NCBI GenBank assembly: GCA_001791035.1 | Contig: MGDX01000004.1 | Span: 1,423-38,579 of the forward strand | Direction of reading: 5' to 3' | DNA: 37,157 nucleotides | Source of the DNA: Candidatus Uhrbacteria bacterium RIFCSPHIGHO2_02_FULL_53_13 | Lineage (GTDB): Bacteria > Patescibacteriota > Patescibacteriia > UBA9934 > UBA11717 | In this document: one piece after another, positions 1 to 37,157 of the stretch | Layout of the letters: each line of letters starts with the position of its first letter | How positions within the stretch are numbered: position 1 is the first letter of the stretch | Position numbers and translations under genes: made by a program | Notes under the pieces: model-generated | Seen by the model: only the letters and a program-made list of their open reading frames with translations | Database searches by the model: none | Told to the model about the DNA's origin: nothing

Positions 1-1
1 G

Positions 2-958
2 CACTGGTACACGCTCGCCGAACAAACGGTCATGCCGCGCGCCATCGACAAGCAGAAGCTCGACCTCGTACATTTTCCCCATTTCAACGTTCCTTTGCGC
101 GTACGAACACCATTTGTCGTCACCATTCACGACCTCATTATGCTCGAACAACCGTGGTCGGCACGCGCCACCACGCGCTCGCGCATCGTGTTCGAGCTCA
201 AACGCCTTGGGTTTGCTAAAACGCTCCGTCACGCCGTTCAAAACGCAAGACACATCATCACCGTTTCCAATCACGCCAAAAATCAAATCATCCACAGGCT
301 GAATACATCGCAAAATGACATCAGCGTCGTGTATAATGGGTTTGATATCGCGGTTCCAAAATCCGCGAACACAAAACAAACATCAAATCGCGGCTCGTCC
401 ATCCTTTCACGGATCCAAACTCCGTACATCTTCAACGTGAGCAACTCGTATCCGCACAAGAATATCGAGACATTGCTCCACACGTTCAGCTTTCTTCTTG
501 CCGATCATCCCAACACGACGTTGGTGCTTGCGGGACCATCGAACGAGTTTCAAGATCGACTCAAAGAAGAAGCTCGAGAGATTGCCATTCCGGACGACCG
601 CATTTTGTTTACAGGGTTTTTGCGCGACGATGAGCTCACGGCGCTGTACAAAAACGCCGCGCTCTATGTGATTCCGTCGAAAGTGGAGGGATTCGGCATC
701 CCGCCGCTTGAAGCTTTGAAAAACGGCACGCCCGTTGCCGCCTCGCGCGCCAGCTGCATTCCGGAAATCTTGGGCGACGCCGCCATCTATTTCAATCCGG
801 ACGACATTGAGAGCATGCTTGAGGCCATGGAGCGTTTGCTGACCGATCGTTCGCTCAAAACCGCTCTCCTTTCCAAATCGCACGCCGTCCTTGCGCGCTA
901 CCGATGGGACGACGCCGCATCTCAAACTCTGCGAATATACGAGCGCTCCGTATCGTGA
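2..958 (+). CDS. Glycosyltransferase family 4 (GT-B, group 1), 5'-truncated by the window edge
   Basis: The reading frame is open from nt 2 (HWYTLAEQTV precedes the listed Met). The VVTIHDL motif lies only about 30 aa into the listed ORF, whereas GT4 enzymes normally carry it about 100 aa in. The C-terminal half has PSKVEGFGIPPLEALKNGTPV, a typical GT1/GT4 sugar-donor motif. Confidence 0.8.
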   Translation, partial: HWYTLAEQTVMPRAIDKQKLDLVHFPHFNVPLRVRTPFVVTIHDLIMLEQPWSARATTRSRIVFELKRLGFAKTLRHAVQNARHIITVSNHAKNQIIHRLNTSQNDISVVYNGFDIAVPKSANTKQTSNRGSSILSRIQTPYIFNVSNSYPHKNIETLLHTFSFLLADHPNTTLVLAGPSNEFQDRLKEEAREIAIPDDRILFTGFLRDDELTALYKNAALYVIPSKVEGFGIPPLEALKNGTPVAASRASCIPEILGDAAIYFNPDDIESMLEAMERLLTDRSLKTALLSKSHAVLARYRWDDAASQTLRIYERSVS

Positions 959-1028
959 CCTCTGTACAGTCAGAGCACGGCGCGCCGAGCGGTCGCAGGA
1001 TTCATTTGCATGCCCCACTCACCGAGCC

Positions 1029-3668
1029 ATGCCCAGAACACCAAAAATAAAACGCCCGCCGCTTTCCCTTATAGCCCACGGCATCATGGAAGACATCGTC
1101 ATCGACGGCGAGTGTTTTGTTGCGATCGAACAAACGCCGTCCTCCGCCGCCGTGCGAATGCAGTGCGATATGGCACATCCCGTTTCGCCGCACCTCGTCA
1201 CGCTTGCCGATGCGTTTATTGCCGACGAGCAACCGCGAGCGTATCAAAACTTACTCGAAGCCACGCCGGCACTCACGGACGTTGATGCGGAAGAGCCATC
1301 GACGCTCCACATACAGACGCATCACATTGCAAAACAACTGGATCAAAATGCCAAAACGGTTATATCTTCGCGTCATCTTGAACGACCATCTCACGCCAAT
1401 TCAAAGCACCACGCCGCCACATCAAATATCACCGATCCCGTCTTCGAAGAGCTAACCATTGAACATCTCCTCTTGTGCGCCGACGCAGAGCAAGACACAT
1501 CCATCGCGACCGTCTTTGACGATGTTGGCGACGAAGCGCCGGAAACCGCAAAGCTCGCGCTCGATGAAGAGCAGGAAACCGCGGAACTCACGCTCGACGA
1601 TCTGTTGGATGACATCGCCATTGCCGAAGAGCTTGCCGATCTTCCAAAGTCCGCGGCACACAAACGCGCCGCACGCCCTACACGCGCTAAACGCACCCTC
1701 CCCATCGGCTGGGGAAAGGTGCTTGCCTCATTCATCGGTTTGTCGTTCGGCATCGTCCTGCCGCTTCAAGCGATGACAACCTTCTCGCGCACCGACACCG
1801 CCAAAGCCGACGTCGTAGACCGCGGAATGAGCGGCATCGGCGCGCTTTCGCGAGCCGTGCAATCCGCATCCGTCCAAGATTTTCGCCAAGCCACCGCCGA
1901 GTTTGATCGCGCGGCGCATGTGTTTGGATTGGCAAACGACGAATTGCGCGCCATGAATGCGCAACTCTTGGGAATTGCCGACGTTCTCCCGAACACGCGC
2001 AAAGAGGTACAAGCGGCGCGCCATTTGCTCAAAGCGGGCGAAGCTTCCGCGCGCGCGGCTTCCACGCTCACCAACGGACTTTCGACGGTCGCGAACCGCT
2101 CCGGCGAGCATGCCACCGACGCCATCTCACTCCTTGACGTGTTCGTTGAAAACGCCCTTCCCGATTTCACCATCGCATACGATCACCTTTCCGCCGTGCC
2201 GCAACAGGCGATTCCGTATGAGCATCGAGAGACCTTGCAGGAAGCGACCGCGCGCTCCAGCCAACTGCTTCAAGCGATGAACACGTTCCACGAATCGGCA
2301 GGCGCCATCAAGACGTTTCTCGGCCACCAGCAAACACAGCGCTACCTCATCCTCTTCCAAAATAACACAGAGCTTCGTCCCACAGGAGGATTTTGGGGGA
2401 GCTTTGCCGAAGTGGATCTTTTGAACGGTGAACTGCAAAGCATGCGCGTGCCAGGCGGCGGTACATACGAGATGCAGGGACAACTGCAAGCGTTCGTACA
2501 TGCGCCAGAACCCCTGCGGCTCGTTGGAGCGCGCTGGGAGTTTCAAGACGCGAATTGGTTTCCGGATTTCCCTACTTCCGCGCAAAAAGCGATGTGGTTT
2601 TACGAGCAAAGTGGGGGACCCACCGTTGACGGCGTCATTGCTATCAACGCCACATGGGTATCGGAACTCATTGCCGCCACCGGTCCCATTGAGCTTGCCG
2701 AGCAAGGAAAAATCATCGATAGCGAGAACTTTTTGTTTGAAACGCAAAAACATGTTGAGCTCGAATATGACAAAGAAGCCAACCGGCCCAAAGCGATTAT
2801 CGGCGACATGGCGAGCGTGCTCATTGACCGCCTCTCTAGCGCCGAGGGCGAGGATTTTTTGAAGATCGCCGAACTGTTGAGCGAGGGACTGTCCGATCAA
2901 GACATCCAAATCTACCATCGCGATCCAAACATTCAGTCTGCCATCCAAAAACTCGGTTGGGACGGATCGGTGCTTGGCAACGCGGGCGATTACTTTATGC
3001 TCGTGCACACAAATATCGCTGGCGGAAAAACGGACGGCGTGATTGACGATGACGTGGAACTCGTCTCGCGCATGCGCGATGACGGTCGCATCGAGAACAC
3101 GGCGCGGATTACGCGCACGCATCACGGGCTCAAAAGCTCTCTCTTTTCTGGAACGAACAACGTGTCGTTTACGCGCATTTTTGTGCCGCGCGGCAGTGAA
3201 CTCATGAGCGTGGAAGGCGCCGTGCCGCCCAACCCATCGCTCTTTGAATCGGACGCATCGCTCTCCAATGACCCGCTGTTATCGCGCGTCGAATCGGCTA
3301 CAACCGATCCGCAGACCGGTGCGTTCACGGCCGAGAGCTTTGGCAAAACAAGCTTCGGAGACTGGATGCAAACGGAGCCCGGCACCTCCAGCACGCTCAC
3401 ATTTACCTATCTCTTGCCGCAAGCCATCCTGGAGGAGCCGCGCGATACTGCGTTGTCGCGTTTTGCTGGTTTCGTCGGCGTTCCGCCGTCCACGCGCCAC
3501 TCTCTGCTCGTGCAAAAACAGTCCGGCGTTGAATTTCGAAAAACCGCGTACACATTTATCCCAAACGAGAGCCTGCGCCCCGTATGGTCGTCGGAAGAAA
3601 CGCTCACACAGTTTACGCTCGACCAAAATACCGACGGATATTTTGGCTTGATTTTGGAATCGATGTAG
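1029..3668 (+). CDS. DUF4012 domain-containing membrane protein
   Basis: RYLILFQNNTELRPTGGFWGSFAEVDLLNGEL is the signature DUF4012 segment, and one TM helix (VLASFIGLSFGIVLPL) precedes it. The ATG at 1029 is preferred over the listed start at 891, which overlaps the upstream gene by 68 nt. The start remains uncertain. Confidence 0.8.
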   Translation: MPRTPKIKRPPLSLIAHGIMEDIVIDGECFVAIEQTPSSAAVRMQCDMAHPVSPHLVTLADAFIADEQPRAYQNLLEATPALTDVDAEEPSTLHIQTHHIAKQLDQNAKTVISSRHLERPSHANSKHHAATSNITDPVFEELTIEHLLLCADAEQDTSIATVFDDVGDEAPETAKLALDEEQETAELTLDDLLDDIAIAEELADLPKSAAHKRAARPTRAKRTLPIGWGKVLASFIGLSFGIVLPLQAMTTFSRTDTAKADVVDRGMSGIGALSRAVQSASVQDFRQATAEFDRAAHVFGLANDELRAMNAQLLGIADVLPNTRKEVQAARHLLKAGEASARAASTLTNGLSTVANRSGEHATDAISLLDVFVENALPDFTIAYDHLSAVPQQAIPYEHRETLQEATARSSQLLQAMNTFHESAGAIKTFLGHQQTQRYLILFQNNTELRPTGGFWGSFAEVDLLNGELQSMRVPGGGTYEMQGQLQAFVHAPEPLRLVGARWEFQDANWFPDFPTSAQKAMWFYEQSGGPTVDGVIAINATWVSELIAATGPIELAEQGKIIDSENFLFETQKHVELEYDKEANRPKAIIGDMASVLIDRLSSAEGEDFLKIAELLSEGLSDQDIQIYHRDPNIQSAIQKLGWDGSVLGNAGDYFMLVHTNIAGGKTDGVIDDDVELVSRMRDDGRIENTARITRTHHGLKSSLFSGTNNVSFTRIFVPRGSELMSVEGAVPPNPSLFESDASLSNDPLLSRVESATTDPQTGAFTAESFGKTSFGDWMQTEPGTSSTLTFTYLLPQAILEEPRDTALSRFAGFVGVPPSTRHSLLVQKQSGVEFRKTAYTFIPNESLRPVWSSEETLTQFTLDQNTDGYFGLILESM

Positions 3669-3681
3669 AGAATAAGCATCT

Positions 3682-5649
3682 ATGAAAAAGAAGCACAAAG
3701 CGAGTGCCGCGTCCGAGACACATCACCATGACACGCACGAGCCACACCAGCGTGAAGCATCCTCGCACGATACGCACCCATCGCACGATCCCGAAACGGA
3801 AGAAGACGAGACGCACACGCCTCGCTCCATTGACGCAGAGCTCAGAGAAATGTATGCGATCAACGACACGAATAAAAAAGAAACGAAGACGCGCTTGTCC
3901 AAGCTCGAAATCGTCACGCGTCCCGTGGTGCGACGCGTGTTGGTCGTCGTGCTCCTGATCTTGATAGCCGTCGCCGCGGGGCTCACGGGATCGCTTCTCA
4001 TCAATCAGCCGTTCCAGTCATCACCAAGGGATGCGCTTACGTTTGAAGTTCAATTTGCCGATGACGAGGTCGCGAGCGGAGAGCAAACCACAATCACCAT
4101 TCCGTATCAAAATCCGGCGTCCATTCCGCTTGCCGATTTGGAAGTGACGGTGCATATCCCAGAAGCATTTGCCGTTGATTCCGTGGAACCGGCGGCGATT
4201 GAAAGCTCCCCGTACACGTTTCGCATCGGCACTGTTGAGCCGGGAGGTACCGGTGACATTGTGTTCACGGGGCGATTTTTTGGAGCAGTGAGCACGGCGC
4301 ACACGGTGCAAACGATTATGCGCTACAAGCCCGCCAATTTCAGCTCGCATTTTGAGGACATTGCGTCCAAGAGTGTTCTGATCAGCGACAGCGCGTATCG
4401 CGTCAGTCTTGGCGGACCGGATCGTGCGGTGCCGGAGGAAACGCAGACATACACAATCACACTTGAACGCCGCGTGGAAGGCGCAAACGTGCCGCTGGAA
4501 CTTCGGCTCGAGGTTCCAAGCACGTTTGAGCTCAACTCAAGCGATCGCACGCCGGATCATGAGGATTCGTTGAGCTGGACGATCGCGTCCATCCCGAGCG
4601 ATGCACCGATAACCATCTCCTTCACGGGGCACTTTACGTCAAGCGCGGGCATAAAAACAAACGAGCCTATGATCGCGACGATTGCGTATGTGCGCAACGA
4701 TGCGCGGTTTGAGCAATCGCGTGTGGAGCTCTCCACCGAGGTGCTCGCCAACGCACTATCACTCACTTTAGTCGCTAACGGCGAAACGGGGAGCTCCATT
4801 ATTTTGCCGGGGGACGATTTGACGCTCAACCTCACGCTCTCCAACACCGGCGAAGAAACCGCCGAAGATGTGAGACTCGTCCTCACGGTGCTCGAAGGTG
4901 ACAGCCGCCTTGATATCGCCGGGCGCAGCGGCATCCCCGATGGGACGCGCAAGGGCAACGCCATCGTGTGGGATGGCGAGGATTTGAACCGGCTCGCCAC
5001 ATTGCACGGAGCGGAAAACGCCAGCGTGGATTTGGCGATTCCACTGCGCGAGAGCGGCGCCGATACCATCGTCCTCCAAGCGGAAGCCTCGGTGGATATG
5101 ATCGGCGGCATTGGAACAAGCCGCACGCTCACCTCCAACCGCGTCACCATTCAGGTGGCCTCCGATTTGCAGGCCACAAGTGGCGCACGCTACTTTGACA
5201 GCGAAGGGTTTGCCGTCGGTCAGGGACCGATTCCACCGCTTGCCGATTCGCGCACCACATATCGCGTGACATGGAGTTTGTCCGGCGGCGTGCACGATTT
5301 GCAAGACCTCACCATGACAGCGCCAATTCCCGAGCGCGCAACCTGGGGCGGCGTGGTATCGGTGACCAACGGATCGCTCGGCTACGACCCTGTAGCAAAC
5401 CGCGTACGTTGGACGCTGGACCGCTTGCCGTCCGGCCAAGCGCCGCCGATTGTGGTGTTTGATATGCACGTGACGCCTACGGAGGCAGATGTGGGATCGT
5501 TCGTAGACATCATCAGCGAGGCACGCGTGAATGGATACGACAATGTTGCCGGCACATCCGTGTCCGCAACAGCGCCCGCACAAACAACAGAGCTTCCGGA
5601 TGATCCGGAAGCGGCAGAACGCGGCGTCGTGCTAGACGCCGAAACATAA
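3682..5649 (+). CDS. Membrane-anchored surface protein with DUF11/CARDB-like beta-sandwich repeats
   Basis: The N-terminus is His/Thr/Glu-rich and is followed by a TM helix (VLVVVLLILIAVAAGLTGSLLI). At least four segments then follow the pattern Y-x-I-T-x-x-N...v-x-L-x-v-x-v-P (TITIPYQNP..LEVTVHIPEAF; TYTITLERR..LRLEVPSTF; LTLNLTLSNTGEETAEDVRLVLTV; TYRVTWSLSGG..LTMTAPIPE). Confidence 0.65.
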   Translation: MKKKHKASAASETHHHDTHEPHQREASSHDTHPSHDPETEEDETHTPRSIDAELREMYAINDTNKKETKTRLSKLEIVTRPVVRRVLVVVLLILIAVAAGLTGSLLINQPFQSSPRDALTFEVQFADDEVASGEQTTITIPYQNPASIPLADLEVTVHIPEAFAVDSVEPAAIESSPYTFRIGTVEPGGTGDIVFTGRFFGAVSTAHTVQTIMRYKPANFSSHFEDIASKSVLISDSAYRVSLGGPDRAVPEETQTYTITLERRVEGANVPLELRLEVPSTFELNSSDRTPDHEDSLSWTIASIPSDAPITISFTGHFTSSAGIKTNEPMIATIAYVRNDARFEQSRVELSTEVLANALSLTLVANGETGSSIILPGDDLTLNLTLSNTGEETAEDVRLVLTVLEGDSRLDIAGRSGIPDGTRKGNAIVWDGEDLNRLATLHGAENASVDLAIPLRESGADTIVLQAEASVDMIGGIGTSRTLTSNRVTIQVASDLQATSGARYFDSEGFAVGQGPIPPLADSRTTYRVTWSLSGGVHDLQDLTMTAPIPERATWGGVVSVTNGSLGYDPVANRVRWTLDRLPSGQAPPIVVFDMHVTPTEADVGSFVDIISEARVNGYDNVAGTSVSATAPAQTTELPDDPEAAERGVVLDAET

Positions 5650-5655
5650 AAACAC

Positions 5656-7461
5656 TCATTCAGTCCTTTCGCGTGACACCTCTTCAATAACGGAGAGCGC
5701 ATCGTCACAGTAGGAAAGTCGTATCTCTACGCGCCCCATCCCTTCAGACGGTAGAGCAAACCCCCTGCGCCCTTCTTGTTGTGCCTGCGCCAAGAATCGT
5801 GCCGAACGATAGTAGAACTCGGCAAGGCGCAGATACACCGGTTCGTTCGTCTCTTGATAGAGCACGTACGCCGCATCGCCCATCCATTGATTTTTGGGAT
5901 AGTTGTTGTGGATATACTCGCCCTTCCATCCGTGGCGAGAAATGTCGTTGGACCGCGCGCGCTCTGCGACGCGTCCCACTTCCGTCGCGTGCAACTTCTC
6001 CAGCTCCTGCGCAAGACGACCAATGTCCTCCGCGGCATGCACAGCACGGTCGTCTTCGTCTGCCATCGGTTCAGATACTCCCTCCTCTCCCTGATTCTGA
6101 CGCTCCATGAGTTCAAACAGGTGCTTTATCAATCCAGCTTTTGACTCAAAGAGTCCGCCCACAGCACCCGCCAATCCAGCCACGGCCGTCTTGCCGGATG
6201 CACGCAAAAATGTACGACGCGACATAAGATCGTTGCGCTTCAAGGCGCCGTACACAGCCGCGGCCACGGCGGCAGAGGCGGCCAACCCAACTAAAGACTG
6301 CCCCTGCACCGCGCCATCATCGTCCTCTATCCGCACGCCCGAATCAAACTGTTTGAACGCCTCAATAGAAAACACATACCCGCCAGACTCGCGCCCGTAC
6401 TTCCGGCCGGAGCGAAACTCCTTTTGCCAGCGCACGTACTCACGGCGATAGCGCGTTGTGATGTAGGTATACAAACCGCCAGTGCCCGCCTCTGCCACCT
6501 GCTCAATATCGCGCTCGCTCAACCCATACTCCGAGGAATTCGCCAAAATCTTAAACATCTTTTTGAAGTGTCCTTCCCCACATTGATACGCATTGATGGT
6601 CGCCGGACCGATGAGCGCCTCTGGAGACAGCGCGTACTTTTTTTCAATGGTGCGATAGTGTTCGTCCTGCGACAAGGTGTCGTAGATATTTGTGTAATAT
6701 CGAACGGCCGCGCGTGTTGCCAGTTCAAAATCCAGACGCTCGTCTACACGCGGACGCGATACCCTCAAGCCATTATGACGCGCCGTATCGCTCATAAATT
6801 GCCACGCCCCTCTGGCACCCGTTCGGCTCACCAAATCGGTCCGATACTTTGATTCTTGAAACGGAACATACGGCAATGTCTCCTTGAGATACGCGGGCAA
6901 ATCCGACTCGCCAATGATGCGTTGCGCAAACACAAACCGCGTGAGTTCTTCATGACCTTCAACAGGGAGTGTCGCATAGCGATCCTTGGCGATACGATAT
7001 TCGTTCTTGAGTTCGCGCGTAGATTTTTCGTCAATCTGTTCTTGAAACTCGGGAGCATTTTCAGCAATGTCCGCGCTCTCCCGTCGCTCAACTTCCTCTC
7101 CGGCTTCCTCCAAAATATGCTGGCGGCTATGCGCCCGCACTTCCTCTACGCCGCCGCTCACGATAGCTCCCACAGCCAAGCCCGTCCCCTCCGCGCCATA
7201 CAGCGGCCGGTTGACACGATGCGCCGCGCTCGCCGCCTTAGCCGCTTTCTCGCCCAAATGCGCATCCTGAACGGCTTTGGCCGCCTTTCCTCCAAGCCGA
7301 GCCACCTCCTTAGCGCCACGAACAACCCTTTTGCCTGCAGCTTTAGCCACATCGCCAACCGCAATGTCTTTGTATAACAAACCATCCGACTTGTCTTGTG
7401 CGGTCGGTTTGCGTTCCTCTGGCTGGCCAGAAGGCGGGCGTTCTGGAGTACGTTTTGGCAT
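5656..7461 (-). CDS. Lytic transglycosylase (SLT, family 1-like) domain protein with internal TM pair and uncharacterised C-terminal domain
   Basis: The SLT motifs are present: QESKYR (catalytic Glu-Ser), GARGAWQFMSDTARHNGL (GLMQ-type) and INAYQCGEG (AYNxG-type). A hydrophobic pair, LVGLAASAAVAAAVYGAL and AVAGLAGAVGGLF, lies near residue 400. Confidence 0.75.
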   Translation of the reverse strand: MPKRTPERPPSGQPEERKPTAQDKSDGLLYKDIAVGDVAKAAGKRVVRGAKEVARLGGKAAKAVQDAHLGEKAAKAASAAHRVNRPLYGAEGTGLAVGAIVSGGVEEVRAHSRQHILEEAGEEVERRESADIAENAPEFQEQIDEKSTRELKNEYRIAKDRYATLPVEGHEELTRFVFAQRIIGESDLPAYLKETLPYVPFQESKYRTDLVSRTGARGAWQFMSDTARHNGLRVSRPRVDERLDFELATRAAVRYYTNIYDTLSQDEHYRTIEKKYALSPEALIGPATINAYQCGEGHFKKMFKILANSSEYGLSERDIEQVAEAGTGGLYTYITTRYRREYVRWQKEFRSGRKYGRESGGYVFSIEAFKQFDSGVRIEDDDGAVQGQSLVGLAASAAVAAAVYGALKRNDLMSRRTFLRASGKTAVAGLAGAVGGLFESKAGLIKHLFELMERQNQGEEGVSEPMADEDDRAVHAAEDIGRLAQELEKLHATEVGRVAERARSNDISRHGWKGEYIHNNYPKNQWMGDAAYVLYQETNEPVYLRLAEFYYRSARFLAQAQQEGRRGFALPSEGMGRVEIRLSYCDDALSVIEEVSRERTE

Positions 7462-7502
7462 ACGATGATGGTTTGATTGTACTACAATTGATACGAATCG
7501 AT

Positions 7503-7820
7503 CTATTTTTTCTCCATTTCCTTCATTGCTCGCACAGCAACTTTCGCGACAAGATCTTGTCGCGCTTCCGCAAGCGTGGGAAGAATTGCGAGGACGGAAG
7601 CATTGTGAGTTGGAATAATTTCCACGGTTTCACCAACGTAGTCAGTGAGATGTGTCAAAAATTCATCAAGCCACGATGGGGTGACGGTAAGAATTCCCTC
7701 AAAATCAATTTGAACGATTTGACCTGGATTGAGCTGCGGTCGAATGGCACCGAAGGCCTCAAGTCCGGCAGAGCGTGAGATGAGAACATCGCCAAACTTT
7801 TTGACATGAATGATTTGCAT
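7503..7820 (-). CDS. STAS-like domain protein (DUF4325 type)
   Basis: This 105-aa protein contains GDVLISRSAGLEAFGAIRPQL..QIVQIDFEGILTVTPSWLDEFL, which matches the DUF4325/STAS-like pattern as I remember it. It lies 11 nt downstream of the GHKL gene on the same strand. Confidence 0.7.
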   Translation of the reverse strand: MQIIHVKKFGDVLISRSAGLEAFGAIRPQLNPGQIVQIDFEGILTVTPSWLDEFLTHLTDYVGETVEIIPTHNASVLAILPTLAEARQDLVAKVAVRAMKEMEKK

Positions 7821-7831
7821 AGTCGTTCGTT

Positions 7832-8563
7832 CTAAAATGAGATCACGGCAAACGTTCCACGAATAAATTCGTCAGACATTTTGACCCGCATGGTGCCAGG
7901 CTTTTTTGGAATGATCACCATACCGACTCCAGATTGAAACAAGAGTCCTATTTGATTTGATTCCATTATTTTTCGCACGACCTTGAGTCCGTTTCCGCGC
8001 TTTTCTGGACTTCTTCCCGAAATGATTTCTGTAAAAGCCGTGGTGAGAGCTTCAACATCAGACGAAATACGAGGGCGCGCTTGTTGAAGCGTGGTTTTGA
8101 CTCCACGTCCACGATCCGCGAGAACAATCAGTCGTTTGCCCACATTATAGGCATAAAACACGCCGGGGATATCAAGCCAATTGCCAACGTTATGCGCAAA
8201 AGAATTATCACCCACTTCTCCCGCCACGAGCGTGACAAGTGATACCAGATCCTCCGAGAGACGCCCGCTCTGCTGAAGTTCGAAGCCCATTCCGGCAACT
8301 CGACTCGTGAAGCGATCGGGTCGTTCACAATAGAATTCGCGCGGAAGATCCGGTGGAAACGCGCTGACGGCCCAAGCGTGCCCCAATTTTTGAATATCAA
8401 GCACAAAAAGCTTCAAACGTGTTAGAGAGTAGTAACGCTGTTGTCCCGAACTTCGTTCAGCGTGAAGCTTACCGGACTTTTCCCAGTTACGCAGCGTTTG
8501 CACAGAAACACCAAGAATTTTGGCAGCCTCACCGATTCTAATCTTTTTATCACTTGTTTCCAT
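7832..8563 (-). CDS. MerR-type HTH fused to a GHKL (RsbW/SpoIIAB-like) ATPase/kinase domain
   Basis: The N-terminal IRIGEAAKILGVSVQTLRNWEKSGKL..RYYSL is a MerR-family HTH. The C-terminal half has an N-box-like AGEVGDNSFAHN, a G1-like LADRGRG and a G2-like GNGLKVVRKIM. Confidence 0.7.
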   Translation of the reverse strand: METSDKKIRIGEAAKILGVSVQTLRNWEKSGKLHAERSSGQQRYYSLTRLKLFVLDIQKLGHAWAVSAFPPDLPREFYCERPDRFTSRVAGMGFELQQSGRLSEDLVSLVTLVAGEVGDNSFAHNVGNWLDIPGVFYAYNVGKRLIVLADRGRGVKTTLQQARPRISSDVEALTTAFTEIISGRSPEKRGNGLKVVRKIMESNQIGLLFQSGVGMVIIPKKPGTMRVKMSDEFIRGTFAVISF

Positions 8564-8586
8564 GACTGATAGGTTATAGTCATCGC

Positions 8587-8634
8587 ACTATAGTCTAAAT
8601 ACCTATAAAAGTCAAGATTGCTTTATAGGTATTT
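8587..8634 (-). promoter_or_regulatory. Sigma70-like promoter (TTGACT-17-TATAGT) overlapped by a perfect 13-bp inverted repeat (candidate operator)
   Basis: On the minus strand the -35 TTGACT is at 8610-8615 and the -10 TATAGT at 8587-8592, with a 17-nt spacer. The inverted repeat AAATACCTATAAA (8597-8609) / TTTATAGGTATTT (8622-8634) flanks the -35 box, and one arm fills the spacer. The same hairpin lies just 3' of the femAB stop codon. Confidence 0.5.
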
Positions 8635-8642
8635 ACGCAAAA

Positions 8643-9662
8643 CTATAAAAAACTTGCCCGACGCACACGCTGAATGGCTGTATAGGCCGCGTACAGGAAC
8701 GGTCGTAGCACGACATCGCAGGTTGATGGATACGACACGCGCTCGCCGCCAAAGCCCAGCTTGAAACGCGTCACGCCTGCCAAGCGATGTTCCGGTTGGC
8801 CTTCGGGCGCGATTCCCCACCAGTCGTACGATTTCATCCCGCGTTCCTTTGCGTCCTGCATGAGCGACCAATGCAGGAGGTGCGGCGCCATCAGGTCTTT
8901 TTTTGTGTCCGCCGACGCGCCGTGCAAATAGGTGCGCGTGTTGCCAAAATCAATACACAATGCGGACGCGAGTACGTCTCCGTCGTGCACGGCTTGCTTT
9001 ACAAGCGCGCGCGGCGCATCTCCTTCGCCATTGAGATGACGCGCGATCGCCTCAAAATGCTTACGGTCATGCAGTCGAATGCCATGGCGCGCCGCCGTTT
9101 TGGACGACAGATCGTAAAACATCTCTATTGAACCGTCCTCAATGGTGACTCCCTTCCTTTTTGCAAGCCGAATGTTGTAGCGCGTCTTGTGATGCATCGC
9201 CGCTAACAGCGCCTCCGTATCCGCCGAAATATTAGTGATGAGTGTCGTGGAAGGTTGGACATCGGTCACGGGTAGAAGTTGAAAGTGAGAAGTTGGAAGT
9301 TGGCGTGCCGCGTCAACACGAAAAAAGAGTGGACGGGATTGTTGGGTGTGTGTTGCGTGCGTCAATGCTTTGAGCATGCGCGCTTCAATTTCGGGCGTTG
9401 CCCCCACCGGTCCGCGCGGAATGTAAAAATAGCGCTGTCCAAAAGGCAGGCGCATGAGAACCGACAGTGCTTGCGCGCGCTCGGTTCTGCTCTCATCGCA
9501 CAGGTTTCGCGCCACCGTGTGCCCGTCCTCTTCAAGCACGTCCCCCCATTCCCACGACTGCAAAAATGCTCCGCTTCTTTGACCATGCTTCAAAACAAAC
9601 GCGTTCCAATCCGGCACGGACGCCTTCTCTGTCACAGATAATGTTGCCGATTGAGACGACAT
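8643..9662 (-). CDS. FemAB-family peptidoglycan interpeptide-bridge aminoacyltransferase
   Basis: YNIRLAKRKGVTIE and ASADTKKDLMAPHLLHWSLMQDAKERGMKSYDWWGI are typical FemA/FemX segments. The ATG at 9662 is preferred over the listed TTG at 9674; it sits 4 nt after the glmS stop codon and is preceded by AGAGG. Confidence 0.85.
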   Translation of the reverse strand: MSSQSATLSVTEKASVPDWNAFVLKHGQRSGAFLQSWEWGDVLEEDGHTVARNLCDESRTERAQALSVLMRLPFGQRYFYIPRGPVGATPEIEARMLKALTHATHTQQSRPLFFRVDAARQLPTSHFQLLPVTDVQPSTTLITNISADTEALLAAMHHKTRYNIRLAKRKGVTIEDGSIEMFYDLSSKTAARHGIRLHDRKHFEAIARHLNGEGDAPRALVKQAVHDGDVLASALCIDFGNTRTYLHGASADTKKDLMAPHLLHWSLMQDAKERGMKSYDWWGIAPEGQPEHRLAGVTRFKLGFGGERVSYPSTCDVVLRPFLYAAYTAIQRVRRASFL

Positions 9663-9666
9663 GCCT

Positions 9667-11499
9667 CTACTCAACCGTCACACTCTTGGCTAAATTGCGC
9701 GGCATATCCGGATCAAACGCGCGCGCACACGCCGCCTCGTATGCCAAAAATTGTAGCGGTATCACGGCCAAGAGCGGCGTCAACATCTCGAGCGTCTTTG
9801 GAATGGTAATCACACGGTCAACAAGCGACGCATCGTACGGCGCCCCTTCGGTCGTCACTAAAATTACCGATCCGCCGCGTGCGCGAATTTCGTGCAAATT
9901 GCTCATGGACTTTTCAAACACGCTGTCACGTGGCGCAATCACCACAACCGGAAAGCCATCTTCAACAAGGGCAATCGGTCCGTGCTTCATTTCCCCCGCC
10001 GCGTACCCCTCGGCATGAATGTACGAAATTTCTTTGAGTTTGAGCGCTCCTTCGTGCGCAATCGGGTGGCAGTATTTTCGCCCAAGAAAAAGCGCATGGT
10101 GAGCATCCGCCAACAGTTCCGCCGCCGCACGGTACGGCTCTCGACAATCAAGCAACACCTGAATCTGATGCGGGAGTGCCAAGAGCTCCTTCACGATCCT
10201 CTGCCCCATGACAAGCGACAACGCGCGTTGCCGCCCCAACACGAGCGTGAACAAAGAGAGCACAACGACCTGCGACAAAAACGCCTTCGTGGACGCAACA
10301 CCGATCTCGGGACCGGCATGGTTGTACACTCCCGCATGCGTCTCTCGCGCGATGCTCGAGCCGACGACGTTCACGATTCCAAGCGTGAGCGCCCCCTTTT
10401 CCTTGGCTTCGCGCACCGCAAAAAGCGTGTCGGCTGTTTCACCGCTTTGGCTGATGGCCACGACCGCCGTGCCACTGTCAAGGATGGGTTTGCGATATCG
10501 AAATTCGGATGCCAACTCGACTTCGACAGGAATGCCGGCGTACTCCTCGAGCATGTATTCGCCCACGCATCCCGCGTAGTACGCCGATCCGCACGCCACG
10601 ATCACGATGCGTTTAATGTCCCGCAGTTGCTTCTCCACATCGCGCAACCCTCCCAAAACCGCCGTGCCGTTTTCTGCGTCCAATCGTCCACGTGTCGAGT
10701 TCAACACCACGTCGGGCTGTTCCATCATCTCTTTGAGCATGAAATGCGCGTACCCATGCTTCTGCAAATCCGCCGCTTCTCCATCAATCGTTTCGACCGG
10801 CTTTTGCACGGTGACGTTTTCGAACGTTCGAATGTGATACTCCGCACGAGTGATGGCAACGATTTCGCGATCGTCCAAGTACACGATGTCACGCGTGTGT
10901 TGCAAAATCGCCGACGCATCGGACGCGAGGATGTAGCCGTCACGGGCAATGCCAAGAATGAGCGGACTACCGAGACGCGCGGCCACCAGCGTGTCCGGTT
11001 CCAGGGACGACGCGACGACGATACCGTATGTCCCCTCGAGCATGGGAAGAACGGCGCCGACCGCATGGGACAGTTGCGCTCCATCTTTGAGAGCGTCTTC
11101 TATCAGATGCGCAATGACCTCCGTATCCGTTTCCGACGCAAACGCATGGCCGGATTGTTCAAGACGCGCGCGCAGAGACGCATGATTTTCGATAATCCCG
11201 TTGTGCACGACCGCCACGGACTCCGTGCAGTCGCGATGCGGATGCGCGTTGGCTTCCGTTGGCATGCCGTGCGTCGCCCATCGCGTGTGCGCAATGCCTG
11301 TGCTTCCCGCTAAGCGGCGCGTTTTGAGGGCACGCAAGAGCTCGCTCACTTTTCCAACGGCGCGCACAGTTTTAAGGCCCGCGCTCGTGTTTACTGCCAA
11401 TCCCGAAGAATCGTAGCCGCGATATTCAAGACGCTTCAGTCCGTCAAGCAGAACGGACTGCGCGTCTTGGGTTCCGCAATATCCAACAATGCCACACAT
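9667..11499 (-). CDS. glmS: Glutamine--fructose-6-phosphate aminotransferase (isomerising)
   Basis: The protein begins MCGIVGY with an N-terminal nucleophile Cys. It has two SIS domains, ends in the canonical ...KSVTVE, and is 610 aa long. Confidence 0.97.
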   Translation of the reverse strand: MCGIVGYCGTQDAQSVLLDGLKRLEYRGYDSSGLAVNTSAGLKTVRAVGKVSELLRALKTRRLAGSTGIAHTRWATHGMPTEANAHPHRDCTESVAVVHNGIIENHASLRARLEQSGHAFASETDTEVIAHLIEDALKDGAQLSHAVGAVLPMLEGTYGIVVASSLEPDTLVAARLGSPLILGIARDGYILASDASAILQHTRDIVYLDDREIVAITRAEYHIRTFENVTVQKPVETIDGEAADLQKHGYAHFMLKEMMEQPDVVLNSTRGRLDAENGTAVLGGLRDVEKQLRDIKRIVIVACGSAYYAGCVGEYMLEEYAGIPVEVELASEFRYRKPILDSGTAVVAISQSGETADTLFAVREAKEKGALTLGIVNVVGSSIARETHAGVYNHAGPEIGVASTKAFLSQVVVLSLFTLVLGRQRALSLVMGQRIVKELLALPHQIQVLLDCREPYRAAAELLADAHHALFLGRKYCHPIAHEGALKLKEISYIHAEGYAAGEMKHGPIALVEDGFPVVVIAPRDSVFEKSMSNLHEIRARGGSVILVTTEGAPYDASLVDRVITIPKTLEMLTPLLAVIPLQFLAYEAACARAFDPDMPRNLAKSVTVE

Positions 11500-11573
11500 A
11501 TCGTAATCGTGTTATGAACAGAAACCCATGTTAGCACATTCGACCGCGTCCATTGAACAAAATCCTCCCTGTG

Positions 11574-11612
11574 AAAAAAAGCATCGCCCGCGGTGAGGTG
11601 CCGCGAGCGATG
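11574..11612 (-). terminator. Intrinsic terminator
   Basis: The minus-strand RNA reads GCAUCGCUCGCGG-CACCUCA-CCGCGGGCGAUGC followed by UUUUUUU. The 13-bp stem has one U-G pair, which would be a C-A mismatch on the plus strand. Confidence 0.7.
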
Positions 11613-11843
11613 GGAGAGATTGGTCCTGGTGGACGGTCAGGGATCAAGGTGCACACACCCCCGTCCTCATCGCCTCCTCGATGAAGCCCGTGTGGGCCTT
11701 GCGGGTCCTCGGCCCCGCTTTCGGCCTTCAGGGTGCGATTCGACCAAGATTTGCGCTACAGCATGTCACACTGCATACGCGCACATTGGTCGTCAGGCGA
11801 AGCTCCGGAGCTTAGGCGCCTTTCGCCTGAACGTCCACCAGGT
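11574..11843 (-). ncRNA. Unclassified structured RNA between ruvA and glmS (candidate glmS leader or independent sRNA)
   Basis: The predicted transcription start falls immediately before CCUGGUGGACG (11832-11842), which pairs perfectly with CGUCCACCAGG (11625-11635). Several internal hairpins are present (CAGGCGAA/UUCGCCUG, CGACCAA/UUGGUCG, CAUCG/CGAUG). The unit ends at the intrinsic terminator. The only ORF listed here (11593..12000, plus strand) overlaps ruvA in antisense and is treated as spurious. Confidence 0.5.
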
Positions 11844-11849
11844 AAAAGA

Positions 11850-11878
11850 AAAATACACAACCCCTCAAAATCTGTCAA
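11850..11878 (-). promoter_or_regulatory. Sigma70-like promoter TTGACA-17-TATTTT
   Basis: On the minus strand the -35 is at 11873-11878 (overlapping the ruvA stop codon) and the -10 at 11850-11855. The spacer is exactly 17 nt. Confidence 0.45.
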
Positions 11879-12444
11879 ATCACCATCGTGAGCGCGGCCT
11901 TAATTTGGTCTTCGATGCGCACGATATCAGATGGAATACCGGCCGCAAGCGCCCGCGCCTGCGCGCGCGCGTAGCCCATGCCAACGAGCGCTTCAATTAA
12001 GTCAACATGCGTCGATTCAATGCGGCGCTCATTGGCGTCCGCCTTCAAGTCAATCGAACCGCGCAACTCGAGCACTATTTTTTGCGCCTTCTTTTTTCCA
12101 ATCCCCGGAACGACCGTCAAAAACTCGGCATCTCCATCCATCACATGCCGACAAAACGTATCTACCTCAAACAGTCCCAGGATTTTTACCGCCGCCTTTG
12201 GACCAACGCCGCTCACGGCAATCAATTTCCAAAACAGCTCCAAATGCTCGCGCGTGCGAACGCCAAAGAGCTCGTGACGATCATCGCGCACGGTTTCGTG
12301 CGTCCAAATCACGGCTTCATCTCCAACACGCAAATCCACCGCGTGCGTTGCCGCCACATCCACGCGATACCCAATCCCGCCAATGTGAAGCAGGACCCAC
12401 TCCGGCCCGCGTTCGAGCACCGTTCCTTGAACACGCATGATCAT
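11875..12444 (-). CDS. ruvA: Holliday junction branch-migration complex subunit RuvA
   Basis: GGIGYRV..., ELFGF-like HELFGVRT, and LIAVSGVGPKAAVKIL (the HhH motifs) are present, and the length is 189 aa. Confidence 0.93.
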   Translation of the reverse strand: MIMRVQGTVLERGPEWVLLHIGGIGYRVDVAATHAVDLRVGDEAVIWTHETVRDDRHELFGVRTREHLELFWKLIAVSGVGPKAAVKILGLFEVDTFCRHVMDGDAEFLTVVPGIGKKKAQKIVLELRGSIDLKADANERRIESTHVDLIEALVGMGYARAQARALAAGIPSDIVRIEDQIKAALTMVI

Positions 12445-12465
12445 GCGATGAGTATATCAAATAGA

Positions 12466-12509
12466 GGTTGGAAAAAACAAAGAAATCGGGCGCTAGAGAG
12501 GCGCCCGAT
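12466..12509 (-). terminator. Intrinsic terminator after the 12530..13198 gene
   Basis: The minus-strand RNA reads AUCGGGCGCC-UCUCUA-GCGCCCGAU followed by UUCUUUGUUUUUUCC. Confidence 0.65.
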
Positions 12510-12529
12510 ACAAAGGTGAGGTATGGTTT

Positions 12530-13198
12530 CTATGGCCGGTGCCAACACGAGGGGCACTTCAGCGCCCCGGCGGTCCACACGTACCTGTCCCGACGGCAGG
12601 ACAAGCACATGTCTCCTTCGGAAGGTTTCGCCTTCACCGTCGGTATCGAGCCCGTATCGGCATCTGACACCGTAGTCAATCTGCGCTTTCCTTGCTCCAG
12701 CCACGTCGGCGCGATCTTCCATCCGTACTGCTTCACGAGGCCCGCCTCTCGATGATCCGGAAGCACGCCATGACCCGGCCGGTCGCAGTAATCCGCGCCA
12801 CGATGGTATCGCGTCGACTGTCCGCAGAACGGACACAACGACTGCCCATTCTCATCCACAAAAAGTGGGAGAAGCGCCACGCAACAGTTCTTCGCCGTAG
12901 AAGGCGCCACGAGCGAATGCACACCCGGGGCGTAGAGATACCGGCCGCTTGCATCAAGATTGAGCACACAGTACGGGCTCATCCATGGCGGATCAACCGT
13001 AAGCATCGTCGCACCGTCCTCATAACGCACAGCCACCTTCACGGTCATGGTCATATTCTTCCAGTCGGTGCTCCACCCAGCGAGGTTCAAAAACTCCGGA
13101 GCAAAATGAACGTGCGCTCCAACCATCAGCAACTTCAAGGAACGATCGTTCAGTTCTATCCAGCCTAGGACTTTGCGTTTCATGAGAAGATCCGGCAC
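12530..13198 (-). CDS. Hypothetical Cys-rich protein (putative zinc-ribbon motifs)
   Basis: The ORF is 222 aa with genome-typical composition. It carries CPFCG..(x13)..CDRPGH and a C-terminal CLSC-x15-CPSC. I recognise no family. The listed start is GTG; an ATG at 13183 is an alternative. Confidence 0.55.
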   Translation of the reverse strand: MPDLLMKRKVLGWIELNDRSLKLLMVGAHVHFAPEFLNLAGWSTDWKNMTMTVKVAVRYEDGATMLTVDPPWMSPYCVLNLDASGRYLYAPGVHSLVAPSTAKNCCVALLPLFVDENGQSLCPFCGQSTRYHRGADYCDRPGHGVLPDHREAGLVKQYGWKIAPTWLEQGKRRLTTVSDADTGSIPTVKAKPSEGDMCLSCRRDRYVWTAGALKCPSCWHRP

Positions 13199-13267
13199 AA
13201 ATCCAAAGCGTGATGTGGATTCGCACCGGACTTCTCATGTTGAAGGGGCCTGTTCCCAAGTGTGCAC

Positions 13268-16234
13268 TTATGACGCGCGCGTCAATCCAAGCTGGAAAGC
13301 TCCCTGCGCACGTTCTTCTTTTTCTTGTGCTTTGTCAAGCGAACGCTCCATCGCCGTGGCGCGTGTGCGCTCTAAAATGTCGGCCTCGTACGCGTCAAGC
13401 GCGGCAGAAACATCCGCGTCGTCCGTTTCCACAAACAAAACAATCTGGTCTTCAATCGTGAGTTCGCTGTCCTTGCGCAGAGCATTCGCGCGGCGCACCA
13501 GCTCGCGCACGATGCCAAGCCGCTTGAGTTCCGGCGTGATGTTCGTGTCGAGCGTCGCGGCGAGGTCTCCCTTGCGCCATGTCACCGCCTGCACATTCAC
13601 CTCGTCTTTCAGGATATCAAGATACGCCTCTTCGAGCGCTTCTGGAGCGCTCACCTCCACCGACGCCAACACTTGCCGCACGGGAATTTTTTCCTCCTCG
13701 CGTGCCTCGAGTGTTTTCGTAACAAGTTCGCGCACACGCGCCATCTGCGCGAGCGCATCCTCCTGGCGCGCCGTAAGCTTGCGCGCTTCTGGCCACAGCG
13801 CCAGATGCACCGAGTCCCCCTCTTCGCGCACATACAACCCACGATACACTTCCTCGGCGATAAACGGCGCAAACGGCGCCATCAATTTTGCGAGATCCGT
13901 TAAGCACGCGCGCAGAGTTTGCGTCGCGCGACGATGATCGCGCATATCATCGCCCTTGAATCGCTCACGACTACGGCGAACATACCAGGTCGAGAGTTCA
14001 TCAATGTACGCCGTCAAAGCGCGCACGGCCTCGGTGATGCGATAGCCGTCCAGGGACGCTGTCACAGAACGCACCGTCGCGTCGCGCACCGTCAAAATCC
14101 ACTCGTCCAAAACATGCGTTGACGGCGCCTCGTGTGCCACATCATCGGCCGCCACATACATCTCATAGAAACTGACGACATTGCGCACAAGGGCAAAGTT
14201 CTTCCGCACCATATCGCCCAACACTTTCTCGTCAAACAACTTGTTCTCACCAGGTGCGTTGATCGCATACATATACCAACGCACGGCATCGGCGCCAAAA
14301 CGCTCCATCGCTTCCATGGGATCGACAACATTGCCAACGGATTTGCTCATTTTCTTGCCGTGAGCGTCAAGAACATGTCCAAGAGACACGACATTTTTGT
14401 ACGGCGCGCCGCGACCAAGCGCCACGGCAACAGCCAACAACGTGTAAAACCATCCGCGCGTTTGGTCGATGGCCTCGGCGATGTAATCGGCCGGATACTG
14501 ACGATCAAACATCTGCACGTTCTCAAACGGATAATGCCACTGTGCAAACGGCATGCATCCGGAGTCAAACCAAACATCCACGACATCGGGCACGCGACGT
14601 GCCGTTTTGCCGCACGCCTCATCTTCACAACGCAGAACGATATCGTCCACAACGGGACGATGTGGATCCAAATTCTTCGGCACCTCCCCTACAGCCCGCG
14701 CGCGTAGTTCTTCAAAACTCCCGATGCACTGCCGCTTACCGCACGCCTCGCAAACCCAAATCGGTAGTGGCGTTCCCCAGTATCGCTCGCGCGAGAACGC
14801 CCAATCCTTCACATCACTCAACCATTCGCCAAAACGACCGTCCTGAAGATGCTCCGGCTCCCAATGAATCTTTGCGTTGGCCTCCAAGAGTTTCTTGCGC
14901 AGTGCGCTCATCTTGATGTACCACGAGTGCTTGGCGTAATAGATGACTTTTTGCTTACAGCGCCAGCAGTGCGGATATGAATGCGTGTGTTTTTCTTTCG
15001 CAAACAATAGGCGGCGCTCGGCTAAGTCCTTGACGATATCCACGGCCACCGCCTCATCGGTCACAAGCCGCCCCGCCAAAAATCCCGCCTCCTGAACGTA
15101 GGTGCCGTCCGGCTTGACGATGTGATACTTAGGAAGACCAACCGTGTTGCCCAACGCAAAATCGTCGGCACCGTACATGACGGCCGTGTGAACAATGCCC
15201 GTGCCCTCGTCTGTCGTGACAAAATCGGCGGCGACTACGGAAAACATTTTGTCATCGCCGCGCTTTCTTTTGCTTGCCGTCACGTGAGGCAGTGCATCGC
15301 TTTTTTCCAACACATCATAGAGCGGCCTGTATTTCAGCCCAACTAGTCCTGAACCAGAACACTTGTCAACGATTTCAGCATCTGCAAGACCGCATGCCTC
15401 TAATCGTGATTTAGCAAGCCAACAGTATTCATCGTGACCTGATGCATGAGGCAATTTCTGCCCATCAGAAACATGTGCAACACCCTGATCGAGAATAAAT
15501 TTTTTGACTTTTACATACTTGATATTTTTTTTCACCGCCAACGCCACATTGCCGAGCAGTGTCCACGGCGTTGTCGTCCACGCAAGCAAAAATGTTCCAG
15601 GCTCATTCACGAGCTCAAACTTCACGGTCACGGACAAATCTTTCACGTCCTTATATCCTTGCGCCAACTCATGCGACGAGAGCGACGTCTCGCATCGCGG
15701 ACAGTGCGGTGTTACGCGGTAATCCTGATACAAAAGCCCGCGGTCCCAAATCTGCCGCACCACCCACCACAGCGACTCAATATATTCTGGCGCATACGTC
15801 ACATACGCATGTTCCATATCAACCCAATACCCAATGCGCCGAGTAAACGCGCGCCATTCGTCAAGGTACTTCCACACGCTTTCGCGGCACTTGGCATTGA
15901 ACGCGGCGACACCGAGAGTTTTAATCTCCTGCTTCGTAGAAAACCCCAACTCCTTCTCCACTTCCAACTCCACCGGCAATCCATGCGTATCCCAGCCGCC
16001 TTTGCGCTCGACATGAAATCCCTGCATCGTCTTGTATCGCGGGATACAGTCCTTGAACGCACGCGCCTCGGCATGATGAATACCTGGACGCCCGTTGGCC
16101 GTCGGCGGCCCCTCATAAAACACAAAGTCCCCTCGCGGCGCTTCCTTTTCAAGCGATCGCTCAAACACGCGATGCGCCTCCCAATACGCTAAGATTTCCA
16201 ATTCACGCTCGTTGACGGTTTTTTGCTGTGCCAT
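13268..16234 (-). CDS. ileS: Isoleucine--tRNA ligase (type 2, Thermus/archaeal-like)
   Basis: FVFYEGPPTANGRPGIHHAEARAFKD is the HIGH region, followed by GWDTHGLPVELEVEKELG and KMSKSVGN. The length is 988 aa. Confidence 0.95.
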   Translation of the reverse strand: MAQQKTVNERELEILAYWEAHRVFERSLEKEAPRGDFVFYEGPPTANGRPGIHHAEARAFKDCIPRYKTMQGFHVERKGGWDTHGLPVELEVEKELGFSTKQEIKTLGVAAFNAKCRESVWKYLDEWRAFTRRIGYWVDMEHAYVTYAPEYIESLWWVVRQIWDRGLLYQDYRVTPHCPRCETSLSSHELAQGYKDVKDLSVTVKFELVNEPGTFLLAWTTTPWTLLGNVALAVKKNIKYVKVKKFILDQGVAHVSDGQKLPHASGHDEYCWLAKSRLEACGLADAEIVDKCSGSGLVGLKYRPLYDVLEKSDALPHVTASKRKRGDDKMFSVVAADFVTTDEGTGIVHTAVMYGADDFALGNTVGLPKYHIVKPDGTYVQEAGFLAGRLVTDEAVAVDIVKDLAERRLLFAKEKHTHSYPHCWRCKQKVIYYAKHSWYIKMSALRKKLLEANAKIHWEPEHLQDGRFGEWLSDVKDWAFSRERYWGTPLPIWVCEACGKRQCIGSFEELRARAVGEVPKNLDPHRPVVDDIVLRCEDEACGKTARRVPDVVDVWFDSGCMPFAQWHYPFENVQMFDRQYPADYIAEAIDQTRGWFYTLLAVAVALGRGAPYKNVVSLGHVLDAHGKKMSKSVGNVVDPMEAMERFGADAVRWYMYAINAPGENKLFDEKVLGDMVRKNFALVRNVVSFYEMYVAADDVAHEAPSTHVLDEWILTVRDATVRSVTASLDGYRITEAVRALTAYIDELSTWYVRRSRERFKGDDMRDHRRATQTLRACLTDLAKLMAPFAPFIAEEVYRGLYVREEGDSVHLALWPEARKLTARQEDALAQMARVRELVTKTLEAREEEKIPVRQVLASVEVSAPEALEEAYLDILKDEVNVQAVTWRKGDLAATLDTNITPELKRLGIVRELVRRANALRKDSELTIEDQIVLFVETDDADVSAALDAYEADILERTRATAMERSLDKAQEKEERAQGAFQLGLTRAS

Positions 16235-16294
16235 AAAGAATGGGTCTGATACAATAACAGTAGATTATAGGTTTTTTAGCGTTTCGACAAGCGT

Positions 16295-16744
16295 ATGACG
16301 ATTTATCTTGGCGGCGATCATGCCGGATTTGAACTCAAAAAAGCCGTGTCAGCGGCGCTTTTAGAGGATGGCCACACGGTGCGCGACCTTGGAAACACCG
16401 CGTACGACGAAGGCGATGACTATCCTCCATTCGCCAAAGCGGTAGCAGACGCGGTAACGAAAAACAAGACGTTTCGCGGGATTGTATTTTGCGGAAACGC
16501 CGAGGGCGTGTGTATCGTCGCCAACAAAGTAGACGGAGTTCGTGCCGGAATTGGATTTTCTGCGGAGGCCGCACGTAGTGCACGCAACGACGACGACATC
16601 AATGTGTTGTGTTTGCCGGGGCGTTTGATGACATTTGATGAGGCGATCCAAATCGTGCACATATTTTTGGACACGCCGTACGAAGGCGCAGAGCGGCACA
16701 ATCGCCGCCTCAATCAAATCAAAGATATAGAGGAAACAAACTGA
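16295..16744 (+). CDS. rpiB: Ribose-5-phosphate isomerase B
   Basis: IYLGGDHAGFELKK and GIVFCGNAEGVCIVANKVDGVRAG form the RpiB/LacAB signature. The length is 149 aa. Confidence 0.9.
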   Translation: MTIYLGGDHAGFELKKAVSAALLEDGHTVRDLGNTAYDEGDDYPPFAKAVADAVTKNKTFRGIVFCGNAEGVCIVANKVDGVRAGIGFSAEAARSARNDDDINVLCLPGRLMTFDEAIQIVHIFLDTPYEGAERHNRRLNQIKDIEETN

Positions 16745-16745
16745 T

Positions 16746-17387
16746 ATGGCGCAAATCATTCCGGCGATTTTGGTAGATTCGCTCGACGCGTTCCAAGAAC
16801 GGCTCGCGGCGCTTCCGGGCGCGAAGCTGTTCAGCATCGACATCATGAACGGCACGTTCGTAGAGCCAACGACATTCGCTGACGCGCACGCCGTGGCCGC
16901 ACAGGGCACGCAAGCACAGTTCGAACTCGACCTCATGGTAAGCGACCCTCTGCCAATCATCGAAGCGTGGAATGTTTTGCCAAACACCGTGCGCGCGATT
17001 GTGCAAGCAGAACTCGACGTGGATGTTCGCGATCTCCTGCGCACCATTCGCGGCATGAACCTTGAGGCCGGTCTTGCCCTGCTCCCTTCAACACGCGTGA
17101 GCAACATTGAGCATCTTTTGAACGAAACCGACATGATCCTCGTACGCGGCAACGATCCCGGATACTCCGGACGTGCGTACCTGCCGGAAATGACGGACAA
17201 AATCCTCGAGCTCCGCGCGTTCGATCCGCATCTCTTCATCAACGTCGACATCGGCGTCAACGAAATTACTATCCCAGAACTCGTTTCAGCCGGCGCGACG
17301 CATCTTTCGGTGAATAGCGCGATTTTTAGTGATCCAAACCCCACGGAAGCATTCAAACGCCTGCAAACATTGGCTAAAATGTCATAA
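16746..17387 (+). CDS. Ribulose-phosphate 3-epimerase-like TIM-barrel protein (divergent)
   Basis: IIPAILV, SIDIMNGTFVEP, ELDLMV, NDPGYSGR, NVDIGVN and VNSAIF align with the Rpe motif order. The start lies 1 nt after the rpiB stop codon. See the finding on substituted metal ligands. Confidence 0.7.
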   Translation: MAQIIPAILVDSLDAFQERLAALPGAKLFSIDIMNGTFVEPTTFADAHAVAAQGTQAQFELDLMVSDPLPIIEAWNVLPNTVRAIVQAELDVDVRDLLRTIRGMNLEAGLALLPSTRVSNIEHLLNETDMILVRGNDPGYSGRAYLPEMTDKILELRAFDPHLFINVDIGVNEITIPELVSAGATHLSVNSAIFSDPNPTEAFKRLQTLAKMS

Positions 17388-17426
17388 CATCCATCGCAAA
17401 TATCCACAGAGACACTTATCTTATTG

Positions 17427-17435
17427 TGGTATACT
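17427..17435 (+). promoter_or_regulatory. Extended -10 promoter element TGgTATACT
   Basis: TG-g-TATACT sits 35 nt upstream of the ATG at 17471. The same TGnTATA(C/T)T form recurs upstream of ruvB and of the 24.55-kb RNA. Confidence 0.4.
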
Positions 17436-17470
17436 CTCCCTCATTCACCAAATATCAGACAATTCACTCT

Positions 17471-18259
17471 ATGAAAAAGCTCCTGATAGTGATCGCAATC
17501 GTTGGATTCGCTTTTGGAATTCATCTCGTATCCGGACAGCCGCGCGCGAATGCAAATGTGGATATTCAGGCCGGTGATTTGATTCGCGGTGAAGCGTTCA
17601 CGGCGGTGTATTACTACGGCGCGGACGGATTTCGCTACGTCTTTCCAAATTCGCAAACGTACTTTACGTGGTATAGCAACTTCAATACGGTGAAGTTTGT
17701 TTCAGACGCCCAGCTCGGAGAGATTCCGATTGGCGGAAATGTCACGTATCGCCCGGGCATAAAGATGGTGAAGATTCAAAGTGATCCAAGAACGTATGCG
17801 CTCGGAGCAAATGGAGCTCTGCACCATGTGCCATCGCAAGAGGTGGCCATCGCATTGTATGGAACCACGTGGAACAAGCAGATTGACGATATTCCGGACG
17901 CGTTCTTTGGAAACTACTCGTTCGACACGGCGCTCGTGAGTGCGGCGGACTTTGACAAGACCACTGTGACGGCAACGGCATCGTCCATCAACGTAGATAA
18001 GGGGTTGCAAACGCCGATTCAGATTTCAATCACGGATAGCGGATTCGTTCCGGTTGATGTTACCATAGGCGCGGGGCGAGTGGTGCGATTCACCAATAAT
18101 GGGGCAGAGAACCACTCAGCAACAGACGATCTGTTGAAGTGGGGATCGGGAACACTCGCGCCTGGCAGCAAATTTCAGCGACGCTTTAAGGATGCGGGGA
18201 CCTTTACGTTCCACGACAGCTACAAGACACAAAACACCGGTGCGGTCTTCGTGAATTAG
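17471..18259 (+). CDS. Secreted or membrane-anchored protein with a C-terminal cupredoxin-like domain
   Basis: The ATG at 17471 yields a signal/anchor sequence, MKKLLIVIAIVGFAFGIHLVSG. The C-terminal VVRFTNNGAENHSATDD...GTFTFHDSYKTQNTGAVFVN looks cupredoxin/EfeO-like, but no Cys ligand is visible. Confidence 0.6.
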   Translation: MKKLLIVIAIVGFAFGIHLVSGQPRANANVDIQAGDLIRGEAFTAVYYYGADGFRYVFPNSQTYFTWYSNFNTVKFVSDAQLGEIPIGGNVTYRPGIKMVKIQSDPRTYALGANGALHHVPSQEVAIALYGTTWNKQIDDIPDAFFGNYSFDTALVSAADFDKTTVTATASSINVDKGLQTPIQISITDSGFVPVDVTIGAGRVVRFTNNGAENHSATDDLLKWGSGTLAPGSKFQRRFKDAGTFTFHDSYKTQNTGAVFVN

Positions 18260-18277
18260 CTAAACTGAAAATCAAAA

Positions 18278-18303
18278 CGCCGGCTTGTTGATGCCGGTGT
18301 TTT
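18278..18303 (+). terminator. Intrinsic terminator
   Basis: CGCCGGC-UUGUUGAU-GCCGGUG (7 bp with one G-U pair in the plus orientation) is followed by UUUU, 19 nt after the stop codon. Confidence 0.7.
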
Positions 18304-18606
18304 GAATTATGAGAAGTCGGGAGTTAGAGATTGGAAGTTGAACAAATGGAGGTTGGAAGTTCAATTTTTGTGCACGACAAGCATTTGGCCGTGATCACCT
18401 GAATCCCGGGAGGCTCTCCCAGTCTCCCGAGGTTCAGATGAACACCATCGCTAACTACCTACTTTGTAGGAAAATCGCGACGTGCAAAATTAGCATCCCA
18501 CTAAATTTTTGTCAAGTACCACTTGGCAAAATAGAAAGCTCAATCCCAAGCAGAGCGGTAAAAAACGTCATTTGTCTCAAATACTAGCAAAAAACTCGCA
18601 TGCAGA

Positions 18607-18628
18607 TTTTCTGACGATCGTCAGAAAA
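18607..18628. repeat. Perfect 22-bp palindrome TTTTCTGACGATCGTCAGAAAA (family copy A)
   Basis: I read this directly from the sequence. Related copies lie at 27659-27686, 28805-28826, 33433-33450 and 33884-33904. Confidence 0.8.
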
Positions 18629-18697
18629 GCGTTACAAAATCTGTTTAGAAGATGCTGGCAAAGTAGCATTGATTGAGCACAATTTGTAGATCATCGC

Positions 18698-18726
18698 TTG
18701 ACAAACAAGCGGTGACCTGCTAAGGT
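18698..18726 (+). promoter_or_regulatory. Sigma70-like promoter TTGACA-17-TAAGGT
   Basis: The -35 is at 18698-18703 and the -10 at 18721-18726, with an exact 17-nt spacer, inside an otherwise ORF-free region. Confidence 0.45.
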
Positions 18727-18732
18727 GCCGCG

Positions 18733-18988
18733 TTCGGATGAAAGACTCCGGACAGAAAAAGATTAATAAAATGGGAAGCGGAAACTAAAAAAGGAAAAAG
18801 TTCATTTTTTTTCCTCGAAGCACATAATGGCGCACGAGGAACAAAACAATCCGGCGTTGAGTGCCGGAATCAACGCGGCCTATTGCGGAGGCCGCCCTGC
18901 CGGAATAATTCTCCGGCACAACGACGCTGATTGTGCGTCGTCTTCTGAAGGGCTCCGGGCGCTACACGCCTGGGGCTTCCTTATTTTC
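18733..18988 (+). ncRNA. Candidate sRNA made of serial hairpins (alternatively an mRNA for a 55-aa ORF, 18827..18994)
   Basis: Four consecutive stem-loops lie at 18851-18867, 18875-18895, 18898-18918 and 18921-18941. Their stems are 5-7 bp and their loops are 7-9 nt and U-rich. A terminator follows at 18953-18988 (CUCCGGGCG-CUACA-CGCCUGGGG then CUUCCUUAUUUUC) with two wobble pairs that exist only on the plus strand. Confidence 0.4.
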
Positions 18989-19026
18989 AAATGAACCGTC
19001 CTTCTAAAATGTGGCCGACAACCAGG

Positions 19027-19617
19027 CTAGACTACGACATCAATATCTCCAAAATCATTTGAGAGCGACTCACCCGGTTCTACATCGCGGCTGTCAATCA
19101 GCTCCAAAATGAGCGGCAAATCTTTTGCCTCCAAAAAATGCTTTCCCCCTTCAAGAGCATATAAATGCCCGTTGAGTTCGCGCTCATACTTCTGCGCGTG
19201 ATCAAACGGAATCACATCGTCGTCTTTTGCCGCGATCACGGCAAACTCCTGCCCTTTCCACATCACCGTGTCAAAATCGATCGGCGGCGAAAAAAATGAC
19301 GCAAACTTCTCGCTTCCAATATAGTATGGCGGCGCAACGAGAATTACCGTTTTTGGCGTGCCGCTCATCTCGGCATTCTCAAGATAGTGCAAAAGCGCCA
19401 CACACCCAAGCGAGTGCGCGATAAAAATCGTGTCGCCTCCTGGACGCAACACCGCTTGCGATATGGCTTGAACCCACTCCTGACAGTTGGGCGCTTCTGG
19501 ATTCGGAAGGTCAACCGCAATCACGTCATGGCCGCGTTCACGCAACGCCGAACCAAGCCACGGCCAAAAGTTTTGCTGGGGTGATGCTTTGTATCCGTGA
19601 ACAAGAACAATGCGCAT
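19027..19617 (-). CDS. Alpha/beta-fold serine hydrolase (YdeN/RBBP9-like)
   Basis: MRIVLVHGY and the nucleophile elbow IAHSLG are present, and the length is 196 aa. The ATG at 19617 is used because the listed start at 19710 runs into the tRNA-Leu gene. Confidence 0.75.
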   Translation of the reverse strand: MRIVLVHGYKASPQQNFWPWLGSALRERGHDVIAVDLPNPEAPNCQEWVQAISQAVLRPGGDTIFIAHSLGCVALLHYLENAEMSGTPKTVILVAPPYYIGSEKFASFFSPPIDFDTVMWKGQEFAVIAAKDDDVIPFDHAQKYERELNGHLYALEGGKHFLEAKDLPLILELIDSRDVEPGESLSNDFGDIDVVV

Positions 19618-19680
19618 AGGGAATTTGTTGATTGTTGAGAATGGCCTGCCATCCTTAGCTCCGCGAAGCAGAGCGAAGGA

Positions 19681-19766
19681 TGGTGCCGGGGAGAGGACTC
19701 GAACCTCCACACCGCAAGGGCACTAGCTCCTAAGGCTAGCGTGTCTACCAATTTCACCACCCCGGC
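19681..19766 (-). tRNA. tRNA-Leu (anticodon UAG), CCA encoded
   Basis: The reverse complement is GCCGGGGTGGTGAAATTGGTAGACACGCTAGCCTTAGGAGCTAGTGCCCTTGCGGTGTGGAGGTTCGAGTCCTCTCCCCGGCACCA. It has a 7-bp acceptor stem, a long variable arm and the anticodon loop CTTAGGA. Confidence 0.93.
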
Positions 19767-19789
19767 TTTGTTACGAAGTAAGCGCCAGC

Positions 19790-19817
19790 AGAATAGCACA
19801 CAACACCGCTTCGTCAA
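19790..19817 (-). promoter_or_regulatory. Sigma70-like promoter TTGACG-16-TATTCT for tRNA-Leu(UAG)
   Basis: On the minus strand the -35 is at 19812-19817 and the -10 at 19790-19795. The -10 ends about 23 nt upstream of the tRNA 5' end. Confidence 0.4.
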
Positions 19818-19989
19818 CACATCGTGTATTCATAACAACTGATGCTCGATGCGCAAAAAACGCTTTATCGATTGGTTGAAGTGAGGTTTTCCACAGCCTG
19901 TGACTTGACAACACATTCGCGCCATGTTGTATTGGGAGTACGAATCTGATCCCCACCGGATTTGTGCGCTTCATTCTTAACACACGAGT

Positions 19990-21594
19990 ATGCGCACGTT
20001 ATTATCTGGTGTTTTTATTTTGCTCGGCGTCGTTTTGATGCCATTTTCCGGCCTCGCTGCCGGCCTTACGACTGATCATTGGTCGATTGATGTCTCCGAG
20101 ACGAGCGACATGCGTCTCAACTTCGCCGTGGAATATCTTGGCGATAACGCAGTCACGGAAGCACCGGAAGCTGAAGCCGCCGCCGTTGACGAATCGGCAC
20201 AGACGCCACCTGCGACCGTCGTTATGACTCCGCCGCCGCCAACAGACACGGTGCCGACCATTGTTCCTGCAACACCCGGTGACCTTCTGATCAACGAATT
20301 CGTAAGCGATCCGATGATCGGATCGAGCGAATGGATAGAGCTATACAACACGCTCCCAATCGCACTAAATCTGGACGGTTGGTCTGTTCAAGACGCGGCG
20401 GGTACATCGGTTTCCGTCACGGGGACCGTCAACGCACATGATTATCTGCTCGTCGCCATCTCGCGCTCACTTCTGAACAATGGAGGAGACGTGATCACGC
20501 TCTTGGGTGCAGACGGCACGATCATTGACCGTGTTTCGTACGGCGAAACAGAGATGCCATCATCCGTACACGGTCCCGCGGTCAACGATCCGTCGTCCGT
20601 AGGGCGATCGCCCGAAGATCCCGTATTGTTGATCGAGATGAATCCAACGCCCGGAGCGCAAAACGTGTTGCCTCAAACGTTTGAAATGAGTACGGTCAGC
20701 GCGCCGGTTATTGAATCGACCACTACAGACGAGACAGAAGATGCGAGCACGGACGTGTCTGAACCAGCAACGGATGAAACAGAAAATCCTACGTATGACC
20801 TCACTGCGAACCATGATTCTGAAAACTGCCAACCGACAGAGACAAGCGCATCAGTGGATTCTGCGGATGGAACGCCAACGCAGGTCGTACCCATCGGCAA
20901 CATCCGCGCCCTTGAACTTGGGGCACAACTCATCACTGAGGGTGTCGTCTCGGCTGCGCCTGGAATCTTAGGAAAACAGGTGTTCTATTTGGCCGGATCT
21001 GGCATCCAAGTGTACTTGCATAGTGCCGAATTTCCGGAGTTACCCCGCGGAATGCGCGTGCGCGTGACGGGCATCTTGTCTTCAAGCGCGGGTGAAGCAC
21101 GTCTCAAACTCGCTGATGCGAGTGACATTGAGCGCCTTGGACAAGAAGACGCTCCACTGCCACACGACCTATCGCTTCAAGAAATTAGCGAGGCTACCGA
21201 AGGCTGGCTTGTACGCGTCACTGGCACCGTTGCCAGCAAAGACGGCAATGCCTATGTTTTGAGCAACGGCGATAATGAAGCAAAGATGTACCTCAAAGAG
21301 TCGACAAACATCGTTCCAACATTCAGCGTCGGTGATGAACTGACGGTAGTTGGTATCGTAAGCGAAACATCGGCGGGATATCGCATCTTACCGCGAGGCA
21401 ACGACGACATCTTGGTTCGCACACCACAGAACGAGGAGGAGCAAGAGGTCATACCGGCAGGATTCATTTCATCTAAGCAGACGCCAACAAAACTGATTGG
21501 ATGGTCCCTCGCCGGTGCGGTTGCGGTTGCGCTTTCCGCGCTCGGCATCACGCACGCACTCAAGCACAAGGAGATGCTCGTAACCACCACATAG
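19990..21594 (+). CDS. Lamin-tail-domain (LTD) protein with OB-fold-like C-terminal region and C-terminal TM anchor
   Basis: There is an N-terminal signal/TM sequence. LLINEFVSDP...EWIELYN...GWSVQDAAG...LNNGGDVITLLGADGTIIDRVSYG is an LTD. Two beta-rich segments then resemble OB folds (RVRVTGILSS..; LVRVTGTVASKDGNAYVLSNG). The protein ends in the TM helix LIGWSLAGAVAVALSALGI. Confidence 0.75.
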   Translation: MRTLLSGVFILLGVVLMPFSGLAAGLTTDHWSIDVSETSDMRLNFAVEYLGDNAVTEAPEAEAAAVDESAQTPPATVVMTPPPPTDTVPTIVPATPGDLLINEFVSDPMIGSSEWIELYNTLPIALNLDGWSVQDAAGTSVSVTGTVNAHDYLLVAISRSLLNNGGDVITLLGADGTIIDRVSYGETEMPSSVHGPAVNDPSSVGRSPEDPVLLIEMNPTPGAQNVLPQTFEMSTVSAPVIESTTTDETEDASTDVSEPATDETENPTYDLTANHDSENCQPTETSASVDSADGTPTQVVPIGNIRALELGAQLITEGVVSAAPGILGKQVFYLAGSGIQVYLHSAEFPELPRGMRVRVTGILSSSAGEARLKLADASDIERLGQEDAPLPHDLSLQEISEATEGWLVRVTGTVASKDGNAYVLSNGDNEAKMYLKESTNIVPTFSVGDELTVVGIVSETSAGYRILPRGNDDILVRTPQNEEEQEVIPAGFISSKQTPTKLIGWSLAGAVAVALSALGITHALKHKEMLVTTT

Positions 21595-21595
21595 T

Positions 21596-21805
21596 ATGGA
21601 AAGTCCACGAAAATTCGACGAAGATAAAGCGCGCTCATTCATCATAAAAGAAGCGCCTCAACTTGGTGTTGCCGCCGAGCGCTATCGAGAGTTCTCGGAC
21701 TACGTGCTCAAACAACAACGCGATGCCTGGATTCGAGGCAAAGAGTTTGGATGGAAAAAGGCGTGGAAGTGGCGTCTGAATAAGCAGGAGGAACAGACAG
21801 CCTGA
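21596..21805 (+). CDS. Hypothetical small basic protein (69 aa)
   Basis: The ATG lies 1 nt after the upstream stop codon, which suggests translational coupling. I recognise no family. Confidence 0.45.
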   Translation: MESPRKFDEDKARSFIIKEAPQLGVAAERYREFSDYVLKQQRDAWIRGKEFGWKKAWKWRLNKQEEQTA

Positions 21806-21824
21806 TGAGCCAACGCTTGCACAT

Positions 21825-22028
21825 AGATTGCTTCGTCAACCTCGCAATGACAAGATGAGGCTGTCATTGCGAGGTCGAGCGGGATGAAGAACATGCCATT
21901 GAGGCATGTTCGAACCGCAAGACGGGCACTCCTATATGCGCAGTGCGCATCGGAGTGCCCCGAGCATCAAGCGACGAAGCAATCTTTTGCGCTGGCTTGA
22001 GATTGCTTCGTCGAACTCGCAATGACGG
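21825..22028. repeat. Dispersed inverted-repeat family, locus R1 (GTCATTGCGAG / CGAAGCAATCT modules) plus unrelated strong hairpins
   Basis: The modules are AGATTGCTTCGTCAACCTCGCAATGACA (21825-21852), TGTCATTGCGAGG (21862-21874), GCGACGAAGCAATCT (21971-21985) and AGATTGCTTCGTCGAACTCGCAATGAC (22000-22026). The last is identical over 27 nt to 36741-36767. Confidence 0.8.
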
Positions 22029-22058
22029 AATGAGCGCTCGCAATAAGCAGAGAGAAAC

Positions 22059-23330
22059 TTATTGCGGCGCACGCTCCTTCAGCCACTTTACAACATGCTC
22101 CTTTGCCAAGTTCTCTACGTCGCCTGTTTTGCGATTGCGTACTTCTACCAAACCCTTGCCGGCATCTCGGCCAACGACAATGCGATATGGGTAGCCCAAT
22201 AAATCGGCGTCTTTGAACTTGAGTCCCGCACTTTCTTCGCGATCATCAATCATGGTGCGAATGTTGGCATCTTGGCACGCGGCATACAATTCTTGCGCTA
22301 GCGCACGCTGTGTTTCGTCTTTCCAGTTCACCGGAACGATGTGCGCAAACATCGGCGCCACTGATTCCGGCCACACGATCCCATCGTCGTCGTGATTCTG
22401 ATCAACAATCGCCTGAATCAAGCGCGATGTGCCAATGCCATAACATCCCATCCACGCAAACTGCTCGGTGTCGTTCTCGTCGCGAAATGTCACGCGCATG
22501 CTTTTTGAGTACGTCTGTTGCAACTGAAACACGTGTCCGATTTCTATGCCGCGAACCTCCTTGAACGTCCCAATCTTGCATTCGTGGCAGACGTCACCCA
22601 CATTTCCGGCACTCACCTCCGTGTTCGCGCCATAACTGCACTCGTCACAAGCCATCAGCAAATCCTCCCCCACTTCTTCGTTGAGCGCCATAAACTCCAC
22701 CGAACCCTTACCTCCAATATCGCCCGAGCTCGCCTCGACCGCTTGGAGTTTGTGAATGCCAAGACGCTCGTAGATGCGCGGATAGAGCTCCTTCATTTTT
22801 TGATACGACGCGCGCATACCTTCCTCATCGCGATCAAACGAATACGCATCTGACATATAGAACTCGCGGCCGCGCAGAAGTCCTAATCGCGGACGAATCT
22901 CGTCACGAAACTTTGGACCTATTTGGTGCAAGATCACCGGCAAGTCGCGCCACGATTCAATTTCGCCCGCTACCGTAAACGACACAACCTCCTCGGCGGT
23001 CGGCGCCAGTCCATATTCCGCATCGTAGTGGTATTCGCTGGTGGTAAACATTGTTTTGGTATCGATGTATTTTTGCCAACGTCCCGATTGCTCCCACAAA
23101 TCGCACGACTGCAAAATCGGCAACTGCACGTTCTGCACGCCGACAGATTCCATCATGTCAAAAACAATCTGGTGAATGTTGCGTAATACTTTCCATCCAT
23201 CGGGCAATAATGTCCAAATCCCGGGGCTCACCTGACGAATCAGGCCGGCTTGAACGAGCAGGGCGTGCGCACGCGTGAGGTCGCCCCCCACATCGCGGCG
23301 CGTTCGCGGAAACCGATTGGACATCTGCAT
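22059..23330 (-). CDS. proS: Proline--tRNA ligase (short form without the INS editing domain)
   Basis: AGLIRQVSPGIWTLLP and the class II motifs are present. A Cys-containing segment reads CDECSYGANTEV. The C-terminal anticodon-binding domain contains YPYRIVVGRDAGKGLVEVRNRKTGD. The length is 423 aa. Confidence 0.9.
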   Translation of the reverse strand: MQMSNRFPRTRRDVGGDLTRAHALLVQAGLIRQVSPGIWTLLPDGWKVLRNIHQIVFDMMESVGVQNVQLPILQSCDLWEQSGRWQKYIDTKTMFTTSEYHYDAEYGLAPTAEEVVSFTVAGEIESWRDLPVILHQIGPKFRDEIRPRLGLLRGREFYMSDAYSFDRDEEGMRASYQKMKELYPRIYERLGIHKLQAVEASSGDIGGKGSVEFMALNEEVGEDLLMACDECSYGANTEVSAGNVGDVCHECKIGTFKEVRGIEIGHVFQLQQTYSKSMRVTFRDENDTEQFAWMGCYGIGTSRLIQAIVDQNHDDDGIVWPESVAPMFAHIVPVNWKDETQRALAQELYAACQDANIRTMIDDREESAGLKFKDADLLGYPYRIVVGRDAGKGLVEVRNRKTGDVENLAKEHVVKWLKERAPQ

Positions 23331-23358
23331 ATCGCACAGTTAGTAAATAAGTGGGTCC

Positions 23359-23387
23359 ACTATATCGTTTTGCCATGAAACCGCCAA
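23359..23387 (-). promoter_or_regulatory. Sigma70-like promoter TTGGCG-17-TATAGT upstream of proS
   Basis: On the minus strand the -35 is at 23382-23387 and the -10 at 23359-23364, with a 17-nt spacer. Confidence 0.35.
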
Positions 23388-23411
23388 GGATACTGCTAAA
23401 GAAATAAATTC

Positions 23412-23441
23412 AAATACAAAAAACAGCCGCGATCATCGGCT
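23412..23441 (-). terminator. Intrinsic terminator after tRNA-Gly(GCC)
   Basis: The minus-strand RNA reads UAGCCG-AUGAUCG-CGGCUG followed by UUUUUUGUAUUU, starting 7 nt after the tRNA 3' end. Confidence 0.5.
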
Positions 23442-23447
23442 ATTTTC

Positions 23448-23522
23448 TGGAGCGGGAAACGGGGATCGAACCCGCGACCTCTTCCTTGGCAAGGAAGCGC
23501 TCTACCACTGAGCTACTCCCGC
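23448..23522 (-). tRNA. tRNA-Gly (anticodon GCC), CCA encoded
   Basis: The reverse complement is GCGGGAGTAGCTCAGTGGTAGAGCGCTTCCTTGCCAAGGAAGAGGTCGCGGGTTCGATCCCCGTTTCCCGCTCCA (75 nt). It folds into a cloverleaf with the anticodon loop TTGCCAA. Confidence 0.93.
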
Positions 23523-23584
23523 GATTGCAACAGTCACCACACTCTATGTGTGAGCGAGAGGACTATATCAAACGCCTCGAGCTC

Positions 23585-23613
23585 TTGACAAGGGTTCGTC
23601 GACATAATATACA
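23585..23613 (+). promoter_or_regulatory. Sigma70-like promoter TTGACA-17-TATACA
   Basis: The -35 is at 23585-23590 and the -10 at 23608-23613, with an exact 17-nt spacer. Confidence 0.45.
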
Positions 23614-23619
23614 CGAACC

Positions 23620-23767
23620 AGCGTACTTGCTCTCTGGCGGAATGACGGGCTTCAACCTGTCACCAGCATGGAGAGCACAGAAAGGTCACCTCTCCTCGTT
23701 GAGAAAACTCCTTTCTGGGGCCAACCAGTACGCGGACGCGCCTCCTCTTAGGGCGCGTCTTCTTTAT
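23620..23767 (+). ncRNA. Candidate ~150-nt structured sRNA (three-way-junction layout) with its own terminator
   Basis: The closing helix is GCGUACU (23621-23627) / AGUACGC (23727-23733). Arm 1 is UGCUCUCU/GGAGAGCA, enclosing UGG..UGACGGG/CCUGUCACCA. Arm 2 is CAGAAAGG/CCUUUCUG (8 bp, perfect). The terminator is GACGCGCC-UCCUCUUAG-GGCGCGUC followed by UUCUUUAU (23735-23767). Two G-U pairs exist only in the plus orientation. Confidence 0.4.
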
Positions 23768-23801
23768 CCTTGAATCGTCATCGCACCATGTAAAGGTTGT
23801 C

Positions 23802-24176
23802 TTATGCCCTACCGTATTTATCCTCCACGCTCACAATATCATCTTCGTTAAAATCTCCGGTAGAAATTTCCGGGACAACGACATCTTCTTCAGACGCGAA
23901 GATGCGATGCATAGTGAGAGGAGGAATTTCGAACTCATCTCCTTCCAGAGCACGGTGTTGTACTTCGCCAATGGTGACCGTTGGACTGCCCTTCATCACT
24001 TTCCAGAACTCGCTTCTGTGCTTGTGATACTGGAGACTAAACGCTTCTCCCTTCTTGATATTCAAGAGTTTCACCGTACTCGGGATATGGTGAGTAAAAC
24101 AGGTAAAGGAGCCCCAGGGTTTTTCTACAGTTGTATTTTCCATAAGTTCAACGTGTGAACAACTGTCCTCTATCAT
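23802..24176 (-). CDS. Cupin-domain protein (type II phosphomannose-isomerase C-terminal-like)
   Basis: VEKPWGSF...LNIKKGEAFSLQYHKHRSEFWKVMKG...EGDEFEIPPLTMHRI matches the cupin motifs. The start is either 24176 or 24143. The listed start at 24326 runs through the tRNA-Gly(CCC) gene and is rejected. Confidence 0.75.
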   Translation of the reverse strand: MIEDSCSHVELMENTTVEKPWGSFTCFTHHIPSTVKLLNIKKGEAFSLQYHKHRSEFWKVMKGSPTVTIGEVQHRALEGDEFEIPPLTMHRIFASEEDVVVPEISTGDFNEDDIVSVEDKYGRA

Positions 24177-24198
24177 TCCTCGTGCGCACGAAAAAAAA

Positions 24199-24272
24199 TG
24201 GAGCGGGTAACGGGAATCGAACCCGTGTCTCCAGCTTGGGAAGCTGGCATACTGCCACTGTACTATACCCGC
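24199..24272 (-). tRNA. tRNA-Gly (anticodon CCC), CCA encoded
   Basis: The reverse complement is GCGGGTATAGTACAGTGGCAGTATGCCAGCTTCCCAAGCTGGAGACACGGGTTCGATTCCCGTTACCCGCTCCA (74 nt), with the anticodon loop TTCCCAA. Confidence 0.92.
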
Positions 24273-24393
24273 ACAGCGCACAGATCGCGCGCGCAGTATG
24301 GTACAGAGGATCGACAAAACACTCAAGATTTGCTATCGTGCCGACGTTCGCCGCTCCCCCACATTCGCATACCCACTGACCAACGAAGTAAAC

Positions 24394-24479
24394 GGGCCGA
24401 TGGTGGAATGGTATACACGCGACACTTAAAATGTCGTCCGGAAATCCGGATGAGGGTTCGACCCCCTCTCGGCCCACCA
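24394..24479 (+). tRNA. tRNA-Leu (anticodon UAA), CCA encoded
   Basis: The sequence is GGGCCGATGGTGGAATGGTATACACGCGACACTTAAAATGTCGTCCGGAAATCCGGATGAGGGTTCGACCCCCTCTCGGCCCACCA. It has a long variable arm and the anticodon loop CTTAAAA. Confidence 0.92.
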
Positions 24480-24480
24480 G

Positions 24481-24506
24481 AAACACGACCAGGTTTGGTC
24501 GTGTTT
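24481..24506 (+). terminator. Perfect 10-bp hairpin immediately after tRNA-Leu(UAA)
   Basis: The hairpin is AAACACGACC-AGGUUU-GGUCGUGUUU. The U residues are part of the stem, and no separate U-tract follows. Confidence 0.45.
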
Positions 24507-24548
24507 CAATGTATTAGCGGGACTAAGAGGTTTTGTTATATTACAAGC

Positions 24549-24729
24549 GCTCTGTGGACCGGTCTCTTGTAACGCGGTGCCGCCCGCAAAAGGAGGCCCA
24601 ATAGGCCCTGATCGTCCAGTGTCGTCAGCAACGATCCGATAGGTGGTTACACTCCACTATCAAAAAGGCGAATCAACGCCTGCAGAGCACTTTGTGGCCC
24701 CTTGTCTTCATGAGTGGGCCACTTCTGTT
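24549..24729 (+). ncRNA. Candidate ~180-nt structured sRNA between tRNA-Leu(UAA) and ruvB
   Basis: An extended -10 element TGtTATATT lies at 24534-24542. The closing helix is GCUCUGUGG (24549-24557) / CCUGCAGAGC (24679-24688) and includes two wobble pairs that exist only on the plus strand. Internal hairpins are GAUCGU/ACGAUC, GAUAGGUGG/CCACUAUC, AGGCG/CGCCU and GGCC/GGCC. The terminator is GUGGCCC...GGGCCAC followed by UUCUGUU (24694-24729). Confidence 0.4.
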
Positions 24730-24734
24730 ATACT
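24726..24734 (+). promoter_or_regulatory. Extended -10 element TGtTATACT placed for a leaderless ruvB mRNA
   Basis: The TATACT hexamer ends at 24734, six nt follow, and the ATG is at 24741. The expected transcription start is therefore the A of the start codon. No Shine-Dalgarno sequence is present. Confidence 0.4.
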
Positions 24735-24740
24735 GTGGCT

Positions 24741-25817
24741 ATGTCATCGATGCCTCAAAACCCGTTTTCTGCCGTTCAAGAACCCACCACAGAGAGTGAT
24801 TTTTTGACACCCATTGAAAGCATCGAAGATCATGAGATTGACACAACGTTGCGCCCGAAAAAACTCACCGAATTCATCGGCCAAAGGCAACTCAAAGAAA
24901 ATCTGCGAATTTTTATTGACGCGGCATCGTCGCGTGGCGAAGCGCTCGACCATGTGCTCCTGCACGGCAATCCCGGACTTGGAAAAACCACGCTCGCACA
25001 CATTATCGCAAGCGAGATTGGCGCGAACATCAAAATCACCAGCGGGCCGTCACTCACACGCATTGGCGATTTGGCCGCCATTTTGACCAATCTGCAAAAA
25101 AGCGACGTCCTTTTTATCGACGAAATCCACCGCCTGAACAAGTCGGTTGAGGAAGTCCTATACCCGGCCATGGAGGACCATGCGCTCGATGTGATTGTCG
25201 GCAAAGGACCAAGCGCACGCACCATCCGTCTGGCGCTTGAACCATTCACGCTGATTGGCGCCACCACGCGCATGAGCCTGCTCTCGTCGCCGTTGCGAGA
25301 TCGTTTTGGCGTCACACATCACTTGGAGTTCTATACGCAAGACGATATTGAGCGAATTGTCAAACGTTCCGCAACAATTTTAGGTGTCTCCATAGACGCC
25401 GACGCGTGCGCGACCATCTCCACACGCGCGCGCAGTACGCCGCGTATTGCCAACCGCTTGCTCAAACGCGTGCGAGATTTTGCGCAAGTGAAGCACGATG
25501 GCCGCGTCACCGTCACCATCGCCAACTTGGCGCTCGACGCGCTGTCCATTGACACGCTCGGCATGGAAACCATCGATCGCGTCATCTTGACGACCATCGT
25601 CGAGACATTTCAGGGCGGTCCGGTCGGTCTTGGAACGCTCGCGGCGGCGCTCTCGGAAGACGAAAAAACCATCGAGGAAATTTACGAACCGTTTTTATTG
25701 CAATGCGGCATGATCAATCGTACGCCTCGTGGGCGCGTGGCAACGAAGCGAGCTATTGCCTATTTGGAATCGAGAAACAAGAATCTGTCATCCTCCAGGT
25801 TGTCATTGCGAACATAG
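24741..25817 (+). CDS. ruvB: Holliday junction branch-migration DNA helicase RuvB
   Basis: [12 protein letters not shown]..., the Walker A motif [11 protein letters not shown], the Walker B motif [10 protein letters not shown], and the C-terminal winged helix [37 protein letters not shown] are all present. The ATG at 24741 is preferred to the listed GTG at 24714. Confidence 0.95.
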
Positions 25818-25867
25818 TGACACAATCTAACGCCTAATAAGATTACTTCGCGTTGCTCGCAATGACA
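25801..25867. repeat. Dispersed inverted-repeat family, locus R2
   Basis: The two arms are TGTCATTGCGAACATAGTGACACAATCT (25801-25828) and AGATTACTTCGCGTTGCTCGCAATGACA (25840-25867). The left arm contains the ruvB stop codon. Confidence 0.75.
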
Positions 25868-25900
25868 GACAGGCGGATACTTCATACGTGATACTTCCCT

Positions 25901-26158
25901 ATGATCCCCATCAGCATCCTGCTCGTCATCTTTCTCGCCTTCATCGGGCTTGTGGTGCTGTTCACATTCTTCAATGTGTACCATATTTTGCGTTTTGGAA
26001 AAGCGGGCCTCTTTACCCTCGGCATCACCGCCATCTATCTGGTGGTCATCGGAGCGCTCCTGATGTGGTCGCTCTACAACATTCTGACGATTGATTGGAC
26101 GCTCACGATCAACCTCTTCGGCTTCGAGCCAAACATCACCAACATCTACCGATACTGA
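25901..26158 (+). CDS. Small integral membrane protein (2 predicted TM helices)
   Basis: The 85-aa ORF contains two long hydrophobic stretches, ISILLVIFLAFIGLVVLFTFF and LFTLGITAIYLVVIGALLMWSL. Confidence 0.55.
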   Translation: MIPISILLVIFLAFIGLVVLFTFFNVYHILRFGKAGLFTLGITAIYLVVIGALLMWSLYNILTIDWTLTINLFGFEPNITNIYRY

Positions 26159-26160
26159 AT

Positions 26161-26718
26161 ATGTTTCACCTTCAACATCTCCCCAACCATCGCCCCGGAG
26201 AAAAAACGGTCTTGTTTTTGCGCCGACATTGGATTGCGGTGTTCCGTCTCGTCGGTTTCACCGCCATCGCGGCGATCGCGCCCATCGGTTTGTTGTGGCT
26301 CCTTAGCGAGCTCTTTCCAACGCTTCTGGTAGTGCCGACATCAAACGCGATTGCGACCGTGTTCATTTCCATATACTACCTCGCGGTCGTAACGTTCTTT
26401 TTTCAGGAATTTATCGACTACTACTTGGACACATGGGTCGTGACCACGGAGCGCATTATCAACATTGAACAGCACGGGCTTTTCCATCGCGTTGCCTCCG
26501 AGATGCACTTGGCGATGGTACAAGATGTGACGGCAACCGTGCGCGGCGCCCTGCGCACATTTTTGGATTACGGCGACGTCCACATCCACTCGGCCGGCCC
26601 CATACAGCAGTTTCGCTTTAGAGACATCGCCAATCCCGAGCGCGTTCGCCAAGTTGTTCAGCAATTAACCGAAGACGATAAGCATCGCCATCCGAGCGCA
26701 TACGGCCCAAACCACTAA
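26161..26718 (+). CDS. Membrane-flanked bacterial PH-domain (bPH_2/DUF304-like) protein
   Basis: The ATG at 26161 lies 2 nt after the upstream stop codon. Two TM helices are followed by DTWVVTTERIINIEQHGLFHRVASEMHLAMVQDV...GDVHIHSAG. Confidence 0.65.
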   Translation: MFHLQHLPNHRPGEKTVLFLRRHWIAVFRLVGFTAIAAIAPIGLLWLLSELFPTLLVVPTSNAIATVFISIYYLAVVTFFFQEFIDYYLDTWVVTTERIINIEQHGLFHRVASEMHLAMVQDVTATVRGALRTFLDYGDVHIHSAGPIQQFRFRDIANPERVRQVVQQLTEDDKHRHPSAYGPNH

Positions 26719-26721
26719 CAC

Positions 26722-27669
26722 ATGACCGCGCGTCTTCTTCCCTTTTTCATTCAACTCGTACAGTCCTATATCTTTTTGATTGTCGCCGCTCTTGTGATCG
26801 GACTGTTCTTGCCGCAATACGCCATCTATCTTGCGCCGTTTGCGACGCTGGCTTTACAGGCGATCTTTTTTTTGACCAGTCTGAAGCTCGACATGCGCGG
26901 AGTGCTGGCCGCCGCGCGCAACATAAAGATGCTCGTGTCGGCCAACGTGTTTATGCTCGTTCTGCTTCCCGCGGCCGTGTTTTTGTTGGCAAACGCCATT
27001 GTTCCCGAAATGGCTGTCGCGTTACTGCTACTTGCGAGTATGCCGACGGGAATGACCGCGCCTTTGCTCACCGAAGTCGTCGGCGGCAAAACAGACATCG
27101 CGCTCGTTCTCACACTCACCACATCGCTCTTGGCTCCGTTCACCGTGCCGTTTGTGATTGGCTTGTTCGCTGGAACCGCTATCACCGTTGGTGCATGGAC
27201 CATGTTTTGGAGCTTGATCAAAGTCATTATTGTTCCGTTTGTGCTCGCACAGGGCGTTCGCGCTGTCGCCAATGGGCGTATCAGACGTATCGCACCCATG
27301 TTCAAGCCGATTTCCCTTCTATTGCTTTGCTTGCTCATTGCCGGCGTCGTTGCCAAACAAGCCGACGTTATTTTGGCGGGCTTTGGCGAAACGATTGCCC
27401 TGCAACTTCTGGTGCTCTTTGCCTTCGTGGCGCTCCTTTTAGCGCTCGGCTATTTTGTGGCGTTTTGGCGCCACTGCGCGGAGCGCGCAACCGTTTCCGT
27501 TTGCATGACCTTCATGAATTTCACGCTGGCGATTTACTTGGCAGGCTCATTTTTTGCCGATCCGCGCGTGCTGTTAGCCTCCGTACTCATCATCTTTCCG
27601 TGGACACTTTTGCTCTTGCCGTTCCGCGCAATCATGCGACGCTTGGTTTGCAAAAAGTCACTTTCCTGA
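26722..27669 (+). CDS. Bile acid:sodium symporter (BASS/SBF) family transporter
   Basis: The protein is polytopic, and LASMPTGMTAPLLTEVVGGK and SLKLDMRGV are typical of SBF-like transporters. Confidence 0.75.
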   Translation: MTARLLPFFIQLVQSYIFLIVAALVIGLFLPQYAIYLAPFATLALQAIFFLTSLKLDMRGVLAAARNIKMLVSANVFMLVLLPAAVFLLANAIVPEMAVALLLLASMPTGMTAPLLTEVVGGKTDIALVLTLTTSLLAPFTVPFVIGLFAGTAITVGAWTMFWSLIKVIIVPFVLAQGVRAVANGRIRRIAPMFKPISLLLLCLLIAGVVAKQADVILAGFGETIALQLLVLFAFVALLLALGYFVAFWRHCAERATVSVCMTFMNFTLAIYLAGSFFADPRVLLASVLIIFPWTLLLLPFRAIMRRLVCKKSLS

Positions 27670-27686
27670 CGATCGTCAGAAAAGTG
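27659..27686. repeat. Palindrome family copy B (CACTTTCCTGACGATCGTCAGAAAAGTG)
   Basis: This is a 28-nt palindrome with one mismatch. It contains the stop codon of the BASS gene (27667-27669) and ends 10 nt before the stop codon of the convergent carboxypeptidase gene. Confidence 0.8.
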
Positions 27687-27695
27687 CCATAACCG

Positions 27696-28742
27696 CTACC
27701 ACGTAAAATTCTCCCACGCCCAGTGGCTCAACGCTTCCACATTTTTGAAACTGTCGCCGCGCATCGGCGAACCGAGCACGACGACCACAAGCTCCCGCCG
27801 ATCATCAAAGCGCGATGGCCGCAGAACTTCCACGACATTCCATCCGGACTCATGCAGGTATCCCGTTTTTCCCGCCATCACCCACACGTCGTCGAACTCG
27901 GGTTGATACAGCATCCAGTTTGTTGTCATCACGTCGCGCTGAACACCATCGCTCCCCGTCATCAGCCGGCGATACGTTTGCGCCATCTCGCGTACCGCTT
28001 CATTTTCGCTAAAAATGGTCGCCGCCATTTTCCCAACTTCGCGCGCTGTCGAAACATTGCCAACCTCAATCCCGGATGGGTCTGTAAACTCCGTGTGTCG
28101 CAGGCCGAGCTGGTACGCTCGCGTGTTCATGTACGCCACAAAGTCCGCCTTGGTTCCGCCCAAGATGCGCGCTACCGAGTTGGCCGTATTGTTCGCCGAG
28201 CCGACAAGCGTGGCATACAGCAGATCGCGCAGACGAAAACGCGTACCGTGCTCCACCAAAAGTTTAGCGCCGCCAACGTCGTCTGAATCATAGACGTTGT
28301 GCCAAACATCAAGTGACGACACGTTGCGCGTCACAATGTCCGCTGTGATGAGCTTGGTGATAGACGCGATCGGCCACGATTGATCCGCATGATACGCCCC
28401 TAAAACGTGTCCACTATTTTTGTCGATGACCACCCATGCCGCCGCATTGGTTGCGGGTGCTTCTCTGCCGTTGTGTGAGGGCGGCAATGTTTTTGGCCGG
28501 TATCCCGCAAGCGACGGATACACTTGCCAACCGTACTGACGCGCCCAATCGTCAAGGTCAATCAAAAACCCCGCGGCTGTGCCGGGCACCGCGCGGCCCG
28601 TCGCCTCAAACGCCAACTGCAAATCCGGCCGCTCGTTGTAAATGTCGAGCAACTCCGGCGCCATGGCATGCGCTGGCCAGGAAAGCGCGGCCGAAACCGC
28701 GGTAAATAATGCAATGTTGAGCAACAATATCCCTCGCTTCAT
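27696..28742 (-). CDS. D-alanyl-D-alanine carboxypeptidase (serine peptidase S11, PBP5-like)
   Basis: There is a signal peptide, the SxxK motif as ASITK, the SxN motif as GSANN and the KTG motif as AGKTGY. Confidence 0.88.
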   Translation of the reverse strand: MKRGILLLNIALFTAVSAALSWPAHAMAPELLDIYNERPDLQLAFEATGRAVPGTAAGFLIDLDDWARQYGWQVYPSLAGYRPKTLPPSHNGREAPATNAAAWVVIDKNSGHVLGAYHADQSWPIASITKLITADIVTRNVSSLDVWHNVYDSDDVGGAKLLVEHGTRFRLRDLLYATLVGSANNTANSVARILGGTKADFVAYMNTRAYQLGLRHTEFTDPSGIEVGNVSTAREVGKMAATIFSENEAVREMAQTYRRLMTGSDGVQRDVMTTNWMLYQPEFDDVWVMAGKTGYLHESGWNVVEVLRPSRFDDRRELVVVVLGSPMRGDSFKNVEALSHWAWENFTW

Positions 28743-28804
28743 AGCGAGAGTAATTATATCAAAATCTCTCTAGTAATCTCTAACACTCTGAACGTTTTTT
28801 CACG

Positions 28805-28826
28805 ATCGTGAAAAAAGTGTCATGCA
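28805..28826. repeat. Palindrome family copy C (TTTTTTCACGATCGTGAAAAAA)
   Basis: This perfect 22-bp palindrome lies 63 nt upstream of the carboxypeptidase start codon. It shares the 3' extension AAAAGTG(C/T)CAT with copy B. Confidence 0.8.
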
Positions 28827-28828
28827 AT

Positions 28829-29083
28829 CTATGCCGCGCGGGAAGGACGATGTTGGTCGCCTTGCGCGTCCTTAGAGTCTTGCGCTCTTAACCCCCCCAG
28901 TTCCTGTTCACGCTCGGCTTTCTCAAGTAAATCCTCGGCATCATAACGACGTCGCAACCGATCCGGCCATTCGGTAGGTTCAATCACGATGTCCTCGGCA
29001 AATAGCTCATGAACAGGTTCACTGTCCACACGACGGCGGTTGCCCATATCCGGACGATGGCGATCGAGTTTATATCGCTTCAT
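28829..29083 (-). CDS. Hypothetical highly charged small protein (84 aa)
   Basis: The ORF overlaps the SpoIID gene stop codon by 14 nt on the same strand. I recognise no family, and the composition is Arg/Asp/Glu-rich. Confidence 0.4.
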   Translation of the reverse strand: MKRYKLDRHRPDMGNRRRVDSEPVHELFAEDIVIEPTEWPDRLRRRYDAEDLLEKAEREQELGGLRAQDSKDAQGDQHRPSRAA

Positions 29084-31154
29084 ATGACCAGCGTTTTACT
29101 AAGTCAACACCTGTGTAAAAGTACTTCAAAATCTCATCGAATGAAGAGCCGTTATTTGCCATACACAGCGCACCGCCTGCAGACATTCCAACGCCGTGTC
29201 CCCACATCGTTTTGCCAACCTCGCATGGCACCGCCACCGCCTTGGCATACGGCACATCGCGCCCCCACACATCTGCCCAATCGCGTGTGCGCCCATCCGA
29301 TCGCGAAAAGTACGACGCCACAATCGTATCGCCCGCATACTGAATCGTTACGCCAGCCGTGTTGTTCACTGCTTTGACTACGCTCGAGCGCCGTACTTCG
29401 GCGTTGTAGCCATGATACACCTGATCGGCCGCCGTGTTTTTCATGTCAATAAACTCGCCCTCATACTTGGTTTTATGTTCAAAGTTGTACATGGCGAATG
29501 TACGCGCGGCCGTCACTAACGCTTCCAAGTACGCTACCGGCGCATCGCCGCTTGTTTCGTCGAGACCGTACAAATACGACTCCATAGGCAGTTCGTTGAT
29601 CATCCACGTGCGATCTCGGCGCGTGTTGTGTCGCAACTCCATCGTGTCGCGAAACACGTTGTCATTCCACACCGTGTTGTATGAGCGCACGTCCGAGAAA
29701 CTCGACAGGGTGAATATCGTCTCTCGACCATTCACACCCTCAAAGCGCAGATACTCGTCTGAAAAAAGGATACTGCCATTTGACTCAAATACATACTGCG
29801 TTCCGTTCCAATTTGCGCGCATCGGCTGACCGGCCGGCACGATGGCGAGTGCAGTTTTGTTGTCACCCGTCACGACGCGTACGTCGCTATTGGCCGACAG
29901 GATGGCTTCGGATACCACCGTATCAATGCCAATGCGTACACGCGGTTCCTCGATGGTGTCGCCCTGCAAAATCACCACCTTCCGCTCATCAAGGGGAGCG
30001 TCTATGATTTCTGGTGCGCCGCTTGTCACTTCAACTGGAATGTCTATGACGCCGCCTGCAACCTCCGTATCATTGGCGAAAATCTGAAATCGTACGGTGT
30101 GCCGGCCGCGCGTCGTGGGCGCGCGAAATGAAAAATCCATCACCTCCACGTCGCCGGGCGCGACTTTAGCCGAGCGAGCAAGTGCGATACTACTTGAAAC
30201 CCACGATGGATGGTACGTCATTGCAAGTTCGCTGGCGGCAAGTCCCGTTTGCGCCGACGCGAGCGTATACGAATGCCACGCCGTCGTTCCGGTATTTTTG
30301 ACAGCTGCCTTTACGGCAAACGATTGCCCCGCTTTTGCCACGATGCTTCCGGCAGACGTCGCCACTATTTCAGCTTTGAACGCATCTGGATCAGCTTTTG
30401 CCTTTGCGGATTTGTCTATCGGTGCTTCGCTCTCCGCCGGTGCTTCGCTCTCCGCGACCGCATCACCGACAGTCATGCCGACAGAAAACACGCCACCCTC
30501 AAACCACGCCACATCATCTGCGGCAAGTCGAAACGTTTCCTTCAATGTTCCCTCAAACGCCGGAGGCGCGTACACAGAAAAAACAAATGTCCCGGTTTCT
30601 CCCGGGGCGACCGACGTTTCCTGCAGAGTGCCCGTTTGATGGTCGTTTTGCCACAACGATCCACGATACGGACTCACATGATATTTTGGCTCCCACGTGT
30701 ACGCCGAGACGAACGCCTTGCCCGTCTGTGACCATGGTTGCGTGCCGATGTTTTTGAGTTGGACGGTCACGTTGGCGGACTCTCCTTCCGCAAGTGAGAC
30801 GGTTGAAGGCGACACGGACACAATCAGCGCATCGTAGCCGCTTGCGGCGTGTGCGGTCGAAATGCCAAGGAACGCATTGAACCAATCCCCAACACCAAGT
30901 TGCTGTGTACGCACAACCTCACGGTTCACAGGGAGCTCGCTCGTCACCGCAAATTCCAAAATGGCTAAACTTGCCGCCAAAGCCACGGTTACAAAAAGCG
31001 CCACGAGAACATGCGAGGTCATCTGCCAAAACGCAGACAAACGTTCACGAATACTCTCGTGACACTTCTGCTCATCGTGCGCAATGTGCACAATGTGCAC
31101 ACAAAGAATGGACTTCTCAATGGCCGAAAGGCTGTATTCCATGTTTGTTTTCAT
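29070..31154 (-). CDS. SpoIID/LytB-domain protein with N-terminal Ig-like repeats
   Basis: The C-terminal SpoIID region reads MESYLYGLDE...ALVTAARTFAMYN...YHGYNAE...ASYFSRSDGRTRDWADVWG...GHGVGMSAGGA. The N-terminus has a TM helix and two similar beta-rich repeats. Confidence 0.85.
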   Translation of the reverse strand: MKTNMEYSLSAIEKSILCVHIVHIAHDEQKCHESIRERLSAFWQMTSHVLVALFVTVALAASLAILEFAVTSELPVNREVVRTQQLGVGDWFNAFLGISTAHAASGYDALIVSVSPSTVSLAEGESANVTVQLKNIGTQPWSQTGKAFVSAYTWEPKYHVSPYRGSLWQNDHQTGTLQETSVAPGETGTFVFSVYAPPAFEGTLKETFRLAADDVAWFEGGVFSVGMTVGDAVAESEAPAESEAPIDKSAKAKADPDAFKAEIVATSAGSIVAKAGQSFAVKAAVKNTGTTAWHSYTLASAQTGLAASELAMTYHPSWVSSSIALARSAKVAPGDVEVMDFSFRAPTTRGRHTVRFQIFANDTEVAGGVIDIPVEVTSGAPEIIDAPLDERKVVILQGDTIEEPRVRIGIDTVVSEAILSANSDVRVVTGDNKTALAIVPAGQPMRANWNGTQYVFESNGSILFSDEYLRFEGVNGRETIFTLSSFSDVRSYNTVWNDNVFRDTMELRHNTRRDRTWMINELPMESYLYGLDETSGDAPVAYLEALVTAARTFAMYNFEHKTKYEGEFIDMKNTAADQVYHGYNAEVRRSSVVKAVNNTAGVTIQYAGDTIVASYFSRSDGRTRDWADVWGRDVPYAKAVAVPCEVGKTMWGHGVGMSAGGALCMANNGSSFDEILKYFYTGVDLVKRWSYEAI

Positions 31155-31287
31155 GTTATGAGCTGTTCATAACGCGCATAGTATACCGCGAAAAATCGTG
31201 TTTGTCAATGTGTTGTATCTGGCCTTATGCATGTGTGAACACATTTTGTGTTCAAAAGTTTACGCCCCACAGTGTGAGGCGCTTTCA

Positions 31288-31749
31288 CTAGAGTCTCTTG
31301 GCCTTCTCAAGTCCGGCGTTCGTGAGTATGTAGGCAAACTGCCTACAATCATCAACGACGCCTGTAACCACATCCTCGATGGTGTGATTTCTGAGTGGCG
31401 TCGACGTGACGTATCCCCTCAATTCGAGTATCGCGAGGGTGATCTTCACAACGTTACAAAACGTCTCTGCATCGTCCCCACGACGCCTAACCTGGCTGAT
31501 GGCAGTGTGCATGAGAATTGCCTCTCCGCTCATCGCTTGGGACCGTTCTCTTGCACTCAAGAGCACGAGTAGCGCTCTTTGCACATCGCGCGTATACCCA
31601 TAGATCCAAACACCAATCCCGATCAGGACGATCGCAATGCCCACCGATGTATAGATGGGGTACTGGAACAAGAACTTCAAAATGACTACAAAACTTATGG
31701 CATACAACACGAGCCGCAACAATTTCATAGCTTGGTATGTATAGCACAC
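31288..31749 (-). CDS. Hypothetical membrane protein with a C-terminal winged-helix-like segment
   Basis: Two N-terminal TM helices (LVLYAISFVVILKFLF; VGIAIVLIGIGVWIYGY) are followed by a segment resembling a PadR/MarR-like wHTH (LLVLLSARERSQAMSGEAILMHTA...ITLAILELRGYVTS). The domain call is tentative. Confidence 0.5.
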   Translation of the reverse strand: MCYTYQAMKLLRLVLYAISFVVILKFLFQYPIYTSVGIAIVLIGIGVWIYGYTRDVQRALLVLLSARERSQAMSGEAILMHTAISQVRRRGDDAETFCNVVKITLAILELRGYVTSTPLRNHTIEDVVTGVVDDCRQFAYILTNAGLEKAKRL

Positions 31750-31791
31750 AAATCATCAACCGTCAACCTATAACCAACACCCTCCATCCTG

Positions 31792-31797
31792 TATAAT
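31792..31797 (+). promoter_or_regulatory. Consensus -10 hexamer TATAAT placed 7 nt before the flippase ATG
   Basis: The sequence is TATAAT-ccccatc-ATG (ATG at 31805), with no Shine-Dalgarno sequence. This implies a leaderless or 1-nt-leader transcript. Confidence 0.35.
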
Positions 31798-31804
31798 CCC
31801 CATC

Positions 31805-33244
31805 ATGTCTAAACTTCACCAAATCGCATCCAATACCGCGATGCAAATGCTGGGCCGCTTCGTGGGCACGGTATTTGGCGTTCTCACCATTGCTGTGATG
31901 ACGCGCGCACTCGGCGCCGAAGGATACGGCCACTTCACGCTCGCGTTTACCTTTTTGGCCGTCGCTGGCGCCATTGTGGATTTTGGCTTTACACTCACCA
32001 CGACGCAGATGATTTCGGAGGAAGACGCCGACGAGTCACGCATTGTCTCAAGCGCCATGACCGTGCGCATCGTCTCGGGCATCGTGCTGTTCGGCCTCGC
32101 GGCGCTCGTTGGCGCGTTCATGCCGTACGACCCAATCGTGCGCGCCACCATCGCCGTGGGCGCATTTTCGTTCTTCTTCATGACACTTTCGCAAATGTTC
32201 ATCGGCGTCTTCCAAAAACATTTGTCCATGTGGCGCCCGGCAACTGCCGAAGCCGTAAGCCGAGGCATCATTCTCATTTTGATCGTCGTTCTTGCAACCA
32301 CTCAAGTCTCCGTACCGCACATGATGGGCGCGTTTGCTGTCGGTAACGCCTTGATGGCGCTCATCAACATCCTCTTCGCGCGCTCGTTCACGCGCATTCG
32401 CCTTACGTGGCACCACAAAACCATCGTCACATTCATCTCACGCAGTTGGCCCATTGCCGCGACGATCTTTTTCAACCTGCTGTACCTCAAAGGCGATATT
32501 GTATTCATGTCATTTTACCGATCGAGTGAGGAGATTGGCTTGTACGGCGCCGCGTATAAAGTACTCGACGTGATTAGCGTTGTACCGACCATGTTCATGG
32601 GACTGATTTTGCCGATGCTTGTGTTGGCGTGGACCACCAAGCGCCGCCAAGAACTGCACGCGCTCTTGCAACAGGCATTTGATTTGTTCGCCATCATTTC
32701 CCTACCAATCTTGGGCGGTACATTCATTGTAGCCGGACCGCTCATGGCGCTTGCCGCCGGCGAAGAATTCCGCGCGTCCGGGCCATACTTGATGCTCTTG
32801 ATGCTTGCCAACACGTTTGTGTTCTTTGGGATTCTGTTTTCACACGCGGTCGTGGCTATTAACAAACAGCGCGCCATTATTCCGGCGTTTGTCATCACGG
32901 CCATCGTGGCAGTCGTCCTGTATTTGGCAACCATTCCAAGCTACGGTGCACTCGGCGCGGCATGGACGACCATCGTCTCGGAGGCGATGATCATGTGTTT
33001 GACATTTTGGATGGTGCGTAGAACCGCCGCATTCGCACCGCGATTCAAGAGTTTTGGCGTCGGACTTTTGTCAGCGTGCGCCATGACCGCGCTGGGCTTT
33101 TTGTACTTGCAGTGGGTCGGCAACACGAACGTCTGGAACTTGCTCGTTGTCGTCATCGGATGCGCCGCATTCTACGGCGTAAGCGTCGTGGCGCTTGGCG
33201 GCGTGCGCCTTGCCACGCTCAAGTCCATGCTCCCACGCGTATGA
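31805..33244 (+). CDS. Polysaccharide/oligosaccharide flippase (Wzx/MOP superfamily)
   Basis: The protein is 479 aa with about 12-14 TM helices. Its N-terminal IASNTAMQMLGRFVGTVFGVLTIAVMTRALGAEGYG is typical of the polysaccharide biosynthesis protein family. Confidence 0.8.
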   Translation: MSKLHQIASNTAMQMLGRFVGTVFGVLTIAVMTRALGAEGYGHFTLAFTFLAVAGAIVDFGFTLTTTQMISEEDADESRIVSSAMTVRIVSGIVLFGLAALVGAFMPYDPIVRATIAVGAFSFFFMTLSQMFIGVFQKHLSMWRPATAEAVSRGIILILIVVLATTQVSVPHMMGAFAVGNALMALINILFARSFTRIRLTWHHKTIVTFISRSWPIAATIFFNLLYLKGDIVFMSFYRSSEEIGLYGAAYKVLDVISVVPTMFMGLILPMLVLAWTTKRRQELHALLQQAFDLFAIISLPILGGTFIVAGPLMALAAGEEFRASGPYLMLLMLANTFVFFGILFSHAVVAINKQRAIIPAFVITAIVAVVLYLATIPSYGALGAAWTTIVSEAMIMCLTFWMVRRTAAFAPRFKSFGVGLLSACAMTALGFLYLQWVGNTNVWNLLVVVIGCAAFYGVSVVALGGVRLATLKSMLPRV

Positions 33245-34536
33245 TGTTTGTGATTGGCATTGTCGCGGCCCTCGTGTTATTTGCCGCCATCTGCTGGCGC
33301 TCTCTCCATTGGGGCGCGTTTGTTTTGTTGGCGTCACTGCCCGTGTATCTGATTCGATTCAATGTCGGGCCTCTGCCAACAACACTGCTCGAGGTCCTAT
33401 TCACCGTTTTGCTCGTCGCTTATCTTGTACGCTTTTTTTACGATCGTGAATTTTTCGTATCGTTCCGTGAGTTGCTTTTGCACCCGATTGTGCGGTGGAT
33501 TGGATGCGGCGTGCTTCTCCTATTCGTAGGCGGAGTTCTCGGCCTTACGCAAACTTCTGATCTGCTTTCTTCGCTTGGCATCCTCAAAAGTTACCTCGTG
33601 GAACCAGCGCTCTTCGGGTTGATGTTGCTTCATATCAATAAACAGGATCGATACCATGCACACCAGCCAATAGTTTTGTTCGCGCGCGCGCTGTCGATTC
33701 CAACCGCCATGATTAGCGTTTGGGCCCTCGTGCAGTGGTCCACGGGAATCACCATCCCCATTGAGTGGTTCGTGGAGCGCCGCGCAACCAGTATCTTCCC
33801 CTATCCGAATGCCGTTGGACACTTTGTGGCGCCAATCGTCGTGTTCCTTTTTGCCACACTACTCTACAGAAAACCGATGCCCATTTTCCGACGATCGTCA
33901 GAAATGTGGTACGTTGGTGTCATCGTCCTTGGACTGCTTGCCATGCTCGCTTCACAAACGGAAGCGGCGCTCATTGGCACCATTTTCGCTATGGGAGTTG
34001 GGGCGTTTTATCTCATACATCGCCCACTCAAACAGCGCCTGCTTGTTGGAGGCGCCGCGCTCGCCGTTCTTCTTATCGTTCTACTTGGCGTGTCGCCGCT
34101 TCGGCAAAAGGTGCTCCTGCAAGATTGGTCCGGCCAAACGCGTACAGCGCAGTGGTCGGAGACATGGAACCTACTCACCGCGTCTACTCGGACATTCGCG
34201 TTCGGTGTCGGCACAAACAACTACCCCACCGCCGTCCGACCGTTTCACACCGTCGAACATTTTGAAATCTTCCAATACCCTCACAATATCGTTCTGAACA
34301 TTTGGGTTGAGCTTGGGATGCTAGGACTCCTTGGATTCGCCGTCATTGCCCTCACCATCGGTAAGTCGTGGATCCACGGTTCCAGATTCTCGATTCTCGC
34401 ATCTCTTCCGCTCTTGGAAATGACCGTCCACGGCCTTGTGGACGTACCGTTTTTCAAAAACGATCTCTCCATGTTCACGTTCGCGTTTCTAGCCTTGTGG
34501 TTGACGGTCACCTTGAAACCCCCGAAACATCCGTGA
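33241..34536 (+). CDS. O-antigen ligase/polymerase-like (Wzy_C) membrane protein
   Basis: The start overlaps the flippase stop codon in an ATGA arrangement. The protein is polytopic and has the loop motif FGVGTNNY...PHNIVLNIWVELGMLGLL typical of the O-antigen ligase family. Confidence 0.8.
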   Translation: MMFVIGIVAALVLFAAICWRSLHWGAFVLLASLPVYLIRFNVGPLPTTLLEVLFTVLLVAYLVRFFYDREFFVSFRELLLHPIVRWIGCGVLLLFVGGVLGLTQTSDLLSSLGILKSYLVEPALFGLMLLHINKQDRYHAHQPIVLFARALSIPTAMISVWALVQWSTGITIPIEWFVERRATSIFPYPNAVGHFVAPIVVFLFATLLYRKPMPIFRRSSEMWYVGVIVLGLLAMLASQTEAALIGTIFAMGVGAFYLIHRPLKQRLLVGGAALAVLLIVLLGVSPLRQKVLLQDWSGQTRTAQWSETWNLLTASTRTFAFGVGTNNYPTAVRPFHTVEHFEIFQYPHNIVLNIWVELGMLGLLGFAVIALTIGKSWIHGSRFSILASLPLLEMTVHGLVDVPFFKNDLSMFTFAFLALWLTVTLKPPKHP

Positions 34537-35974
34537 GGAGCTGTTCCCAATCCGTGTCATCACTCGCCGTTTTGGCGAGCGTTTTTATGCGGTCAAAAAT
34601 CTCCGCTTTCTGCACATGCGCGCAGTCGTGCCAGAGGTTCGCCGCGCGCACAATCTTGCCAAAGTGCGGTCCCGGCTTCATACCAAGTGCGAGTAAATCG
34701 TTCCCACGAATAACGTCCGGCGGACGACGATCGCGTACGTCGAGTGTGCATGCGCGGTCGCCCAACCAGTCTAACGCCGCATGCCTTTCGCTCTTAGCAA
34801 AGTCATCGAGAAACGGGCCCCGCCCGAGCATATCCGCTTCAGCCACTAACAACAGGTGGTCGATGGTTGCCGGATGCACGCGCCGCGCAAGTGAGAAAAT
34901 AGCGCCGTCTCCAGGCGGAGAGTCGGATACCTGTTGGTGATACAGATCATACGGCGTCAAGTGATACGCCACGAGCGGCTCGACCGTATCGCGCAAGGAC
35001 TCCATACCAAAAAATTCAAGCACATCCCGAACGTGGCGAATTCCAACATGGCTGTGCTGATGCGAGCGAATTCTCCCCTTTATCATTTGCGTTGTCTCCG
35101 GTTTTCCAAGGTCGTGGCAAAATGCGCTAAGCATAATCACCAGTCGCAGAGCCCCCTCCAACCGCTCGCGCTTACACAACTTTGCCGCTACGTCGCACAC
35201 CATTCCCGTGTGAATCCACACATCGCCCTCGGGATGCCACTCCGGTTCTTGAGGCGTGGCCTTCATGGCCGCTACGATGGGCAGTGCGTCAAACACGCCA
35301 ATTAAGCGCGCCAGTTCAAGACCTCGCGAAGGAGTGTGCGCCTTCAAAAACAGCTTGCGCCATTCATCGCGATGACGATCGCGCGACAGTTCTTGGAGCG
35401 CCGGCACCATGGAACGCAAGAGTGCCTTCACGTCGTCGCTCACGGCAAGATTAAACCGCGCGGTCAACTGAACGGCGCGCAGAACGCGCAGAGGATCCTC
35501 CACAAATGTCGCAAAATCCACCGGCCGCAAAATGCGCGCACGCAAATCGTCACGTCCACCAAACGGATCCACGATTTCGTCCGACAGCACATCTTTGAGC
35601 ATCGCGTTGATGGTGAAATCACGGCGGCGCAGAGCCTCTTTTGGCGAGAGCAACGGATCTACATCCACGGCGAATCCCTTGTGTCCTTGTCCAATTTTCG
35701 AATCTCGGCGCGGAAGTGAAATATCCACTTCCACATCTTCCATAGTGGTGTGAAGCACGCCGAACGCCGCGCCAACTTCCTCGACGTTGGCAAAATGACT
35801 TTCGATAATCTTACGCAGTGCGCGCGGGGAGATGCCGTGCACCTCAATGTCAATGTCCTTGATGGGCGCGTTGAGCATCTCGTCGCGCACCGAACCTCCA
35901 ACAAAAAACGCACGTCCCTTGTTGAGAGCGACCGTTTCGGCAAACGCACGAATGGCTTTGTGAATCACCTGCAT
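34508..35974 (-). CDS. cca: CCA-adding tRNA nucleotidyltransferase with HD domain
   Basis: FVGGSVRDEML..IKDIDIEV is the GGxVRD and DxD motif region. RRDFTINAM and the HD motif FCHDLGK are also present. The ATG at 35974 is preferred to the listed TTG at 35992, which lies inside the upstream hairpin. The 3' end overlaps the convergent ligase gene by 29 nt. Confidence 0.9.
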   Translation of the reverse strand: MQVIHKAIRAFAETVALNKGRAFFVGGSVRDEMLNAPIKDIDIEVHGISPRALRKIIESHFANVEEVGAAFGVLHTTMEDVEVDISLPRRDSKIGQGHKGFAVDVDPLLSPKEALRRRDFTINAMLKDVLSDEIVDPFGGRDDLRARILRPVDFATFVEDPLRVLRAVQLTARFNLAVSDDVKALLRSMVPALQELSRDRHRDEWRKLFLKAHTPSRGLELARLIGVFDALPIVAAMKATPQEPEWHPEGDVWIHTGMVCDVAAKLCKRERLEGALRLVIMLSAFCHDLGKPETTQMIKGRIRSHQHSHVGIRHVRDVLEFFGMESLRDTVEPLVAYHLTPYDLYHQQVSDSPPGDGAIFSLARRVHPATIDHLLLVAEADMLGRGPFLDDFAKSERHAALDWLGDRACTLDVRDRRPPDVIRGNDLLALGMKPGPHFGKIVRAANLWHDCAHVQKAEIFDRIKTLAKTASDDTDWEQLLTDVSGVSR

Positions 35975-35980
35975 ATTCAG

Positions 35981-36144
35981 GGACCTCTGCAAAAGTCCAG
36001 CACGGCTCCACTACGGCAGGATTTGCCCCGTCATCTCGGTTCGATTTCTAACCGATATGTCCATATCGCCTTCAAAACCGATCCGAGATGACGGAACAAA
36101 TCCGGCTCGTACTGGCCACGCTACTCTGACTTTTGCAGAGATCC
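35981..36144 (-). ncRNA. 164-nt near-perfect RNA hairpin abutting the cca start codon (5'-UTR element or sRNA)
   Basis: Paired blocks include CTCTGCAAAAGTC (35985-35997) with GACTTTTGCAGAG (36128-36140), and GGATTTG..CCGTCATCTCGG with CCGAGATGACGG..CAAATCC. The apical hairpin is CGATAT-GTCC-ATATCG. Six C-A/A-C mismatches on the plus strand all become G-U pairs on the minus strand. Confidence 0.6.
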
Positions 36145-36200
36145 CTACACAGTATACAAGATCGCCGCCGGCAAGAGACCAGCGGCGCTTACGAAAAATC

Positions 36201-36587
36201 TTAGACAGGAGCGAGCTCGTCCAAAATAACAGCGATCGTGAAGAGCGTGTGATTATGATTGGGCGGACATAACAGCTCCAATCGCTCAAACACCAAGCGA
36301 ATCACACGCCGCTCATCGGACAGGGCGATAGGCGGAGTACTGCGCGCAATGAGCGCGGCCTCGGCACGCGCCTGTTCGGGCGTGCGCTCCTTCAACCATT
36401 CCAATAGTCCCTTCAACGCCTTAGCGTGTCGCTCGACTTCAATCCCCAAAGCACCGGCGGAGCGACAATACATCACGGCGAGAATTTCCTCGACCGTTGT
36501 GATGATGGCAGACACATCGTTGAATCCGCCGTCCAAACGCCTCAATAAATCATCCCAAAGTGCGTAGGTGGAACCTGTAGCGCTCAT
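36201..36587 (-). CDS. Hypothetical protein (128 aa, predicted helical)
   Basis: The ORF has genome-typical composition. I recognise no motif. Confidence 0.5.
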   Translation of the reverse strand: MSATGSTYALWDDLLRRLDGGFNDVSAIITTVEEILAVMYCRSAGALGIEVERHAKALKGLLEWLKERTPEQARAEAALIARSTPPIALSDERRVIRLVFERLELLCPPNHNHTLFTIAVILDELAPV

Positions 36588-36677
36588 GACACGGTCATAT
36601 CATCACATTTCTTTCGCGATGTAAAGAGATGAGTGGTGGGCTGGTGTGGTCTCGCAAGTCATCATTGTTAGCCCTTT

Positions 36678-36792
36678 CCGTCATTGCACTCACCTGTTCC
36701 GTCATTGCGAGCATAGCGAAGCAATCTAATCACTTGCATAAGATTGCTTCGTCGAACTCGCAATGACACACTAGAATAGACTCGCAATGACA
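36678..36792. repeat. Dispersed inverted-repeat family, locus R3
   Basis: The modules are CCGTCATTGCAC (36678-36689), CCGTCATTGCGAGCATAGCGAAGCAATCT (36699-36727), AGATTGCTTCGTCGAACTCGCAATGACA (36741-36768) and CTCGCAATGACA (36781-36792). Confidence 0.8.
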
Positions 36793-36848
36793 GAAGGGCA
36801 AGCGTTCGGAATGAACCATTAGAACAACTTGAACATCTCATTTGCCAA

Positions 36849-36865
36849 ATACCCTATGGGGGTAT
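36849..36865. promoter_or_regulatory. CsoR-type operator ATACCC-N5-GGGTAT
   Basis: ATACCCTATGGGGGTAT lies 16 nt upstream of the csoR-family ATG and overlaps a TATATAGT -10-like element. CsoR-family operators are described as TACCC...GGGTA-type G/C-tract inverted repeats. Confidence 0.6.
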
Positions 36866-36880
36866 ATAGTGGCGGCCTCT

Positions 36881-37147
36881 ATGGAGCACCACAATACCAA
36901 CAACATTCTTCGGCGACTCAATATTGCCGAAGGCCAAATCCGCGGTCTGCGAGAACTCATCAGCAACGGCGCGTATTGTATTGACGTCATTACGCAAACG
37001 TCTGCCATCAAACAGGCCCTCTCCGGCGTCGAGGACATGCTCCTCGAGAGTCACTTGAGCGCCTGCGTCGTGGATCAGATGAAGAAAGGAAACGAAAAAA
37101 AGGCTGTCGAAGAAATGATCAAAGTCTACAAACTCAAGCGACGCTGA
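36881..37147 (+). CDS. csoR: CsoR/RcnR-family metal-sensing transcriptional repressor
   Basis: ILRRLNIAEGQIRGLRELI....YCIDVITQTSAIKQALSGVEDMLLESHLSACV fits the DUF156 fold, with Cys (YC) and His-x4-Cys (HLSAC) at the positions of the Cu(I) ligand pattern. The ATG at 36881 is preferred to the listed TTG at 36842. An ATG at 37149 probably starts the regulated downstream gene, which is cut off by the window edge. Confidence 0.85.
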   Translation: MEHHNTNNILRRLNIAEGQIRGLRELISNGAYCIDVITQTSAIKQALSGVEDMLLESHLSACVVDQMKKGNEKKAVEEMIKVYKLKRR

Positions 37148-37157
37148 TATGAAATCG

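Follow-up and report, generated by a model that had tools for sequence, protein, structure and literature searches.

Several described classes of structured RNA share properties with an RNA that is encoded immediately 5' of glmS in a genome of Candidatus Uhrbacteria. The glmS ribozyme (RF00234), a nested double pseudoknot whose cleavage of the glmS mRNA responds to GlcN6P, adjoins glmS on its upstream side and on the same strand. Terminating riboswitch and attenuator leaders (e.g., lysine, cobalamin, T-box, and c-di-AMP) comprise an intrinsic terminator preceded by a multi-helix body, which a P1 helix closes and whose junctions and loops have conserved nucleotides, and they are positioned upstream of biosynthetic genes of a single pathway. 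6S RNA (RF00013 and its relatives) is encoded by an independent gene with a strong promoter and a terminator, measures some 200 nt or more, and has paired ends; its sequence is poorly conserved. Finally, the raiA, OLE, ROOL, and GOLLD RNAs are stand-alone units with many covarying helices, invariant sequence blocks, a narrow taxonomic range, and no assigned function. The genomes of CPR/Patescibacteria are tiny and, to our knowledge, almost none of their noncoding RNAs have been characterized experimentally beyond the universal ones.

Here, we analyzed a 37,157-nt stretch (hereafter, the window) of the genome of Candidatus Uhrbacteria bacterium RIFCSPHIGHO2_02_FULL_53_13 (contig MGDX01000004.1, positions 1,423 to 38,579). 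A preliminary description had noted a structured RNA directly upstream of glmS in the window and had considered a divergent glmS ribozyme, a different terminator-type leader related to GlcN6P or the cell wall, and an unrelated housekeeping sRNA as readings of it; all of the elements that it listed were found on the minus strand. Comparative sequence analysis indicates that this stretch is a real, conserved, and folded noncoding RNA gene of ~270 nt with its own promoter and terminator, and that it is most likely not a ribozyme or a leader of glmS. The best reading, which we consider to have a probability of roughly 0.7, is that it encodes a stand-alone structured sRNA of an undescribed family that appears to be limited to a small clade of Candidatus Uhrbacteria (Patescibacteria/CPR).

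Homologs and predicted transcript ends

Seven further lineages with the sRNA were identified by synteny (L091, L233, L234, L235, L096, L103, and L231). Homologs from four close lineages were recovered by nhmmer with E-values of about 1e-75 to 1e-79, while those from L231 (3e-4) and L103 (0.04) were weak matches. A covariance model (R1) built from four sequences returned E-values of 1e-4 for L231 and 1.5e-3 for L103; the homolog from L096 was assigned by eye and scored only 3.8 bits. The same model identified no sRNA in L101, L106, L232, or the glmS loci to which it was applied. A five-sequence nhmmer profile matched the window at 11845-11574 (E = 8.5e-74), and this was the sole copy in the window. 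A covariance model of the core (11842-11625) scored 201 bits on the minus strand versus 28 bits on the plus strand, in agreement with the earlier assignment of the RNA to the minus strand, which is also the strand of glmS.

Rfam 15, a screen of the region that the preliminary description had proposed, was searched at the gathering threshold and at E <= 10 with the window, a 501-nt region, and the seven homolog loci, and only chance-level matches were returned, apart from four tRNAs that were the only matches to the window at the gathering threshold. Models of the glmS ribozyme, 6S, 6S-Flavo, SRP, RNase P, tmRNA, and T-box had no match at E <= 10, and ARAGORN detected neither a tRNA nor a tmRNA at the sRNA locus. 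An ACCA following P1 in the window, which is reminiscent of a tRNA 3' end, is not conserved in the homologs. A match to a described family, which the preliminary description had named as an outcome that would remove the novelty of the RNA, was thus not obtained at E <= 10, and a survey of the literature on CPR or Uhrbacteria RNA motifs yielded nothing relevant. Screening by blastn against phage and plasmid collections returned no match to the sRNA, and an origin in a mobile element was rejected. One scan of metagenome contigs with a pattern based on the invariant hairpin, GGCGAGCTCCN{0,1}GGAGCTN{2,20}CSMCTG, recovered GC-rich coding DNA and no true homolog among the matches listed, and the same hairpin-based pattern had four chance matches in viral contigs.

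The whole predicted transcript spans 11574..11843 (minus strand; ~270 nt), from a putative start at ~11843 to the end of the terminator U-tract, both ends being predictions. Upstream of the start, a -35 hexamer (TTGACA, 11873..11878, minus strand) overlaps the stop codon of ruvA and is followed after 17 nt by a -10 hexamer (TATTTT, 11850..11855, minus strand) that lies 7 nt before the closing helix. This pair, already proposed as the promoter, is the sole promoter-like site between 11000 and 12500. A TTGACA-like -35, a 17-nt spacer, and a TAnnnT-like -10 are present in 8/8 lineages, and the distance from the end of the -10 to the closing helix is 4-10 nt across them. Homologous -10 hexamers at the same position read TAGAGT, TAGGAT, TATAGT, or TGTAGT; the deviants are the -35 of L235 (GGAACA) and the -10 of L231 (TGTAGT), each of which is off at one or two positions.

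Downstream of the closing helix, a pyrimidine-rich linker (ACCAAUCUCUCC, 11613..11624, minus strand) that is C/U-rich in all lineages, with a sequence that is not conserved, leads into a predicted intrinsic terminator (11574..11612, minus strand). Its stem (11612-11582) is formed by CAUCGCUCGCGG and CCGCGGGCGAUG around the loop CACCUCA and is followed by a C at 11581 and by U7 at 11580-11574. The terminator and its U7 were as previously proposed, but its stem had been given as 13 bp and we count 12 pairs, including one G-U. An intrinsic terminator is present in all seven lineages for which the 3' end is available (the L231 copy ends before it), with differing sequences in L096 and L103. Promoters and terminators are no more frequent in the single sequence than shuffles would predict (0.9 and 2.1 sites, respectively), and both elements are taken as real because they are conserved across lineages.

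The U-tract is separated from the glmS ATG (11499) by 74 nt, close to the ~70 nt first estimated. Within this gap and outside the sRNA lies an extended -10-like element, TGCTAACAT (11528..11536, minus strand; 28 nt before the glmS ATG), which is the probable promoter of glmS. Homologous elements (TGCTAAACT, TGCTAAAAT, TGATAGCAT, or TGATAATAT) are positioned 6-9 nt upstream of the start codon in five homologs and ~21 nt upstream of the likely femAB start in L091, such that TGnTAnnnT follows the terminator in all seven complete lineages, whether glmS or femAB is the next gene. Many genes of the window likewise have TGnTAnnnT and no Shine-Dalgarno sequence in front of them, which is the usual promoter layout of this genome; the spacing of the elements past the terminator is typical of its promoters. 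This suggests that the downstream gene probably has its own promoter.

Folded body and covariation

The minimum free energy of the single sequence is -132 kcal/mol, compared to -103.7 +/- 5.5 kcal/mol for shuffled sequences (z = -5.1; 0/200 shuffles as good). The corresponding fold comprises a closing helix and five local hairpins, in keeping with the earlier proposal of at least four local helices between the halves of the closing helix. Covariation supports a multi-branched architecture with P2, P3, and P7, the last of which encloses P4 and P5. In the alignment, 95% of 357 cells are paired and 24/59 pairs show compensatory changes, versus 10.3 +/- 2.1 in shuffles (0/500 reach 24) and at most 4 with slid partners; because this structure guided the manual alignment, these counts lean in its favor, and the family is known from no more than eight lineages, five of which are closely related.

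The claim of a perfect 11-bp closing helix was borne out. The 5' strand of P1 (CCUGGUGGACG, 11832..11842, minus strand) pairs with its 3' strand (CGUCCACCAGG, 11625..11635, minus strand; 11842-11832 with 11635-11625), with 196 nt between the halves. P1, helix 1 of the alignment, is 97% paired over seven sequences and has compensatory changes in 5/12 pairs (e.g., CCCAGUGGCAG/CUGCCACUGGG in L096). This helix, whose conservation in relatives the preliminary description had regarded as decisive for a real RNA, is therefore both conserved and covarying.

Inside P1, the P2 domain (11793..11830, minus strand) is closed by pairing of UCAG (11830-11827) with CUGA (11796-11793), with compensatory change in 2/4 pairs (UAG/CUA in L233-235; UCGA/UUGA in L231). 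It contains an invariant hairpin, AAGCU-CCGG-AGCUU (11813-11800), followed by CGCC, and the block AGCUCC(C)GGAGCU...CGC is identical in 8/8 lineages. The sRNA has two invariant palindromes, AGCUCCGGAGCU and GUGCAC. An alternative to the local P2, in which UCAGG pairs with a distal CCUGA (11641-11637), fits equally well, and both options covary. P3 (11741..11792, minus strand) is a long hairpin with an outer stem (CGACCAA/UUGGUCG), an apical stem (GCAGU/GCUGU), and the loop GUGACAU (consensus NUGACAC). Compensation in P3 is seen in the five close lineages only (outer stem, 5/7 pairs; apical stem, 2/5); the region differs in L096, L103, and L231, and the middle third of the sRNA is replaced in L096 and L103.

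P7 is a long-range helix around P4 and P5, formed by CGCAC (11733..11737, minus strand) and GUGUG (11656-11652); it is 100% paired in six sequences and has two compensatory pairs (CACGU/ACGUG in L096). P4 (11695..11726, minus strand) comprises the stems GGCC/GGCC and GCGGG/CCCGC and a conserved 8-nt loop, GCCGAGGA (consensus ACCGAGGR). P4b is 100% paired, with 3/5 pairs compensatory, and 1/4 pairs of P4a are compensatory. P5 (11664..11687, minus strand) has the stem CUUCAUCG/CGAUGAGG and a purine loop, AGGAGG, with compensatory change in 4/10 pairs over seven sequences (CAUCG/CGAUG, CGUCG/CGACG, and CGACGC/GCGUCG). The 3' portion of the body (11637..11656, minus strand) comprises the 3' strand of P7, the sequence CACCUU, which is conserved and single-stranded, and CCUGA, with which UCAGG may pair distally. 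GUGUGCACCU is unchanged across the five close lineages.

Gene neighborhood and alternative explanations

Among the seven lineages with 3' flanking sequence, the sRNA is located directly upstream of glmS and on the same strand in four (the window, L233, L235, and L103), while the order is ruvA-RNA-femAB, without glmS, in L091, L234, and L096. The sRNAs of L233 and L234 are nearly identical, and glmS is present in one lineage and absent in the other. In 7/7 lineages, the sRNA is followed on its strand by glmS or femAB, 25-140 nt past the terminator, and glmS overlaps femAB wherever both occur. In L232, ruvA overlaps femAB and no sRNA lies between them. The collection of glmS-upstream regions from relatives that the preliminary description had suggested did not recover the family: none of the best 80 Patescibacteria GlmS loci, Uhrbacteria included (GTDB species genomes, screened by nhmmer, by eye, and with the covariance model), has the sRNA. 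This in turn suggests that the sRNA is not a glmS element. A second, larger noncoding unit (0.8-1.1 kb) adjoins the sRNA in three related contigs, suggesting that noncoding RNA genes accumulate at the ruvA-femAB junction of these bacteria.

The constancy of the downstream gene is what would be expected of a cis-regulator, since both glmS and femAB function in the synthesis of peptidoglycan precursors, and it is the part of the earlier proposal of a GlcN6P- or cell wall-related leader that holds. The sRNA could accordingly be a riboswitch, or a protein- or tRNA-dependent attenuator, of a glmS-femAB operon with a regulated terminator, where read-through adds to or replaces transcription from the downstream -10-like element. 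Its aptamer-like size and complexity, with a P1-closed body that precedes a terminator, and its conserved and covarying sensor-type fold are compatible with such a leader. A conserved antiterminator was not found for such a leader. The best candidate, a pairing between the 3' strand of P5 and the 5' half of the terminator, reaches -15.1 kcal/mol in the window, where 7% of shuffles do as well (2% in L096), but it is no better than shuffles in the other five of seven lineages (L091, L233, L234, L235, and L103), the terminator duplex is far more stable in every lineage, and the changes in P5 of L233 and L234 are compensated internally, without a matching change in the terminator. Moreover, all lineages have TGnTAnnnT 6-28 nt upstream of the start codon, as is the usual arrangement in the genome, femAB occurs without the sRNA in L232, and glmS occurs without it in the best 80 other Patescibacteria loci. 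We therefore regard a cis-acting leader as unlikely. A bolder form, in which the RNA represents a new class of sensing leader or ribozyme that is dedicated to the peptidoglycan-precursor genes of CPR (glmS and a FemX-type transferase) and tunes terminator read-through, is more doubtful still; if true, it would be a functional analog of the glmS ribozyme whose fold is unrelated.

That the sRNA is a glmS ribozyme that has diverged strongly or been rearranged is very improbable. Such a ribozyme would account for the position of the sRNA directly 5' of glmS in four lineages, and short echoes of the ribozyme core can be found (GGCGCC; GACGAGG in L091 and L235; AUCGAGG). These echoes, which had prompted this reading, are not conserved (e.g., UGACGACC of the window is UGAGGGCG in L091), and they are matched by no Rfam model, not even at E <= 10; RF00234 is itself unmatched at E <= 10 in the window and six homologs. 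The sRNA is kept where glmS is absent, a predicted 12-bp terminator with U7 and a promoter-like element stand between it and glmS, and its closing helix and multi-branch body do not correspond to a nested double pseudoknot. Somewhat less improbable, yet still clearly disfavored, is a very divergent housekeeping RNA of the clade that homology models miss, most plausibly 6S RNA. P1 and the UCAGG/CCUGA extension would form the closing stem of such an RNA, which would also have a large central loop and a terminal domain. A strong promoter and terminator, a length of ~220-270 nt, and paired 5' and 3' ends fit this reading, as does the poor sequence conservation of 6S RNAs, and the alternative pairing would lengthen P1 to ~17 bp that open into a large loop with the conserved single-stranded CACCUU. 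However, the 6S, 6S-Flavo, SRP, RNase P, and tmRNA models are unmatched at E <= 10 and ARAGORN is negative, and the RNA forms a multi-branched body in which four or more hairpins covary and the end is bifurcated, rather than a rod with a central bubble. Its absence from the same locus in L232, L101, and L106 (the locus only) and the replacement of the middle third in L096 and L103 are likewise unusual for a housekeeping RNA. Thus, of the earlier suggestion of an unrelated housekeeping sRNA, the unrelated sRNA is the best supported reading, and the label of housekeeping is unsupported, since the family seems not to extend beyond a narrow clade. We consider it scarcely credible that the locus has no functional RNA, be it because a GC-rich inverted repeat arose by chance in a noncoding spacer or because a short gene there encodes a protein. 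Chance open frames do occur in this GC-rich DNA (an 89-codon antisense frame in the window), and promoter and terminator counts in the single sequence are within chance. Against this stand the mean column identity of the sRNA (~77%, versus 79% for RuvA and 63-66% for FemAB at the protein level), the 24 compensatory pairs, and the strand-specific covariance-model score. Single-nucleotide and 12-nt indels distinguish the homologs, and no reading frame open across all of them was found, which indicates that the region is noncoding. A small ORF in which GGAGG precedes an AUG in P5, and the long antisense frame, were both rejected: the AUG in the 3' strand of P5 is lost with compensation in L233 and L234 and is therefore not a start codon, and no frame is kept open. 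Within the limits of sequence analysis, the comparative data exclude both a chance inverted repeat and a short coding gene.

Proposed role and comparison with known systems

Collectively, our findings favor a stand-alone sRNA that would be transcribed from its own sigma-70-type promoter, starting just before P1, and would fold into the 11-bp P1, P2 with its invariant 12-nt palindromic hairpin, P3, and P7 around P4 and P5 with their conserved purine-rich loops. The transcript would end at its own strong intrinsic terminator, and glmS in the window, or femAB in other lineages, is probably transcribed separately from the extended -10 promoter just past the terminator. With its own promoter and terminator and a separate promoter downstream, the sRNA would thus not be part of the glmS mRNA and may stand next to glmS through local gene order. 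By inference, the folded RNA would act in trans, most likely by binding a protein or another RNA or by serving as a scaffold for it, with the invariant hairpin and the loops ACCGAGGR, AGGAGG, and NUGACAC as candidate recognition surfaces.

These lineages have retained an sRNA that has seven or more covarying helices and a number of invariant blocks, despite substantial protein divergence (RuvA down to 60% identity). This suggests a specific molecular function outside of current families. The locus also corrects a potential misannotation, in that a structured RNA 5' of glmS need not be a glmS ribozyme. Since most genes here seem to have promoters at the start codon, the fact that an RNA neighbors a gene argues only weakly for regulation in cis.

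When compared to the glmS ribozyme, the sRNA has a similar overall size and, in 4/7 lineages, the same position and strand relative to glmS, but it has no match to the ribozyme model, a different helix architecture, and a terminator and promoter-like element between itself and glmS; it is retained without glmS and is absent from other Patescibacteria glmS loci. It shares with terminating leaders a P1-closed multi-helix body with conserved junction and loop nucleotides, an intrinsic terminator, and a position upstream of genes of one pathway (peptidoglycan precursors). It differs from them in its lack of a conserved antiterminator (P5 being the candidate) and of a riboswitch model match, in the unstructured 12-26 nt linker between P1 and the terminator, and in a downstream gene with its own promoter-like element. 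Like 6S RNA, it appears to be an independent gene with a strong promoter, a terminator, and paired ends; unlike 6S RNA, it is multi-branched, has no model match, and has a patchy-looking, clade-restricted distribution. The sRNA has no sequence or model similarity to raiA, OLE, ROOL, and GOLLD (Rfam 15 scan), is found in only ~8 lineages, and is much smaller than OLE, ROOL, or GOLLD, but it resembles these RNAs as a stand-alone unit of narrow range and unassigned function, with many covarying helices and invariant blocks.

Locus and candidate transcript

The window originates from a groundwater MAG affiliated with Candidatus Uhrbacteria (Patescibacteria/CPR), and the closest GlmS relatives among species genomes were likewise from Uhrbacteria. 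The same RuvA protein, identical in sequence, is encoded on contigs of two further assemblies (GCA_001791335.1 and GCA_001791505.1) and was also identified in several metagenomes from aquifers. The surrounding genes are encoded on the minus strand in the order ileS (13268-16234), a hypothetical gene of 222 aa (12530-13198), ruvA (11875-12444), the sRNA element, glmS (9667-11499), and a gene for a FemAB-family peptidoglycan-bridge transferase (femAB; 8643-9674) that overlaps the end of glmS.

The features of the element named in the preliminary description were all recovered on the minus strand. A -35 hexamer TTGACA (11878-11873) is followed after 17 nt by the -10 hexamer TATTTT (11855-11850), and the closing helix P1 is a perfect 11-bp pairing of CCUGGUGGACG (11842-11832) with its partner CGUCCACCAGG some 200 nt downstream (11635-11625). 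The intrinsic terminator and its U7 tract (11580-11574) are present, with a stem (11612-11582) that we count at 12 bp including one G-U rather than the 13 bp described, and the glmS ATG follows the U-tract after 74 nt (about 70 nt in that description). The fold of the 276-nt stretch has a free energy of -132 kcal/mol, compared to -103.7 +/- 5.5 in dinucleotide shuffles (z = -5.1). Promoter and terminator calls in the window sequence alone are not above chance; rather, these signals are credible because they are conserved.

Relatives of the element and of its neighbor

Relatives were sought by two routes. The upstream regions of glmS, whose collection had been proposed, were examined for the best 80 GlmS from GTDB species genomes, which were 54-68% identical and came mostly from Patescibacteria, including several Uhrbacteria. 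These regions were short and unrelated to the element, and neither nhmmer nor the covariance model detected the sRNA in them; the element thus does not generally accompany glmS, not even in this phylum. The second route, which followed the synteny of ruvA and femAB through protein searches and contig look-ups, revealed the sRNA in seven further lineages, with the arrangements ruvA-RNA-femAB (contigs L091 and L234), ruvA-RNA-glmS-femAB (L233), RNA-glmS-femAB (L235), ruvA-X-RNA-femAB (L096), ruvA-X-RNA-glmS (L103), and ruvA-X-RNA (L231, where the contig end cuts the locus), X being a second, larger non-coding unit.

A five-sequence profile yielded nhmmer E-values of about 1e-75 to 1e-79 for the four close lineages (L091, L233, L234, and L235, which with the window make up the five close sequences), 3e-4 for L231, and 0.04 for L103. 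A covariance model built from four sRNA sequences recovered L231 (E 1e-4) and L103 (E 1.5e-3) with exactly the boundaries set by eye. The L096 copy was not significant under this model (3.8 bits) and was assigned to the sRNA because its position and promoter spacing are as in the other lineages, its closing helix has the same GUGG core, and it keeps the invariant block AGCUCCCGGAGCUCGCC and a P5 hairpin followed by GAUGAAGG...GUGCAAACCUU. In the contig of GCA_001791335.1 (MGEL01000017.1; L002:3545-3964), the sRNA is interrupted by two N runs of 27 and 39 bases, one located in the P3/P4 region and the other over the terminator, such that the sRNA would be hard to find from that public MAG record alone.

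The distribution is narrow, comprising eight lineages. The window has a single copy, and phage and plasmid collections returned no match. In a relative whose RuvA is 59% identical (L232:1987-3146), the ruvA stop overlaps the femAB start (ATGA), leaving no intergenic region and no sRNA. In the other lineages, the sRNA with its terminator and the promoter behind it thus behaves as an inserted cassette would. Two more distant relatives, with RuvA 50-55% identical, gave no sRNA match with nhmmer or the covariance model. Their ruvA-femAB junctions (L101:4030-4518 and L106:3559-4141) hold non-coding sequence of another kind that includes one or two intrinsic terminators, and in L101 also a 133-aa ORF; other ncRNA genes may occupy the site in these relatives.

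Unit X spans 0.8-1.1 kb between ruvA and the sRNA (L103:985-2062, L231:2400-3245, L096:4600-5395) and is bounded by a promoter of the TTGACA-17-TATAAG type and a GC-rich terminator of its own. Homology was detected between the copies in L103 and L231 (nhmmer E 1e-58), which share no common ORF and fold with z = -5.15 and 16 compensatory pairs, the latter from two sequences only. A module, GAGCGA-hairpin-GUGAAGGU-hairpin-GGUUGnGCC...AACGAACCCU, is present twice in them. The L096 unit at this position has no detectable similarity to these copies, and no Rfam match was found for X in L103 at E<=10 or in L096 at E<=1. X is a candidate large structured RNA.

Conserved structure

A reliable alignment was obtained for the five close sequences (mean column identity 77%), and RNAalifold predicted 82 pairs among them, 21 with compensatory change. 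We then aligned all eight lineages segment by segment on the structure, with gaps coded as N and lineage-specific insertions of L096 and L103 omitted; for the five close sequences, joining the segments exactly restores the original sequence. Across 59 pairs in 10 helices (357 cells), standard pairs occupied 95.0% of cells, compared to 86.6 +/- 0.9 in shuffles, and two-sided changes affected 24 of the 59 pairs, compared to 10.3 +/- 2.1, with none of 500 shuffles reaching 24; these counts are optimistic because the structure guided the alignment and close relatives make up five of the eight sequences. Controls in which 3' partners were slid by 1-3 columns (31-44% paired, no more than 4 compensatory pairs) agree with them, as does the RNAalifold prediction, which was independent. 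Compensatory pairs were found in P1 (5/12), P2 (2/4), outer P3 (5/7), apical P3 (2/5), P7, the long-range helix enclosing P4 and P5 (2/5), P4a (1/4), P4b (3/5), and P5 (4/10). The UCAGG that follows P1 has two possible partners, a local CUGA behind the invariant hairpin and a distal CCUGA that immediately precedes the P1 3' strand, each pairing having its own covariation.

Several segments vary little or not at all: the 12-nt palindrome AGCUCCGGAGCU with the adjoining CGCC in all eight lineages, the loops NUGACAC (P3), ACCGAGGR (P4), and AGGAGG (P5), and GUGUGCACCU in the five close lineages. In the 5' part of the sRNA, just after P1, one lineage tolerates a 12-nt tandem duplication (GGCGCAUAGGCG twice; L233:755-778).

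In the window, the minus strand scored 201 bits with the covariance model and the plus strand 28 bits. No reading frame is open in all lineages, homologs differ by indels of 1 nt and 12 nt, and the AUG after the P5 GGAGG is ACG in L233 and L234, with a compensating change in the opposite strand. Taken as a whole, sequence comparison shows an RNA of many helices that is conserved, strand-specific, and non-coding, has a promoter and a terminator that are likewise conserved, belongs to no described family, and is not tied to glmS.

Relation to glmS and to known RNAs

At the gathering threshold, the only Rfam 15 matches in the whole window were four tRNAs (Leu-TAG 19681-19766, Gly-GCC 23448-23522, Gly-CCC 24199-24272, and Leu-TAA 24394-24479). 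The Rfam check that had been proposed for the element was negative: at E<=10, the 501 nt around it gave three chance-level matches (flavivirus stem-loop, p27 CRE, and anti-hemB) and none to the glmS ribozyme, c-di-AMP, 6S, SRP, RNase P, tmRNA, T-box, lysine, or cobalamin models, ARAGORN found no tmRNA, and homolog loci were likewise negative in both searches. A glmS ribozyme, which the position before glmS might suggest, is very improbable, and a housekeeping RNA such as 6S, which would have to be very divergent, is a rather improbable reading. That the element has no function at all is hardly conceivable given the covariation. In L091, the archaeal C/D-box sRNA family sR41 matched weakly (3639-3693; 28 bits, E 0.003-0.005, below the gathering score of 54) inside a predicted 404-aa ORF on the minus strand; this match is probably due to chance.

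A cis-acting cell-wall leader is favored by the observation that the next gene is always glmS or femAB, both of which act in peptidoglycan-precursor synthesis. This association can also be inherited synteny, given small genomes with conserved gene order, and the inserts at the ruvA-femAB junction vary by lineage (nothing, sRNA, X and sRNA, or other sequence; with or without glmS). The sRNA is kept in three lineages without glmS at the locus. L233 and L234 (L233:975-1060, L234:1019-1100) are near-identical in sRNA, terminator, and downstream promoter element, and a whole glmS precedes femAB only in L233. A recent and clean gain or loss of glmS thus seems to have taken place at this junction, from which the gene is also missing in L091 and L096. 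The terminator is strong and retained everywhere, with unrelated sequences in L096 and L103. The sole antiterminator candidate found, the P5 3' strand with the terminator 5' half, is far weaker than the terminator in every lineage tested and surpasses shuffles in L096 (2%), marginally in the window (7%), and not in the other five lineages.

In every lineage, the terminator is followed by an extended -10-like element ahead of the next start codon, whichever gene comes next (TGCTAACAT at 11536-11528 on the minus strand of the window; TGCTAAACT, TGCTAAAAT, TGATAGCAT, or TGATAATAT in homologs). Its distance to the ATG is 6-9 nt in five homologs, 28 nt in the window, and about 21 nt in L091, and no Shine-Dalgarno sequence is present. 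The same layout occurs before ruvA (TGATATACT-6 nt-ATG) and many other window genes, where TAnnnT, often TGnTAnnnT, ends 6-10 nt before the start without a Shine-Dalgarno sequence (starts at 12444, 8563, 28742, 31805 with TGTATAAT-7 nt-ATG, 7461, and 11499, among others). This is thus the usual promoter layout of the organism, giving leaderless or short-leader transcripts, which seem to be the rule in this genome. Retention without glmS, the strong terminator, the -10-like element, and the poor antiterminator argue against a glmS leader, and we regard a cis-acting role as unlikely.

We therefore favor an independent sRNA, with a probability of about 0.7. Such an sRNA would be a separate transcript ending at 11574 and would work in trans, with glmS transcribed from its own promoter; more speculatively, the invariant palindromic hairpin and conserved purine-rich loops might contact a protein or RNA partner or mediate dimerization. 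The feature that was exciting at first sight, a new glmS-linked regulator, is most likely absent. The sRNA itself is a real finding that merits a covariance-model survey. Its family has no counterpart in Rfam 15 or in the literature searched; orphan structured sRNAs are a familiar kind of bacterial RNA.
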